A stretch of 63,727 nt of DNA, counting the filler, from Folioceros fuciformis (Eukaryota), in assembly GCA_049999805.1 (NCBI GenBank). It is 7 parts of 7 records of this genome, joined end to end, with 100 filler letters (N's around TTAATTAATTAA, not from the genome) between each part and the next. Parts side by side here need not be neighbours in the genome. Positions count along the whole stretch, not along the records: positions 21,834 to 28,801 come from JBNGIO010005414.1; 6 more parts are not named here. One strand, 5' to 3'. The position numbers and the translations under genes are program-made. Shown here in pieces: positions 1 through 63,727 of the stretch (position 1 is the first letter of the stretch; each line of letters opens with the position of its first letter). The notes under the pieces are model-generated. The model was not told the origin of the DNA, did no database searches, and was given only the letters and a program-made list of their open reading frames with translations.

Positions 1-1473
1 CGTATACCCCCCTTGTATTTTATACGGTTTAGATACGTATTTAATATTTACTAATACATATACCATATATGTATCCCCGTATTTCTTTTCTTTTTATTTT
101 CCTAATTTTCCCTTTCCTATTTTTACCCCTATTTTTCTGGATTTAATTCCAGAAATTCCAATTCAACTCTGTTTCACCTGCTTTCTTCTCCTCCTAGTTC
201 GGGGCCTATTCCAGCACCCCAAGGTTAGTCTTCCATGGCCAAAGAACCATTTCGGCTGGAAGCTGATTCCGCTGAATAAGCTACCATTTTCAGGCCAGGT
301 TCTGGCTACTGATTCCATTGCTTCTTACCTCCTCTCTATCTTTCCCACTACTCATACTCCTCCCTTGGAGGCTGGCTCAGCCACCAAGGGTGAACAGTTG
401 CAGGGGAAGACTTAGCGGGCGGCCATCCCGCAAGGAAGAGGCGGCATCTGCAGATCTTTGAAGATGAGACATCCTCCGAAGTCTCAGGATAGTCTAAAAG
501 GTGGTAGATCCTTGTGGTGGTAGGGCCAGCTCATTGGTGGCAGGATGTGCTAGAAGTCTAAATAAGTGGCTGGTGACAGCCGGCTAGGCTAGTGGTCCTA
601 TTAAAATAATATTTGTCAAGTTAGAGAGAGGTGAAGTCAGAGAGAGAGAGGCTCCTATAAGATCAGGTGAGCCTGTAGGAGGAGGTAGCCATTCACTTTG
701 GGAGTCAGTCTGTCACTTCGTGAGCTCTTGGAGGTACTCTCTTCACGAGTTCTTGTGGTCTGTCCCTGCTTGGTTTAGGACCTGCAGTGTGTTGCCGGCT
801 GTGCAACGTTTGGTAGGATCGCAAGCCGCGTGTTGCCGGTTGTATAGTGTCTGGTAGGATCACGAGGTGTAATGACCAGGGTGAAGGGGCTTGCCCCTAG
901 CTCTTGATTGTAAAGGATGTGTCTTTCTCTCGACCTGTCCACTCTTGATCCTTGTTTGGACAAGTGCTATAGGCCGGCCATGTTTCATGGCATTTGGTAA
1001 GGTTCTGGGGAGGAGATATTTGAGAGGGGAGTGTGTTCCCTTCTTTCTTTTCTTTGGGGTTAGTCTAGTGACTCTTGCCGGGTAGGAGGAGTCAGTAGGA
1101 AAGTGTAGAAGGTAGTGGTGTCATTGTTGGTTGCTGGTGTTGGTGCTAGAGCGAGAGAGTGAGTGAAGTGAGTGAGGGAAGTCGAAGATCTGAGAGGTTA
1201 GGGTCGTTGTAGTGATTGGAGTAAGTTTGTGGGCACCGAGGGAGGTGCAGCTGACCGCTGGACAGCGAGGCCTGTCATACGCCTGATCGGAGCTGGAGGG
1301 GAGCCCTCGAATCCATCATCGAGTCGATTGAGTCCGACCCTCCATCCATAGCAGCAAGGAACCCCATTGCTCCTTCGTGGGAACGAAACCCAATGTCTCA
1401 ACGACAGTGGGATAAGTGTGGCCACTAAAGGTGGAACCCGTCAGCAATCAGTGCTCGCGGTTTTGCCACCACA
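1..1473 (-). mobile_element. 5' part of a large LTR (Ty3/Gypsy-like, related to the 2648-6083 LTR), inserted into the MULE transposase
   Basis: The minus strand begins TGTGG at 1473, where transposase homology stops (..QQQWGDL). About 55 nt in it carries GGCCACACTT..ACTGTCGTTG..TTCGTTCCCA..GGAG, matching GGTCACACTT..ATTATCGTTG..TTCGCTCCCA..GGAG near the start of the 2648 LTR. The other end is not identified. Confidence 0.55.
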
Positions 1474-3002
1474 AGATCTCCCCACTGCTGCTGAAAATAA
1501 TGCACAAAACTAGCTTCCGAGGCACCATACACCTCGTAAAACTCTTGAAGCTTCATATGGGCTGATGCTAGATCATTCCTTGAGTCCATGTACACAATAT
1601 TTCCCAAGGCCTTCATCATGGCTGCCATGTTACTTGCGGACTTGACTTTCTTCAAGAGTTGCCGCAACCACGCCCGCCGTACATGCCATAGACAGAGGAA
1701 CACAAGAGTTGTGCTGCAAAATACTTGCCGGATTGCTTTTATCTCCGCTGCACAGTCATCGACAAGGAAAGCCATAGGATGCTAATCTAATCGTAGTGAT
1801 TGTAATTTCCTTTGCAAAGCCGTTAACCACATGGCCATGTGTTCTGCAGTAGATTGACTAGTAATTACCTAGGCCACTGGTATGTCATTGCGGTGATCAT
1901 CGAACACCAACAAAGTGAACAATTGAAACTGAAATAAAGAGAAAGTGAGTTAGGAAGCTAGCATCCCACAATCTTGTGTTTGAAATGCAAAGAATCTAAC
2001 CTTCCACTTGTTGGTGCCGAATGTGGCATCCATTGAAATGATGAATTGATGCCCCCTATAAAGCATGTATTCCTCTTGGAAGCTTGTTTGAAACCCTAAA
2101 GTAAAATGTGTGCCCTCCGTCGAAGCACCAGGTGGTGGGAAGAAAAAAAAAATCCCTATGGATGTCAATCCATAACTTGACACTGATTTCATCAATGGTA
2201 TGGAGTCTCCAAGTCCTTGCATCCAACTCAGCCTGGAAGTTGCGTATGTCCTTAGGCAAGAGAAAATCATCTCTATGTAAGACAACGTTAGGATCCCCTT
2301 GCATCCTAACATAGACATCGTTCTTGTGATCACATAAAATTTGATATGGAGTGGTTTTGCACAAAAGTTTGTGCTTCACCCATTCTCTCTTGCTTACTGA
2401 TAAAGAAGGAGCAAGAGCACGTGAGGGAGCTGCATCTGCTACGAACAATCCATGGCAAAAGTCACCCGAGGCATTCATGTGATGCCACTAATCAAAACGG
2501 ATTTAAGCAATATCTTAAAACAACTCCAATTGAGTAATGACAACCACAAACTCACAACCTACTTTCCTGCTCTCCCCACAAGCCACCTTGCTCATTCAAC
2601 TTCCAGGTCCAGACTTTGGCTTGTTAGTCATGTTCACCAAGGGTGCATGTGGAGTGGTACTTACACCCAAGAACCAGTAAGAGGTCACACTTCCCCTTAT
2701 TATCGTTGCAGTACTATGATTCGCTCCCAAGGGAGTGAACTAGTGTCAAGGTTACCTACGATTTCCCACAATGCCCTAATCTAATCCTATCTATTAGCTG
2801 GCTCCTAGCCCTGACCACACTATAGCAAAAAATCAAAATCCTTAGCCCTATCTTCAATGCCAAACACAGCTCCAGCTGAATGAGAACTCCAGCATCATCT
2901 TCAGCTCCCACTTCCAACTCCAAGTATAAGCCGCCTCAGCAGCTGAGAGGAGGCCCCAGCCCTAGCCTCGGCCTCCACTCTCAACCCTAAATGCTAGCCA
3001 CC

Positions 3003-3151
3003 TCAGCACCTGATTGAGAACTTCAGCACCTGATTGAGAACTTCAGCACCTGATTGAGAACTTCAGCACTTGATTGAGAACTTCAGCACCTGATTGAGAA
3101 CTTCAGCACCTGATTGAGAACTTCAGCACCTGATTGAGAACTTCAGCACCT
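3003..3151. repeat. 20-bp tandem array (CTTCAGCACCTGATTGAGAA) x~7.5
   Basis: Directly visible; one substitution in one unit; no spacers. Confidence 0.97.
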
Positions 3152-3699
3152 AAGCTCCTCACCTCAACACACCAACTCCACACTCCAGCACTTCAAATCT
3201 TTGCTCCAGCACTTCAGCTCTTCAGCCCTTCAGCCCTTCATTCTTTCACTCTCACGTTTCACTCCTGGATTTTGGAACACAACAGCCCCTCACTTGCAGT
3301 CCTTGAGGCAGGAGTGTGCAGACCCAATCTGGATAGCCTTCTCAGCTCACGGCCTTGCAGTCCATCGCCTTGGAAACCCCTTAGGGACATCAAGGTACCC
3401 CAACCACCCAACCAGCATGCAAGAAAGGTCAGCTCTTACAGATCTGGCCACCCAAATCTCAGCAATTTTGGGAGCCACCACATTCCCCTAGTGGCATAGG
3501 GAATCAAGGCCGAGGTGCATCTGCGCACTGGATCAACCCACTAACCTAGCAGCCTACACACAAGGTCAAGGGAGCTCACACCAAAAAAAGGCCTCCCCCC
3601 TCATTGACAGGCCTGACCTCTTATACTTCCTTGGCCAGGAACCCCCTGTCGCTGGCTAACCAGGTCAGCACGCCTCAGACAGAACCCTCCACTTGTCAA

Positions 3700-3762
3700 A
3701 ACCCTAACCCTAACTCTGACCTAATCCTAACTCTAACTCTAACTCTAACCTAACCTAACCTC
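3700..3762 (+). repeat. Degenerate telomere-like (CCCTAA/CTCTAA/CCTAA)n tract inside the LTR
   Basis: ACCCTAACCCTAACTCTGACCTAATCCTAACTCTAACTCTAACTCTAACCTAACCTAACC. Confidence 0.75.
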
Positions 3763-6704
3763 GACGGTTGTGTCCCTTTGACACCACTAGGTGCCCTTAC
3801 CAAAATTGACCAACCTCTCAAGACTACCAAAATTGTTAGTGCCTCTCGACACTCTCTTCCTCTCTCTCCGATCCTCTCCTTTCCCTCTCTCCGATCCTCT
3901 CCTTTCCCTCAGATCATTTGCAATCCTTCAGAGGCCCTACCCTCTTCAGATCCTTCCCACCATTTTGCTGGCCAAGGCTCATGACCCGGCAGAGCTACCC
4001 ATCTAGTGCCCTTGAGTGGGCACCTTGTAAGCTTGGCACTGGAAGCGTCAACCCACCATCTCTGCCAACATAACTAACACTGGGCTTCCCACCCGCTAGC
4101 AGCACGTCTATACTAGGCTTTGCGCCTACAAGCAGCCAGGCGTGTTACTCATGGATGGAAAGCCAAATGCTACTTATGTCATCTGGCTGACCATAGGGCA
4201 GGAGAGATGCATTACTCCTGACTCCGATACTTGGATGGGGCAGTTTGCAGGCTGCTTGGGTTCCTGCAACCAGTCACTGCCCGGCTTCCCTGGCCGTCGC
4301 TTGCTTGCCCAGGCCGACTGGCCAGAGGCCGCTAGCTGGCCTCCGGCCTCCAGATCCAGCCAGGCAGCCAACCTGCTTGGCCTAGCTGCCTGTTGGAGTC
4401 ACCCGCCTAGAGGCCAGGCTAGCCTGCTTGGCTGCTTGGGCTCCTGCAGCCAAGCTAGTGCCTGGCTTCCGGGTCTAGTAGGCAGCCTGCCTGCCGATCC
4501 AAAACCCCCTCCGGCCAAGACTCCCTCCAGCCAACTGGCCACCCCAGGTGGCAGACTGGATCTGCCTGCAGGTTGTCCGTGTCGCTGGGGCGCTGGCCTA
4601 CTCCTCAGTAGCTGCTGCCAAGCTGCCTGGCAACTGCCTGGATGCCCGGCTGGAACCGCTTGCTTCTAGCTTGCTGGCGATTCGGCCAGCACCTGTTTGG
4701 CCCCGCCTTGACCAGCCGGCCAGTTGTGCTAGCCAGACCGCTGCGGCTCAGCCACCTGCCCTACTACCTGGCCCGGCCTGGCTGACCCCTCCACAATAGT
4801 CGCCGATCCGGCTCCTCCTGCCTGGTCGGGTATGCCCGCCTGGATCTGGACCCGGTGCTCCCTTGTCTCTGCTGCCGCTGCCAATCCACCTTCCTGCAGT
4901 GGCTGGCAGCCTGCAGCCAGGCTAGCCTGCCTGCTTGCAGCTGGACAGAGCTGCTCGTCTGTAGTCGGCACTGGGCTGCTTGCTTGCAGATGTTTGGTAG
5001 GATTCGCGCTGCCACTTGCCTTCTAGACCCCGCCGGGACCTCAGCTAGGCCCCGGCCTGCTACACAGCGTTGTCGCTTGCCCGACCTGCCGCCTGCCATG
5101 GTCTGGCCGACCAACCGCCAGCATTCCGGCCTGTCTTATGGGCTGCCTGCGTGCACTGGTGTCGGCCCGCCTGCTTGCCCTAGTGATGGGCCGCCTGCCC
5201 CTTAGCCACCAGCCTCTACTTGGCTCCAGCAACAGGCCTGGAGACCTGTATCTCTACGCCCAGCCTTGACCAGCCGGCCACTACTGGCTCCAAGCTTCGA
5301 CCAGGCAGCTAGCCTGCTGGTCGCTTGCTGCTTGGCTGCGGCCTAGCTAGCCTACCCACGAGACCTAGCCGGCCCCCAGCCTGGCTCCAGCCATGCTCCA
5401 GGCCGCCTATCGGGCTACTGCTGGCCCGCGATCCGACCAAATCCAGGCCACCACCCCGGATCCCGTCGGTTGTTAATCCGGCCAGCCTTTCCACCGCGAC
5501 CCGGCCTTCCTGGCGTGACAGCCTACCTAGCTACACGCCGTAGGCCTCCCTCCTACTACCCTACCTTGAGCCATCTTGAGGTCACCCCGACTTGTTGGAT
5601 CCAGCAGAGGCTAGTAGCCGTTGATTAGCCAGCCTGTCGGGAGCCACCATAGCAGCAGGTCGGCCCGCCTGCCGACCAGGATCCAACCATGCCTGGCCAT
5701 GATCCTGGCCTGTCCAGCTGCCTGCTCTCAAGATCCTCAGCCCCCGGCGCACCTGGGCAGAGGCCAAGGCAAGTCTAGACACCCCACCCCCATGCCTATG
5801 CCCAACCCCCTTCTGCACGCTCCCGATCCCGAGGCCCCAACTCGCCCTCACACGCCCGTCTTAGGGTTCCACACATGCAGGCACCCCTCCCCACAGGCAC
5901 AAGTTAGCTAAACGACTGTTCACTTTCTGAACTCCACCACCGCTATTTCCTGATCAGCCTATCTAATCTAGTCCTATCTAACATAGTTTCCTAATTATCT
6001 TTCCAAGGAATTCAATCAAAACTCAAGAAAAAAACAAATACAACCATTTTTCTAAGAGACCTATCTACCATGTGGTCTCCACAGTGTATCACTTTGGAGA
6101 CGGTTGTCAGATCTGTAACCATACGCACAACAATACCTTATGTATTGTTTTGGTGTGGTTGGTGACACGAAATTATACTTATGTGCCTTTGCCCTGGACC
6201 GCGTGCAGCGTTTCACAAGCCTAGTTGGAAAAATTAGAGTTTTCTCCTCACTTGTCAAGAAGTCTGAAACCCTTCCCATGGAATGTAAGCAGTCTTCACC
6301 TCCGTTACAATTTTACGAACTACATGTATGGTTTCCAGCCATTCCAAGCCAGTTATGTTGAAAATGCTTGGCAGTGGAGTCTAGATCTCATAAGGAAACC
6401 TTGCCATGTACAGAGGTAGCATAACACCTGACGTCAAAATGCTTAACCGGCCTCAAGATTAGGCTAATTAAGTGATGTCTGCGAAGCAATCACAACTCTT
6501 GTGAATCAACCGGAGGAATTGAAAACTTACACTTTACTGACGAGATGAACTACAAGCCCTCCACACCTAATCAATCCATTGCAGCACTTCCCGTACGCAC
6601 ATGCCTCCCGCACCTACAAGGACCATCATACCACTTCCCATAGTGTGATTAGCAATGCACATTGCTAGCTCGGTATGACACACTTGTCTAATTGAGTGGG
6701 GAAG

Positions 6705-6975
6705 TGTTACAGAATGGATAATGTGCCCGTAACCCTGCCGACTAGCTAGTTACGTAGACTGTAATTAATAGTATTTAATAATTATGAACGGGTGTGCCTC
6801 TTTGGAAGAGACACCCAGTGACACTATTTAAGACACATTTTGTATACACTTTTTAGAGACTAACACAAAATATCTCTCTGAGCATTGCATCTTGATCATG
6901 TTGGATTAGATGCAATCCTAATCATGCTAGATTAGATGCAATCCTACTTCTAGGATTTTAACATGGTATCAGAGC
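6705..6975 (+). mobile_element. 259-bp LTR (family B) followed by a tRNA-Met(i) PBS
   Basis: TGTTA...TAACA (6705-6963), then TGGTATCAGAGC (6964-6975). Further copies start at 8352 and 53924. It is also preceded by the purine tract GAGTGGGGAAG. Confidence 0.88.
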
Positions 6976-7145
6976 TTCTTTTATAAATGTCTTTGCACTA
7001 TGGTCGGGCATCTGTTGTCGAGTAGTGTATAACCTCTCAGCGACCCCCTCTATAGATATGTAGAAGATAGCATGGAGCCAATCCATCAGTTGAGAGCAAT
7101 TCCAAATTGATGGATGAAAAGAAAGAAAACGTAGTGCACTGTAGT

Positions 7146-7215
7146 AGGGCACCCATCTAGGTCCTGATCTAAACTCAAGGCGCTTAACTTTAGAGTTCTA
7201 ATTGTAGATGAGATA
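7146..7215 (-). pseudogene. Degenerate 5S rRNA-derived segment (Pol III box A/box C region; Cassandra- or SINE3-like)
   Basis: The minus strand reads AGAACTCtaaAGTTAAGCG-cCTTGagtttAGAtcAGgACctaGATGGGTGcCCT, against the plant 5S sequence AGAACTCCGCAGTTAAGCGTGCTTGGGCGAGAGTAGTACTAGGATGGGTGACCT (recalled from memory). Confidence 0.65.
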
Positions 7216-7885
7216 CCCACGACCTGTTCTTCTGAGCACGCTTTTGATTAGAAGCACTTTAGATATGGACGCTTATTAAGTCTAACATGAAGAACACAAA
7301 ACGGTGGAGAGGCACACAACCTCTCCTCATGCTCTGCCCATCCTCCTGCTCCAAGCCAGCAATTCTGAATCGCAACCGATGGCAAGGACCTGTCATCGAG
7401 GATGTTGCCCAGGGCGCCTCAATAATCGATTGAATTCATGGCGGAATTGGATCATCCCTCTTGCCCATCGCAGCATCTTCGGGCTGCAATATGCTCCAAG
7501 GTGGGTGCAATCTGCAGCACAAGACCTGGGAGAGGAGTTCCTACATTTGCCCCTCAGAGGGAGGGCTGGACAACTGCCTCCCCGTGTTTCCCGTGCTTGC
7601 ACTTGCCCATCTCCGCAGATTTCTCAAGAAGATTGCTTTCAGCACGGATTCTCTGAGGATCACCTGTCCCTGCGAGCTTCATGAAGCCCTCTGCCTCTTC
7701 CTGTCGATGGAGCGCCTTAGGATCATCACAATTGCAGGAGAATCGGCCAAGGATTTGGGCCCAATCTTGAGCACCTTGCTTCCTGCAATTTGGCAGATCC
7801 GGCCCCAAATTCCATGATTTCAGGCTCTAATTCTGAGGATAGAAGCGCCCCAAGGCATCCAACCCTCAGGGTGCCAGCCTCTGGA

Positions 7886-8084
7886 TGTAGGATCGCTAGA
7901 AGAAACCACATGGTGAAGGAGGAGAGGAGAGGCAAAGAGAAGGATAGAGAGGTCACACTCTCACAATAGGTATTTATACCCTCTAGAAGAGCTCCCTAAG
8001 AAGCTTCACAAGAAGCGCACAGGAAGCTGCGCAAGAAGCTTCCTATAGATTAGCCTAAGCTAATCTTAACTAATGATACTTAAC
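7886..8084 (-). mobile_element. Partial copy of Copia LTR family C
   Basis: Aligns with 58052-58341 and with the reverse complement of 17617-17903 (..GGTATTTATACCCTCTAGAAGAGCTC..AAGAAGCTTCACAAGAAGC..). Confidence 0.85.
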
Positions 8085-8351
8085 CTGTGCTCCTAGTCCC
8101 ATAGATGGGCAAGAACCTTGTCTCCATGACTTAGTTGCTAAAGCAAGGCGATCTTAAGATGCTTGCTTCAAAGGGGTCATGCTACCTTTTTAGGACCACA
8201 AATCCTTACCTGTGCCTCTTCAATGCCGTGCCTTAAGACGGCATGTACAGGCTCTCATTAGCCTTTAGAGGGAGCACATCAAAGAGGAGCATCGCGCTCC
8301 ATGGTAGATAGCCTCCACCACTAGTCAGGTTATGTTCAGCTTACGAGGGAG

Positions 8352-8403
8352 TGTTACGGAATGGATAATCTGCCTGTAACCTTGCCAACTAGCTAGTTAC
8401 GTA
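8352..8403 (+). mobile_element. Truncated family B LTR preceded by a PPT-like GAGGGAG
   Basis: TGTTACGGAATGGATAATCTGCCTGTAACC..CTAGCTAGTTACGTA matches the start of the 6705 and 53924 copies. Confidence 0.8.
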
Positions 8404-8406
8404 ATT

Positions 8407-8822
8407 CCATGTCCTAGCAGCTATCCACATCCATCACTGCAGGAATTTGGAGAGCCATCTCACTGTCCTCCCCTTCCATGTAGGAGCCTTCTCGACGCCC
8501 ATTCTACAGCGTTGCCATTCCCATGTCCTTGCAGCTATCCACGTCCATCACTGTAGGAATTTGGAGAGCCATCTCACGCTCCTCCCCTTCCATGTAGAAG
8601 CTTTCTCGACGCTGTGGCCTCAACCCTAAATTGGTCAATGATTGTGAAGGTAGCGGAGGAGGAGCTTTCTCGACGTTGTGGCCTCAACCCTAAATTGGTC
8701 AATGGATTTGTGAAGGTAGTGGGGGAGGAGCTTTCTTGATGTTGTGGCCTCAACCCTAAATTGGTCAATGGATTTGTGGAGGTAGAGGGGGAAGAGCTTT
8801 CTCGACGTTGTGGCCTCAACCC
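8407..8822. repeat. Compound minisatellite: 114-bp-period duplication followed by a 64-66-bp array x4
   Basis: 8407-8497 is repeated at 8521-8611. Units GCTTTCTCGACGTTGTGGCCTCAACCC(TAAATTGGTCAATG..) have CAACCC at 8621, 8685, 8751 and 8817. Confidence 0.93.
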
Positions 8823-9011
8823 TTGGTCTACTAGCGAGAATGATTGTGAAGGTAGCGGGGACAAGCACGGTTGAGTGGCAGCTGGTTCACAACTCGTAAT
8901 TATGAAATTATAACAAGTTTACCGTAAAGAGGTGCTGCAAAGAAGAGATGTAAATACCTCACCGTAACCGTGATGCCAGGAACGGGATGTAAGAAAATAG
9001 AGTTCGACCGG

Positions 9012-9443
9012 TCAAGCGTACAACCACATCTCTATAAAATCCTTGTCACCATGTGTTAGGGTAATAACCGGCCGGTGAGCAGTGCTTCGTGGCACTGACA
9101 GCGCGGCCCCGGCTTGCGTGGCTGTGGGCGTAGAATAATCAAAGCATACATCTCGGCGATCCACCAACCTGTACTGCTTAGAGTTCTGTGGAGTAACGTA
9201 TTTTTTGACATGCATGTGGCAAGTCCGCGTATGGTACTCGTATGCCTCCGCCTTCGGCTCTACACCCCGGGGCTGGTGGCTTTCCCATCGATACCCGATG
9301 GCCATTAAGGCAAATACGGTCAGCAGACCCGTGCGGATGCGCAACCTGATGTACCGTGGCTTCATATCGACATATCGACATACACGACATAGCAGCAACA
9401 TCAGTTTCTGGTTCCCGTTGCATACTTGGGTTTTTGCACCCAT
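9012..9443 (-). CDS. Possible first exon or remnant of a type II membrane protein (glycosyltransferase-like topology)
   Basis: A basic stretch (KPRYIRLRIR) is followed by a hydrophobic segment (GLLTVFALMAIGY) in CpG-rich DNA, with a GTGAG donor-like site about 50 nt past the stop. No family motif was recognised. Confidence 0.25.
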   Translation of the reverse strand: MGAKTQVCNGNQKLMLLLCRVCRYVDMKPRYIRLRIRTGLLTVFALMAIGYRWESHQPRGVEPKAEAYEYHTRTCHMHVKKYVTPQNSKQYRLVDRRDVCFDYSTPTATQAGAALSVPRSTAHRPVITLTHGDKDFIEMWLYA

Positions 9444-10657
9444 TCACTGTACCCGACTTTCCATACCCAGGATGGAAGGATTCCAAACCCGTCGGTTTGA
9501 AGTCCAAGTTTCAAATGCACTTCTCATCGCGGGTGAACTGATTTAAAAAGGAAGCGGTGCAGATGCGACAAGACGCCTAATCTGCTGCCCGTTGTAGATG
9601 GAATCGGCTGGCTTCCTAGCGGTTTTCGTGTCCAACAGGAGGGTGGGTGTGCTGGTTGAGACTGAGTTTGGGGTTGCGAGGATGCGTAAACTCAAGATCT
9701 ATTTGGTGGCATCAGGGCTGTGCTGNNNNNNNNNNNNNNNNNNNNNNNNNNNNNNNNNNNNNNNNNNNNNNNNNNNNNNNNNNNNNNNNNNNNNNNNNNN
9801 NNNNNNNNNNNNNNNNNNNNNNNNNGCCCACGTCCTGCTCAAGGTGGTTTTGCTGGCACACGACTTGTGGGCTCCCAAAAGCTAGAGCTGTCAAGTGGCT
9901 GCGGAGCTGAGCTTGCTGGAGAAGAACTTGGAACACAACATGATGGCGCTGGGCGGCAACCAGTTTTGTCGCAGGAAAACAGCAGCTTGGGCTCTTGGCA
10001 TGTGTCTTGCAAGCAGCTGCGTAATTGTTTGCTGCCTATGATACTGGTGTATGTGGTGCAGTCACTCATGACAGTAAACTTCTGTCTTCTATTTTTGTAG
10101 GGGCCTTGGAACAGGAACTTTGGCAAGCAATCAAGGATGGGCACAAAATTTTGGGCATGGGGTTTGTGGAGGAGCACTAGGACGCTAGCCAAATACTTTC
10201 AGAACTCCACTCGCTCTGACAGCGTGTGACGATTTTCTTTCAAACCACGCTGTTCATTACTTTCCTCGTATGCAGCCTGTGTGTAGCCTTTTCATGACAG
10301 TGATGCTCCTTTGTAGCACCTTGTTTTCATTTCTCTATTGTGTGCATGAGGCATTAGGCCGCAGTGGAGAGCATGGCACAACGGGACGAGTTCCAGTTGG
10401 CTCTGTCACAGCTGTAGGCTCTGCTCAGAACCTACACTTGGACATCTTCGTCAACATCCCATAAGGCTTTTCGACAGCAGTTGCCAAATTCTCACCTTCT
10501 AAAACCAGAAGAGTGGATTCTAACCTCTAAGACAAAAAGCATAATTGACCCGATCAAAACTGAGTGCTATCTGCTATCTTCTCTCACCCTACAAAAGTGG
10601 ATTGGTCAGCTTCTAAAACCAAAAGCCCCCTACAAACATGCATCAATCCACTCTTTA

Positions 10658-11945
10658 TCAACTGCCTATGTTCCACCTCACCGTCTTTTTCTTCTTACAC
10701 ACAAATTCCTCCAAACCAACAAATCGTTTTAGACTATTCGTGCCCTCATGCTCAGCAAAAGTTTCCAACACTTGTTTCCGTTGAGGTTGTTTGTATGCCT
10801 GTGCCACTAATTGTCTCACCTTTTGTTGAGTTTGCTCCATAATGCAGGCTATCCCAAAAGCTAAATCTGAATGCTCAAATGCAGTATCACATACTTCAGC
10901 ACATGTCGTTTTAATAAAATCCAACCGTTTTTCTTTTGCCATCTCCAATTCTGTCTTACATATTGGTGCCAGCAAGGGGTTACTAGGCAACACAATGTGT
11001 AGAGCTTCTTCATCCTGCATCCAAAAAGCCATACCCAAGTTGTTGGTATCACTACTTTCAACAACATATGCTCCATCTGTTCTTCCATTTTGCCTAGCTG
11101 CTGCTGCACCATCCTTGTATATGCCAAGGAGTTGTTGAACTTTCACCACATGCTTGCAGATGAAACCTTTGTTTCTCATTGGACATGAGCATGTAGCCCA
11201 AGGAGAGTAAACATGTTCAATAACATACCACAAGTTAAGGGTCGATGAAGACAAACAATGTGCAGCAACATTTTCGACATGCGGTAAAATAATTGAGCTA
11301 ATAGGAATAGTTTCTGCACCCTTCATAGCAGTTTGCTCTAAAGCCTCCAGCTTCTTGTTATGCCTATATCCCCTTCTTTCGTAAAGTGCTGGTACCAATA
11401 ATATCGGGCAACCACATTCACTGATTGGTGTAGTAACCAATCTAGTCTACCGCCAGGCAAACTTGACTTGCTAAATGCTGCACATTCTTTTATAAATCTA
11501 TGGAATCCTTCCACAGCTGAAGTTGTATGTTGCTCTGCATGAGGCAACATTCTAGCATTACACAACCACATATCTATAGTCTCTCCCCATTGGACGTTCA
11601 TATATCTCACAAAGTCTCCTTCACTTGTTCCCCACTTGTCATAAAAATTATGTAGCATACTTCTTCCTATGGAAAGACACTGTGAAGATGTGCTTGCCCT
11701 GTAACATACATAATATCCCCTAGCTCTGCCCATATTGAAATTCGATTACTTTGTGAGTGCACTTTCTTCAATAAATTCCGTCTCCACGCTTTCCGCACAT
11801 GCCACAAGCATAATAATACAAGCATATTATGATTCCACACTGAGCGAATAGTGGAAATCTCTGCCTGACAATCATCAACAAGGAATGAACTAAGTGTCCA
11901 ATCCTTGTTGATCTTTTCAACCTTCTTCCATAAAGCTGAAAGCCA
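10658..11945 (-). pseudogene. MULE transposase C-terminal part with SWIM zinc finger (second copy)
   Basis: LCLWHVRKAW (frameshifted), QWGETIDMW, TTSAVEGFH, GRLDWLLH and SWIM ATCSCPMRNKGFICKHV. Confidence 0.85.
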
Positions 11946-11960
11946 CCGAAGAATTCAAGA

Positions 11961-13332
11961 ATGGCATCCGAAACAGTGCACGTCGCTAACGTCCCGTACA
12001 ACGTGTCGGCCAGAGAGCTTGCCGACTTCTTTGAGTGCGAGGTAGGCACTGTTTGCTTTTGCAAACTCAAGGCCAAGAACTACACTTGGCGACATGACGG
12101 CTACGGTTTTGTGCAATTCCAAGAGAGGCACACGTGCGAGTGCGCCATTTCTAGGGCAAGTTGTAGCACTTTGATTCTCAACAACAGTCCTCTGAGGGTG
12201 AGATATGCTAGGCGGGATATCAAGCTCAAACCCAAGTATGTGCTCACGCGCCTCAATGCTGCCTACGTGTATGTGGGATGTCTCTTCAGCGCTGCAAGGC
12301 TGGGTGTCTTGTGGCCTTCCCCGAACGCAAAGCAGCCTGTATCCATTGAATTTGATTTTGAATGCGGTTTGCTGCGGCTCCTTATCACCATGGAAGGCGC
12401 TGCCACGCCTCCGGCAAGAACCAATCAGGAGTATAAGATGGAGTTCCCCTTCTGAGACTTGTCTAAAGTGGACCCTGTGCTCACCGGACCACACAACAAC
12501 AAGGCTCTGCTTATCCAGGTAAGCCACACCACTCGGTGACGTACGCGTTAATATTGGCTGTGTGCCTGCTCGCTCTCGCTCTCGGTCTCTTCTCCAACCC
12601 CTCCCCCTTAATTGCATTTTGCTTGCCTTGGAGACGTTGGGACAACTATTGTATTTCAGCTCCCCACCCCACCCCCGCCCCACGACCTCCCCCCAACCCC
12701 CGTGCCTTCGTCACGGCACCTACTTTGTGCTTGCCATGCCAGCAGTGATAGAGCCCTCCTCACTCACCTTTGCTTCAAGATACCTCCAATTTCAATCCTT
12801 GTGTTTTGGCAGCCCTGGTCTCCTCCCCGGATCTATAAGCGTCACCAGCATCCTGACGACATAGGTCTTCAAGTCTTTAATCTCCTGGCAATAAGGAGTG
12901 GAGGAAGCAATGGGTATAGTTACCACAGGGATGAACCTCAGCAACCCTAGGTGCGCTCTGTGGACTTCACTTCCAACTGTAGCATCGATCAGTCCTTCGC
13001 GTACTGTGCAGAACTACCATATGCCAGCACGGCCAACTACAACACTGTACTACACAAATTGGAGCGCTTTCACCTCTGTTCCTTGTCTGGACCTTCGGGA
13101 GCTCTGGCTCTGGAGCCAGCTTTTGCCTTTGCTAACCTTAACAGCGTCATTGTACCCATACTCACCTCCCCACATGCTACACAGCTTCCCTTCCGAATCC
13201 AGTTTCTTCTACACCACCTCCTGCACATGGGTACTGTAAGTGGGCCATGCCTTACTCCAACTTTTTTTGCTATGCTCTATCCCCAAGGATGCCAGCTGCC
13301 ACCAAGCACGCAGAGGTATGCTAGCCGTCAGA
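11961..13332 (+). pseudogene. RDR: RNA-dependent RNA polymerase (RDR1/RDR2-type) 5' fragment, pseudogene
   Basis: N-terminal RRM (VHVANVP, GYGFVQF), EYKMEF, ALLIQ, intron GT12519-AG12812, then PWSPPRIYKR, (W)VRSVDFT and LPFRIQFLLHHLLHMGTVSGP, all RDR-alpha N-terminal motifs. Nonsense codons lie at 12453 (TGA) and 12948 (TAG). An LTR truncates it at 13333. Confidence 0.85.
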
Positions 13333-15084
13333 TGAGACAAATAGTAGGGAATCGCATCAGATTAGAATGGATTGTACATCAGCGCTCTGCCAGCAGTCTC
13401 TTGTGTATGCAGCCTCTCAAACACGTCCTTGGTGCCTGCTGACCTCGTGGTGGTTAGGTCGGCAGATAGGTAACGACTTAACGCTTCAAATTTCGTATCG
13501 TTTATACTTAACTAACTATGCTACTCTATCGTGCTACTCTGCAACTCTCCCACACAGCACATTAGAGTAGCGCCCGTTGAAAATTCTTCGTCGCTGTATT
13601 GCCGCAGTAGCTTGAGTCTTCGAATTGCTGCCAGCGCTGCACCACTGCAGCTTCTGAATCTTCGATGCCAACAGGCTCCCACAATGTGATGGCCCCATGA
13701 ATGTTGAGGCCGTGACAGCCTTCTGCCCCAACTAAGCTCTCACAGCCCATCTTCAAATTCTGGCTGATACTCAAGTGGACTAAAGGGCCTATTTTGGCTG
13801 GTGTAATAGGTAGAAGTGACAGAAACTTCATATGCTTGTTGTGGAGCTCACGCGCTAGTGGTTTTGTCAGGACGTCAGCTAGATTGTCAGCAGTTGCTAT
13901 GTAGGAAACCACTACATCTCCAGCATCGATAGCTTCCCTAATAAAATGGTACTGTACACCAATGTGCCTCGTTCTTGCATGAAACACAAGGTTTCGTGCA
14001 AGAGCAACCGCTCCTTGGTTATCACAGTACAACATGGTAGGTTCCCTTTGTTCATGCCGAAGCTTAGCTAACAATCTCCTGGACCACATGGCAGCCTTGG
14101 CGCCCTCTGTCAACACCTTGTCTCAGCTTTAGTTGTTGAGAGTGCTACACTGGGTTGTTTACGTGACTGCCAGTCCACAGGTCCTCTAGCAAGAGTGGCC
14201 ACAAAAGCAGTAATTAATCTTCTGGTATCTACATCAGCAACATAATTTGAGTCACAGAAAATCTGCATTGTAAGTATGCCTCCAACCTCTCCTACATACG
14301 TGATTCCAACTGTCAATGTTCCAGCAAAGTATCGTAGGACACGTTTTGCTGCCACCCAGTGTAAATTGCCGGGATTTTCCAAAAACTGGGAACAGTTTCC
14401 TGATGCTACTAACATTTCACGTCTAGTAGTATTTCCAGAATATAAGATTTTTCCCATGATTGCTCTGTAGGGTACTCCCCTCATGGCTTCCTTCTCAGCA
14501 TCGGTGACTGGACACATAGCTTTTGTCAGCCTCTGACGTGCAACCATCGGGGTACTACAGGGCTTGCAGTCGGTCATGTTAAACTGCGCCAAACACTCCC
14601 TAAGGTATCTCTCCTGGCTCAGTGTGAGAGTCCTTGTAGTCCTGTCCCTTTGTATATGAATTCCCACGCACTACTTAGCTTCACCCAGGTGAGTCATCTT
14701 AAACTCGGCCATCAATAAATCCCTCATCGTTATTAGCAGGTGGAGGGAATTCGAAGCCAACAACATATCATCCACATACAAAACTAGGAATAGGTATGTC
14801 TTTCCTCTGTTCAAGATGTACAAGCTCACATCTGCCTCGCTTTGCTTAAATCCAAGCTTGATTAAAAGGCATGGATTCGTTGATTCCATGCCCGTGGTGC
14901 TTGCTTCAAACCATATATGGTCTTGTGCAGGCGACACACTTTATGTTTAGCTCTAGCCTTTTCAAAGCCAGGCGGTTGTGACATGTATACTTCTTCTTCC
15001 AGCACGCCATGTAAGAAAGCTATTTTAACATCAAGCTGATGAATCTCCAGGTCTTCGTGAGCAGCAATGGCCATGACAGTGCGG
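13333..15084 (-). mobile_element. Ty1/Copia 3' half: RT, RNase H, PPT and 3' LTR (13333-13744)
   Basis: HQLDVKIAFLHG, IYGLKQAPRAW, LYVDDML, SRKQPSVALST, CDNQGA, ADVLTKPL. The LTR is bounded by TG..CA and preceded by TTTGAAGATGGGC on the minus strand. Confidence 0.93.
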
Positions 15085-15184
15085 NNNNNNNNNNNNNNNN
15101 NNNNNNNNNNNNNNNNNNNNNNNNNNNNTTAATTAATTAANNNNNNNNNNNNNNNNNNNNNNNNNNNNNNNNNNNNNNNNNNNN
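15085..15184. other. Artificial contig linker N44-TTAATTAATTAA-N44 (also 21734-21833, 28802-28901, 36648-36747, 40571-40670, 48305-48404)
   Basis: The same 12-mer, with stops in all six frames, is centred in 100-nt spacers. Plain N100 gaps start at 9726, 23702, 32156, 38978 and 45920. Confidence 0.98.
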
Positions 15185-16564
15185 TTCTAGGGGAGAAAGT
15201 TGGCAATTTCTCTGCTCCACATTGAGTGGTGTCGGGGACGAATTGGTGGGGATTCCCACCGAGTGGAAGGGGCACGATCCTTCCCTTATTCCCTGGAGTG
15301 ACTGAACTGTGGTTGGCGGTTGAAGTGAAGGGAACAAATCTGCCCAGGAGCGGAGTGGAAGAAGGGGTGCCCGCTTCCCTTATTCCCTAACTCTTCAATT
15401 GCATTTGAATCCAGTATTAAGAAGTGTGTGAATGTGGAGACTGACTATGTGTTGTGGAGAAGGAGAGGGGGACAAATCCGCCCACTGCGCGAAGTGGAGG
15501 GAGATTCTCTCTTTCCCTTATTCCTCGACTATTGTCTGCACCTTGGTCTTAGTAGTGGAGTGTGTGAGTGAAGGGTGAACGTAAGCAAGGAGGGGAAGGA
15601 GAGAGTGAGTGCCAAGAAGGAGTGAGTAGAGATTGGCTGGGGTCCGTAGCTGAGGAGAGGGGAACGAATCCGCCACTGCGTGGAGTGGAGGGCAAGCTTC
15701 TTCCACCCTTATTCCCTGAACCGCTGGTTGTGGACGAGTGAGCTGAGGGTCTGAGAGCTTGAGACAGATTGTTGAAGTATGGCTGTAGTTGCTGGAGAGT
15801 TCCTGAGGAATCCTTGGACATTGTGGAAAGTGGTTGAAGATTGTGGAAGCTCGTAAGGAGTTGTGAAGGTTTGTCGAGAAGTTGTTGGAGATTTGTGGCG
15901 TGGCAGGAGGATTGGAGGCATCTGGGAATAGGCCTGTGAGGAATAACTGAACACTGGAGTGTTGGCGAGTGTTGGCTGTATTGGGAGAGGCACGTGGGTA
16001 TGAGCGTGAAGAGTGGATGTTACGCAGAATCTGCTTGTCTAAGTGTGGTATTTGCGGGTGTGGAAGGCGNNNNNNNNNNCGCAGAATCTGCTTGTCTAAG
16101 TGTGGTATTTGCGGGTGTGGAAGGCGTTTAATAAACCCCAAACCGTGAGTCTGGGGCACTGGGTAGAAACCCGTGGGTGGAAACCCGTGGCGGCACCTAC
16201 GCCGGCACATATTAGTTAGGGTTTTGGGTGGGACCCACCACGGTCATGGAACCCACCCAAGTCGTGGAGTTCCCTACCCATCGTAGGGATTACTAGGGGT
16301 AGATCATGACCGTAGACGTTGAGCAGGTACCACAGTCATAAAGTTGGGTCCGTGGTAGCTAGACTAACTAGGCAGTAGTGGAAGGGTGCAGGCGGTAGGG
16401 GAACTGACAGTAGGTAGAGCCTATCCTAGGCAAGGGTTAGTAGTAGAAGAAACCTGTGTTACTTGGCACAAATCATTCCCTTGGGATCGAATCCCATGGC
16501 TACAACGACATAGAGGGTTTGTGTGGACCTCACGGTGCCCCCGAGCACAATATTTTCTTCCACA

Positions 16565-16910
16565 AGTGGAAAAGGTCTAGAAGCTCGCGGACCGTTACAA
16601 ACGAGAACAGGATGAGGCCCGGAGCCGAGTAAAAGGGAAAGGGAAGGTCAAACGGAGCAGCAGGTTCAGGATCGAGGTAGCATAAGCCGCTACCGGTCAG
16701 AGGGAGACCATGCCGGTAGAGGAAAGCCCCACCAAGGTTGAGGAAGTAGCAACAGTCGCGGAACCCGCAACCGGGGGAGTTGGAATGACAACCCGCACCA
16801 GGAGGACGGGGTTGGGGACAGGGGCCGCCAGAGGAACAAAGGAACCCCCCATACCCTTAGAGAGTAGAAGACAGACACTTCGGGGTAGCCCACGGGAGGA
16901 GGGGGTAAGC
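16565..16910 (+). pseudogene. Fragment of a repeated coiled-coil/low-complexity ORF, homologous to 42461-42950 (-)
   Basis: KGKGKVKRSSR..ATGQRETMPVEESPTKVEE..VGMTTRTRR versus NGKGKAKRSSR..ATGQRETMLVEDSPAKVKE..VGMATRTRR. Confidence 0.7.
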
Positions 16911-16994
16911 CCAGGAGGTAGGTTGTATGGATGTAGAATATTCCTTACCCTAAACCCTAAACCCTATTTACTTTTTCGAGTATCAGTGTTAGAG

Positions 16995-17440
16995 GCCCAA
17001 TCTGCATCTACATAACAAGTGAGGTTAAGATGTTTCTTCCTACTGGGTTTATAGCAAACCATAATTGGATGTGCCCTTGAGGTACCTCATGATACGCTTG
17101 AGAGCTACCGAACGATCCTTTCCTAGGTTTTTAGAGAACTGAGCAACTGCATTTACAGTGTTGGAGATATTAGTCCTTGTCTGATTACTCAAAAACATAA
17201 GAGTTCCAACAGCCATACGGTAAGGAATATTTTCCATCTCTTTCTTGTTCACTTCATATTGTGGACATGAGGCAAATGAGAGCTTGACGCCAAAGGCACA
17301 TGGAGTGGTTGACGCCCTTGCACTCTCCATGTTGAAGCGTTTGAGCATACCACCTACGTATCTACCCTGATGAAGGTAAATAGCACCTGTACTATGTCTA
17401 TGTACATGCATGCCAAGGATATACTTAGCCTTTCCCAATC
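16995..17440 (-). mobile_element. Ty1/Copia RT-RNase H junction fragment
   Basis: GKAKYILGM, LHQGRYV, IPYRMAVGTLMF, LKRIMRYLKGT. Confidence 0.9.
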
Positions 17441-17616
17441 CTCTCTAACCCTGTAGGACGAGGATCTGTGAGGATTTGTCCAGATTGTGGTGGATTTGCT
17501 TATGCCCAGGTGCACGGGCAAATCGGCAAGCCAGGAGCTCAATCTTGTTTGATTACTGTGCAATAGGAAGGCATTTTCCAGGGCGCACCGTCGCCAGACC
17601 ACCGTCGCGAGCGGGT

Positions 17617-20600
17617 TGTAGGGTTATTAAAGCCTAATGTGCTTAGACTAATGTGTTTAGCCTAAGATTAGTGTCTAGTTAAGTATCATTTGTTTAGATT
17701 AGCTTAAGCTAATCTATAAGAAGCTTCTTGCGCAGCTTCTTGTGCGCTTCTTGTGAAGCTTCCTTGGAAGCTCTTCAAGAGGGTATAAATACCCTCTTGA
17801 GCTCCCTTGCAATTGAAAGACAAAGTGTGAGACCTCTCTGTCTCCTCTCCTCCTTGCTTCCTTCTCTCCTCCTTCACCATGTGGCTCCCTTAACGATCCT
17901 TCAACTGGTATCAGAGCTTGGATGATGGAGCAAGATGGTGATGTCTGTAGGTGTTGCGGACAAGGTGCGCAAGGCCGTGAGGAAGGCATCGGAGTGAGCA
18001 GGGGCCATGTGCGGCAACCCTCTGCCCGAGGTGCAGAAGTCTCCAGCCCCGCCGTGCTCAAGCTCGGGCCGCGGCAGCGCGGGGTGCCTCCGCAAGATGG
18101 GGCGCCAAGGGCGTGGGGTGTCGGGGGCGCCAGGGCACCAGGTCCTTCTGACTGCCAGCCCGCGGGGCATGCCAGCTGCGCCAGGCAAGGGTGCGGGCTC
18201 CCAACCACCAGGTGGTGTGGCCGGATCTAGAGCCGCGGGCGGCCAGATCTTGATTGGAGGACGAGACACTCTACTTGTGAGCGACTGAATTCCGGCTGCA
18301 GATGGTCGGATTAGTCTCCCAACGCTAGGCGAGCCAAAATCAGACTTGGGCCCGTCGTTTTGGCCTGAGTTGTGGACAGACTCACGTGATGGTTTAAGGT
18401 CTACAAGTAGTGTCAACCAATGCGGAACAAGGCGTGAGGGTAACTTTCAGAATCTACATTACATTCGATTGTTTCTAACTAAGCTTTATTTAATTTGCAT
18501 CGATTTTGAATGATGACGTCCTCAGAAAACATTATTTTCAATATCTACAAGTTAGATGGTACTAACTTCCCGTTCTGGAAAGAATAAGTGTTAATGCTCT
18601 AGTACAGAAAAAGCAGATCAAGCCCGTAAAGTTGCTAAGTGTGAAACTTGTTAGCATGACTCAGGATGAGTGGCATGATCTAGATGAGCTTGCTAGATCT
18701 ACCATCATGCTAACATTGTCGAAGTCAGTCTACTTCAATGTGAAAGACAAGTCCACAAGTTATGAGCTATGGCAGAAGTTGTGTGACCTGTATGAGAAGC
18801 AAAGTGCGGCTTCTCAGGTGTACTGGTTGAAACAGCTGGTGGACTTGAAGATGAAGGAAGGGACGAGGATGTCCGATCATTTGAATGAGTTCAATATCAT
18901 TTTCAACCAGCTCTCATCTTAAAGGTAGCTCGTTCCCAGATTCCGAGAGAGCTATGTTTCCGTTGGTCACATTCCCATAGAGTTGGGACACCTTTTGTAC
19001 AGCTCTGAGTAATTTCGCTGCTGCCAGTGGTCTCACCATTGTAAATGTAGAAGGTAGCCTGTTAACTGAAGAGGTGAACAAAAAGAATATGGAACCTTTA
19101 AGAGTTCTAATGCCCTCATGGTGAGAGGAAGGTCCACTTCAAAGGGAAAGTACAAGGAGCGAAGTCTTTCCCGTGGCAAATCTCGTAGTCGTAACAATGT
19201 TGAGTGTTACCATTGTCACAAAAAGGGTCACATCAGAAGGGATTGCGAGAAGTTCAAGAAGGACAAAGAAAAGGAGAAGAAGCAGAACGACACCAAGGCA
19301 AGTCCAAGTATTAAGCTTGACGAGGTGAATTCTGTTGACGATGGAGATGTTCTTATCTTTTCTTCCTTCGATTCTGCACAAATGACAGGCATGGATAATC
19401 ACTTATTCTCTAATTAGATAATTGACTCTGGAGCATCTTTCCATGTTACTCTGCATAGGGAGTGGTTTAGCACCTATGATGCTATTAGGAAAGGATGTGT
19501 TCGGCTTGGAAATAACTACGCATGTGAGATTGCAAGCGTTGGTGATGTGCAGCTGAAGTTTGACAACGGATCTTCATTCATATTGAAGGATGTCAGGCAT
19601 GTTCCGAAGTTGACAAAACGCATTATTAGCGCAGGGCAGTTGGATGACGCTAGTTACCACTGTTGGTTTGGGGATAATTCTTGGAAGATCTCCAAAGGTT
19701 CTCTTATGTTAGCTCGTGGATCGAAGTGTGGCACTTTGTAGTCACTTCAGGTAACCACTGTCAAGCATCATGTGATTTGTGTAACGGAACAGCCAAATGT
19801 TTCCTTGTGGCATTGCCGGTTAGGACATATGTCTCAAAAAGGAATAAAGATCTTATCTCGTTTTGGTTACGTCCCTGCTTTTGACTTCTCCGATTTCTCC
19901 ATGTGTGAGCACTGTTTGTATGGGAAACAGACAAAATCACCACATGCAGCAAGAGATAAGCACAAAAGCAAACCTCTTGAATTGGTTCACAGTGACGTTT
20001 GTGGACCCATGCCCACTGTATCATTAGGCGGTGCATCCTATTTTGTCACTTTCATACATGATTTCTCACGCAAGGTGTGGGTTCATCCTTTGAGGAAAAA
20101 GGATGATGTTCTGACAGTGTTTCAGAAATTTGTCACCCTTGTGGAGAATCAGTCCTCCCTTTGACTTAAGTGTTTGAGGACATACAATGATGGAGAGTAC
20201 GTTTTGAAGGCTTTCTAGTCATTATATGATTCCAAGGGAATCTAGAGAGAATTGATTGCCCCGTATACTCCTCCCCAGAATGGTGTGGCTGAACGGATGA
20301 ACAAGACCATCCAGGAGAGGATGCATAGTTTGATGTCAAACTATGGATTGCCTAACGGATTTTGTGCAAAAGCAGTGTCTACTACGGTGCATCTTATTAA
20401 CTGATCTCCTAATAAGGCTGTGGATGTGTAGGTTCCAAAGGAGATGTGGTCTGGAAAGAAGCCGTCATACAAGCATCTACGAGTGTTTGGCTGCGAGGCA
20501 TACTGCCATGTTCCAAAGGAGTTCGGGACAAGTTGGCACCCAAGTCTAGAAAATGTAGGATTTCACGTCCTCCTGATAAGTATGTTGCATCTCTTGATTA

Positions 20601-21130
20601 TGTCATGCTGACGGATTGTGGGGAGCCCTCTTGTTACCAAGAGGCCATGTTAGTAATTGACAAGGACAAGTGGGAGAAGGTGATGCAATTGCAGATGGAT
20701 TTGCTCCATAAGAACCAAACTTGGGAGTTAGTTCAATTGCCTAGGGGTAAGAAGGCATTGCTATGCAAATGGGTGTATAAGATGAAGGACATACCCCATT
20801 ATGGCAAACCCAAGTATCAGGCACGATTGGTTGCTAAGGGTTTTAAGCAATTGTTAGTATTAGTATTTACTTTGATGAGATTTTCTCACCAGTTGTCAAA
20901 ATGACCACTTTGCGATGTGTTCTTGTTTTGGTTGCGAGGAATGACATGGAACTTGTCCAGATGGATGTGAAGTCAGCATTTCTGCATGGTGATCTTCAGG
21001 AAGAGATATACATGCAGCAACTAGAGGGTTTCATTGAGAAGGGCAAAGAGAATCTGGTGTGCAAGTTAAGGAAGAGCTTTTATGGTTTGAAGCAGGCACT
21101 CAGAGAGTGGTATTACAAGCACCACTCATT
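17617..21130 (+). mobile_element. Degenerate Ty1/Copia (Tnt1/Tork-like): 5' LTR family C, PBS, gag, PR, IN, partial RT
   Basis: LTR TGTAG..TTCA at 17617-17903; PBS TGGTATCAGAGC at 17906. Gag, zinc knuckle CYHCHKKGHIRRDC, DSGAS, LWHCRLGH, LVHSDVCGP, QNGVAE, QMDVKSAFLHG. Many stops and an internal deletion near 20555. Confidence 0.95.
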
Positions 21131-21139
21131 TATGTTTGT

Positions 21140-21690
21140 TTGCATACACATGGACTTGTACTCAGCCTCTGTTGAGCTTAAAGCTATCGTAGGCTGTTTT
21201 TTGCTGCTCCAATTCACAGCGGCTGAGGCAAGGAGAAAACAGTATGTTGAAAGGCTCCGCCTTGAGTCCGAATTTGAACCACAGTCCGCATCTGTGAAGC
21301 CAATAAGGGTAAGCTTGGATTCACCACTACGTCTATAGATGAGTCCATATTTGACTGTGCCCTTCAGGTAGCGAAACACCCTCTTTACAACTGTCCAATG
21401 AGCTCTCCCGGGGTTCTCGAGGTATTGGGAAGCTGTACATACCGCATACTGGATATCAGGTCTTGTCCAGTTTGCTACGAACAGAAGACTGCCAACAGCG
21501 TGCCTGTAAGGTATGTCTTGCATGTCTTTGATTTCTTCTTCTGTCTGGGGGCATTGTGAACGTGTAAGTTTTGTTCCTATGGCATAAGGGGTGGTTGCAG
21601 GTCTGGCCTGATCGAGGTTGAACTTCCTCAAGATTTCATTAACGTACTTGTACTGGTGAATGATCATCAGGCCCTTATTGCTATAAATCG
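21140..21690 (-). mobile_element. Ty1/Copia RT-RNase H fragment abutting the previous element tail to tail
   Basis: PYRHAVGSLL, TRPDI, KRVFRYLKGT, GFTDAD, WSSKKQPTIALSSTEAEY. Confidence 0.93.
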
Positions 21691-21833
21691 CGGAAGCGAG
21701 TTTTTGTATAATAAACATTGATTAAACAAATGANNNNNNNNNNNNNNNNNNNNNNNNNNNNNNNNNNNNNNNNNNNNTTAATTAATTAANNNNNNNNNNN
21801 NNNNNNNNNNNNNNNNNNNNNNNNNNNNNNNNN

Positions 21834-24800
21834 AACGTCCTTTTTACCTGACTCCAATGTTCTGGTGTTGGGTTCTCCAGAAACTGTGACTCAAGGCTGA
21901 CAGAAAAAGCGATATCTGGTCTCGACACATTTGCAAGATAAATCAAATTCCCACTGCATGCCTATACGACGTTCTGGCCATATCCTCTGCCTCTTCTGGT
22001 GTAAGCGGGTTCTGGCCTCGTGCAAGCTTAACACCAGTCGCCAGGGGAGTTGCTGACCCATTTGCGTTTTCTAGATTAAATTTCTTTAAGCTGTCTCTCA
22101 CATACTTATGCTGACAAATGGTCAGCCTTCTGACCTTTCTGTCTCTGGCAATCTCAACTCCCAGGCACCACGTGAGCTCACCCAATTCTGTCATTTCGAA
22201 CTCCTTTCTCAAGAGTGCTTTCACCTTCGGCAGCAAGCTATGCCTACCCTTGGTCGCAGCCAGGACCAAGTCATCCACGTATAGCAATAAAATTAAGACT
22301 GAATCTCCCTCAGTCATCACATGCAGGCCAGGGTCTGCTGTACCCTGCCTGAACCCCAACTGCTTCAGGTAAGAATCTATGCGTTGATTCCAGGCACGTG
22401 GACTCTGCTTTAACCCATACAGGGTTTTCACCAACTTACACACCAAGTGCTCTGTTCCAGACTTGATGTAGCCCTCCGGCTGCTCCATGTACAAGTCTTC
22501 CTCCAATTTCCCATGCAAGAAGGCAGTTTTTACGTCCATCTGTTCCAAGTCGAGGTCAAGATGTGCTGCAAGTGCCAGCACCATTCTCAGGGTTGTGAAC
22601 TTTACAACTGGGGCAAAAGTATCATTGAAGTCCACTCCTGGGATCTGTGAAAAACCTCGAGCTACCAAGCGTGCTTTGTACCTCTCAATACTGCCATCTG
22701 CCTTCATTTTTCTTTTAAAGACCCACTTGCATGAGATGGGCTTGCGTTCCTTCGGCAGCTCCACAAGAAGCCAGGTACCATTCTGAAATAATTGATGCAT
22801 ATTCATCATCTACGGCTTTCTTCCATTGCTTAGCTTCAGGTCCTGAATACGCTTGTGTCAGTGAAACAGGCTCGGACCCATCTGTAGTGTCTGCCAGCAG
22901 AGCCTGGATGTACGCATTTGAATGCTGAGTGTCTCCCTCTATTTCAACGATGCTGCTTGACACATCTCCTGCAGGCTGGCCAGTCAAGGCGGGTTGTTCA
23001 GAGGTCGCAGGTACACCCTCAGTTCTGGTCCTCAACGTTTTTGTTTTGACCTTATTCACCCGCCAATCCTCCATCTCTAATGGAGGCTCTTTCCACGGTT
23101 TATTTCTCTCTCTGAGATTATAACGACCTCGTGTTTCAGCTGCAGGAACCTCCTCAACAATGGGTATGTCACCATCTACTTCAGCATGCATATCAACTTC
23201 AACTTGCTGGTTCAACCAGAGTCATCCACAGGAGTGCTGTCAAGTTCACCATCGTCAGGTTCAGGTGCGAAAGTTTCAGCATCTTCTTCAAAGTAAGAAA
23301 CTTCCACATCTGTTAGTTCAGCATTCTCTCCTGCAGGGAACCAATCCAAGACATCTTCGTCCTCATTGTCAGGCTGATCCACTACCCCACCATCAGGATT
23401 GGGGCTGGAATCAGGTAAGACTGTACTTGATGGTTTTAACAAGCTCTTTTCATCAAAGATAACACTCCTTGCATGACTCACGACCCGTGACACAGGGTCA
23501 TATAGTTTGTATGCTTTTATACCATCAGTATATCCAATAAAAATTGACTTCTGAGCTCTGTCATGCAGCTTGGTCCTACGCTTGGGTTTGGGAACGAAGG
23601 CATACGCAGGTGAACCAAAGATCCTTAAATGTTGAACAGCAGGCTTCCGACCCCACCATGCCTCGAACGGAGTAGTACCAGGTAACACTCGAGTTGGCAG
23701 CNNNNNNNNNNNNNNNNNNNNNNNNNNNNNNNNNNNNNNNNNNNNNNNNNNNNNNNNNNNNNNNNNNNNNNNNNNNNNNNNNNNNNNNNNNNNNNNNNNN
23801 NAGTGTTGATTGCCTCACCCCAGTAATGCCGAGGCAGACGTGCTTGCTTGAGCAGGGCTCGTGCTGTCTCCTGAAGGAGCTGGTTCTTCTTCTCAGCTAC
23901 GCCATTGAGTTGTGCAGTGTACGGGACAGTTAGCTGTCGTTGGATGCCAAGACTCCGGCAATAAGCAATGAACTCTCCTGAGGTATATTCCCCACCATTG
24001 TCGGATCAAAGGCATCTCAGACTGCGACCATGATGGCGCTCTCCTAACTGCAAATACTCCTTGAAATGTTGCAGGGTCTCACTTTTATGCTTAAGAATAT
24101 ACAGCATGCAATAACGAGTGCAGTCATCAATGAAGGTCAGGAAAAATGAGCCACCACCAATCGAAGGTACAGAGATAGGACCACAAATGTCCGAGTGCAC
24201 AAGCTCCAAGGGGACTGCAGCCCGATGTGCTCCTGATTTATCAAAAGGTAACTCATGATGCTTGCCATAAATGCAAGCCTCGCACAGGGGCAAATCCCCC
24301 ACTTGTCCTGGAATCCCATCTGAATATAATGTGCTGTTGGTCATGGTCAGGAGTTTGTTTCCATGCGGATGCCCACAGCGTAGATGCCAGACAGTTGCAA
24401 CTTCTTCTGGAGACAAGTTCCCACTAATGCCTGCAACGTGCAGCTCAGGTAATCTGCTCCCCGCCAGGCTAAGTTGATAAGGGTAGCCTTCCGCAACAGC
24501 AACTCGCGGATCTCTACTCTCAACTATCGTGCATTTATCATCCTTGAACAGGACTTGCATGGGTAGGTCAGATGTCAACTTGCGTACTGACAGCAAGTTT
24601 TTCGTGACTGCAGGTACGTGCAGAACATCTGTCAAATCCAAACTTCTGCCATGATGCAACTTCAAAGTTACTTTACCAGTCCCAAGAATAGGTAAAGTGC
24701 TCTCATCTCCCAACATTACTGACTGCGCTTCATTGTACGGTGTATAGTCACTGAAGCATGATTTGTTATGGCAGATGTGCGCAGAGGCACCAGAATCAAT

Positions 24801-27227
24801 AAACCAGTCTGGAGTTCGAATCCAGACGTGGTGAGGCACACTGTCAGAATAACTTGTGCAGGTTTCTTCTTCGGTGCATTCACAGCATGTGTCTCAGGCA
24901 CCCCAGCAGCACCCTCCTTCCTAGGCTCTCCAGCCTTCTTTTTACGGCAATCACGTGCCCAATGACCAGGTATTCCGCACCAGTTGCAATTACCTGTCCT
25001 CTTTGGATTGTTAGAGCTCTGTCCAGGTCCAGTTGACCTGCCCCCTCGACTAGCATTCCATGAACCTCCTCTACCTCTTCTAAAGGGTTTACCCCTACCA
25101 GCAAACAGGGCTTGCTGACCCTGTGTCTGCTGCCTTCCAGGTCTGGAGGCCAGCCGTGTGGCTTCCTCCTGCAGCATGGCTCCAACAACACCGTTAAATG
25201 TCATGGACTCTGCATCTAAATTCAAGGCCTTTGAGATTCTTGCTTCAACCTTTGCCATGGCCTGCTAGCCAGTGACAAACGGACCATAACTTGGAGGTAA
25301 CGAGCTCAGCAGCCTGCATGCTGCCTCATAATCCGTGACTTTCACTCCTGTAGAGCTCAACTTAGCACGTGCAATGCAAAATCTTGCAATGTAGTGCTCA
25401 ACCAACTCACCCTCTGTCATGCGCAGGCTGTGATATCGTGCAGACGCAGACATAGATGCAGCCATGTCGTGGGAGGCAAACATCATTGCCAGATGATCCC
25501 ACATGTCTTTTGCTGTGTCACCTGGACCATCAGAGGCTTGCCTTAGCATCTCAGGGGCCAGGCCTGACCTGATGAGATTCCTGGCTTTGATGTCTCCAAG
25601 TGCCCACATTGGATAATCTGCTGAAGTTATTGCAGGTTTTTCTACATCTCCATTCACCACTGCCCACAGGTTCTTTTCCTCTAGAGCTCCTTGCATTCTC
25701 ATTACCCATATATCATACTCGCTGCCAGTGACCAGTCTGTCCTTCTCTTTAAATCCTCCGCTGGTTAGTGCCTGCAGGGCCGAGAGCATGTCCTCTCTCG
25801 CTTTGTCTTCATCACCCATTTTTAAGTTTCTATACCACTTATAGTCTTCGTGTGAATAATGTGTGTTCACCGATGCACGATCAGAAGCAGCATCAACTTG
25901 AGTGTTCAGGTCATCATTATCCTCACTGAAGTCGTAGAGTCCTACCTCCTGAGCTAGTCTCCTTAACTATTCAGGTGTTGTATACGAAATCTCCTGATCA
26001 CTCATAGATCAGCAGCTCCCATCATGAGCTGAATCAACTTGCTTTGACTGACACACTGCACAAGTTGGATGACCCTGCTTGGACTAACTCGTCTGAGCGG
26101 CTCTCTCGTTTTCTTGCCAATTTGGCTTCATGATAACAAATATTTTCAAGTCAATTTGTTTCAAGTGTTCTTCTAACCTGGCAATATTGTCTGTCAAGGT
26201 ATCTAAGGTGGTGAGAATGTGCTGGGTACGACAGAGGGCTGTACTCTTAATGTTATCAAGTCTTTGGGTCAAGTGGTGGACAACAACTGCAAGGGATTCG
26301 TTTGATTCTCTGGCAGGTTGAGGAAAACGTTGTGGTGTGATAGGATCTCTCAAAACAAACTGGTTTCTATTCTGGAGTGACCTACGATGGGCATGGATAC
26401 TAGGATTGGCTATTGCTAGCTCAGGAATTCTATTTAAAAGATCTCTCCAATCAGGACGACCTTGTCTACTAGGGGAAATATTGGTGACCTCATACGGGGG
26501 GACAGGATGGTAAGTTCGTGACTCCGCTCCTCTGTTCCTCCTACGACGGTATGCCATGCAACATTCCCCACCGGTTCTAACTGCTTACTGGCTGTGCAGG
26601 TCCAGGATCAGCGCTAGACGCGCCTTGCAAACTTCTTGTTGAGCATGAATCTTGCACGCTTTCGAACAGAGAAGCACCAGCGCTTGGGATACAGGGCCAT
26701 GACCTCCTCTCTAGCCAGGACTGATTCAACTGCCCGCTCAATCAGAAATGCAAGCTCTGGGTTCAAGAAAGGGCGCAAGAACATCATCCATTCAACCCAC
26801 TGCTACAGATTCAGGTAGCCCATGGCAGCAGATTTCCAGGGTTGCTAACTCGTGTGCAGGACGTTGGTGCGATCCATGGGTTTTCTGTCAAGGTGACAGG
26901 AAGCATTTGTGCCTTGCTAGAGGGCGTAGGGGTTGCAGCAACGCCTGGCCTGCTCTGATACCATGATGTTTTTATAGAACGATAGATTGATTAACAGCGA
27001 GCACAAGGCATGAATATTCAGCAATAGCAGCACACTCGCGTGTGTGTGCGTGAGAGACATAGTTGTAGCGGTTAGTTAGTTCTTAGTACGTAACTATCTT
27101 GTAGTTGTAACTACCATGTAACCCTAACTTACTCGAAACGAAAAACTATATTAATATATTTATTTATATGTTTTATACCTAATATATATAAACCTAATTA
27201 CGAGGTGCGAACCTAATCTATCCAACA
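21834..27227 (-). mobile_element. Near-complete Ty1/Copia with extra upstream ORF(s): 5' LTR, PBS, ORF0, gag, PR, IN, RT
   Basis: LTR 27227-26964 (TGTTG..CATCA); PBS 26963-26952. Gag from ATG 26005 (FKEKDR..), CNWCGIPGHWARDC, WFIDSGAS, LVHSDICGP, YKARLVARGF, LYVDDL. Confidence 0.96.
26084..26557 (-). CDS. ORF0: intact 157-aa extra ORF between PBS and gag (basic N-terminus, coiled-coil C-terminus)
   Basis: ATG-initiated, same strand as gag, ending about 80 nt before the gag ATG. Homologous to 39241-39981, which holds the same position in another Copia. Confidence 0.7.
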   Translation of the reverse strand: MAYRRRRNRGAESRTYHPVPPYEVTNISPSRQGRPDWRDLLNRIPELAIANPSIHAHRRSLQNRNQFVLRDPITPQRFPQPARESNESLAVVVHHLTQRLDNIKSTALCRTQHILTTLDTLTDNIARLEEHLKQIDLKIFVIMKPNWQENERAAQTS

Positions 27228-27548
27228 ACTTTGACCCAAACCTAGTTCTGACCTGATAGGGGTTGTGTCCCATGGACACCACTGGGTGCCCTTACCAAAA
27301 TTGACCAACCTCTCAAGACTACCAAAATGGTCAGTGCCTCTCAACCCTCTCCCTCCTCTCTCAAATCATTCCATCCCTTCTCTCAGATCATTCCAGCAAC
27401 CCTTCAAACACACGTCTCGCCTCACCATTAATCTAGCTACTAATCTAACCTAATCTTTTAACCATTTCACCACAGGGTTCACTTAGAGATTCCCAAAAAG
27501 AGAAATCCTACCATTTTCCAAGGACCTATTCAGCATGTGGAGTCCACA
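27228..27548 (+). mobile_element. 3' end of a shorter relative of the 2648-6083 LTR
   Basis: Shares GGTTGTGTCCC..GGTGCCCTTACCAAAATTGACCAACCTCTCAAGACTACCAAAAT with 3766-3845, and the terminal ACCATTTT..GACCTAT..CATGTGG..TCCACA with 6042-6083. Confidence 0.8.
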
Positions 27549-28190
27549 AGAATCTTCCTCCAACGCCTATTTTACAGGCAAAAGATTCAGGGGTAGGGGC
27601 CATGGCATGCGAGGACAACCACATCCTCGTGGACTGGGCAATTATCAGGGTACTTACCATAGTAGAGGAAGAGGATACTACAATCCCCCTTGGAAACCTG
27701 TCTGCAGGTATTGTAAAATTCCAGGACATACCTATGAGGAATGTCGGAAACGATAAGCTGCAAACAACCCACAACGTCGACGTGAGCAGATAGGACAACT
27801 CGCCCTCACAATGGAAAGACATACAAGAGCATATTTAATACACACACCTCAATCATCCCAAGATCAGCTAGATCAACCAAGTTCCTCTAATCCAACAGCT
27901 TATGTGGCATCCTGCCTTGTAGCTCAAGGACATCACACATGGTACATTGACTCAGGTGCCTCCCAACACATGACACGGAACCTAGAATACTTCACAGAGA
28001 TCAACCCTACACAGCCACCTCAGTATGTTAGTCTAGGAGATGACTCCAGACACAAAATATAGGGTCATGGGTCCGTCAAAATTAACCTTAAAACAACATC
28101 TACCTTGCACATATCAAACGTTCTTCATGTACCAGGGCTTACAAAGAACCTCTTCTCAGTTAGAAAGGTAGATGAATCGGGCTGTTACGT
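27549..28190 (+). mobile_element. Ty1/Copia gag zinc knuckle and protease fragment
   Basis: RG-rich region, CRYCKIPGHTYEEC, WYIDSGASQHMT, VLHVPGLTKNLFSV. Confidence 0.92.
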
Positions 28191-29079
28191 ATGCTTCGGG
28201 GAGTTCGCTTTATGGTTATATGAGCAAACCTTGTACACTGCATCACTGAAACCCCGCAAGGGGAACTCCTTGCTACAGGAGCCTTACAAAACAACGACTT
28301 GTGTTACGGGGCAGCTTTGGATTCCGGCTTTGGGAAAATGGACGTTCTCTTCATGTTCGGATTCGCTACAAATACATGTGTGCGAGCAGTGCCAAGAAGG
28401 CAGTGGCTGCCCGCCTAACTACCCTACTTCTTGGGATTCTACTGGTATAGCAATTTTTAGTTATCCGGATATCCTATATACTGGCATTTATCTATTTAAT
28501 TAGTATCTGTTTAATTATTTCGTATCAGCTGGGTATTCCATGAGTGTTTCGTAGGGTTCTTGCTACCTGTTTCGTGGTAGCTTCGATTCCTCAGCGGATG
28601 ACTTGAGTGGCCTGCTCGTCATCACGTTTCATTCTTCCCCACTTGCTGGGGCCAGGTCCTCCTGGCCATCTGGAATCTGCTCGCGCAGACGGGGGAATTG
28701 TAGATAGAAATCCTCGGGTTCCCATGTTTAGGGTGAATCGGGCTCGCCCTCCCATGCAACCAGGAAGTCACGGATGTGTCGGTGCCGGAGGTGCCGTTCT
28801 CNNNNNNNNNNNNNNNNNNNNNNNNNNNNNNNNNNNNNNNNNNNNTTAATTAATTAANNNNNNNNNNNNNNNNNNNNNNNNNNNNNNNNNNNNNNNNNNN
28901 NACATAATATGGTGTCATTTGGAGTGCGTATGAAATTCAGTCCTCCGTCACCTTAAGTGGGAAAAACTGAAACTTATTCCCTTAATAGGAAATGTCTCCT
29001 TTACCTGAGAAAATATTATTATACTATTTATAAATAATATACCATCAATACATATATTAGCTAATTTTACCCTCCTATA

Positions 29080-29150
29080 CCCTAAATCCTAGAACCCTAG
29101 AACCCTAAACCCTAAAACCTTGAACTATACCTGAACCCTAAACCCTAGAA
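29080..29150 (+). repeat. Degenerate interstitial telomere-like (CCCTAAA/CCCTAGAA) tract
   Basis: CCCTAAATCCTAGAACCCTAGAACCCTAAACCCTAAAACC..AACCCTAAACCCTAGAA. Confidence 0.8.
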
Positions 29151-29554
29151 AATATATAGTTATATTTAATATTTTTATTACCATATTCTTTTCTTTTCTT
29201 TTTTATTTGATATATTTTTATTAATCTAGTACTTTGCCAAGGTTAGATTGTATGGTGTGATTTTGACGGCTTATGGTTTAGATCGTGGGAAGGGGACAAA
29301 AAGCGTTTTGGGACCCAAGGCCGGTCAGTCCCCGTTTGTTAACCGAATAGTTCAAAATAAGTTAATTTATAATTAGTGTGTGCGGGTAAGTAGGTGGCCC
29401 GTTGGAAAGGCCATAAATTCCTAATAGTTTTGTTCAAGTCTACAATATATAAATTTATACAGTCATTTTTTTCCCTTGAGCGCTGCACAGTCCGGGAGCC
29501 TGGGAGCCACCAGTCTGGCAGAATTTTAGAGCCAGGGAAAGGAAATAACAGGCG

Positions 29555-29777
29555 GAGGCGTGGCGATACCAGACAGCCCAATCCCAGAGCGCCGTCTGAT
29601 GCGAGGAATCTGAGCCCTATCCTATCCACCAACAACAAATCGAGCGAGCCAGACCTACATTGAATAGGTACAAATATGAACAGAGGCGTCGATCGTGATT
29701 GCAGCAGAGCAATTCAGGTCCTCCTTCCCGCCATCTTGCTCTCGAATTCATTTCCTCGACACCGGATCTGAGAGGGG
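29555..29777 (+). promoter_or_regulatory. Putative Lhcb proximal promoter and 5' UTR
   Basis: CCAAT (~29578), tandem reverse GATA motifs CCTATCCTATCC (~29617) and a TATA-like TACAAATA (~29669) upstream of the ATG. These short motifs are weak evidence. Confidence 0.4.
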
Positions 29778-30572
29778 ATGTCGACCGCCACAGCATGCGC
29801 CTCCAGCGTGGCCCTCGCAGGGCAGACAGTCTTCCGGCAGCGCAGCGAGATTCTGAATGCTGCAGGCAGCGCTGAGTCTAAGCTCCAGATGAGGAAGTCG
29901 GCCAGCTCCAGCTCCGTCTGGTACGGGCCCGACCGGCCTCTGTGGCTCGGACCCTTCTCCGGCGAGACGCCATCTTACCTCAAGGGAGAGTTCCCCGGCG
30001 ACTACGGCTGGGACACTGCGGGATTGTCAGCGGATCCCGAGACATTCGCCAGGAACCGGGAGCTGGAGGTGATTCATGCGCGGTGGGCGATGCTGGGAAC
30101 ACTGGGTTGCGTCACCCCCGAGCTCCTGGCCAGGAACGGGGTTTCGTTCGGAGAGTCCGTGTGGTTCAAGGCTGGGTCTCAGATTTTCGCCGAGGGCGGG
30201 CTGGATTATCTGGGCAACCCGAGCCTGGTGCACGCTCAGAGCATTCTGGCCATTTGGGCTACCCAGGTGATCCTCATGGGAGCCGTGGAGGCGTACCGTG
30301 TGGCTGGAGGACCGTTGGGAGAGGTGAGCGATCCCCTCTACCCTGGTGGCTCGTTCGACCCCTTGGGTTTGGCTGACGACCCCGACACCTTCGCGGAGCT
30401 CAAGGTGAAGGAGCTCAAGAACGGGCGGCTGGCCATGTTCTCCATGTTCGGGTTCTACGTCCAGGCCATCGTCACCGGGAAGGGCCCCATCGAGAACCTT
30501 TCTGACCACTTGGCAGATCCCACTGTCAACAACGCCTGGGCTTACGCCACCAACTTCACGCCCGGCGCTTAA
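29778..30572 (+). CDS. Lhcb1: Major light-harvesting chlorophyll a/b-binding protein of LHCII (Lhcb1/Lhcbm type), intronless
   Basis: Intact 264 aa: transit peptide, WYGPDR trimerisation motif, [54 protein letters not shown]. Subtype assignment is approximate. Confidence 0.97.
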
Positions 30573-31678
30573 GCGTATTGGGCTTGTGTCTTGTTCTCCG
30601 GATTCGTGTCCCTCTCCTGGCCGGTCAAGACCGTGAGTGACCGTGGTGCCAATTGTACATTACATCATCCTCGTTTGCATTGTCAGTCTCGATATCGTCA
30701 CGGTGGTCCTCTTCCATGTGACGTGACGATTGGTACGCCATCTGCACATGCCAGAGTCACATTGGCTTCCTACTTCTGTTCCCTGTAAACCTTGTTGAGC
30801 TCGTCGATGGATTGAAATGACTGTTCTGGACGTCTCCGACCTGTGAAAAGCAGGGAATTCACTGCTGGATTTTACATGCTATCGCGAATCTGTGACATGC
30901 GTACAGCTCAACCATCGCTTTCCTGGAAAACCCAGGTCTAGGGGAGCTCAGTGTCGGAACACATCTAACTGCTCCCTTGCAAACGGAGCAGGAAAACCAA
31001 GATCAGGGAGCTGAAACCTAGATCGTACCAGCTGAGAGAGAAAGGTCAGATAATCTTATACGGGCTGCAGGGTGCTGTGCAATGTTGGGTGCTACATGCT
31101 CCTGTGAAAAGCTCAAATGTTCTGAACTGCAGGAACTTCTCGGCTTGGGGATTCGTAGATCTTTTCTTGAAAACGTCAGATCTGTAAACTAAGCATCACG
31201 AACCCACTGATCCCGTTGCCCACACCACTTCCCGTTTGGGATCGTTGTTATTAGGGGAATCTGTACTAAGTTTGTTCTTTTGGGGGCAGATTGTTTTTTT
31301 AGCATCTTCCCAAAGTAGGGTTTCCAGACCTAGGAAAGATAGCCCAGGAAAAGATGTGGTGCAGGTACGCCCCGCCAATTTGTAGCCTGAATGGGTTTAA
31401 GGGAATGGTTTAAGGGAATGGGTTCCATGCTTAACAACAAGGGATCAAACGTTTGGTACATAAGGGCGTTGGATGGATATATAACCTCATGTGATACAAA
31501 GGTTCATTACCAACAAATTCCTCTCCATCGTATAACCAGCGAGTCTGCCCTGACTTCTACTATAGTAGCCCCAACAAGGGCCTGATGCTATATATCTGCC
31601 TGAACAAGGCAAGGCTCCTGCTATATCCATTTGGTAGTACAAAGCAATTACACCTCTTCTTCTTTCTCTCCATTCCGT

Positions 31679-31995
31679 GTCCTTGCAGCTGCTTGTTGTG
31701 TCATCTTTAATTGATGTCCTACTAGTTGCTTGTCGTGCCATCTTTAATTGATGTCCTACTAGTTGCTTGTCGTGCCATCTTTAATTGATGTCCTACTAGT
31801 TGCTTGTTGCTCCATCTCCAATTGATGTCCTACTAGTTGCTTGTTGCTCCATCTCCAATTGATGTCCTACTAGTTGCTTGTTGTTCCATCTCCAATTAGT
31901 GTCCTTGTAGCTCTTGTTGCGTCTCCAATGAGTGTCCTTGGAGCTGCTTGTTGTACCATTTTTACTTGATGTCCTTGCACTACTTGTTGCACCAG
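31679..31995. repeat. 37-bp minisatellite x~9
   Basis: GTCCTACTAGTTGCTTGTYGYKCCATCTYYAATTGAT units at 31716, 31753, 31790, 31827 and 31864, with degenerate flanking units. Confidence 0.95.
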
Positions 31996-32155
31996 CTCCA
32001 CATGTTGTGCTGACATGTGTAGGACAACTCCACATGTTGTGCTGACATGTGTAGGACAACTCCACATGTTGTGCTGACATGTGTAGGACAACTCCACATG
32101 TTGTGCTGACATGTGTAGGACAACTCCACATGTTGTGCTGACATGTGTAGGACAA
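31996..32155. repeat. 32-bp perfect tandem array x5 running into a gap
   Basis: CTCCACATGTTGTGCTGACATGTGTAGGACAA. Confidence 0.97.
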
Positions 32156-32754
32156 NNNNNNNNNNNNNNNNNNNNNNNNNNNNNNNNNNNNNNNNNNNNN
32201 NNNNNNNNNNNNNNNNNNNNNNNNNNNNNNNNNNNNNNNNNNNNNNNNNNNNNNNTTATAGCTTTTTTTTTTTAGCCCTCGAATTTAGGTTTGGAAGTCT
32301 TTGAAGCTTGGATTATAGCACTTAGCTAAGAGAAACTTGACCAGGTTCTTGGAAGCTTGGATTATAACGGTCAGCTTGACCAAGCTGACTCTTATTAAAG
32401 ACATCTTTAATTTCTAGAGTCTACATTTAGGGTATTTTTTAAGCCCTCAAATTTAGGGAATTTCTCTACACCTCAAATCAAGGATTTTCGACGGGCAACT
32501 TCTTCCAGGTATTCCTTTTTACTTTTATTTTGATGTTGATTTTTTTATTTTGATTTGAATGTTTATACTAAGCAAGCCACATGTATATATCATCTATTTC
32601 GGGTTTAGGGTGTTTAATATTGAAACACCATAATATAGTATGCTTATCTAACACAATATTGAACATGTAGTTAATATAGATGTCTAACCATTGAAAACGC
32701 AAACTTCCTACTCTTATTTACTTTTCACACCTCCTTCTTTGTTTGAATGTCAGC

Positions 32755-33381
32755 ATGGGTCCGGGTAATTCTTCCAACTGCGAGCTTCCAACTGCTAGGC
32801 TTGATGTGGATTGCAAAGTCATACCATTACGAGTTCGCGATACATTGCAATATGATTATTTGTGTCTGCATTGTCCCAAGGTGTATCGCAACAATGTTTC
32901 CCAAATCAATCGCCATCTCTTCGAGGCCCATTGCTTAGGCCCATTACCACAAAAAAAGAGAGGTCGGCATCATGAGGACGTTCGTCCGACATCCACCAAT
33001 TCAATAGATTTAAAGATGCAGCAAAATCGAGAACGTGCTATAAAAAGGCATGTTGCAACAGTAACAAAAGAATGGGAGGAACTTGGAGAAATCACTAGAG
33101 AAGAAACAGCACCAATTTGGGACTGGTACTTGAAAGCTCGGATGTTTACATTAGATCAAATTTGGGCGAGAACTGAGGAGCACAAGAAGATTCGACTTCG
33201 TGTCAAGCTACAGAAGCACAATTTTGGTAATGGCTGCTACAGATTTGAAAGCACAATTCAGGTGATTGATGCAACGTTTGATTTCAAACTTGCTACTTGT
33301 ACTAAAAGTTTTCCCTGTGATGCTAATAGGAGAATCAGATGGAATCATGGGACAAAATTATCGTCTTCGAGATACACCTAA
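32755..33381 (+). CDS. Hypothetical C2H2-type zinc-finger protein exon, possibly transposon-borne
   Basis: CLHC-x13-HLFEAH followed by basic KKRGRH and a helical region. It is an open frame within very AT-rich flanks, with a possible donor CAG|GTGATT at ~33261. Confidence 0.45.
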   Translation: MGPGNSSNCELPTARLDVDCKVIPLRVRDTLQYDYLCLHCPKVYRNNVSQINRHLFEAHCLGPLPQKKRGRHHEDVRPTSTNSIDLKMQQNRERAIKRHVATVTKEWEELGEITREETAPIWDWYLKARMFTLDQIWARTEEHKKIRLRVKLQKHNFGNGCYRFESTIQVIDATFDFKLATCTKSFPCDANRRIRWNHGTKLSSSRYT

Positions 33382-34470
33382 CTCACCATTACTTACAGGT
33401 ACATTTTAGCTCATTCCAAATATTTGGCATATATGTTCTTAAAAGTGTCACAATAACACAATATAGTCAATATATTATAGTCCATTATTATGATATGAAA
33501 ATCATATTTTACTTTGTTTGTGTTGTGATGACTTTTTTCTTGACTTTTATATATGAATATTAAGTGGGTTTTGAATGTAATATGCATCTTAGTCTTATTT
33601 ATTTATTATTGATAATCAATTGAATGCAGCATAATGTATTATAGTTTTAATTTGTAATATACAAGTTTTTTTACTGAAATTTTGATATATCATTTATAAT
33701 CTATACAGAACAATGATAATGAAAGTAGAGGCGGCAGGAGAAACCTAATGGGAGGTAGACCCTTTGGACTACCTAATGGGAGGTAGACCCTTTGGACTAC
33801 CAACCATCTTCCCAGACGATTGGTAGTCATTAGGGTTAGGGGTTTAGCCCCTTACTCTCTCTCGGAGTAAATGGGTTTTTCCATCGGAAGAGTAGATGGG
33901 TTTTTCCATCTTATTTGTTTTTAATAAATAAATAAAAGTTTCTTCATATGGTTTTTCCATCTTGTTCTTCTTGAATAAATAAATAATATTTTCTTAGAGT
34001 TCCTTGGTTGATGGAATCAGGATGAACCGTGATAAGGTAAAAGATATATAACGTTTAGGTGCCACCAAGTAATGAGCACAAGGTGAGTATGTTTTTTGAA
34101 TTGACTAGTGTGTATAGAAGATTTGTACTAATGTTTGCCAAGATTGCTGCCCCCCCCATTTACTTATCTCTTGAAGAAGGCAAAGGATTAGAAGTGGGAT
34201 GAAGAATATTAAAGGGCATTCGAGGTGCTGAAGTTGGAACTCGATATGACCCAATATAGGCAATCTATGATCTAACGAAGGATATAGAGGTGTATACTAA
34301 TGCTTTACATACAAGAATTAGAGAAGTGCTTATGCAAGAAGATAGGCTAGTGGCTTGCCAACCAAGATAGCTTCATGAACATGAAACGAAGGACCTATTT
34401 GTGAAAAAAAATGACATTTGCAGCTCTATTGCTCTTGTCTTAGTTTGTAGTGCTTTGTGGAAGCGTTTGA

Positions 34471-36647
34471 TCAAAGATATTGCTTTACTAATTGATAAAA
34501 TTGATTACAAGAGGTGGGCTTTGGGCGAAGTACATAGATATTGGTGTCTGCTTCACTTTGGATAAACCCTATCTTCTTGAGGTAAGAGTCCATTCTCTCA
34601 TACCATAAACGTGGGCTTTGCTTTAGTCCGTAAATAGAACGAATAAGTTTACTCACCTTGTTTGGGTAATGCTCATCTTCATAGTCTTCTGGTTGATCCA
34701 TATAGATCTCTTCTTGCAGATGACCATAAAGGAAAGCAGTACAAACATCAAGCTGATAAATTTCCAGATTAAGCTCGGCACATAAAGCCAGGAGCATTCT
34801 CACGGAAGCAGCCTTGACCACAGGTGAATATACCTTATCGCCCTGATAGTCCACTCCCTCTTTTTGACTATAACCCTTAGCCACTAGTCTCGCCTTATAG
34901 CGAATACGAGGTTCAACCTCCTGGAATTTTGTTTTGAGAACCCACTTGCATTTGACAGTAGTTCTGCCTTTCGACAAGTTTACTAGAGTCCAAGTATTAT
35001 TTTTGATAAGAGAATTATATTCATCATCAATAGCGAACTTCCACTTAGCTGCATCAGGTCGCGAATATGCCTCTTGCAGAGTGAGAGGATCTCCCTCTGA
35101 AGGGGCTACACTAAAGGCGTTGAAGTGATCTGCAGTAGTGGTGGTGTAGCCAGCTTGATTGAACTCTAAATCAAAGGGGATCTCATTCCAGAGGTGTCTC
35201 GGTTGACGATGATGCAAAGGATATCTTCGCTTAGGGGCTGGATCAAGTATTACAAGAGAAGGTGGAGCAGGAACAGTCTCTAGGTCTTGTGGATTAAGAG
35301 CACCAAAGTCTTCTCCGTTTTCATAAGGATCAACAATGGCCTGTTCATCTTCCCCCTCTCGAGCAGGAACAATAGGGATAGGTGCTGCTTGAGGTGAAGA
35401 GGCCAAGGATGGAGCAGGGGGTGCAAGACCAAAGTCCGGGAAAACAAAGGGTTGAGTTAAAAACTCAGGCATAAGGTCACCTGGGTCGGAAGAAGCAGGG
35501 TCGTCTAAAGGAGCCGAAGTAGAATCCATGGACTCAGAACGAGCAGATGCTAATCGAGCCTCAGCAAAAGTGATAGTGCGAGCATATACAATAGCATGGG
35601 TATCCAAGTCAACCAGTTTATAAGCCTTACGGTCCTCGCCATAGCCAACAAATACCAGCTTGCGAGCACAACCAGAAAGCTTGTCGCGAAGCTGAGAAGG
35701 AATATTAGCATAGGCGGGGCAGCCGAAAATCCGAAGATGAGTCATAAGAGGCTTATTTCCATGCCAAGACTCAAGGGATGTCTGGTCAGGAACGGACTTG
35801 GAAAGTACCATGTTGCGGAGATACGCTGCAGTATTAATCGCTTCGGCCCAGAAGGGTTTGGGGAGCTGAGCGCGGGCTAGCAAGGTGCGGGCCATGGTGA
35901 GTAGATCGTCGTTGGCCTTTTCAGCAACCCCATTCTGCTGAGAAGTAATGGGAACCGTGAACTGACGGATAATCCCCCTGTCAAGACAGAAGTCCTTAAA
36001 TTGCCAGTTATTTAATTCTCCTGCATTGTAAGATCTAATGCACCGAAGCTTGCAACCGGTTTGCAGCTCAGCCATAGTGACAAAAGGAGTAAAGGAGCCG
36101 AAGGAATCACTCTTCAACTTGAGCAGAATAGCAAAGGTATAGCGACTATAGTCATCAACAATAGTCATAAAGTACAAGGTGCCGCCAAGTGAAGGGACAG
36201 ATAGTGGACCACAAAGATCAACATGGACCAACTCCAAGGGCTAAGTAGCCAACGGGCAGGGAGAGTGGGATAGGGGAAGCTACGTTGTTTAGCATAGATA
36301 CAAGGTTCACATAACGGAGGAGTCTGTGAAAAGTGTGGTAGCTTATCCCTAAATAAATCCTGCCTAGACATCTCTAACAGCTTATCATGATTAATATGTC
36401 CAAGCCGAGAATGCCATAATAGGGAGTCACCTTTGCGAGAACTCCCTCTGTCGACCGCAGTGGCCATTGTGAGAGCTGTGGTCGAGGAAGCTGTGATCAT
36501 TGGTATGGTGGAGAAGACATAGAGGTCATGCCACGAACAACCTCTAGCAACCACGCAACCAGGAGCAACAAATCTTGTGAGGAGACAATTGCCTCTGCTG
36601 AACTCTAGCCTGAAAGTACCGTCCTTCACCAAGTGTCGGACGGAGAT
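34471..36647 (-). mobile_element. Ty1/Copia integrase and RT fragment
   Basis: LWHSRLGH, LVHVDLCGP, QQNGVAE, YKARLVAKGY, QLDVCTAFLYG, YGLKQSPRLW. Confidence 0.96.
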
Positions 36648-36899
36648 NNNNNNNNNNNNNNNNNNNNNNNNNNNNNNNNNNNNNNNNNNNNTTAATTAAT
36701 TAANNNNNNNNNNNNNNNNNNNNNNNNNNNNNNNNNNNNNNNNNNNNCTATTTCCTGGTCAATTAACTTAATTAGCACAAAGAAAAATAGGAAAAATGAC
36801 CAAAAAATCAAGGAAAATTAGGAAAAATAAGTTGAAAAAGAAAACCAAACCATACCACTATTAACCCTTTTTCAACCAAAACAAACTACTACCCCAAAC

Positions 36900-38505
36900 T
36901 TTGGAGGTTCACACTCTGTCATATTCTTCAATAAAGCATCCATCTTTATTGAATCAAACCTGCAGATTTTGTTCAGCCACGTGTCCAACAAACAACAGGT
37001 TCTTTGTAATAGTTGGTACATGCAACACATCTTGCAGACTCTTTTGTTGACCATTCGGCATCCTAAGAGGAACAATTCCTATGTGTGTTATGTCATGTTG
37101 TGTGTCATCTCCTCTACACACATGACCATGGGGACCTGCATCCATCTTGTTAAACCACTCGCCATGCGGAGTCATGTGGTTTGATGCTCCTAAATCAATG
37201 TACCATCTCTCATCATTCTACCCATCCTGTTCAGAGAGATGTTGCATAGCAAACAACCTATCCTGGTCATTTCTAGCATTACTAGAGGAGGGATAGTTCC
37301 CATGCTGCCTTCCTTTTCCTCTCATGTCTGCTTGCTACTCATAGGAGTCCTTAGCAATATGACCAACCTTTCCAAAGTAGTAACACTCCTTATCTCTATT
37401 GGAATGGTCATGAGATTGAAAAGAACCATCTCTTCCTCTTGTGGCTCTACCTGCGCCTCTAAAACTTCTAGATCCTCTCTGGCCTTGCACATTTCCTCCA
37501 CTCCAATTGTCTTGCTGATTCTGTGTGTTCCGAGCATCACCCCATCCTCGGAATGAACCACGACCTCTGTGGCCTCTCCCACGCTGGTTAGAAAACAAAA
37601 CAGTGTCTCTCCCTTGAGACATACCTGAACCTGTGTTCAGACCAAGCTTAACTTCCTCATGCAACAACAAAGCAACCAATTCATCCCAACTTGGGGACTC
37701 AGCTCTCACAGAGATTGATGTGTCAAAGGACTTGTATTCCTTGCCAAGTCCGTTCAAAGTAACTGCAACCATGTCATCTTCCGTCACACTTGCACCGATT
37801 GTAGCAAGCTGATCAGCTATGGTTTTCACCTCTGTTGTATACACGAGTATGGATCTGCTACCTTGTGACAAGTTGTTGAACTGTTGCTTCAACTGGATTT
37901 TCCTAGCATGTGTGACATTCCCATAGTTCCTCATGAGTATGTCCCATGCATCCTTCGGAGACTCACATCCCGTGATCTGTATGACCATAGCATCTGAAAT
38001 ACTTAAGGAGAGCCAGTGTAACACTTTACATGCTCTCTTAGTCCAATGCTTGTGAGTAGTCTTTTGCTCCTGTGATGGAATATGATCCATCTCCGGTTCA
38101 CTCTCATCACCTGTGCGGAGGTCCCAATAGCCTCTACCTACCAAGAAGTTCTTCATCATGAACTTCCACAAAGCAAAATTCTTGTTATCCAATTCTCTCC
38201 CACAACCTAAGAGATATCGTCTGATCCCTGCACGTTAGCCATGATTCAGGCTCCTTTACACACCAACACTTGTCCTGCACCTCAGGTCAATTGCCTTCTC
38301 TTGCTTGCTGTGCCACCAAGTCCCCTGTGGACAGATTGTCAAAACACTTTCATGTGTCTTCCAACAGATGTTTTTAACAATCTTGAGTGCAACTCCCTGC
38401 ACTGCTGTAGAGCTCCAGCACTCCACAAGCCTCAATCGGATCTCAACAATTCCTGAATGTGCAACTGACTCTTCGCTAAGCAAAACCAGCCTTTGCTCAA
38501 GCTTT

Positions 38506-38549
<44 letters not shown>

Positions 38550-38709
38550 TCCTCCTTGCAAATCCTGGGCCTGCTGTGGCTTCCACGGCCTGGTTGCCTC
38601 CAGTAGTTGCTGCTCCTCCTAAGTCTCTCTCCCTCTCGCGCCTCTCATGCGCTCTTGCGCCTGTGGCACCTGTTGCAACTTCCTACGCCACCTACGCCGC
38701 TGCTCCTAA
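36900..38709 (-). mobile_element. Ty1/Copia leader, gag and protease fragment
   Basis: NFALWKF, TLNGLGKEY, a degenerate knuckle CYYFGKVGHIAKDS, WYIDLGASNHMT. An A41 run (38507-38547) lies in the leader. Confidence 0.92.
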
Positions 38710-40570
38710 TGATATATAGTGCTGATATATGATTAAAGGGTTATGCTTGATTTAAGATACGTTGAGTTATGGTTAAATAGTTTATGGTGTCGTTTCGTTA
38801 GGGTTACGACTCCAAGTGAAGAGCTACAACGTTTCACATTTTTTAGTTTAATTTGTGCTATATTTTATAGACACTTACTTCTTCTTTTCTAAGAGAACCA
38901 ATTATGTAAATATTTTAATGAAATTATTTTTTTTAATTGCATTTACTTATATTTCATCATGGTATCAGAGCCATGCTNNNNNNNNNNNNNNNNNNNNNNN
39001 NNNNNNNNNNNNNNNNNNNNNNNNNNNNNNNNNNNNNNNNNNNNNNNNNNNNNNNNNNNNNNNNNNNNNNNNNNNNNCTTGTTTTAGATTGATGAATTCA
39101 TACAGAGATTCTGCATAATCGGTAGATAATCTAGTGCACTTCCATGTGAATTGATATCAAGATCAATTCAATGGAGGCCCACTAGAGTAGCTGCCTGGCT
39201 GGCAGAATTATATATTAAAAATTAAATAAGAAAACAGACAATGCAGAGTTTCTGCATTTCATCATTTAGAAAATTCGCTGGTAATTATGGCCACCAGCAC
39301 AGGCGTTTGTGTCCTGCTGAAAGGATCCCTATGTATGATAGGGTGAATGTCGTTGATGAATTATCAGTTGTATCCCAACTTCATCAACATGTCCTACAGT
39401 GGATTCAAACAAATAAGCTACAATTAATTTCGATAGCTGATTTCAAAATAGCTTTTAATACTTTAATTGCTGCTATTTATCCACTGGAGACTAATTTGTT
39501 GTTTGATCTACCTTCACAAAGCTTACCAAATTTAGCAAGAGTGTGTGCACAGATAGGCACTGTGGGAAATAATCTCTGTGATTCTTCTTTTACCAAATCT
39601 ACCACACATATAGGTGTTAATACAATAATTGAACACCTTAAGACAAACAACAAAATTGTGGACAGACGCTGTAATCAAATACAAGGACATTTATCTACAA
39701 CAAGTGTGGACTTATAGGATCTGAAGGAACAAATTGCTCACGTGGACTGCAAGCTGGTTACGCTCTTGAGATCCAAGCAACCTATTATTTCGCCCTTCAG
39801 AGCTACATCCTGTAAGCATACCAATAAGATAAAACGTAATCGACAATTCTGCTCACCTGATTTATTTACATCTTGTTCAACAAGTACTTACAATGAAGGT
39901 GACAAGAGGAGCTATAAGAATGCTTCTAAAAGAGCAGTGTGGGGTCGAATCTTACAACATCAAAGACAACATGCATTGTGATTAGGAGTGTATGGATGGG
40001 GAAGATAGTGATCTGGAAGGGGCAGAGCCTAATTCTGTACCACCTACACCCAACATGGGTGATACAATCTCATCATCAACTCTTAGTACGGAAACTTTCA
40101 AAGAAAAGGATAGATTTAATGGTACTGACTTTGATATTTGGCTTATCCGGATGGAGGGTGTCCTTGAGATGAGAGGACTCCTGAAATATGCAACCAGAGT
40201 GGTAAAGTTCCCTAGCAACGGAACTGTAGCAGGAGCAGATTGGTTAGCTAAAGACAACGTAGCCAAATACCTCATACGTAGTGGTCTAACATCTAACATG
40301 TTGAGGCAGACTGTAGGGGTAAAGACTTCAGCTGAGATCTGGACACACCTCAAGGAACTCTACGCAGGGCAGAATATGGTCAGTGTTATGACTGCTTTAC
40401 GAAATTTTCAGAATTTGAGAATGAGAGAAGGTGATTCAGTGGAGAAGCACGTGAATACCTTCAGAATCCTATCCTCAAGACTGAAAGGTGCTTCAAAAGT
40501 CAGTATGACTGATGATGAACTGCTGATGAGGTTCATGCTTTCCCTTCCTGAATCCTGGTCTCATTTCGTG
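38710..40570 (+). mobile_element. Ty1/Copia 5' part with extra upstream ORF: LTR, PBS, ORF0, gag
   Basis: LTR TGAT..ATCA at 38710-38959; PBS TGGTATCAGAGC at 38960; then an N gap. Gag FKEKDRFNGTDFDIW..LRMREGDSVEKH..MLSLPESWSHFV. Confidence 0.9.
39241..39981 (+). pseudogene. ORF0 homolog upstream of gag (one internal TAG at 39715)
   Basis: ORFs 39241-39717 and 39742-39981 share one frame. IPMYDRVNV and RRCNQIQGHLSTTSVDL*DLKEQIAHVDCKLVTLLR align with the 26084 ORF. Confidence 0.65.
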
Positions 40571-40670
40571 NNNNNNNNNNNNNNNNNNNNNNNNNNNNNN
40601 NNNNNNNNNNNNNNTTAATTAATTAANNNNNNNNNNNNNNNNNNNNNNNNNNNNNNNNNNNNNNNNNNNN

Positions 40671-41195
40671 CTGATGCTGGAGGGTTCATCAGGAGGTGTG
40701 ATGCGTGCCAAAGGGTGGGGAAGCCTACCAGGACAACACAATGGCCATTGGTTCCCATCCTTGCCCTAGCACCATTTGAGAAGTGGGGGATTGATTTTGT
40801 AGGACCAATTCAGCCCAAGTCCAAGGGAAGGCAGAACCAATACATCCTAGTGGCAACCGACTACTGCACATGCATGGTGGAGGCTCAAGCTTTGCCCGTG
40901 GACACAGCAAATGTGGTGGCCAGATTTTTGTTTGAGCAGATCATCACGAGGTATGGATGCCCGTTGGAGTTGGTGAGCGATAGGGGGACTCACTTCATCA
41001 ATGAAGTGGTCAAGCACATGACTGAGTATTTCAATATCAGACATAGGAAGACCACTCCCTACAACCCTAAGGCCAATGGACTCACGGAGAAGGCTAATGG
41101 GCTGTTGTGCAAGATTCTCAGCAAACTCACCGTCACCTATGCTCATGACTGGGATAGGAAACTCCATTCAGCCTTGTGCGCGTATAGGACTAAAG
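40671..41195 (+). mobile_element. Ty3/Gypsy (non-chromovirus-like) integrase core fragment
   Basis: CDACQR, PFEKWGIDFVGPI, YILVATDY, LVSDRGTHF, TTPYNPKANGLTEKAN. Confidence 0.95.
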
Positions 41196-41214
41196 CATTT
41201 TTCATTTTTCATTT

Positions 41215-42357
41215 TTGAAGTCCATCACCACTATGTTAGAGATGCTGCTGCGAGGGGGTTAGTTAAAATTCTCTATGTGCCTATTGAGAATAACACAGCA
41301 CACATCCTAACAAAGGCCCTACCAAAGAATAAGCACTAGAAGCACATGCAGGCACTTGGGCTGATGAACTTTCAGTCCTATTTCAAACTTGCAGCTTAAC
41401 ATACTGCAAACAAGACTTATGAGCGAGGCCCGAGTCCTCAATATTGTGGAGTACAACTCTTCCTTTTGTGTTCCTATGTGCCTATCGTCAGGCGACAGGG
41501 AGGGTTAGCCACCACAACACAACAACAGTGTGAACAATCTAGAAGCAAGAGTCTGAAACGCAGGTCAGGTGGATGAAGCTCAACGCTAACCTAATCACCT
41601 GCATGTTGGTTTCCCTCGACTGTTGTCTCCTCTTCTTGTAGTACCTTCAGCAACCCAAGTAATCTATGTGCCTTCTGTAGCGGCCTCATCAAGCTGGTTT
41701 CATTGCCAGTATCCGCTGGGAGTTCTCCTTCTCTCCCGGGCTTTTGTCCAGCACAAGGTCACGTTGAACAGCACTTTCTAGCCACCAACCCTTAAGCTGG
41801 TCTCCACCACATGGGTTTCACCCCACTCTTCCTCCGCTGCTGGATGCTTAGTAGGGCGAGCTCTCTTAGCCCCGTTGCTACTCTTACTGTGCTCGACTCC
41901 CAGGCATTGTATACAACAATATTGCCCTTACGATCTAGGTGCACAAGATGATGGCTGTGAAGAGCGCTGCGTAGGCTAATGCGAGATTTATTCTCTGCTC
42001 CATCTCCTTCTAGCTCACACATCCTCTTTAAGTGATGAGTGTTGCTCATTACGCCTCGCATGCCCATCTTCTCCTCGTGGTTGTCCTCACTTGCTTTGCT
42101 AGACCCGTGCTCAATCTATCATAACTCCTAAGCTCGTCTCACTTAAGGGAGGGTGTTCACGGGGTAACCTCACTCGCTTAGGGTTTACCCCTAGTTAGTT
42201 GTGGTTAGTTAAGTTAAGTTTGATTATTCAAGGGTCACTTTAGCGAAGGGGTGCCTAGTGTAGATAATATACACTCTTTACATGACTTTGTATTATTATT
42301 GTTTTATCCCATTGCCTTATGGTTACTCATCTCTCTTGCTCTCCATTTATATCAACA
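41215..42357 (+). mobile_element. Ty1/Copia 3' end: RNase H tail, long 3' region, PPT, 3' LTR (42154-42357)
   Basis: EVHHHYVRD..ILTKALP; PPT TTAAGGGAGGG; LTR TGTT..AACA. Confidence 0.85.
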
Positions 42358-42460
42358 ATCAAGTTAAGCACATGGTCTCCATTCACATAGAGGCTAGGAA
42401 CATAAGTTGCCTCATCCATATGCTGCAATACAATTTAGCCTTCTGTTGCGGATGAGGTGC

Positions 42461-42950
42461 TTACCCCCTCCTCCCGGGGGCTACCAATGGCATTGGAAAA
42501 TCCTCCATCCCCTTGGCTGCTGCTCCACCACGCCCCATCCTCCTGGTGCGAGTTGCCATTCCAACTCTTTCTATTGCGGTTTCCTCAACGGTCGTTGCCT
42601 CCTTTACCTTGGCCGGGCTATCCTCCACCAGCATGGTCTCTCTCTGACCGGTAGCCCCTTCAACTACCTCTATCGTTGTTCTACTACTTCGCTTAGCCTT
42701 CCCTTTTCCGTTCACCTGACTGCAAGCCTCGTCTCATTCCCGCTTATACTTGTTGTTAGTTTCTGTACTTTTTCTACTGCAGCCGCTTCTTGCTCCTGGG
42801 CCCTTAACAGCTCCTATTGCATTTCTTGGTTGACTTCATGAACCTCCCTAACTTGAGTCAGCAGCAGCTCCTGTTGTTCCTTTAGCATCTGCATTTCCTC
42901 TCGGGCTCGGCGTGATTCCTCTTGCGCTTGTTCCTTGGCTACACTTAGGG
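42461..42950 (-). pseudogene. Coiled-coil/low-complexity ORF fragment, homolog of 16565-16910
   Basis: Direct peptide similarity; E/Q-rich heptads upstream. Confidence 0.7.
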
Positions 42951-43489
42951 CCTATTGAATCTTGTGAACGAAAAAAAAATTTGGAACCCCCATTTTGAGC
43001 GACGGAATGAGCAGGTTGTGATTCTTTTCGTGAAGGGACAGGCGAATCGGCTTAGTAAGCGAGTAAGGCCAGGGTGTTTATACCCAAAGTCCACCTTGGG
43101 CTTCGGGGTTTGGGGTGTACTAGAGACCGGGACAAGGAGGGGGAATGAGCGAGTGCCTCCTTGACCCTCGGGTCATTGAGAACATTAAGGTAGGCAAAAG
43201 TAAGGGCCCAAGGTGACGGGGCGACGGTAGCCGGCAGGGCAACCGTCGCCGGAGGGACTACTGGAGGTAGTCCGATGGGGCGTAAAGGAGAAAAAGCAGG
43301 CAGGGCATAAAAACCCTAGAGAAAGGGGAGCTCTGTCCAGCATCCGAAAGCGCCAGGACGACGGGAGAGACGGTGCAGGGCGTGAAGGGAGGAGGCCAGG
43401 CGCGGCCTGAACTGATCCCTCGAGCAGCAGCCTCTGGACAGGAGGGGGGACCTACTGTCCCCCGAATCGACCTACTCCTGTAGCCCAAT

Positions 43490-44900
43490 ATGGAGCACTG
43501 GAGGGTCAGGGCAGGAAAGTTGGTGGCAGAGCTAGGTTTGAACTTTATGACCCAGAAGTGGAATCATGCAGCACCCAAGATGGTCAGGGAGTGCGCCCTG
43601 AGGCTGATAGAGCCTGTACGCGAAGAAGGGATCAGAGGCAGACCCCAGGAATGGAACCTGGAGTTGATCAGGAGGGTCTACGGGCGCAACCAACAGGAGG
43701 AAGGGGGACTGGTGCTGGAGTCCCTGAAGAAGCGTGGCGGAACGGGAGCCGAGGAAACGCTGCTCAAGGCAGGCACGAAAAAGGAAGCGAACGGGTGGCT
43801 GGTGCGCGACATGGCAAGTCCTGAGCTGATGGGATTGGCCAGGTGGTTTCTGAGCTTCTTCCAGGTACGCAAACAGGATTATCTGTCCGACCAGATGCTC
43901 CTGTTTGTGCATGAAGTAGTGAAGGACACCAGGATCGACTGGGGGAGGATTTTATACGCCCGGATGGATGAGGAGAGGCAGAACCTGATCCGACCCAATC
44001 CTGAACCTTCTATGATTTCCCCGTTTCTAATCCATGTGTACAGTTACGCTAACCTAGTCACCGAGCTAGAAAGGCTGGCCTCGCTGCACCTGTGGAAGCT
44101 AGTTCGTGATGTGAAGTGGAAGCCCGCTGAGCCAGCAAAGGCTGCCTCCAACAGTTGGGAAGCTGACAGTGGGAATAGCTCGTAGGAGGAAACCCCAATC
44201 AAGACCAGGAAGAGGACAGCCCCACAAAAGAAGGCTCCTACCAGGAGGAAAAGGTTCAGAGGACAAAGTGTGAGCATGGGGGCTGATCAGGAGGAAGGGG
44301 GGACAGCCCTGGAGCAGACAGGTCAGCAGGAGGTAGAACGAGAACCAGCTGTCTAGGGAATCAAGAACCGAAGGTTGGAGGAGCAAGGTCAGGGTGGGAC
44401 AAGACCCGAGGAGCCACCGGATCAGGTGATGGTAGCTGACACAGTTTCCTCCAGACTGGAGGATAAGTTAGGGCACACTTCAGCACAGGAGGGTTCCTCA
44501 AGGTGGAAAGACATTTTCAGGTGCAGGCCTCAGAGAGACAGGTTGCAGGTAGGGGACCTGGACAAGTTGCGAGAATTCCTGGGCAGACAAATCACGGCGA
44601 GAGGAAGGGGCACCGGAGGGGTGCAGGAGGTGGACCTACCCGGGCTGACTGCTGCCATGGTGTAGGCCCAAGCAGACCTCCTGGATCAGGCTGCTAGGGC
44701 CCTGACCTGGTTAAGTGTACAAGCAGAGCGAGAGGCCGAGGCTTGGGGGAAGGAGGAGAAGGCTCGTGAGCGAGAGGCTGAAGCAAGGAGGCAACTGGCG
44801 GAGTCAGAGACGGCGCGACAACTGCAGGAGGAGAAGCAGTGGGTCCTTGACAGGGAGAAGGCTCAAGCCAAGGAAGAGGCGCGCGAGGCGAGGGCCTCTC
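43490..44900 (+). pseudogene. Retrotransposon accessory-type ORF, copy 1 (globular domain, basic linker, coiled coil)
   Basis: MEHWR..NHAAP..RKQDYLS..IDWGRILY..SMISPFLIHVY; clearly homologous to 46415-47150. Confidence 0.65.
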
Positions 44901-45119
44901 CGCCAAAGGCCAAGGATGACCTAGCCCCTCCGGACACTTAGTTCGACTACCCAATCCGCCCAAAACACCATGGTCCAAGGAGACCTTGGGTATAAATACC
45001 CCGGTTTTATTCTCAACCTAGGCCATTTTCTTCACACTTTCACAAAAAAAAATCAAAGTCCACACAATTTGTCACTCAAAATGGGGATCCCGAATATTTT
45101 TTTTATCTACACCTGATCC

Positions 45120-45700
45120 CACCGCAACTCCTCACCCTTCTCTAGCAGACATAGAGAAGTGGGAATACTTAAATGGAATCGTAGTGGCGCTCCTCATTAG
45201 CGGTTTGGACTCAAGCTTGGTGCCAAGCGTTGAGTTCCTTTTTGAAGCCTCCTCCATCTGGAATCAACTTTCCAACACCTACAACGTGAACAACGTTCTC
45301 ACACTCTACAGTGTCATGCAGGAATTCAACGCACTCAAGATGAAGGAGACAAACACAATCGCAGCACATACCTCTAAATTCAGATAGCTTACAGGTCATC
45401 TGGTTTTCCTCGGGTCACTGATGACCGAAATCGATGCCGCTGCTCAACTTCTTATGAGCCTGCCGACTTCTTACCAACACTTTGTCACCAGCCTGATGCT
45501 GGTGTCAACCCATGGCATCTCCGGATCCACCTCCTCTCTAACAATGGAGGAGATCATTGGTGCCTTGTACTTTCACGAACAGGGTCACCTCAATGCTGCA
45601 GGAGGGTCCAAGCCCAAGGCAGACAAGGCGCTTATTGTTCGTTTCAAGCTTGGGAAATTCAAGGGGAAATAGGCCAGTACCTCCAAGGGTGAGTCAACCT
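45120..45700 (+). mobile_element. Ty1/Copia gag fragment
   Basis: ASSIWNQLSNTY, FNALKMKE, QLLMSLPTSYQHFV. Confidence 0.85.
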
Positions 45701-46414
45701 CAGCTCCATGTAGAGGAAAAAATATTTGAGAACCCCCTTCCCCAATGTCAGATCTAGTGGATTTTGGTTTTTTTTGTGAAGTAGAGGAAGAAGCGGCCTA
45801 AGTTGAGAATAAGCAGGGGTATATATACACAAGACCTCCTTGGACCATGAAGTTTTGGGGTAGACCAGTAGACAGACCAAGTGTCCAGGGGGGCTGTTTG
45901 GTCCTTGGGTCTTAGTGGTNNNNNNNNNNNNNNNNNNNNNNNNNNNNNNNNNNNNNNNNNNNNNNNNNNNNNNNNNNNNNNNNNNNNNNNNNNNNNNNNN
46001 NNNNNNNNNNNNNNNNNNNGGGGAAGGTGAACCACCATCATGGAGGGACGGCTGGTGGTGGGGCTCCAGTGGGTAGCTGAACCAGAACAATAAGGCAGGG
46101 GAAAAACCCTGAGTAAGGATTAGGAAGGGTCTGGGTGTGATTTTGAAAAGGGAGTGCAACTGAGGAGTCAGGGAGCGGAAGTGGTGGACGGGATGTGAGC
46201 GGGAGACAGGCAACCTAAGTGAAGGCAAGGACAGGCACAGCAGCTCTTGAGCAGGATAGGGACAGCGCGGACATCGACCAACCAAGGGAAGACAAGGAGA
46301 AGGCTAAGGAGGATGAAGAGGGAAGGAGCGGCTACAGAGTTGGTGGCGCTGGGCCTGGCCATGGACAAGGAACATGTCCCTGTGCCCCAAGTTGAGGTCA
46401 CGCTTTAGCCTAAC

Positions 46415-47150
46415 ATGGATCACTGGAGGGCCAAGGCCGGAGGGTTGGTGGAGGAGCTAGGCCTTGAGTTCATGGCCCAACGGCGGAACCACGCAGCACC
46501 TGTTTTGGTGCGGGAGTGTACACAATGATAGAGGAGTCTAGCAAACGAAGAAGGCATCAAGGGGAATCCTCAGGACTATAGTGTCGACTTAGTCTGAACA
46601 GTGTATGGGCGCAGCCAGGAGGAAGCGCAACACCACGGCAGCAGCAGCAGCGCTGTTCAAGGTAGGGATAGGGAGAGAAGCCAATGGCTAGTTGGCACGA
46701 GAGATGGCGACTGCCCAACTCATGGGGCTGACTAGGTGGCTCCTATGCTTCCTACAGAACAGGAAGCAGGACTACCTGTCCAACCACATGCTTCCGTTTC
46801 TGAATGAGGTGGTCAAGGGCAATCGGGTTGATTGGGGGAAGATCCTGTACGACCGGTTGAATGAGGAGAGACAAACCCTGACCTCTCCCACTCCCCGCCC
46901 GTCGATGATCTCGCCATTTCTTGTGTATTTGTATTGTCACGCTAACAGTTTACCCGAGATAGAAGTCGTTGCCTCTTTGCACATGTGGAAGCCAGTCAGG
47001 GAAGTTAAGTGGAAGCCGGAGGAGCCAAGGGAGGAGGTTGAATCCAGCAGCTGGGAATCAAGAGCCACTAGGAGCTTAGAGGAGGAAGCCACGACCAGCA
47101 GGAAGCGGAAGGCAAGAGCAGGGCGGAAGACCCCTTCAAAGAAGAGGAAG
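46415..47150 (+). pseudogene. Retrotransposon accessory-type ORF, copy 2
   Basis: MDHWRAKAGGLVEELGL..RKQDYLS..VDWGKILY..SMISPFLVYLY; stops and frameshift. Confidence 0.65.
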
Positions 47151-47645
47151 GTGGGTGGCCGATTGTACCAAAATTGGAACATTGACCCGAAATTCTATGT
47201 TCCACAAAGAGCAACAATTCGAAGCACCTAAAGTATCTCTCTTTATATGTATGGAAAAATTCTGCAATCTCATGGCCTCACATCAAACTGGACGACAAGA
47301 ACTTGAAGCTCAATGACTAGTTGTTAACCTAGGTTTGGACTATGCCAAAGAGTTCAAGTCATACAGGGTGAAGACCATGAAGAGGAAGGCAAATGAGGCT
47401 TCTTTATCTTTGAAGTCTAAAATGAAGAGATTAAGGAGTGAGGGATAGTTTTTTTAGTTGCTCCATCGAAACACCAGTTGTAAAATTGTGAGCCTACCAG
47501 CTTTGAGCCAATGAGCCTGTGAGTTGCGAGGTGCCTGTGAGCTTCTTGTAAGTTTGGCAAGAGTCGTGGGTCAATCTTTGAGTGCCGTTGAAAAATTCAA
47601 CCCCACGAGCTTCCTAACGTCCATTACCGATACTATGATCTACAT

Positions 47646-47859
47646 TGCAAAGTGAAGCCTAGGAATAGTCTAGCGTCAGCTAGTCAACAACTAGGTTAAG
47701 CTAAATAAGCTTAGTTAGGGTTAGAAAGTCAAGATGTGAAAAGACACATGACTACAAAATACCTAACCACCATAGCACATGACACAAGACAAAAAGAGTT
47801 TTGCTTGTTTGATACATGTGATCATTTTCCTAAGTGAGATTGCTTCTCCTGTTTTTGTA
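47646..47859 (+). repeat. ~214-bp dispersed repeat, near-identical to 61210-61424
   Basis: TGCAAAGTGAAGCC...CTCCTGTTTTTGTA; only a 1-nt T-run difference was seen. Confidence 0.95.
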
Positions 47860-48532
47860 TACATGGTGTGTAGGATTTCAAATGACCCAGCCACCTCACT
47901 TGAAATCATTACCAAGGCATGCAACATGATGGCAAGTATGTTGTGGAAGACTCAGAAGATGTTGTGTGCGCATGAATCCAACAGTATACCAGTGTGGTTT
48001 TTGCAAGAGTGCGGACTTTAGTTTTGGAAAGCTCACTTGTAACGTGAGCGTGTAGCACGGTCATCAATGCATTTTTTCACACACATGTAAAATGAATAGA
48101 TTAGAATAGAACTTGGAATTAAAAATAATGAAGCAATAACGTGTTGATATCAAGAAGGCTGCCTATGTGTGCCTCACGACTTGGCAAGCATACGACAGTG
48201 TGCGTTGGAACTTTATTGTAACGTGACACTTGATCGATGAGAACCACAATTCAAGCATATATCTAAATATGATAAGTTAAGCATATGGCAGCTTAACCCG
48301 TAACNNNNNNNNNNNNNNNNNNNNNNNNNNNNNNNNNNNNNNNNNNNNTTAATTAATTAANNNNNNNNNNNNNNNNNNNNNNNNNNNNNNNNNNNNNNNN
48401 NNNNGCCCCAAGACCAGATAGTCCCATCGTCTGCTATCAAACAGCCGCCCCATGAACACTTAAGGAGCAACTGATGAACACTGGCCAGTTTCCATTTGGG
48501 AGGATGTGGACAGGTGTACACTCGTCCGTTTG

Positions 48533-48768
48533 ATTCCCGGTGCCGAAGCCTCCCGAACACTGTTCGGTAGGCTGGGAATGAAAGGGATCAATTTCCGAGG
48601 GACTGTTCGGCGAACAGTCTTCGGAAAATCATTTTTACACTTGTGGACCCGGTCCCCACAAGTCTTGTGTGGACCGCGACGGGGACCGGGACCAGAACCG
48701 AGGTCGATACGGGTCCACCCAAGGACGTCGTTGGACGGAACAGACTCGTCAGTCTCCGACCAGTCCAG
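48533..48768. other. Cluster of GC-rich inverted repeats/hairpins
   Basis: AGCCT.CCGAAC/GTTCGG.AGGCT; TTTCCGAGGGACTGTTC/GAACAGTCTTCGGAAA; CCCGGTCCCC/GGGGACCGGG; GTGGACCCG/CGGGTCCAC; AGACT/AGTCT within TGGAC/GTCCA. Confidence 0.85.
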
Positions 48769-49058
48769 CTTGCAGTGGATGCTTGATGCTTAAACAAGCA
48801 ACCGTACTGTCAGCACGTCCGAGTAGGATACGGCTTGTCCGAAAGAGAGCAACCGTACTGTCAGCACGACCGGTTCATGCTAAACCTCCGGACAAAGTTA
48901 CGAGTCAAGGCTTTCCAAGCGCGTAGGCCCCACCATATGCCATTAACCTTGCCCATGCTCCATGCATACCATGAGGCTATCCGTCCTGCCCAGGCGTGCG
49001 TTTCACCGTCGCGCACGCCGGTGGGATACCACCGGCTACCTCCCGTCCATCTTCCCAG

Positions 49059-49712
49059 CTTATACAGACGAGGACGTATCGCTACTCGGGATACATTTGA
49101 ATGTAGAAATGAAATTACTTGTTTGTTACAGCGGCGATGCGAAGTTTTCGTGTTCGCTCCAGTCGAGAGGCCAAGAAGCAACATCGCGAAGCCTTGTGCT
49201 CGCTCATGTCGAGAGGCCAAGAGGCAACACCACTAAGCATCCGTGCTCGCTCCAGTCGGGAGGCCACGAGGCATCGCAAGCAACACTACGAGAGCGAGAG
49301 GAACAAGAGGAACTGGGTTTGGGGTGTATTGTTTCTTCTGGATTTCTGGATATTTTCTCCTCACCGCAAGTGCAGATATCAGTCCATTGTCTCCCCGACT
49401 TATACATACGAGGACGTATTGCTACTCGGGATGCATCTGAATTTAGAAATCAAATTACTTGTCTATTACAGCAGCAACGTGAAGTTTTCGCCAAGAAGCA
49501 ACATCAAGAAGCCTTTGTGCTCACTTAGGTCGAGAGGCCAAGAGGCAACGCCACTAAGCATCCATGCTCCCTCCAGTCGGGAGGGCACGAGGCATTGCAA
49601 GCAACACTCCAAGAACAAGAGGAACAACAGGAACTGGGTTTGGGGTGTATTGTTTCTTCTGGATTCCAACACATTTTCTCCTCACCGCAAGTGCAGATGT
49701 CAGTCCATTGTC
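49059..49712. repeat. Diverged tandem duplication, period ~320-340 bp
   Basis: TATACAxACGAGGACGTAT at 49061 and 49401; GAACTGGGTTTGGGGTGTATTG at 49310 and 49631. Confidence 0.92.
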
Positions 49713-49714
49713 TA

Positions 49715-50425
49715 ATGGATACACTTGTAGACCTAATCCATGCACAAGATCTCGGGGTTGTCCATCATCACGTTGTGATCATTGTCCTTGTGGTGCAGTG
49801 TGACAAGCTTGTTCTGTATGAGGCCTGCCCCAGTTGTAATTCGAAGTTGCTTGCATTTAGCAACTGTGGTTATTGCGAGGAGCATCCAGAGTTCAGAAAA
49901 TTAAGCTTCCGACTACGTTTGACAGTAGAAGATGCAACATGTGAGGCACGAGTTGTGGCCTTTGAAGCAGCCATGGATTTTTTATCTATGTCACCAATTC
50001 AGTATAGTACGTTGCAGATAAACAAGGAACGTGGTGACTTGCTGGACAGGCTTGTTGGGAAACGTTGGCGGTGTTCCTTAAGCATTATATCTCCCATGAA
50101 TAGTAGACCACCATACAATAGTAGACCACCATACATTAGGGTGGACAGAGTTGAAGCAATAGTGCGACAACATTTGTTTCTTAGTGAGACACTATCTCCT
50201 AAGACACCTTTCAACCAACCTATTCTCATGGAAGCTCCTCCTTCTCAAGAACTGCCTGCAAAAACCAACTCAGCACCAAGATCAAACCAAGCTACCAATA
50301 AGGTGGAGATAAATATTTCATGTCCAGCATTATTTTTACTTGGCTTCACTTTTGGAGCCATTACTATGGCCTTGTTTTCGTTAGGCATGTTGTGGACTTC
50401 TAGTAAACGGAATGGTAGCTTATAG
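49715..50425 (+). CDS. RPA1 C-terminal-like zinc-ribbon OB-fold protein with a hydrophobic C-terminal tail
   Basis: YEACPSCNSK..CGYC..FRLRLTVEDAT..VVAFE..LVGKRW matches the RPA70 DBD-C pattern. The tail is ALFLLGFTFGAITMALFSLGMLW followed by SSKRNGSL. Confidence 0.75.
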   Translation: MDTLVDLIHAQDLGVVHHHVVIIVLVVQCDKLVLYEACPSCNSKLLAFSNCGYCEEHPEFRKLSFRLRLTVEDATCEARVVAFEAAMDFLSMSPIQYSTLQINKERGDLLDRLVGKRWRCSLSIISPMNSRPPYNSRPPYIRVDRVEAIVRQHLFLSETLSPKTPFNQPILMEAPPSQELPAKTNSAPRSNQATNKVEINISCPALFLLGFTFGAITMALFSLGMLWTSSKRNGSL

Positions 50426-53400
50426 AAACTTTTCCAAAAAAAAAAAATTCGCAAAGAAAAAGTCTGATTATAGGTAGCTCAAGCTACAGCCAGATTACAA
50501 TACTTGCTCGCATAGCTGTATAAGGCGTTAGTCTACATGCTAACTCCCAAACTGCAGAAGTAAATAAACTAGAACTAGCGTGCAGGCGAAAGATCCCTCA
50601 TCAATGGGTGGCTCACCGACCCCACGGACAGGAGTGATTCCACTAGTCATTATGCTCGAGGAATCTGGCTGACTTCCACTCTGTTTGTCTGAACTTGTTG
50701 TGTGCGGAAGTACGAATGCTCTCCGTAGTCACCAAGATCTGTTCCCAAATACGCCAAAGTAGAGCTTTCCTTGATACCAGGTCGTGGCTGCCATAGACCA
50801 TTGTTGTCCAATTTTGCCATAGGGCGAAGAGAGCCAGAGACTAGACCACTCCCCACCACTACTTCTGGACTAGAGGCTCTCCTATTCGTTCGTCAAGCCC
50901 GAAAAGGGCGGTTTGCTCTGTAACCACAATGGTTCTCTCTGGGAGGAGGTTTTGAAGCCACTTGCCAACTTCAATCCATACACCTTGAGCATAGTCGCAC
51001 TGAAAGAAGATATGTTGGCTTTTGTGAGAGGCGCCAACACTACAAAGCCTGCACCATTCCTCCCCCGTGGCCGCCAGCAACCCGTCCCAACGATCTGCGT
51101 GAGGTAGACAAGCTTGGAAGAAACACCAGATGGTAACCCGCACCTTGGGGGGAACCCCAATGGTCGACCACAGGAGTTTAATCGTTGCTCTCTGGTGACG
51201 CTAGGAGAGCCTCAATCTCGGAGCCAGTCGACTTCACTGAGGAGATTTTTGTGCGCGCACCAGTCGGAGGTAGATGGCTGCTAAAGGAAAGTTGAAAAGT
51301 GATCTCGCGTTCCCCTGCATCCTTCCAGAGCTCTCAGGCCACATATATAGGTCAGGTCTCATCACTAATTCCCAATTCTCCTTCAATCGAAATCAACATC
51401 TTACAGGACTTTGTTGCAGAGGTTGCTTCTTGCGGTTATGTTCTTCCTGGGTGAGCCAATGCCCCGCACGCCTAGCTCTGTAAAGTGTAGTTATCCCTCT
51501 CAGGCACACACCACTGGTCATGCCTTCCTCCCTGCCTACAACCTCTAGAAGCCCTTTTGCGTTCAAAGTTTTGTAGGATAGATTCCCACTGTCTTCTGTT
51601 ACAGATGACACGAGCACTGCCCGGTCGAAATCTAGGGGGGCCGCATCTAGCTCTTGGTCAGAGTCTCTCATTCTATCTTCCATGGGGTGGGCCCCCCACA
51701 TGTGAATGCCCACCTGGGCCTACTGTAATAGCGCCTGCTTCACCTCCTCTGCCATCCCTTCTTGTAGCCAGGCAAGCATTAGTCTCACATGTCGAACTTG
51801 AGTCCCAAACTCTGCACGAACTTCCTCCGTTGTTTTCCATCCTTTGTCTACATGGTTCCATAGGTGCCCGAGCTGCACAATGCCTCTTCTACCAGAGGAA
51901 CCAAAAATCTGGGAATGGCACACCCTCGAAAGGAAGTCATGTGACCAGAGCCCCTTGAACCCTTGGAGAGGGAGGCCCAGCGCATCGTCCCTATTCCTGG
52001 GTATGGCGGGTTGATGGAGAGTCTTACCTTCCAAGAAGCTGCGCCATATTGAAGCAAAGAGTGGAGAACACTCTCTGGTGTCAAGTAAGGGTCTATCCGC
52101 TAATAAGTTGTCCATAGACCTCCACCCCCAGCCAACCGCTTGAGTTTGCTGCAAGTGTTGGGTTAACCAACTTTTCCAGGGATAGCCCATTCGACCTGCA
52201 GCTTTCAAAACCCATTGCGCATGCAGGATCTTCATCTTACATGCGGGATCCACCAATCCTAGCCCACCCAGCCGCTTGCTCTGTATCATATGTCGCCACG
52301 CCACCTTATGGGAAGGGGAGAGCAGCTCCTTAGACTTACTCCATAAGAAGTTGGAAATAATCTGCTGCAACCTCCTTAGGTCAACCTTGCTAGGGGCCCA
52401 TAAGAACAAATAGTACCACAGGGAAGTGGTCAAAATATGGTTTCTGACCACAATTCTACTTGCAAGACTAAGATCCAAAAGGCGCAAACTGATTGCTTTC
52501 CGTATGAAGACAGGGACGGGGCCAGAGGGCATAAACAGGGATATGGGCCCGACATATTTAAATATCTTCGCATTCTCATCCTCTTCTTGGAATGGTAGGC
52601 TCAGGTACTTGTGTGACGATCCGGGTTGGACCCGCATAATGTGTCTGATACACTCGGGTGGCTCCCCCTGCATATTAATGCACATCATCCTAGTCTTGCT
52701 CCAGTTCACGTTGCACCCTAATAGCTGACCAAATATCTGTACCTGGGAGAGCAAGGCTGTTAAGGACGTCGTATCGGCAGATGAGAATAACAAGGTATCA
52801 TCAACAAAGACCGAGATACGCAGCTGCGAGCCATCCGGATTCTGAATGCCTTCAATCCTTGAGTCCTACATGATTGCTCGCAAAAGAAAATCAATGACAA
52901 TTATGAACAGGGACGGGGCCAGAGGGCATCCTTGACGTACCAACCTCTTGATATCGAACCTGTTGATAAAGGAGCCATTCATAGAGACCATTGCGCCTGC
53001 ATCCTCGCAAAGAATTGCGATCCATCTACAGAAGTTGTTACCTAGCCCAAAACTTTTCACACATCTCCAAAGGAAGTGCCATTCAATCAAACCATAAGAT
53101 TCATAGAAATCTAAGGAGATAAACACTGCTGGCTTGTGTTGAGATAGGGCATTAAACTTAGCCTCACGCAAAAACAGCAAGTTATCTAGAATACACCTGT
53201 TCTGGATGAACCCCCGTTGCTCCACCTCCAGCCAGTCGTCCAAGAAGGGCTTGAGCCTGTTCGCTAAGACTTTGGCAATCACTTTGTAAGTGGTCATAAG
53301 GAGGGTGATAGGTCGCCAATTAGCAATGGAAAGACTAGCATCATGTTTGGGTAAAAGTGAAATGAGGCCTAGCTTAAACCATGGGCCCATACTACCTTCC

Positions 53401-53923
53401 TCCCATATTGTGTTGACTTTCTCCGTGAAGAGCGGCCCCATAAAATCCCAGCCCCAAGCCAGAAACTTAGGAGGGATACCGTCATGGCCTGGTGATTTGT
53501 TCCTCAGCATCTCCTTCAGCACTTGCACCACCTCCGCAGCTGTGAAAGGTTTGTCAAGAATTGTACACTGAGCCTCTATCACCTTAGCAAGAAACTGTCC
53601 ATAGCACGAGTTCCAAAGATCCTCCCACCCTGCCAGTTTTCCGAGACTTGCAAAAATTCCAACATAAAAGCAGGTGATCAGTTTTTTCAAGCCACTAAGG
53701 GAGTATTGCCTAATACCCTATGCATCGGCGAGAGCGGGGATTCTCGTCTTATGTCAATTCGCTGCCACCTTGTCGAAGAAGAACTTAGAGGGGCAATCTC
53801 CTTCTTGCACCCATTTCACCTTAGCCCGCTTGTACCAACCCCTTGCTCTATCCTCTTCTAGCTTTGCAAGATCACACCGGATTTCTCGGAGCCGACCTTC
53901 CTCTTCCCCGGTCAGCGCACGCC

Positions 53924-54160
53924 TGTTACGGAATGGATAATCTGCCCGTAACCCTGCTGACCAGCTAGTTACCGTAGACCATAGTTAATAGTATTTAATA
54001 ATTACGAACGGGTGTGCCTCTTCGAAAGAGACACCCAGTGACACTATTTAAGACACACTTTGTATACACCTTTTTAGAGACTAACACGAAATATCTCTCT
54101 GAGCATTGCGTCTTGATCATGTTAGACTATATTCAATCCTAATCATGCTAGATTAGATGC
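53924..54160 (+). mobile_element. Family B LTR (3'-truncated) inserted in LINE ORF2
   Basis: Aligns along its length with 6705-6940. Confidence 0.92.
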
Positions 54161-57100
54161 TAAACTGGCCTCAATTTCCCCCAATCTGCAAGCGTGTAGG
54201 GGGAGAAGGTATTCCCACAGAGGATCTGCCCCCTATTACTCAACGTCTGCAAAATGGTGCTAGAATCAAACAAACTCCGTTGAGAATTGAGGCGGATCTA
54301 AGGGGGTGTGGAAGATTGCAGGATGAGAAGCAATTCTAGGCTGATCTTGACCTGAAATACACCAAATTCAAACACAAGGCTTTGCAGGAGGAGGCGTCCC
54401 CGGCTCATGGATCCAGCGCCCGCAGCCGATCGCACCTGCTGCAGGTGCTGGAGGCAATTGCAACGAGGCGCAAGCTGGTGCGAGGTGCAAGGCAACGAGG
54501 CGCCCTTGCCTCGCTGCCTCCCTGGCTCGCCCGTAGGCGAACCGTTATCCAACTAAAGTTGGATAACGGTTCGGGTAAGAGGGGGGCAACGAAACGGGGT
54601 GTCCCGTTTTGTGGAACGGCACACCCACTCAAGGGAAGAGTTTACCTAACTGGATCTCCCTTCCCCCACCCCAGAGCACCTTGGCTGGCTTCGATGGTTG
54701 TCCTCAACGTTAAAGCCAAAGATTGCCCCATCCTCTGCTGGGAAGACTGCCAACACTTCATGCCAAATTGGCTTAGATTCCTCATCAGCACAGGGGGTAG
54801 AAAAAATTTCACCCTGCAAGTCAGAAGAGACTATGGGCCTTCTGGGTGGGCTGAGATAGTTACTACCCAAGGCCCCGCGTGTATGCACCTCATCACTGCC
54901 CTCCCTGGTGACGTCCTTGTTCCAGACCTCCTGGTGGACAGTCCCCAAATGTGTCCTCCTCCCAAGTTTCCCTTGATCGTGGTCCTAGCCCGTCCCGCAT
55001 ACCTTTGCCTCTTTAAGTCCAGCTATAACCAGATCTTTCTCAACTTTGATTTTCTTGCCTTCGGGTGAAGCCGCTACCAGGACCAACCTCTGCACCGCTT
55101 TATTAAGAGCCTTCCTCGCCACCGCCACAGCAAGTTGGTCTTGCCACAAAGAAATTCCCAGCAAGTCTTCAGAGATGCGGGATTGTTTCCCTTTGCCTAT
55201 TTTGAGGGATGCGTAGGAGCTAGTTGCCTGCATCCCCACAACCCCGGTCTCCTTCCTATGTGGAATACTGATAGGCCCTCCACCGTTCGTGATAGGATGT
55301 CCATTGTTGTATCTTTCGGGCTCAGGCTGAACGAAGTTACCTTGGAGGAGGCTGGGCTGACCCCTAGCCTTCTTGGTGTCCTCCTTGTCACCCGATGTTA
55401 TAGCTTTGCCCAACCTGCAGCCTGAATGGCCTGGAGCAGACACACTATCACTGGCAACCTCACTAAGTTAGGCTAGAGGCCCTTGAGTTTCCGGCTGGAA
55501 CATCTCGTGGGGTCCAAGTGCTCCCTTTTGCTCCAAGCATGAGGTCTAGAGCCGACTCGAGAACGGCTCTTCGCCGTCTGCCATAACTTCCCGCTGCACA
55601 TCTGGCCTGCTGCTACTCTCAGCTTCAGGGAACTCGTTGTAGCCTCCTTCCATGTGTATTCCCCTCCCTGATGGGGCGCATGGAGCCCCTCCATGCGAGT
55701 CATCCAGCAACATCTCAGCTGCTGCACCAGGGAGTCGATGGACCGACTCCTGAGCAAAAAGGAAAGAACCCTGTTGGGGGGCTGGTTCCCACCTCACCAC
55801 CCGATCCGGAGCCTCAGGAGCCTCTCTTCCGTCTTCACCATCCAAGCTGCTTGGGTCTGTGTGATCCAGCAAGTCGACAACCGACCTATCCCTCGGCTGC
55901 TCACCTGCTGCATCTGATCTACCACAACAGCGCTCCTGAGACTGACCCATAGCCTTTAGGATGACCTCCTTGTCACTCACCGTAGAAACCATGCCCAACC
56001 TGTAGTCTGGTCAGCCTGAAGCAGGTGTATTAGCTAGGTGTTGTAGTCCAGCCTGGCGATCTCGACAGCACCCTCGACCAGACAGGTGGTCAGAATCCTT
56101 TATGCTCTCTTCCTTGCCATCCATCAAATTAGCCCACCTCGTCAACACCAGGTGGTTAGATACGTGACACTTGCTAGGGAAACCTGATCCAGCTATTTCC
56201 ATGCTCTCATACTCTACCATCGCTTTTGGCTCGCTACCATTCTTGCCAGACTCGGTTACAGATTCGTCTGGAGCAGACGCAGATTTGCAGCTCGCATTTG
56301 CGTGGGCAGTCAAAGAACTTACACCACCACCTACAAGTCTTAACCGCCTTTCTGAGCAGGTGTGTGTGTTCACTTGAACATCCTGAACCAACTCTGTCGA
56401 ATTCACGCCCACTACCTCCGGTGGCGAGTCCTCGCAAACCAAGCCCGACTCGTTTCCAGTATGGCCTGGAGCTGGCTCGAAGTCGCAGATACCACCAATG
56501 TGCCTAACCGAATACCTTTGAGCACACACTTGACTCCCTTCCTGTGGTACCACGGCAAGCCCATCATCATTGGAAAGGCACAGAACTTGCCAAGGAACAC
56601 TATCCGCCCGGGTCATCTTGGCGCTTCCATCACCCTTGTTTGTTCCTCCCTTCGGTGTTGTCGACCGCCCTTCTGGTTCCGCGTGCCCGGCTAGTCGATC
56701 AAGTTACTGCTCTCCATCTTGGTGGTAACGACTGAACCCCAACCCAAGCAGCTGGTCAGGATCCTTTATGCTCTCATCCCCACCGCACACCGAATTGGCC
56801 CACGTCATCGACTCCAGGTGGTTAGATGCGTGCCACTTACTAGGAGAGCCTACCCCAAAGATTCCTAGACGCCCATACTCTGCCAACGCTTTGGGGTCAG
56901 TGCAAGTCTTGCCATACTCGGTTCCAGTTCCACATGGAGCAGATGCAGGCTCACCTCCCATGCTTGCATGGGCAGCCAAAGAACTAAAGCCGCCTTCATC
57001 CTTAGGATCCTTCCTGAGCAGCTAAGCACGTTCACCTGAACCTCCTACTCCAGCAGTTGTCAAAATCCCTCCCTCTGCCACCAGTTTCAAGAGAGTACAA

Positions 57101-58051
57101 AGCATGCCCGGCTTGTTTCCAGTATGGCCTGGAGCTAGCTCGAACTCACTAACACCATCACTGTGTCTAGCTGGAAACCTCTGAGCAGACGCCTGACTCC
57201 CTTCCTGTGGAATCCCAGTGGCTGAATTTTCCTCACACCCTCCTTCCTTCCTAATTCCTTCTCGTGGGAGAGTGCCTAAAGGCAACCTAGGAGCACCACC
57301 CATCCTCTTTCCCGCCTCGCACACCTTATGTCCCGTAACAGGTTGCCAGGTACCAAGATCCTCACCGTGCCGGGACAGGAAACACTGGGCATCCCGTTGT
57401 GGCAGATTGTGCGGGTCCTCCACCCGTTTGTTAGCGAGGTCACACCCCTGGGCCCACCTATCCTCGCCGACCCCACTAGTTAGCCTAGAGCATCCGTCGC
57501 CCAAGAACTCGCCTCCTCCAGGAGACCTAAGAGAACTCTTCTGCTCCAAGAGCGGGGTTTGGGGCCGATACACGGGTGACACTACACCCTCTTCCTCGCC
57601 CCCCCGTTGCGAATCATACCAACTACAACCACCGGACTCTGGAATCCCACCGCCGCTCCTTGCTTTAAGGAGTCGACCTCCTAGAAGGGTGTGTGTAACA
57701 CCTCCAGTTGCGCCAGTCTTCATCAAGGCGGTTGCTTCACCAAGGAGGCAGTGGCTTAGATCTTGCTCAGAGAGGGAAGCCTTCTGGCTAGGGACAAGTT
57801 CCACCCCAAGCTGTGCACTCCCAAGGCCCGCCTGATTGGTTCCCTGTTCCTTTGCCGACACTTCTGCAACAGCACCAGCCAGGCCCGATTCTCTTTCAAG
57901 TTGGCCGTGGTCAGCCACGAAATCACTGGCATCCACCCTAAGCTTAGCCAAAGGTCCCTGCGCAAACACCTGCCTTCCTTCCTGTGGGATCCCTGCAGTC
58001 CACTCACGGTTTGTAAAGCTTGAAACCTGCCGAGACACTCTATCTTCCCGG

Positions 58052-58341
58052 TGAAGGATCATTACAGGAGCTCCATGGTGAAGGAGGAGAGGAGGAGGCA
58101 AGGAGGAGGAGAAGGAGAGGTCACACTCTCACAATGAGTCTCAATATGCAAGGGAGCTCAAGGGGGTATTTATACCCTCTAGAAGAGCTCTCTAAGAAGC
58201 TTCACAAGAAGCACACAGGAAGCTGCGCAAGAAGCTTCTTACAGATTAGCTTAAGCTAATCTAAACTAATGGTACTTAACTAGATACTAATCTTAGACTA
58301 AACACATTAGTCTAAGCACATTGGGCTTTAATAACACTACA
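58052..58341 (-). mobile_element. 290-bp solo LTR, Copia family C
   Basis: Reverse complement of 17617-17903; TG..CA ends; TSD CCCGG/CCCTG. Confidence 0.92.
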
Positions 58342-61209
58342 CCCTGGCTAGCTGGTTGCTTCCAGCTTCCTTTCCCGTACCTCCCTCCAAGGTTGTAGAA
58401 GGGTCTTCGATCTCCGCACAGAAAGGTTGATGCCACCCCAAGGCTGGCGCGGCGAATTTAGCCAAGAGCCCGTGATGCCGACAACGTCTCTTGGAGCACC
58501 CGGTACCTGGACTCACCTCGCAACCTCCTTCCAGCGTGAATTCATTTGTGAGATTTTCTAGAGGCAACCAAGGAAAAACCACCAACCTCTTGTCTGTCTT
58601 ACTACCCGACTGGCCTGGAGTAGCCGCCCTGGCTCCGAGTTCTTCACCATGCTGCGTTAGCACTCCCTGAGGACCCTGCTGGATACCACCTTGAGGATCT
58701 TCAACATACTTGCCAGCAAGGTCGCGGCCGAGAGGCCGTCTAGCATCACCGAGGTCACGAGGTGGAGCCGAGCTCCCTCCGCCCAGGGGCGATCCTTCCC
58801 TAGCCATCCTTACGGAGCTCCTCTGCTCCAAACTTGGTGCTTGGTGTCAACTCGGGGGAGGAGTGACCCCATCTGCAGCCCTGCCCCGATGCACTCCAGT
58901 CCTTACATAGGACCCTGGATTCGGAGACCCTTCTACGCTTCCCTCCTTGTGGAGTCCCCCCCCTGGAGGGGTGGCCTCCCTTGCCCTTACAAGCCTGTTG
59001 ATCGATTCAGGCTTCTCCACTGCACCTAGTAGCTCCCTAGAGGCGCCGACCTGCACCGCCCTTGCCCTTGCAAGCTTGTCGACCGATTCAGGCTTCTCTG
59101 CTTCTTGCTTGGTCAAAAAGGCAGCGCTAACCACCGTCCCTATGCAGTTATCAAGGCCACTGCCTGGCCCTGGATCCTGGTGCCAAAACGGGATGGTTTG
59201 GCAGTCCTCAACTTCTCCTTGGTGTACCGTCAAGTCCCCGGACTCCCACCTACTCTCAGGTCCAGCAGGCACACCATCCAAAGAGCTAGGATCCTCTCAT
59301 GTAGAATTCCCATGAAAGCTTGTCCCAGAAGTTTTTCCGGGCTCGAGACTTCTCGTTTGCGAACCTTTCTCCATACACATTGACCTGCACCTTTACCAGC
59401 TGCCAGAAAATTTCCTTCACCCACCAGCTTATCGGAAGGCACAGACCGATCTTCCCCCCCCCTCAGAATCAGCGTCCAGGGACACACCAGAGAAACCCAA
59501 CGAAGTGGGAAGCTCACTGTGAGCATCCAGCAACACCTCTGAGGCACTGTGTTGCTTGTTGGCGTCAAAAACAACCTTCATGTCCCTACTAGCCAAGACA
59601 CTTGTGGGGCATGCAAGATGATTCCTGTGTAACAACTCGTCTGAGCTTCCGCTTGCATCATGGCACTCGTTGAGAGGGCCGCTGAACCTACTTGCCGATG
59701 CCGACCCTGCTCTCCGGGTGTACTCTTCATTGTCAAGATCCACCTCCATAGGCATAGTGCCCTCTGCAACCATGTCTTCTTCCCATCTGAGCTCCCACTT
59801 GCCTGGCACTCCTCACCTAGCTCAATCAGTGTGATCGCGAACAGGATGGAAGATCAATTTTCCAAATTGTGACAAACCATACTGTGCCTAGCCTCTTGAA
59901 GATATTGGTTCCCCGTTTGTTCATCTAAACCTAAACCCACCTGTAGCATATCCCGAGTTCTCAGCTTAACATTATCCCAGAAGGCAAGAAGCTAATGCCC
60001 CATCACTTCCCCAAGCTGGAGGGAGCGCGTAGGCAGGGCACTAAGATCGCCCACCTTCAGCAGCCAATAATAGAAATCTTTGCCCATCTTCTTCCTCATG
60101 AGCACGCAGATTTTGATGTGCGTGATGGTTGCAACCTCAATACCCGAGAAGAAGAGTTTCTGAATCCGATTTGCCCACTGCTGTGTTCCGGGGTTGGACC
60201 TCCACGATTTCCTGAGCACTCCTTTAAAGCCCGGCAGTGGACCTGGATGGGCCTTCTCAGCTTTGTCACCTCCACTGCCAGCACAAGCTCGAAGAGGACA
60301 AGCCTGCTTAAGGTGGCTTTTCAGCCCACAGACACCGCACCTGACAGGCAGATCAAGGTAGTCAAAGAGCTGGGTATAGCATCTAGATGGGTCTTCCGGA
60401 TTTTGAACAATGACTCCTTTAGGCAGGGCAAGGAGGCTATCAACCCTAACGCCAAAACGAGGGGGCTGATAGCTGTCAAAGAAGTGCGAATCCACCTTGG
60501 GAACCTCCACCACTCGGCCTATAGTCCCCAAGATCTTACGTATCATCGGGATGAGCTGCACGGGCAGAGCACGAAGCCCCACCCAGAGAAACTGCAGTTT
60601 GATATTCGACTATATAATTGTGTTCCCTAGAGACCAAGCCTCCACCAACACCCGGATGGAGCCTTGAAATGGCACGGTTGTGTGTAAGATTGACTGCGCG
60701 CCTGCTGCCTCGTCACATTTGATCTGAAAAGAACCATCAGCCTTCTGGAAAACATATGCTGGAGGGCACCCGGTTACTTGAGTCGCCCAAATCTCCAGCT
60801 CCTCCATTGTAGGGGGACCTATGGACAGCAGCCGCCCCACGACAGAGCTGGCCACGAGTTTATCGTCCTCCTGTTGAAAGTACTGCGCTTTTGTAAGAAC
60901 ATCCGCCAGAGGACCCAGCTGAAGACCTGGACCCTCTTTTGCCGAAACCGAGGCATATTCTTGAGAAGCGTTCGCTTGTTCCTGTTCAAGAGCATAATCT
61001 ACCTCAGGCGTCCGTACCTGAGCTTCAGTCTCTACCTCAGCTTTTGTCCGGCTAGCATTAGATGGATTAGGAACCTTCCCCACCGCGTTAAGCCCCCTCG
61101 CATTCTGTTTACTTGTGCACAAACCGACCATGGCCACCCATGTGCCAACTGTGGAGCCCCCTCGTTGGGGGCTCATCGCCTCCATCGAGGCCCCAAGCTA
61201 GGCCCTTGG

Positions 61210-61424
61210 TGCAAAGTGAAGCCTAGGAATAGTCTAGCGTCAGCTAGTCAACAACTAGGTTAAGCTAAATAAGCTTAGTTAGGGTTAGAAAGTCAAGATG
61301 TGAAAAGACACATGACTACAAAATACCTAACCACCATAGCACATGACACAAGACAAAAAGAGTTTTGCTTGTTTGATACATGTGATCATTTTTCCTAAGT
61401 GAGATTGCTTCTCCTGTTTTTGTA
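61210..61424 (+). repeat. Second copy of the 47646-47859 repeat
   Basis: Near-identical sequence. Confidence 0.95.
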
Positions 61425-61449
61425 AAGGGGCGGTTTGGCCCTTTGGTGG

Positions 61450-63350
61450 TTCTTGGGTGCAAGAAATCACTCCACAACTGTACCATATACACCCCAGCAA
61501 AACGGGGTTGCCGAGAGGAAGAACCTGACCCTTCTAGCCATGACTCGGAGCATGCTTCTCTTGTCTAGACTTTCTCAAGCATATTGGGCTGAAGCTATTG
61601 TCTATGCAACTTATGTCTTGAACAGAATCCTTACGAGTTCTGTTCCTGACCAGACACCCTATGAGGTTCTTTACAAGAGGAAGCCGAGCCTACTACACCT
61701 GCATGTTTTTGGCTCCCGAGCATATGCACTTGTTCCCTCAAAGAAACGTCGCAAACTAGACCCTAGAGCCCAAGCCCTTATTTTTGTAGGGTACACTGAA
61801 TAATCTAAGGCTTATCAACTCTATGACCCAACTACCACGAAGATGTCCCTCTCACGTAGTGTCACCTTCATTGAGCCAAAACACCCTCTACATGCATGTG
61901 TTTCAGACTCAGAGGGAGTTACAGCCCCCAATGACCTAGAGGGAGCACCTGTCCTTCCTGCATCTGATGGACAAGTCACCTTTCATATTTATCACTAGGA
62001 TACTGAACCCGCAGCAGTTCCACTAGATGTTTTAGTGCAGGATAATATGTTACTTGTAGTTCCCTCACCTGATGTCGCTACAGATACGGACCTTGTGCCT
62101 AGCGTAGGATCGGTAGCACACAGCGTAGAGAGGAAGCTTAGAAAATCAGAATAGCCACTTGTGAATGTGGGTGTAAGGCCATAAGAGGCCGTGTCATGTG
62201 AACCGGTACGGCGGTTGACTGTTAACGTTACGACTGTGCACCTGTTCGTGCACTTATTTAATAAATATATATATGTGTAACTATTCGCTTAACGACCTAA
62301 ACTATGCATGACGCCGAGATACGGGCTAGTTAGGGCAACCTATCTCGCTAGTGCCTAAGAGAGCAGACCTAGGTCATCTTGAGGAAGTCGGATCACCTGT
62401 CCACTCAAAGATTAGTGAAGGGCTCCATGATGACCTTAACTGTTTTGAACAAGACCCAGACCCTGCAGCTTATGAGAACCCAATGGAGGACCTGGTCCCG
62501 CCAGCCCCTACGGTCCCTGATCCTGTACTTGAGGAGGCGGCTCCTCGACGTTCTGGACGACATCAACCACCCCTTGAGCAGTGGGCAAAACCTAGGTATC
62601 AATCTATTGACTTCAGGAACAGGGCAGCTGCAGCAATGACAACAACAACAACACATACCTCCACTTCTAACATACCACATGAACCACGTACATTGATTGA
62701 GGCATACCATGGACCCGACAGCCAGCAGTGGCATGCAGCGGTGGAGGATCAGTACTAGTCACTGATTAAGAACAAGACCTGGACTCTTGTCGACCTACCA
62801 CCTGTCCGCAAGCCCATCTCTTGCAAATGGGTTTTCAAACATAAACTGAATGCTAAAGGAAAGATTGCCCGATACAAGGCCAAACTAGTGGCCCGCGGTT
62901 TCACTCAGGTAGAGGGCCTAGACTATCAGGAGACATTCTCTCCTGTCGTCCGAGCCCAATCAATTTGTATGCTCCTTGCACTCGCCGTTGAGTTTGATCT
63001 GGAGCTATGGCAGATGGATGTCTGCACAGCATGTCTCTATGGCTCTTTAGACGAGGAGCTCTACATGCAACAACCAGAAGGTTATGTTAGCAAGAAGCAC
63101 CCAAATCAGTTCTAAAATTGCTAAAATGCATCTATGGGCTTAAACAGTCTAGCAGGGTTTGGTATTTTACAATCCATGTTTACCTACTGGGACTATCCTT
63201 TGTCCAAAGTGCTGCAAACACTAACGTTTACAGGTTGGCTAGAGGCTCATCTTTTGTCGTGCTTGCACTGTACGTAGATGACGTAATTCTGGTCACAAAC
63301 AGCAAACCCCTGTTAGTTGAGGTCAAACTCTCACAAAGTTGGCTTGTGCG
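61450..63350 (+). mobile_element. Ty1/Copia integrase C-terminus and RT fragment, with an unrelated insert at ~62170-62365
   Basis: PYTPQQNGVAERKN, LIFVGY, RGFTQVEGLDY, QMDVCTA, YGLKQSSRVW, LYVDDV. Confidence 0.93.
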
Positions 63351-63727
63351 GAAGCTATTTGAGGAACTATTATAATATATGAATTAATTAAATACAAACA
63401 ATAGTTTGTTTAAATACAAATGGCAGTGACGTTTCGCTAATAACTATTTAACCAAAAATGACTAAACCAGGTAGTTAATGTTTATCCTTATTTTATCTTA
63501 ACGTACTTAAATAAGAGAGGAAAACAAAAAATCAGATAACACCGCGATGACTGACGAGTGGTACAGATTGCGGAAACAGCCATGGGCGGACCATGTCAAA
63601 AAAACAGGCAACCAGTCGCAATCGATCAATCCCAAGACGGGATCTTGGTGCCCCGCCGCGTGTCGTTGGCTGCTGGTCAGTCGGCATGGCCAGATGCAAC
63701 CATCGAGGGGCATCGATAGCGATGGAT

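Follow-up and report, generated by a model that had tools for sequence, protein, structure and literature searches.

Does the long leader of two Copia retrotransposons in Folioceros fuciformis (assembly GCA_049999805.1) carry a separate gene upstream of gag, or does it encode the beginning of Gag itself? The window, that is, the whole stretch of 63,727 nt of DNA that was analysed, contains two decayed elements, element A (21834–27227, minus strand; truncated at 21834, where the contig ends) and element B (38710–40570, plus strand; also cut by a contig end), with linkers at the element ends that consist of 44 N, TTAATTAATTAA, and a further 44 N. Their initial assignment to Ty1/Copia is borne out by the Pfam domains, with gag PF14223 matched in each (E 1.4e-25 in A and 3.4e-25 in B). 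The domains of element A follow the Ty1/Copia order of gag, protease, integrase, and reverse transcriptase. Its minus strand encodes the N-terminal part of a canonical gag (Retrotran_gag_2; 25265..25819, ending at TAG 25267–25265), the CCHC knuckle (Pfam zf-CCHC; 24716–25258), Pol_BBD, gag_pre-integrs, and rve (Pfam; 24006–24716), and RVT_2 (21943–22809; E 1.9e-75), the remainder after gag (21943..25258) being disrupted by frameshifts and a 100-N gap (23702–23801). In element B, gag (Retrotran_gag_2; 39992..40570, plus strand), itself truncated by the contig end, is the sole domain present, the rest being lost beyond that end.

A putative 5′ LTR of the form TG...CA can be read from the sequence of both elements, 264 bp long in A (26964..27227, minus strand) and located at 38710–38959 (plus strand) in B. 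Contigs of three sequencing runs start exactly at 26964, the inner edge of the element A LTR; 21834–28801 contains no direct repeats, and no second LTR is present on the contig to confirm the LTR boundaries. Directly after the terminal CA stands the primer-binding site TGGTATCAGAGC (26952–26963, minus strand, in A; 38960–38971, plus strand, in B), which occurs four times in the window where 0.36 occurrences would be expected and presumably pairs with the 3′ end of the initiator tRNA-Met. Such a tRNA-Met-type site following CA is a Ty1/Copia feature found in both A and B; the sites of Osser, Bryco, Bianca, and TAR are given in the accessible part of PMC6317226 as of another type than whole-tRNA-Met. 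The leaders are indeed about 1 kb long, with ~1.1 kb for element A and ~1.0 kb for element B, the latter containing a 100-N gap, so that its true size may differ. No further copies of either element were found within the window.

Both open reading frames of the original prediction are present in sense orientation between the primer-binding site and gag: ORF0-A (26557..26084, minus strand; 157 codons plus TAG, 157 aa) and ORF0-B (39241..39717, plus strand; 158 aa, ending at TAG 39715–39717). Their description as separate ORFs stands only in part, in that each leader does contain a long sense coding stretch, but ORF0-A lies in the gag frame. From its ATG to the gag Met (26557 to 25819) there are 738 nt, or 246 codons, all in one frame and with three stops between ORF0-A and the gag Met; over 26557–25265, the frame has four. 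Stop counts in the three frames over 26584..25265 are 4, 31, and 38, and those in the three sense frames of the leaders are 1, 11, and 14 (A) and 2, 12, and 26 (B). The ORF0-B frame (39241..39981, plus strand) runs for 246 codons to TGA 39979–39981, open except for one TAG, and stops 10 nt short of the gag ATG 39992, at a +1 offset relative to the gag frame; the gag frame itself is open upstream from ATG 39893 except for TAG 39983–39985. As it stands, the element B copy does not encode an N-terminally extended Gag.

The nature of the stops in element A can be judged from other copies, which were compared as short contigs from public sequencing runs (X1, X3, and X4) representing three organisms, among the rows listed. 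The own stop of ORF0-A, TAG 26086–26084 (minus strand), is copy-specific, being a sense codon in other copies; at position 26086 the alternative letter has a depth of 143.4 out of 153.6 in X1, 300.9 out of 300.9 in X3, and 188.1 out of 188.1 in X4. Past this codon, the frame continues for 24 codons (26012..26083, minus strand), with no gaps in the aligned copy pieces, up to a TGA between ORF0-A and gag (26009..26011, minus strand; codon 183 of the ORF0-A frame), and then from ATG 26005–26003 to the conserved gag Met (25820..26005, minus strand). The last stretch contains TAG 25969–25967, where most other copies have a sense codon (alternative letter at 25968: 109.2 of 139.1 in X1, 150.6 of 150.6 in X3, and 170.3 of 170.3 in X4), and TAG 25267–25265 inside gag is likewise a sense codon in other copies, according to the loose-end consensus of X1, X3, and X4 at 25268. 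Three of the four in-frame stops over 26557–25265 are therefore sense elsewhere, the difference being a C/T or G/A transition in each case. A separate ORF0 unit of 157 codons is not sustained by these data, its own stop and one more being sense in nearly all other copies. Taken as an N-terminally extended Gag, element A has the matching frame and three stops, two of them copy-specific; because of the shared gag frame and the copy-specific stop, ORF0-A resembles a Gag N-terminal extension more than a separate gene. Fusion in frame to gag had been named beforehand as the finding that would tell against a separate gene, and ORF0-A is in the gag frame with at most one stop, the TGA, between them.

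The same copies differ greatly in length conservation along the leader. Of the pieces of X1, X3, and X4 listed within 25265–26582, all 17 are free of gaps, over 580 substitutions; one gapless piece of 862 nt, at ~84% identity, covers gag, the linker, and half of ORF0. A stretch of 126 nt is unalignable through divergence, yet its length is unchanged in other copies. Among the pieces extending above 26582, by contrast, six of the seven listed have gaps, amounting to 34 per 164 substitutions, whereas the five pieces wholly inside 26084–26582 have 103 substitutions and no gaps. Since gaps number zero up to about 26582 and 34 upstream, a coding block appears to start near the ORF0-A ATG and to run into gag, and the freedom of this leader stretch of family A from insertions and deletions in diverged copies argues for constraint. 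The same contrast in gaps makes it highly improbable that the leaders are non-coding and their ORFs open by chance, a reading we disfavour; resampling of the leaders gave an ORF at least as long as that observed in 14 of 5000 trials for A and in none of 5000 for B. What such a reading does explain is the lack of homologues, of a Pfam family, and of visible selection on residues. As to the last point, the accessory protein had been thought to be under selection, but the few visible substitutions in ORF0-A bear no sign of purifying selection, 2 of 8 being synonymous against an expected fraction of 0.31 (P 0.76), which is compatible with a dN/dS of about 1. Between ORF0-A and the gag Met, 4 of 6 visible changes are synonymous against 0.28 expected (P ~0.06, hand count), and within 25820..26005, besides the stop change at 25968, 4 of 5 further visible changes are synonymous. 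None of the sequencing runs containing matches is listed as RNA; in the one run presumed to be RNA, the match is confined to gag, in a contig less than 90% alike.

We tentatively favour the reading that the leader stretch is an N-terminal extension of Gag, ~246 residues long, in the family of element A. Coding in this family would start at or near ATG 26557 and proceed in one frame into gag, the stops in the window copy reflecting decay of a silenced element. The extension would consist of an Arg-rich disordered head, a heptad helix of ~70 residues, and a linker, placed before the capsid-like domain and the CCHC knuckle; the head may serve nucleic-acid binding or nuclear targeting of the particle protein, and the helix, judging from its heptad pattern, may mediate self-association. 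Copia gag normally begins a few residues ahead of the DUF4219/Retrotran_gag_2 domain, and in the extended frame of element A this domain starts at residue 277–288. The gag Met is conserved in both elements in a good context (aaaaATGg in A and gtgtATGg in B), and ordinary Gag may still be initiated there, giving long and short Gag isoforms. Element B shares the layout, its copy having one stop and a +1 offset, the latter explicable by one small insertion or deletion. A leader-encoded in-frame extension producing a long Gag isoform beside the ordinary Gag from an internal AUG is familiar from the glyco-Gag of murine leukaemia virus, in which ~88 residues starting at a CUG send Gag into the secretory path; the analogy with element A is one of layout only, as no secretory-type feature was seen here. 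Counted against the extension are the position of ATG 26557 behind nine other ATGs, which lie together with a 57-codon uORF of another frame in the non-coding part of the leader (26558..26951, minus strand), the absence of any protein relative, fused or free, and the difference between the ORF0 and gag frames of B, at face value two ORFs. Further points against it are the low share of synonymous changes inside ORF0-A (2 of 8) and the TGA discussed below, and every comparison of copies draws on short contigs and shortened tables.

The fourth stop, TGA 26011–26009, leads to a different proposal, namely, that ORF0 is a separate upstream gene of ~182 codons in A (to this TGA) and ~246 codons in B, with gag starting directly after it, at ATG 26005 in A (3 bases on) and at ATG 39992 in B (10 bases on), and being translated by reinitiation, leaky scanning, or occasional TGA read-through, or from a spliced RNA. 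We regard this as possible but doubtful. It fits the placement of the only remaining stop of A one codon before an in-frame ATG, as in a two-ORF layout, the end of the B frame 10 nt before a gag ATG in a different frame, and the good initiation context of the gag Met in both elements; moreover, sense 5′ extra ORFs form an established class among plant LTR retrotransposons, according to the accessible part of PMC6317226. The 40 difference rows listed, out of 470, include none at the TGA, although they do include adjacent places, with comparable support, at which all X3 and X4 contigs differ; the TGA may accordingly be common to other copies. However, the stop that had defined ORF0-A (TAG 26086–26084) is not native, and with the other three stops in the frame copy-specific, the fourth may be likewise. 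The shared gag frame has a one-in-three chance under a separate gene and is certain under fusion. The stop also differs in position relative to the conserved gag Met, which it precedes by 64 codons in A but by 4 in B.

A narrower form of this proposal, a true accessory leader gene (Arg-rich disordered head and coiled coil) whose stop abuts the gag start, with gag coupled to it by reinitiation or read-through, seems to us rather unlikely. The junction of A reads UGA-UCU-AUG, and reinitiation-type spacing is present in both elements (TGA, 3 nt, ATG in A; TGA, 10 nt, ATG in B). Against a separate upstream gene in general, RNA structure downstream is not beyond chance (z −1.53; 13 of 200 shuffles fold equally well), and no motif common to the two stop–start junctions was found. 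A single TGGGA, the five-mer known as a reinitiation motif of caliciviruses, stands 6 nt ahead of the TGA of A, but its frequency in the window is that of chance (153 occurrences against 172 expected), and it is absent near the B junction. No description of a second cistron of this kind in a plant Copia element was found in the literature searched.

The kinship of the gags of A and B is clear; the common motifs FKEKDR, DIW, and RM.G.LE recur in an alignment of 36.5% identity over 167 aa (E 1.6e-28), and the two gags are each other's closest within the window. The proposed alignment of the ORF0 proteins, on the other hand, proved non-significant (BLASTP E 3.1), its Smith–Waterman score of 40 being equalled by 135 of 2000 shuffles and by 74–90 of 1000 block shuffles, and the likeness between the gag extensions (LRRLAQE and IRMLLKE) is at chance level, with 1519 of 2000 and 997 of 2000 shuffles reaching the score. 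With length-blind gap costs, a post hoc choice, a colinear ORF0 chain is reached by only 3–4 of 1000 full and 3–25 of 1000 block shuffles. A frameshift-tolerant alignment of A protein with B DNA connects ORF0 with gag under lax penalties only and is given no weight. Homology of ORF0-A and ORF0-B is, as far as these alignments go, marginal, and so is the basis for the claim of a conserved gene of a Copia lineage.

It is conceivable, if improbable, that the two leader ORFs are unrelated and that each family gained its own leader, translated now or formerly but without conserved function, such as a rapidly changing filler, a captured fragment, or a newly arisen ORF, with the layout alike by coincidence or convergence. 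Besides the non-significant scores of ORF0 and the chance-level ones of the linker regions, this agrees with the DNA similarity between A and B, none of which was found past 17 nt at the primer-binding site, with the uninformative structure model of B, with the substitution pattern of ORF0-A, and with the 45 mutually dissimilar groups of Copia eORFs whose function is questioned in the accessible text of Neumann et al. 2019 (PMC6317226). It is at odds with the mutual closeness of the gags, the near-equal spacing of ORF0 ATG and gag Met (246 codons in A and 250.3 in B), the colinear chain, which with cheap long gaps exceeds 975–997 of 1000 shuffles, and the best local ORF0 match, which lies 41 codons from an ATG of the gag frame in both A and B; the indel freedom of family A also points to constraint.

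The predicted features of the ORF0-A protein agree with those expected at the outset. Its N-terminus is Arg-rich, with 16 Arg in residues 1–84, and the coiled coil takes the form, in the structure prediction, of a long heptad-patterned helix; in the AF2 model, residues 1–84 have pLDDT <58, indicating a disordered head, and residues 85–156 form a helix of ~70 residues with pLDDT 88–98, in which hydrophobic residues recur in two registers, offset by four positions. For ORF0-B, the AF2 model, with a mean pLDDT of 36, is uninformative. No relatives of ORF0-A were found by phmmer among 1.84 billion representative proteins, nor of ORF0-A or ORF0-B by word-index searches among proteins of similar lengths; the word-index search with the ORF0–linker–gag read-through, which covered longer proteins only and is weak evidence, gave none, and none was confirmed when metagenome and viral contigs were scanned with ORF0 and the linker. 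Pfam contains no family matching ORF0-A and yields for ORF0-B two sub-threshold matches only (E 0.06 and 0.09), both well short of the curated cut-offs. Against the PDB, the best phmmer match of ORF0-A has an E of 0.67, and Foldseek gave 0 matches to its model. The nearest Atlas clusters by language-model features are bornavirus P24 (0.86) and paramyxovirus phosphoprotein (0.79), both below the mark of 0.9 for more than a lead. LINE-1 ORF1p and the phosphoproteins of negative-strand RNA viruses likewise have a basic, disordered head ahead of a long coiled-coil helix; ORF0-A resembles them in composition only, with no sequence or fold match.

The leader ORFs are worth comparing with other extra ORFs of LTR retrotransposons. 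In Ogre elements (Ty3/Gypsy), ORF1 is a sense ORF located upstream of gag. The ORF0 of rice Retrosat2 (PMC3485330) is, in the accessible account, also an upstream sense ORF before gag with no function assigned; both differ from the present ORFs in belonging to the Ty3/Gypsy superfamily, in being separate and much larger, and in giving no sequence match in Pfam. That extra 5′ ORFs are a non-Copia feature was too strong a statement, as the class eORF-5′F is defined in the accessible part of Neumann et al. 2019 (PMC6317226), which counts 582 Ty1/Copia elements, in 45 groups, for eORFs of all four kinds together. As far as the accessible parts of that survey and of Vicient and Casacuberta 2020 (PMC7264820) describe it, eORF-5′F likewise lies in sense orientation between 5′ LTR and polyprotein, without a conserved domain and strongly divergent between families. 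The present ORFs differ from it in their 157–246 codons and, for family A, in sharing the gag frame, two of the three intervening stops being missing elsewhere. The same survey, in its accessible part, required at least 250 codons and discarded eORFs fused to the polyprotein in some copies; A, with 157 codons (182 to the TGA), and B, with 158 (246 through one stop), both fall short of that length. The env-like ORF of SIRE (eORF-3′F), another Copia extra ORF that diverges fast between families according to the accessible part of PMC6317226, lies 3′ of pol, in contrast to the leader position in A and B.

Element A illustrates how the decay of a single copy can make an extension resemble a separate gene, a pitfall that the REXdb survey filters. 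On either reading, the finding belongs to the transposon biology of one plant group and concerns sequences without known relatives. If the TGA were native, the element would provide a plant case of a two-cistron retrotransposon RNA with stop and start abutting. If instead the extension favoured here is real, the particles of this family would be made of a Gag bearing a disordered basic arm and an added ~70-residue helix, an unusual capsid design among Copia elements.

Elements A and B, two decayed Ty1/Copia retrotransposons, lie on the minus strand of the contig at 21834-28801 and on the plus strand of the contig at 36748-40570, respectively, each cut by a contig end. In both, the primer-binding site TGGTATCAGAGC stands immediately 3' of an LTR ending in CA, and between this site and the Copia gag (PF14223) there is a sense ORF, ORF0-A (26557..26084, minus strand, 157 aa) or ORF0-B (39241..39717, plus strand, 158 aa), found where the original prediction had placed it. 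The gag motifs named in that prediction are common to both elements (36.5% identity over 167 aa), and the domains of element A (gag, CCHC knuckle, Pol_BBD, gag_pre-integrs plus rve, and RVT_2) follow the Copia order. The window consists of separate contigs chained by six identical linkers (15085-15184, 21734-21833, 28802-28901, 36648-36747, 40571-40670, and 48305-48404; each 44 N, TTAATTAATTAA, 44 N), with some 100-N gaps besides, so that adjoining elements need not be genomic neighbours. Directly upstream of the element B LTR is a run of about 41 A (38507-38547), possibly a simple repeat or else the tail of a different retroposed sequence, and its leader contains, just past a 100-N gap, an imperfect palindrome spanning about 75 nt (39121-39195, 76% self-complementary). 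A 274-aa gag-like ORF belonging to a different element (37335-38159, minus strand) abuts the contig region of element B and gave no match to the element A gag at E ≤ 1e-3. Related ORFs at 43484-44185 and 46692-47231 (both plus strand, different contigs), having motifs such as RKQDYLS, DWG.ILY, and MISPFL in common, appear to represent a repeated protein-coding family.

The leader ORFs are not chance open frames. When leaders were resampled with the same dinucleotide make-up (5000 trials per element), the observed ORF length was reached 14 times for A and not once for B, and the ORF0 frames contain one (A) and two (B) stops, the other sense frames containing 11-26; an origin by chance is thus highly improbable. 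The frame of ORF0-B is open as far as 39978, one TAG excepted. Two more Copia-type primer-binding sites occur in the window, at 6964-6975 and 17906-17917 (both plus strand). The leader of the element at 17906, about 650 nt long, is without a comparable sense ORF ahead of gag (18566-18922), indicating that a long leader ORF is not general to Copia elements in the F. fuciformis genome.

ORF0-A shares the frame of gag, with 738 nt, or 246 codons, separating its ATG (26557) from that of gag (25819). Three minus-strand stops stand between them, namely the TAG that ends ORF0-A (26086-26084), a TGA (26011-26009), and a second TAG (25969-25967), and a further TAG (25267-25265) cuts gag itself. Other copies of element A were compared through four public sequencing runs from three organisms, whose contigs were aligned to 25265-27227 at a likeness of at least 80%. 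At 26086, a letter other than that of the window accounts for a depth of 143.4 out of 153.6 in run X1, 300.9 out of 300.9 in X3, and 188.1 out of 188.1 in X4, and at 25968 for 109.2 out of 139.1, 150.6 out of 150.6, and 170.3 out of 170.3, respectively; in both cases, the alternative letter turns the stop into a sense codon. The gag-internal TAG is likewise a sense codon in the loose-end consensus at 25268 of the three runs (three records each). Three of the four stops are therefore peculiar to the window copy or shared with only a minority of the others, and at each of the three the window copy departs from the rest by a C/T or G/A transition, which is what a silenced plant repeat should show. 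The TGA at 26011-26009 has no row among the 40 of 470 differences listed, where a missing row is no proof; rows of similar support just beside it do appear among those 40, a weak hint that not all contigs differ at this TGA.

The same comparison delimits the conserved frame. Within 25265-26582, the 17 listed pieces from X1, X3, and X4 are all free of gaps despite 580 substitutions, one of them running for 862 nt at about 84% identity through gag, the in-frame linker, and the distal half of ORF0-A; the five listed pieces confined to 26084-26582 show 103 substitutions and 0 gaps. Above 26582, gaps occur in six of the seven listed pieces reaching there (34 gaps versus 164 substitutions). The boundary falls within about 25 nt of the ATG at 26557, indicating that family A keeps length and frame from the start of ORF0 into gag; even a 126-nt part of the ORF0-A head whose sequence has diverged beyond alignment is unchanged in length. 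The synonymous share of the substitutions listed is 2/8 in ORF0-A, 4/6 in the linker, and 7/15 in gag (about 0.26-0.31 expected), and this very small sample shows no visible constraint on ORF0-A residues. Upstream of ORF0, the element A leader contains a 57-codon uORF (26614-26787, minus strand) and eight more ATGs; the uORF region is probably non-coding, being indel-rich in other copies.

The alignment of the two ORF0 proteins put forward in the original prediction is not significant. Its C-terminal stretch is indeed their best local match, but the score of 40 is reached by 135 of 2000 shuffles and by 74-90 of 1000 shuffles keeping local composition (BLASTP E 3.1), and the similarity claimed for the gag extensions does not exceed chance, whichever candidate frame of B is taken. 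With length-blind gap costs, picked after the data were seen, the two full-length proteins yield a colinear chain whose score is reached by only 3-4 of 1000 full shuffles and by 3-25 of 1000 when blocks are shuffled. A common layout is favoured by the spacing of ORF0 ATG and conserved gag Met (246 codons in A, 250.3 in B) and by the best local match ending 41 codons ahead of a gag-frame ATG in both. Homology of ORF0-A and ORF0-B is no more than possible as judged from sequence, and unrelated, family-specific leader ORFs seem improbable.

Residues 1-84 of ORF0-A include 16 Arg and 11 Pro and are modelled with low confidence, whereas residues 85-156 of the protein modelled alone form one helix (pLDDT 88-98), with hydrophobic residues repeating in two registers that are offset by four positions. 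The ORF0-B model (mean pLDDT 36) is uninformative. Neither ORF0 matched Pfam above threshold, ORF0-A matched nothing in the PDB by sequence or by Foldseek, and no relative was found by protein searches with ORF0-A, ORF0-B, and the ORF0-gag read-through, or for ORF0-A in metagenome and viral contigs. The nearest Atlas clusters, bornavirus P24 (0.86) and paramyxovirus phosphoprotein (0.79), both fall under the Atlas's own mark and resemble ORF0-A only in combining a disordered head with a coiled coil.

A separate ORF ahead of gag, as originally proposed, would accord with the TGA at 26011-26009 standing one codon ahead of an in-frame ATG (26005) in A, and with the ORF0 frame of B stopping 10 nt short of the gag ATG, which is in a different frame. 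RNA downstream of this TGA showed no structure beyond chance, and no reinitiation-like motif common to A and B was found. We consider this arrangement rather unlikely. Fusion of ORF0-A with gag in one frame, a plausible if tentative reading, draws on the shared frame, on every checkable stop being copy-specific, and on the single constrained block from 26557 into gag. The conserved gag Met, in good context in both elements, is compatible both with gag having its own start and with a shorter isoform made alongside a long one.

Extra ORFs upstream as well as downstream of gag-pol are described by Vicient and Casacuberta 2020 (PMC7264820). The eORF-5'F class was defined by Neumann et al. 2019 (PMC6317226), who reported eORFs of at least 250 codons, the four kinds counted together, from 582 Copia elements in 45 dissimilar groups, discarded those belonging to the polyprotein in some copies, and doubted the function of many. 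By that account, the present case falls in a grey zone. Searching the literature for an ORF0 or an N-terminally extended Gag in Copia elements brought up only Ty3/Gypsy Retrosat2 and unrelated papers. Altogether, the leader ORF is a real feature that had been mis-delimited, ORF0-A being in the gag frame with a copy-specific stop of its own, and what the two decayed copies preserve is most probably a Copia Gag extended at its N-terminus by a long stretch encoded in the leader.
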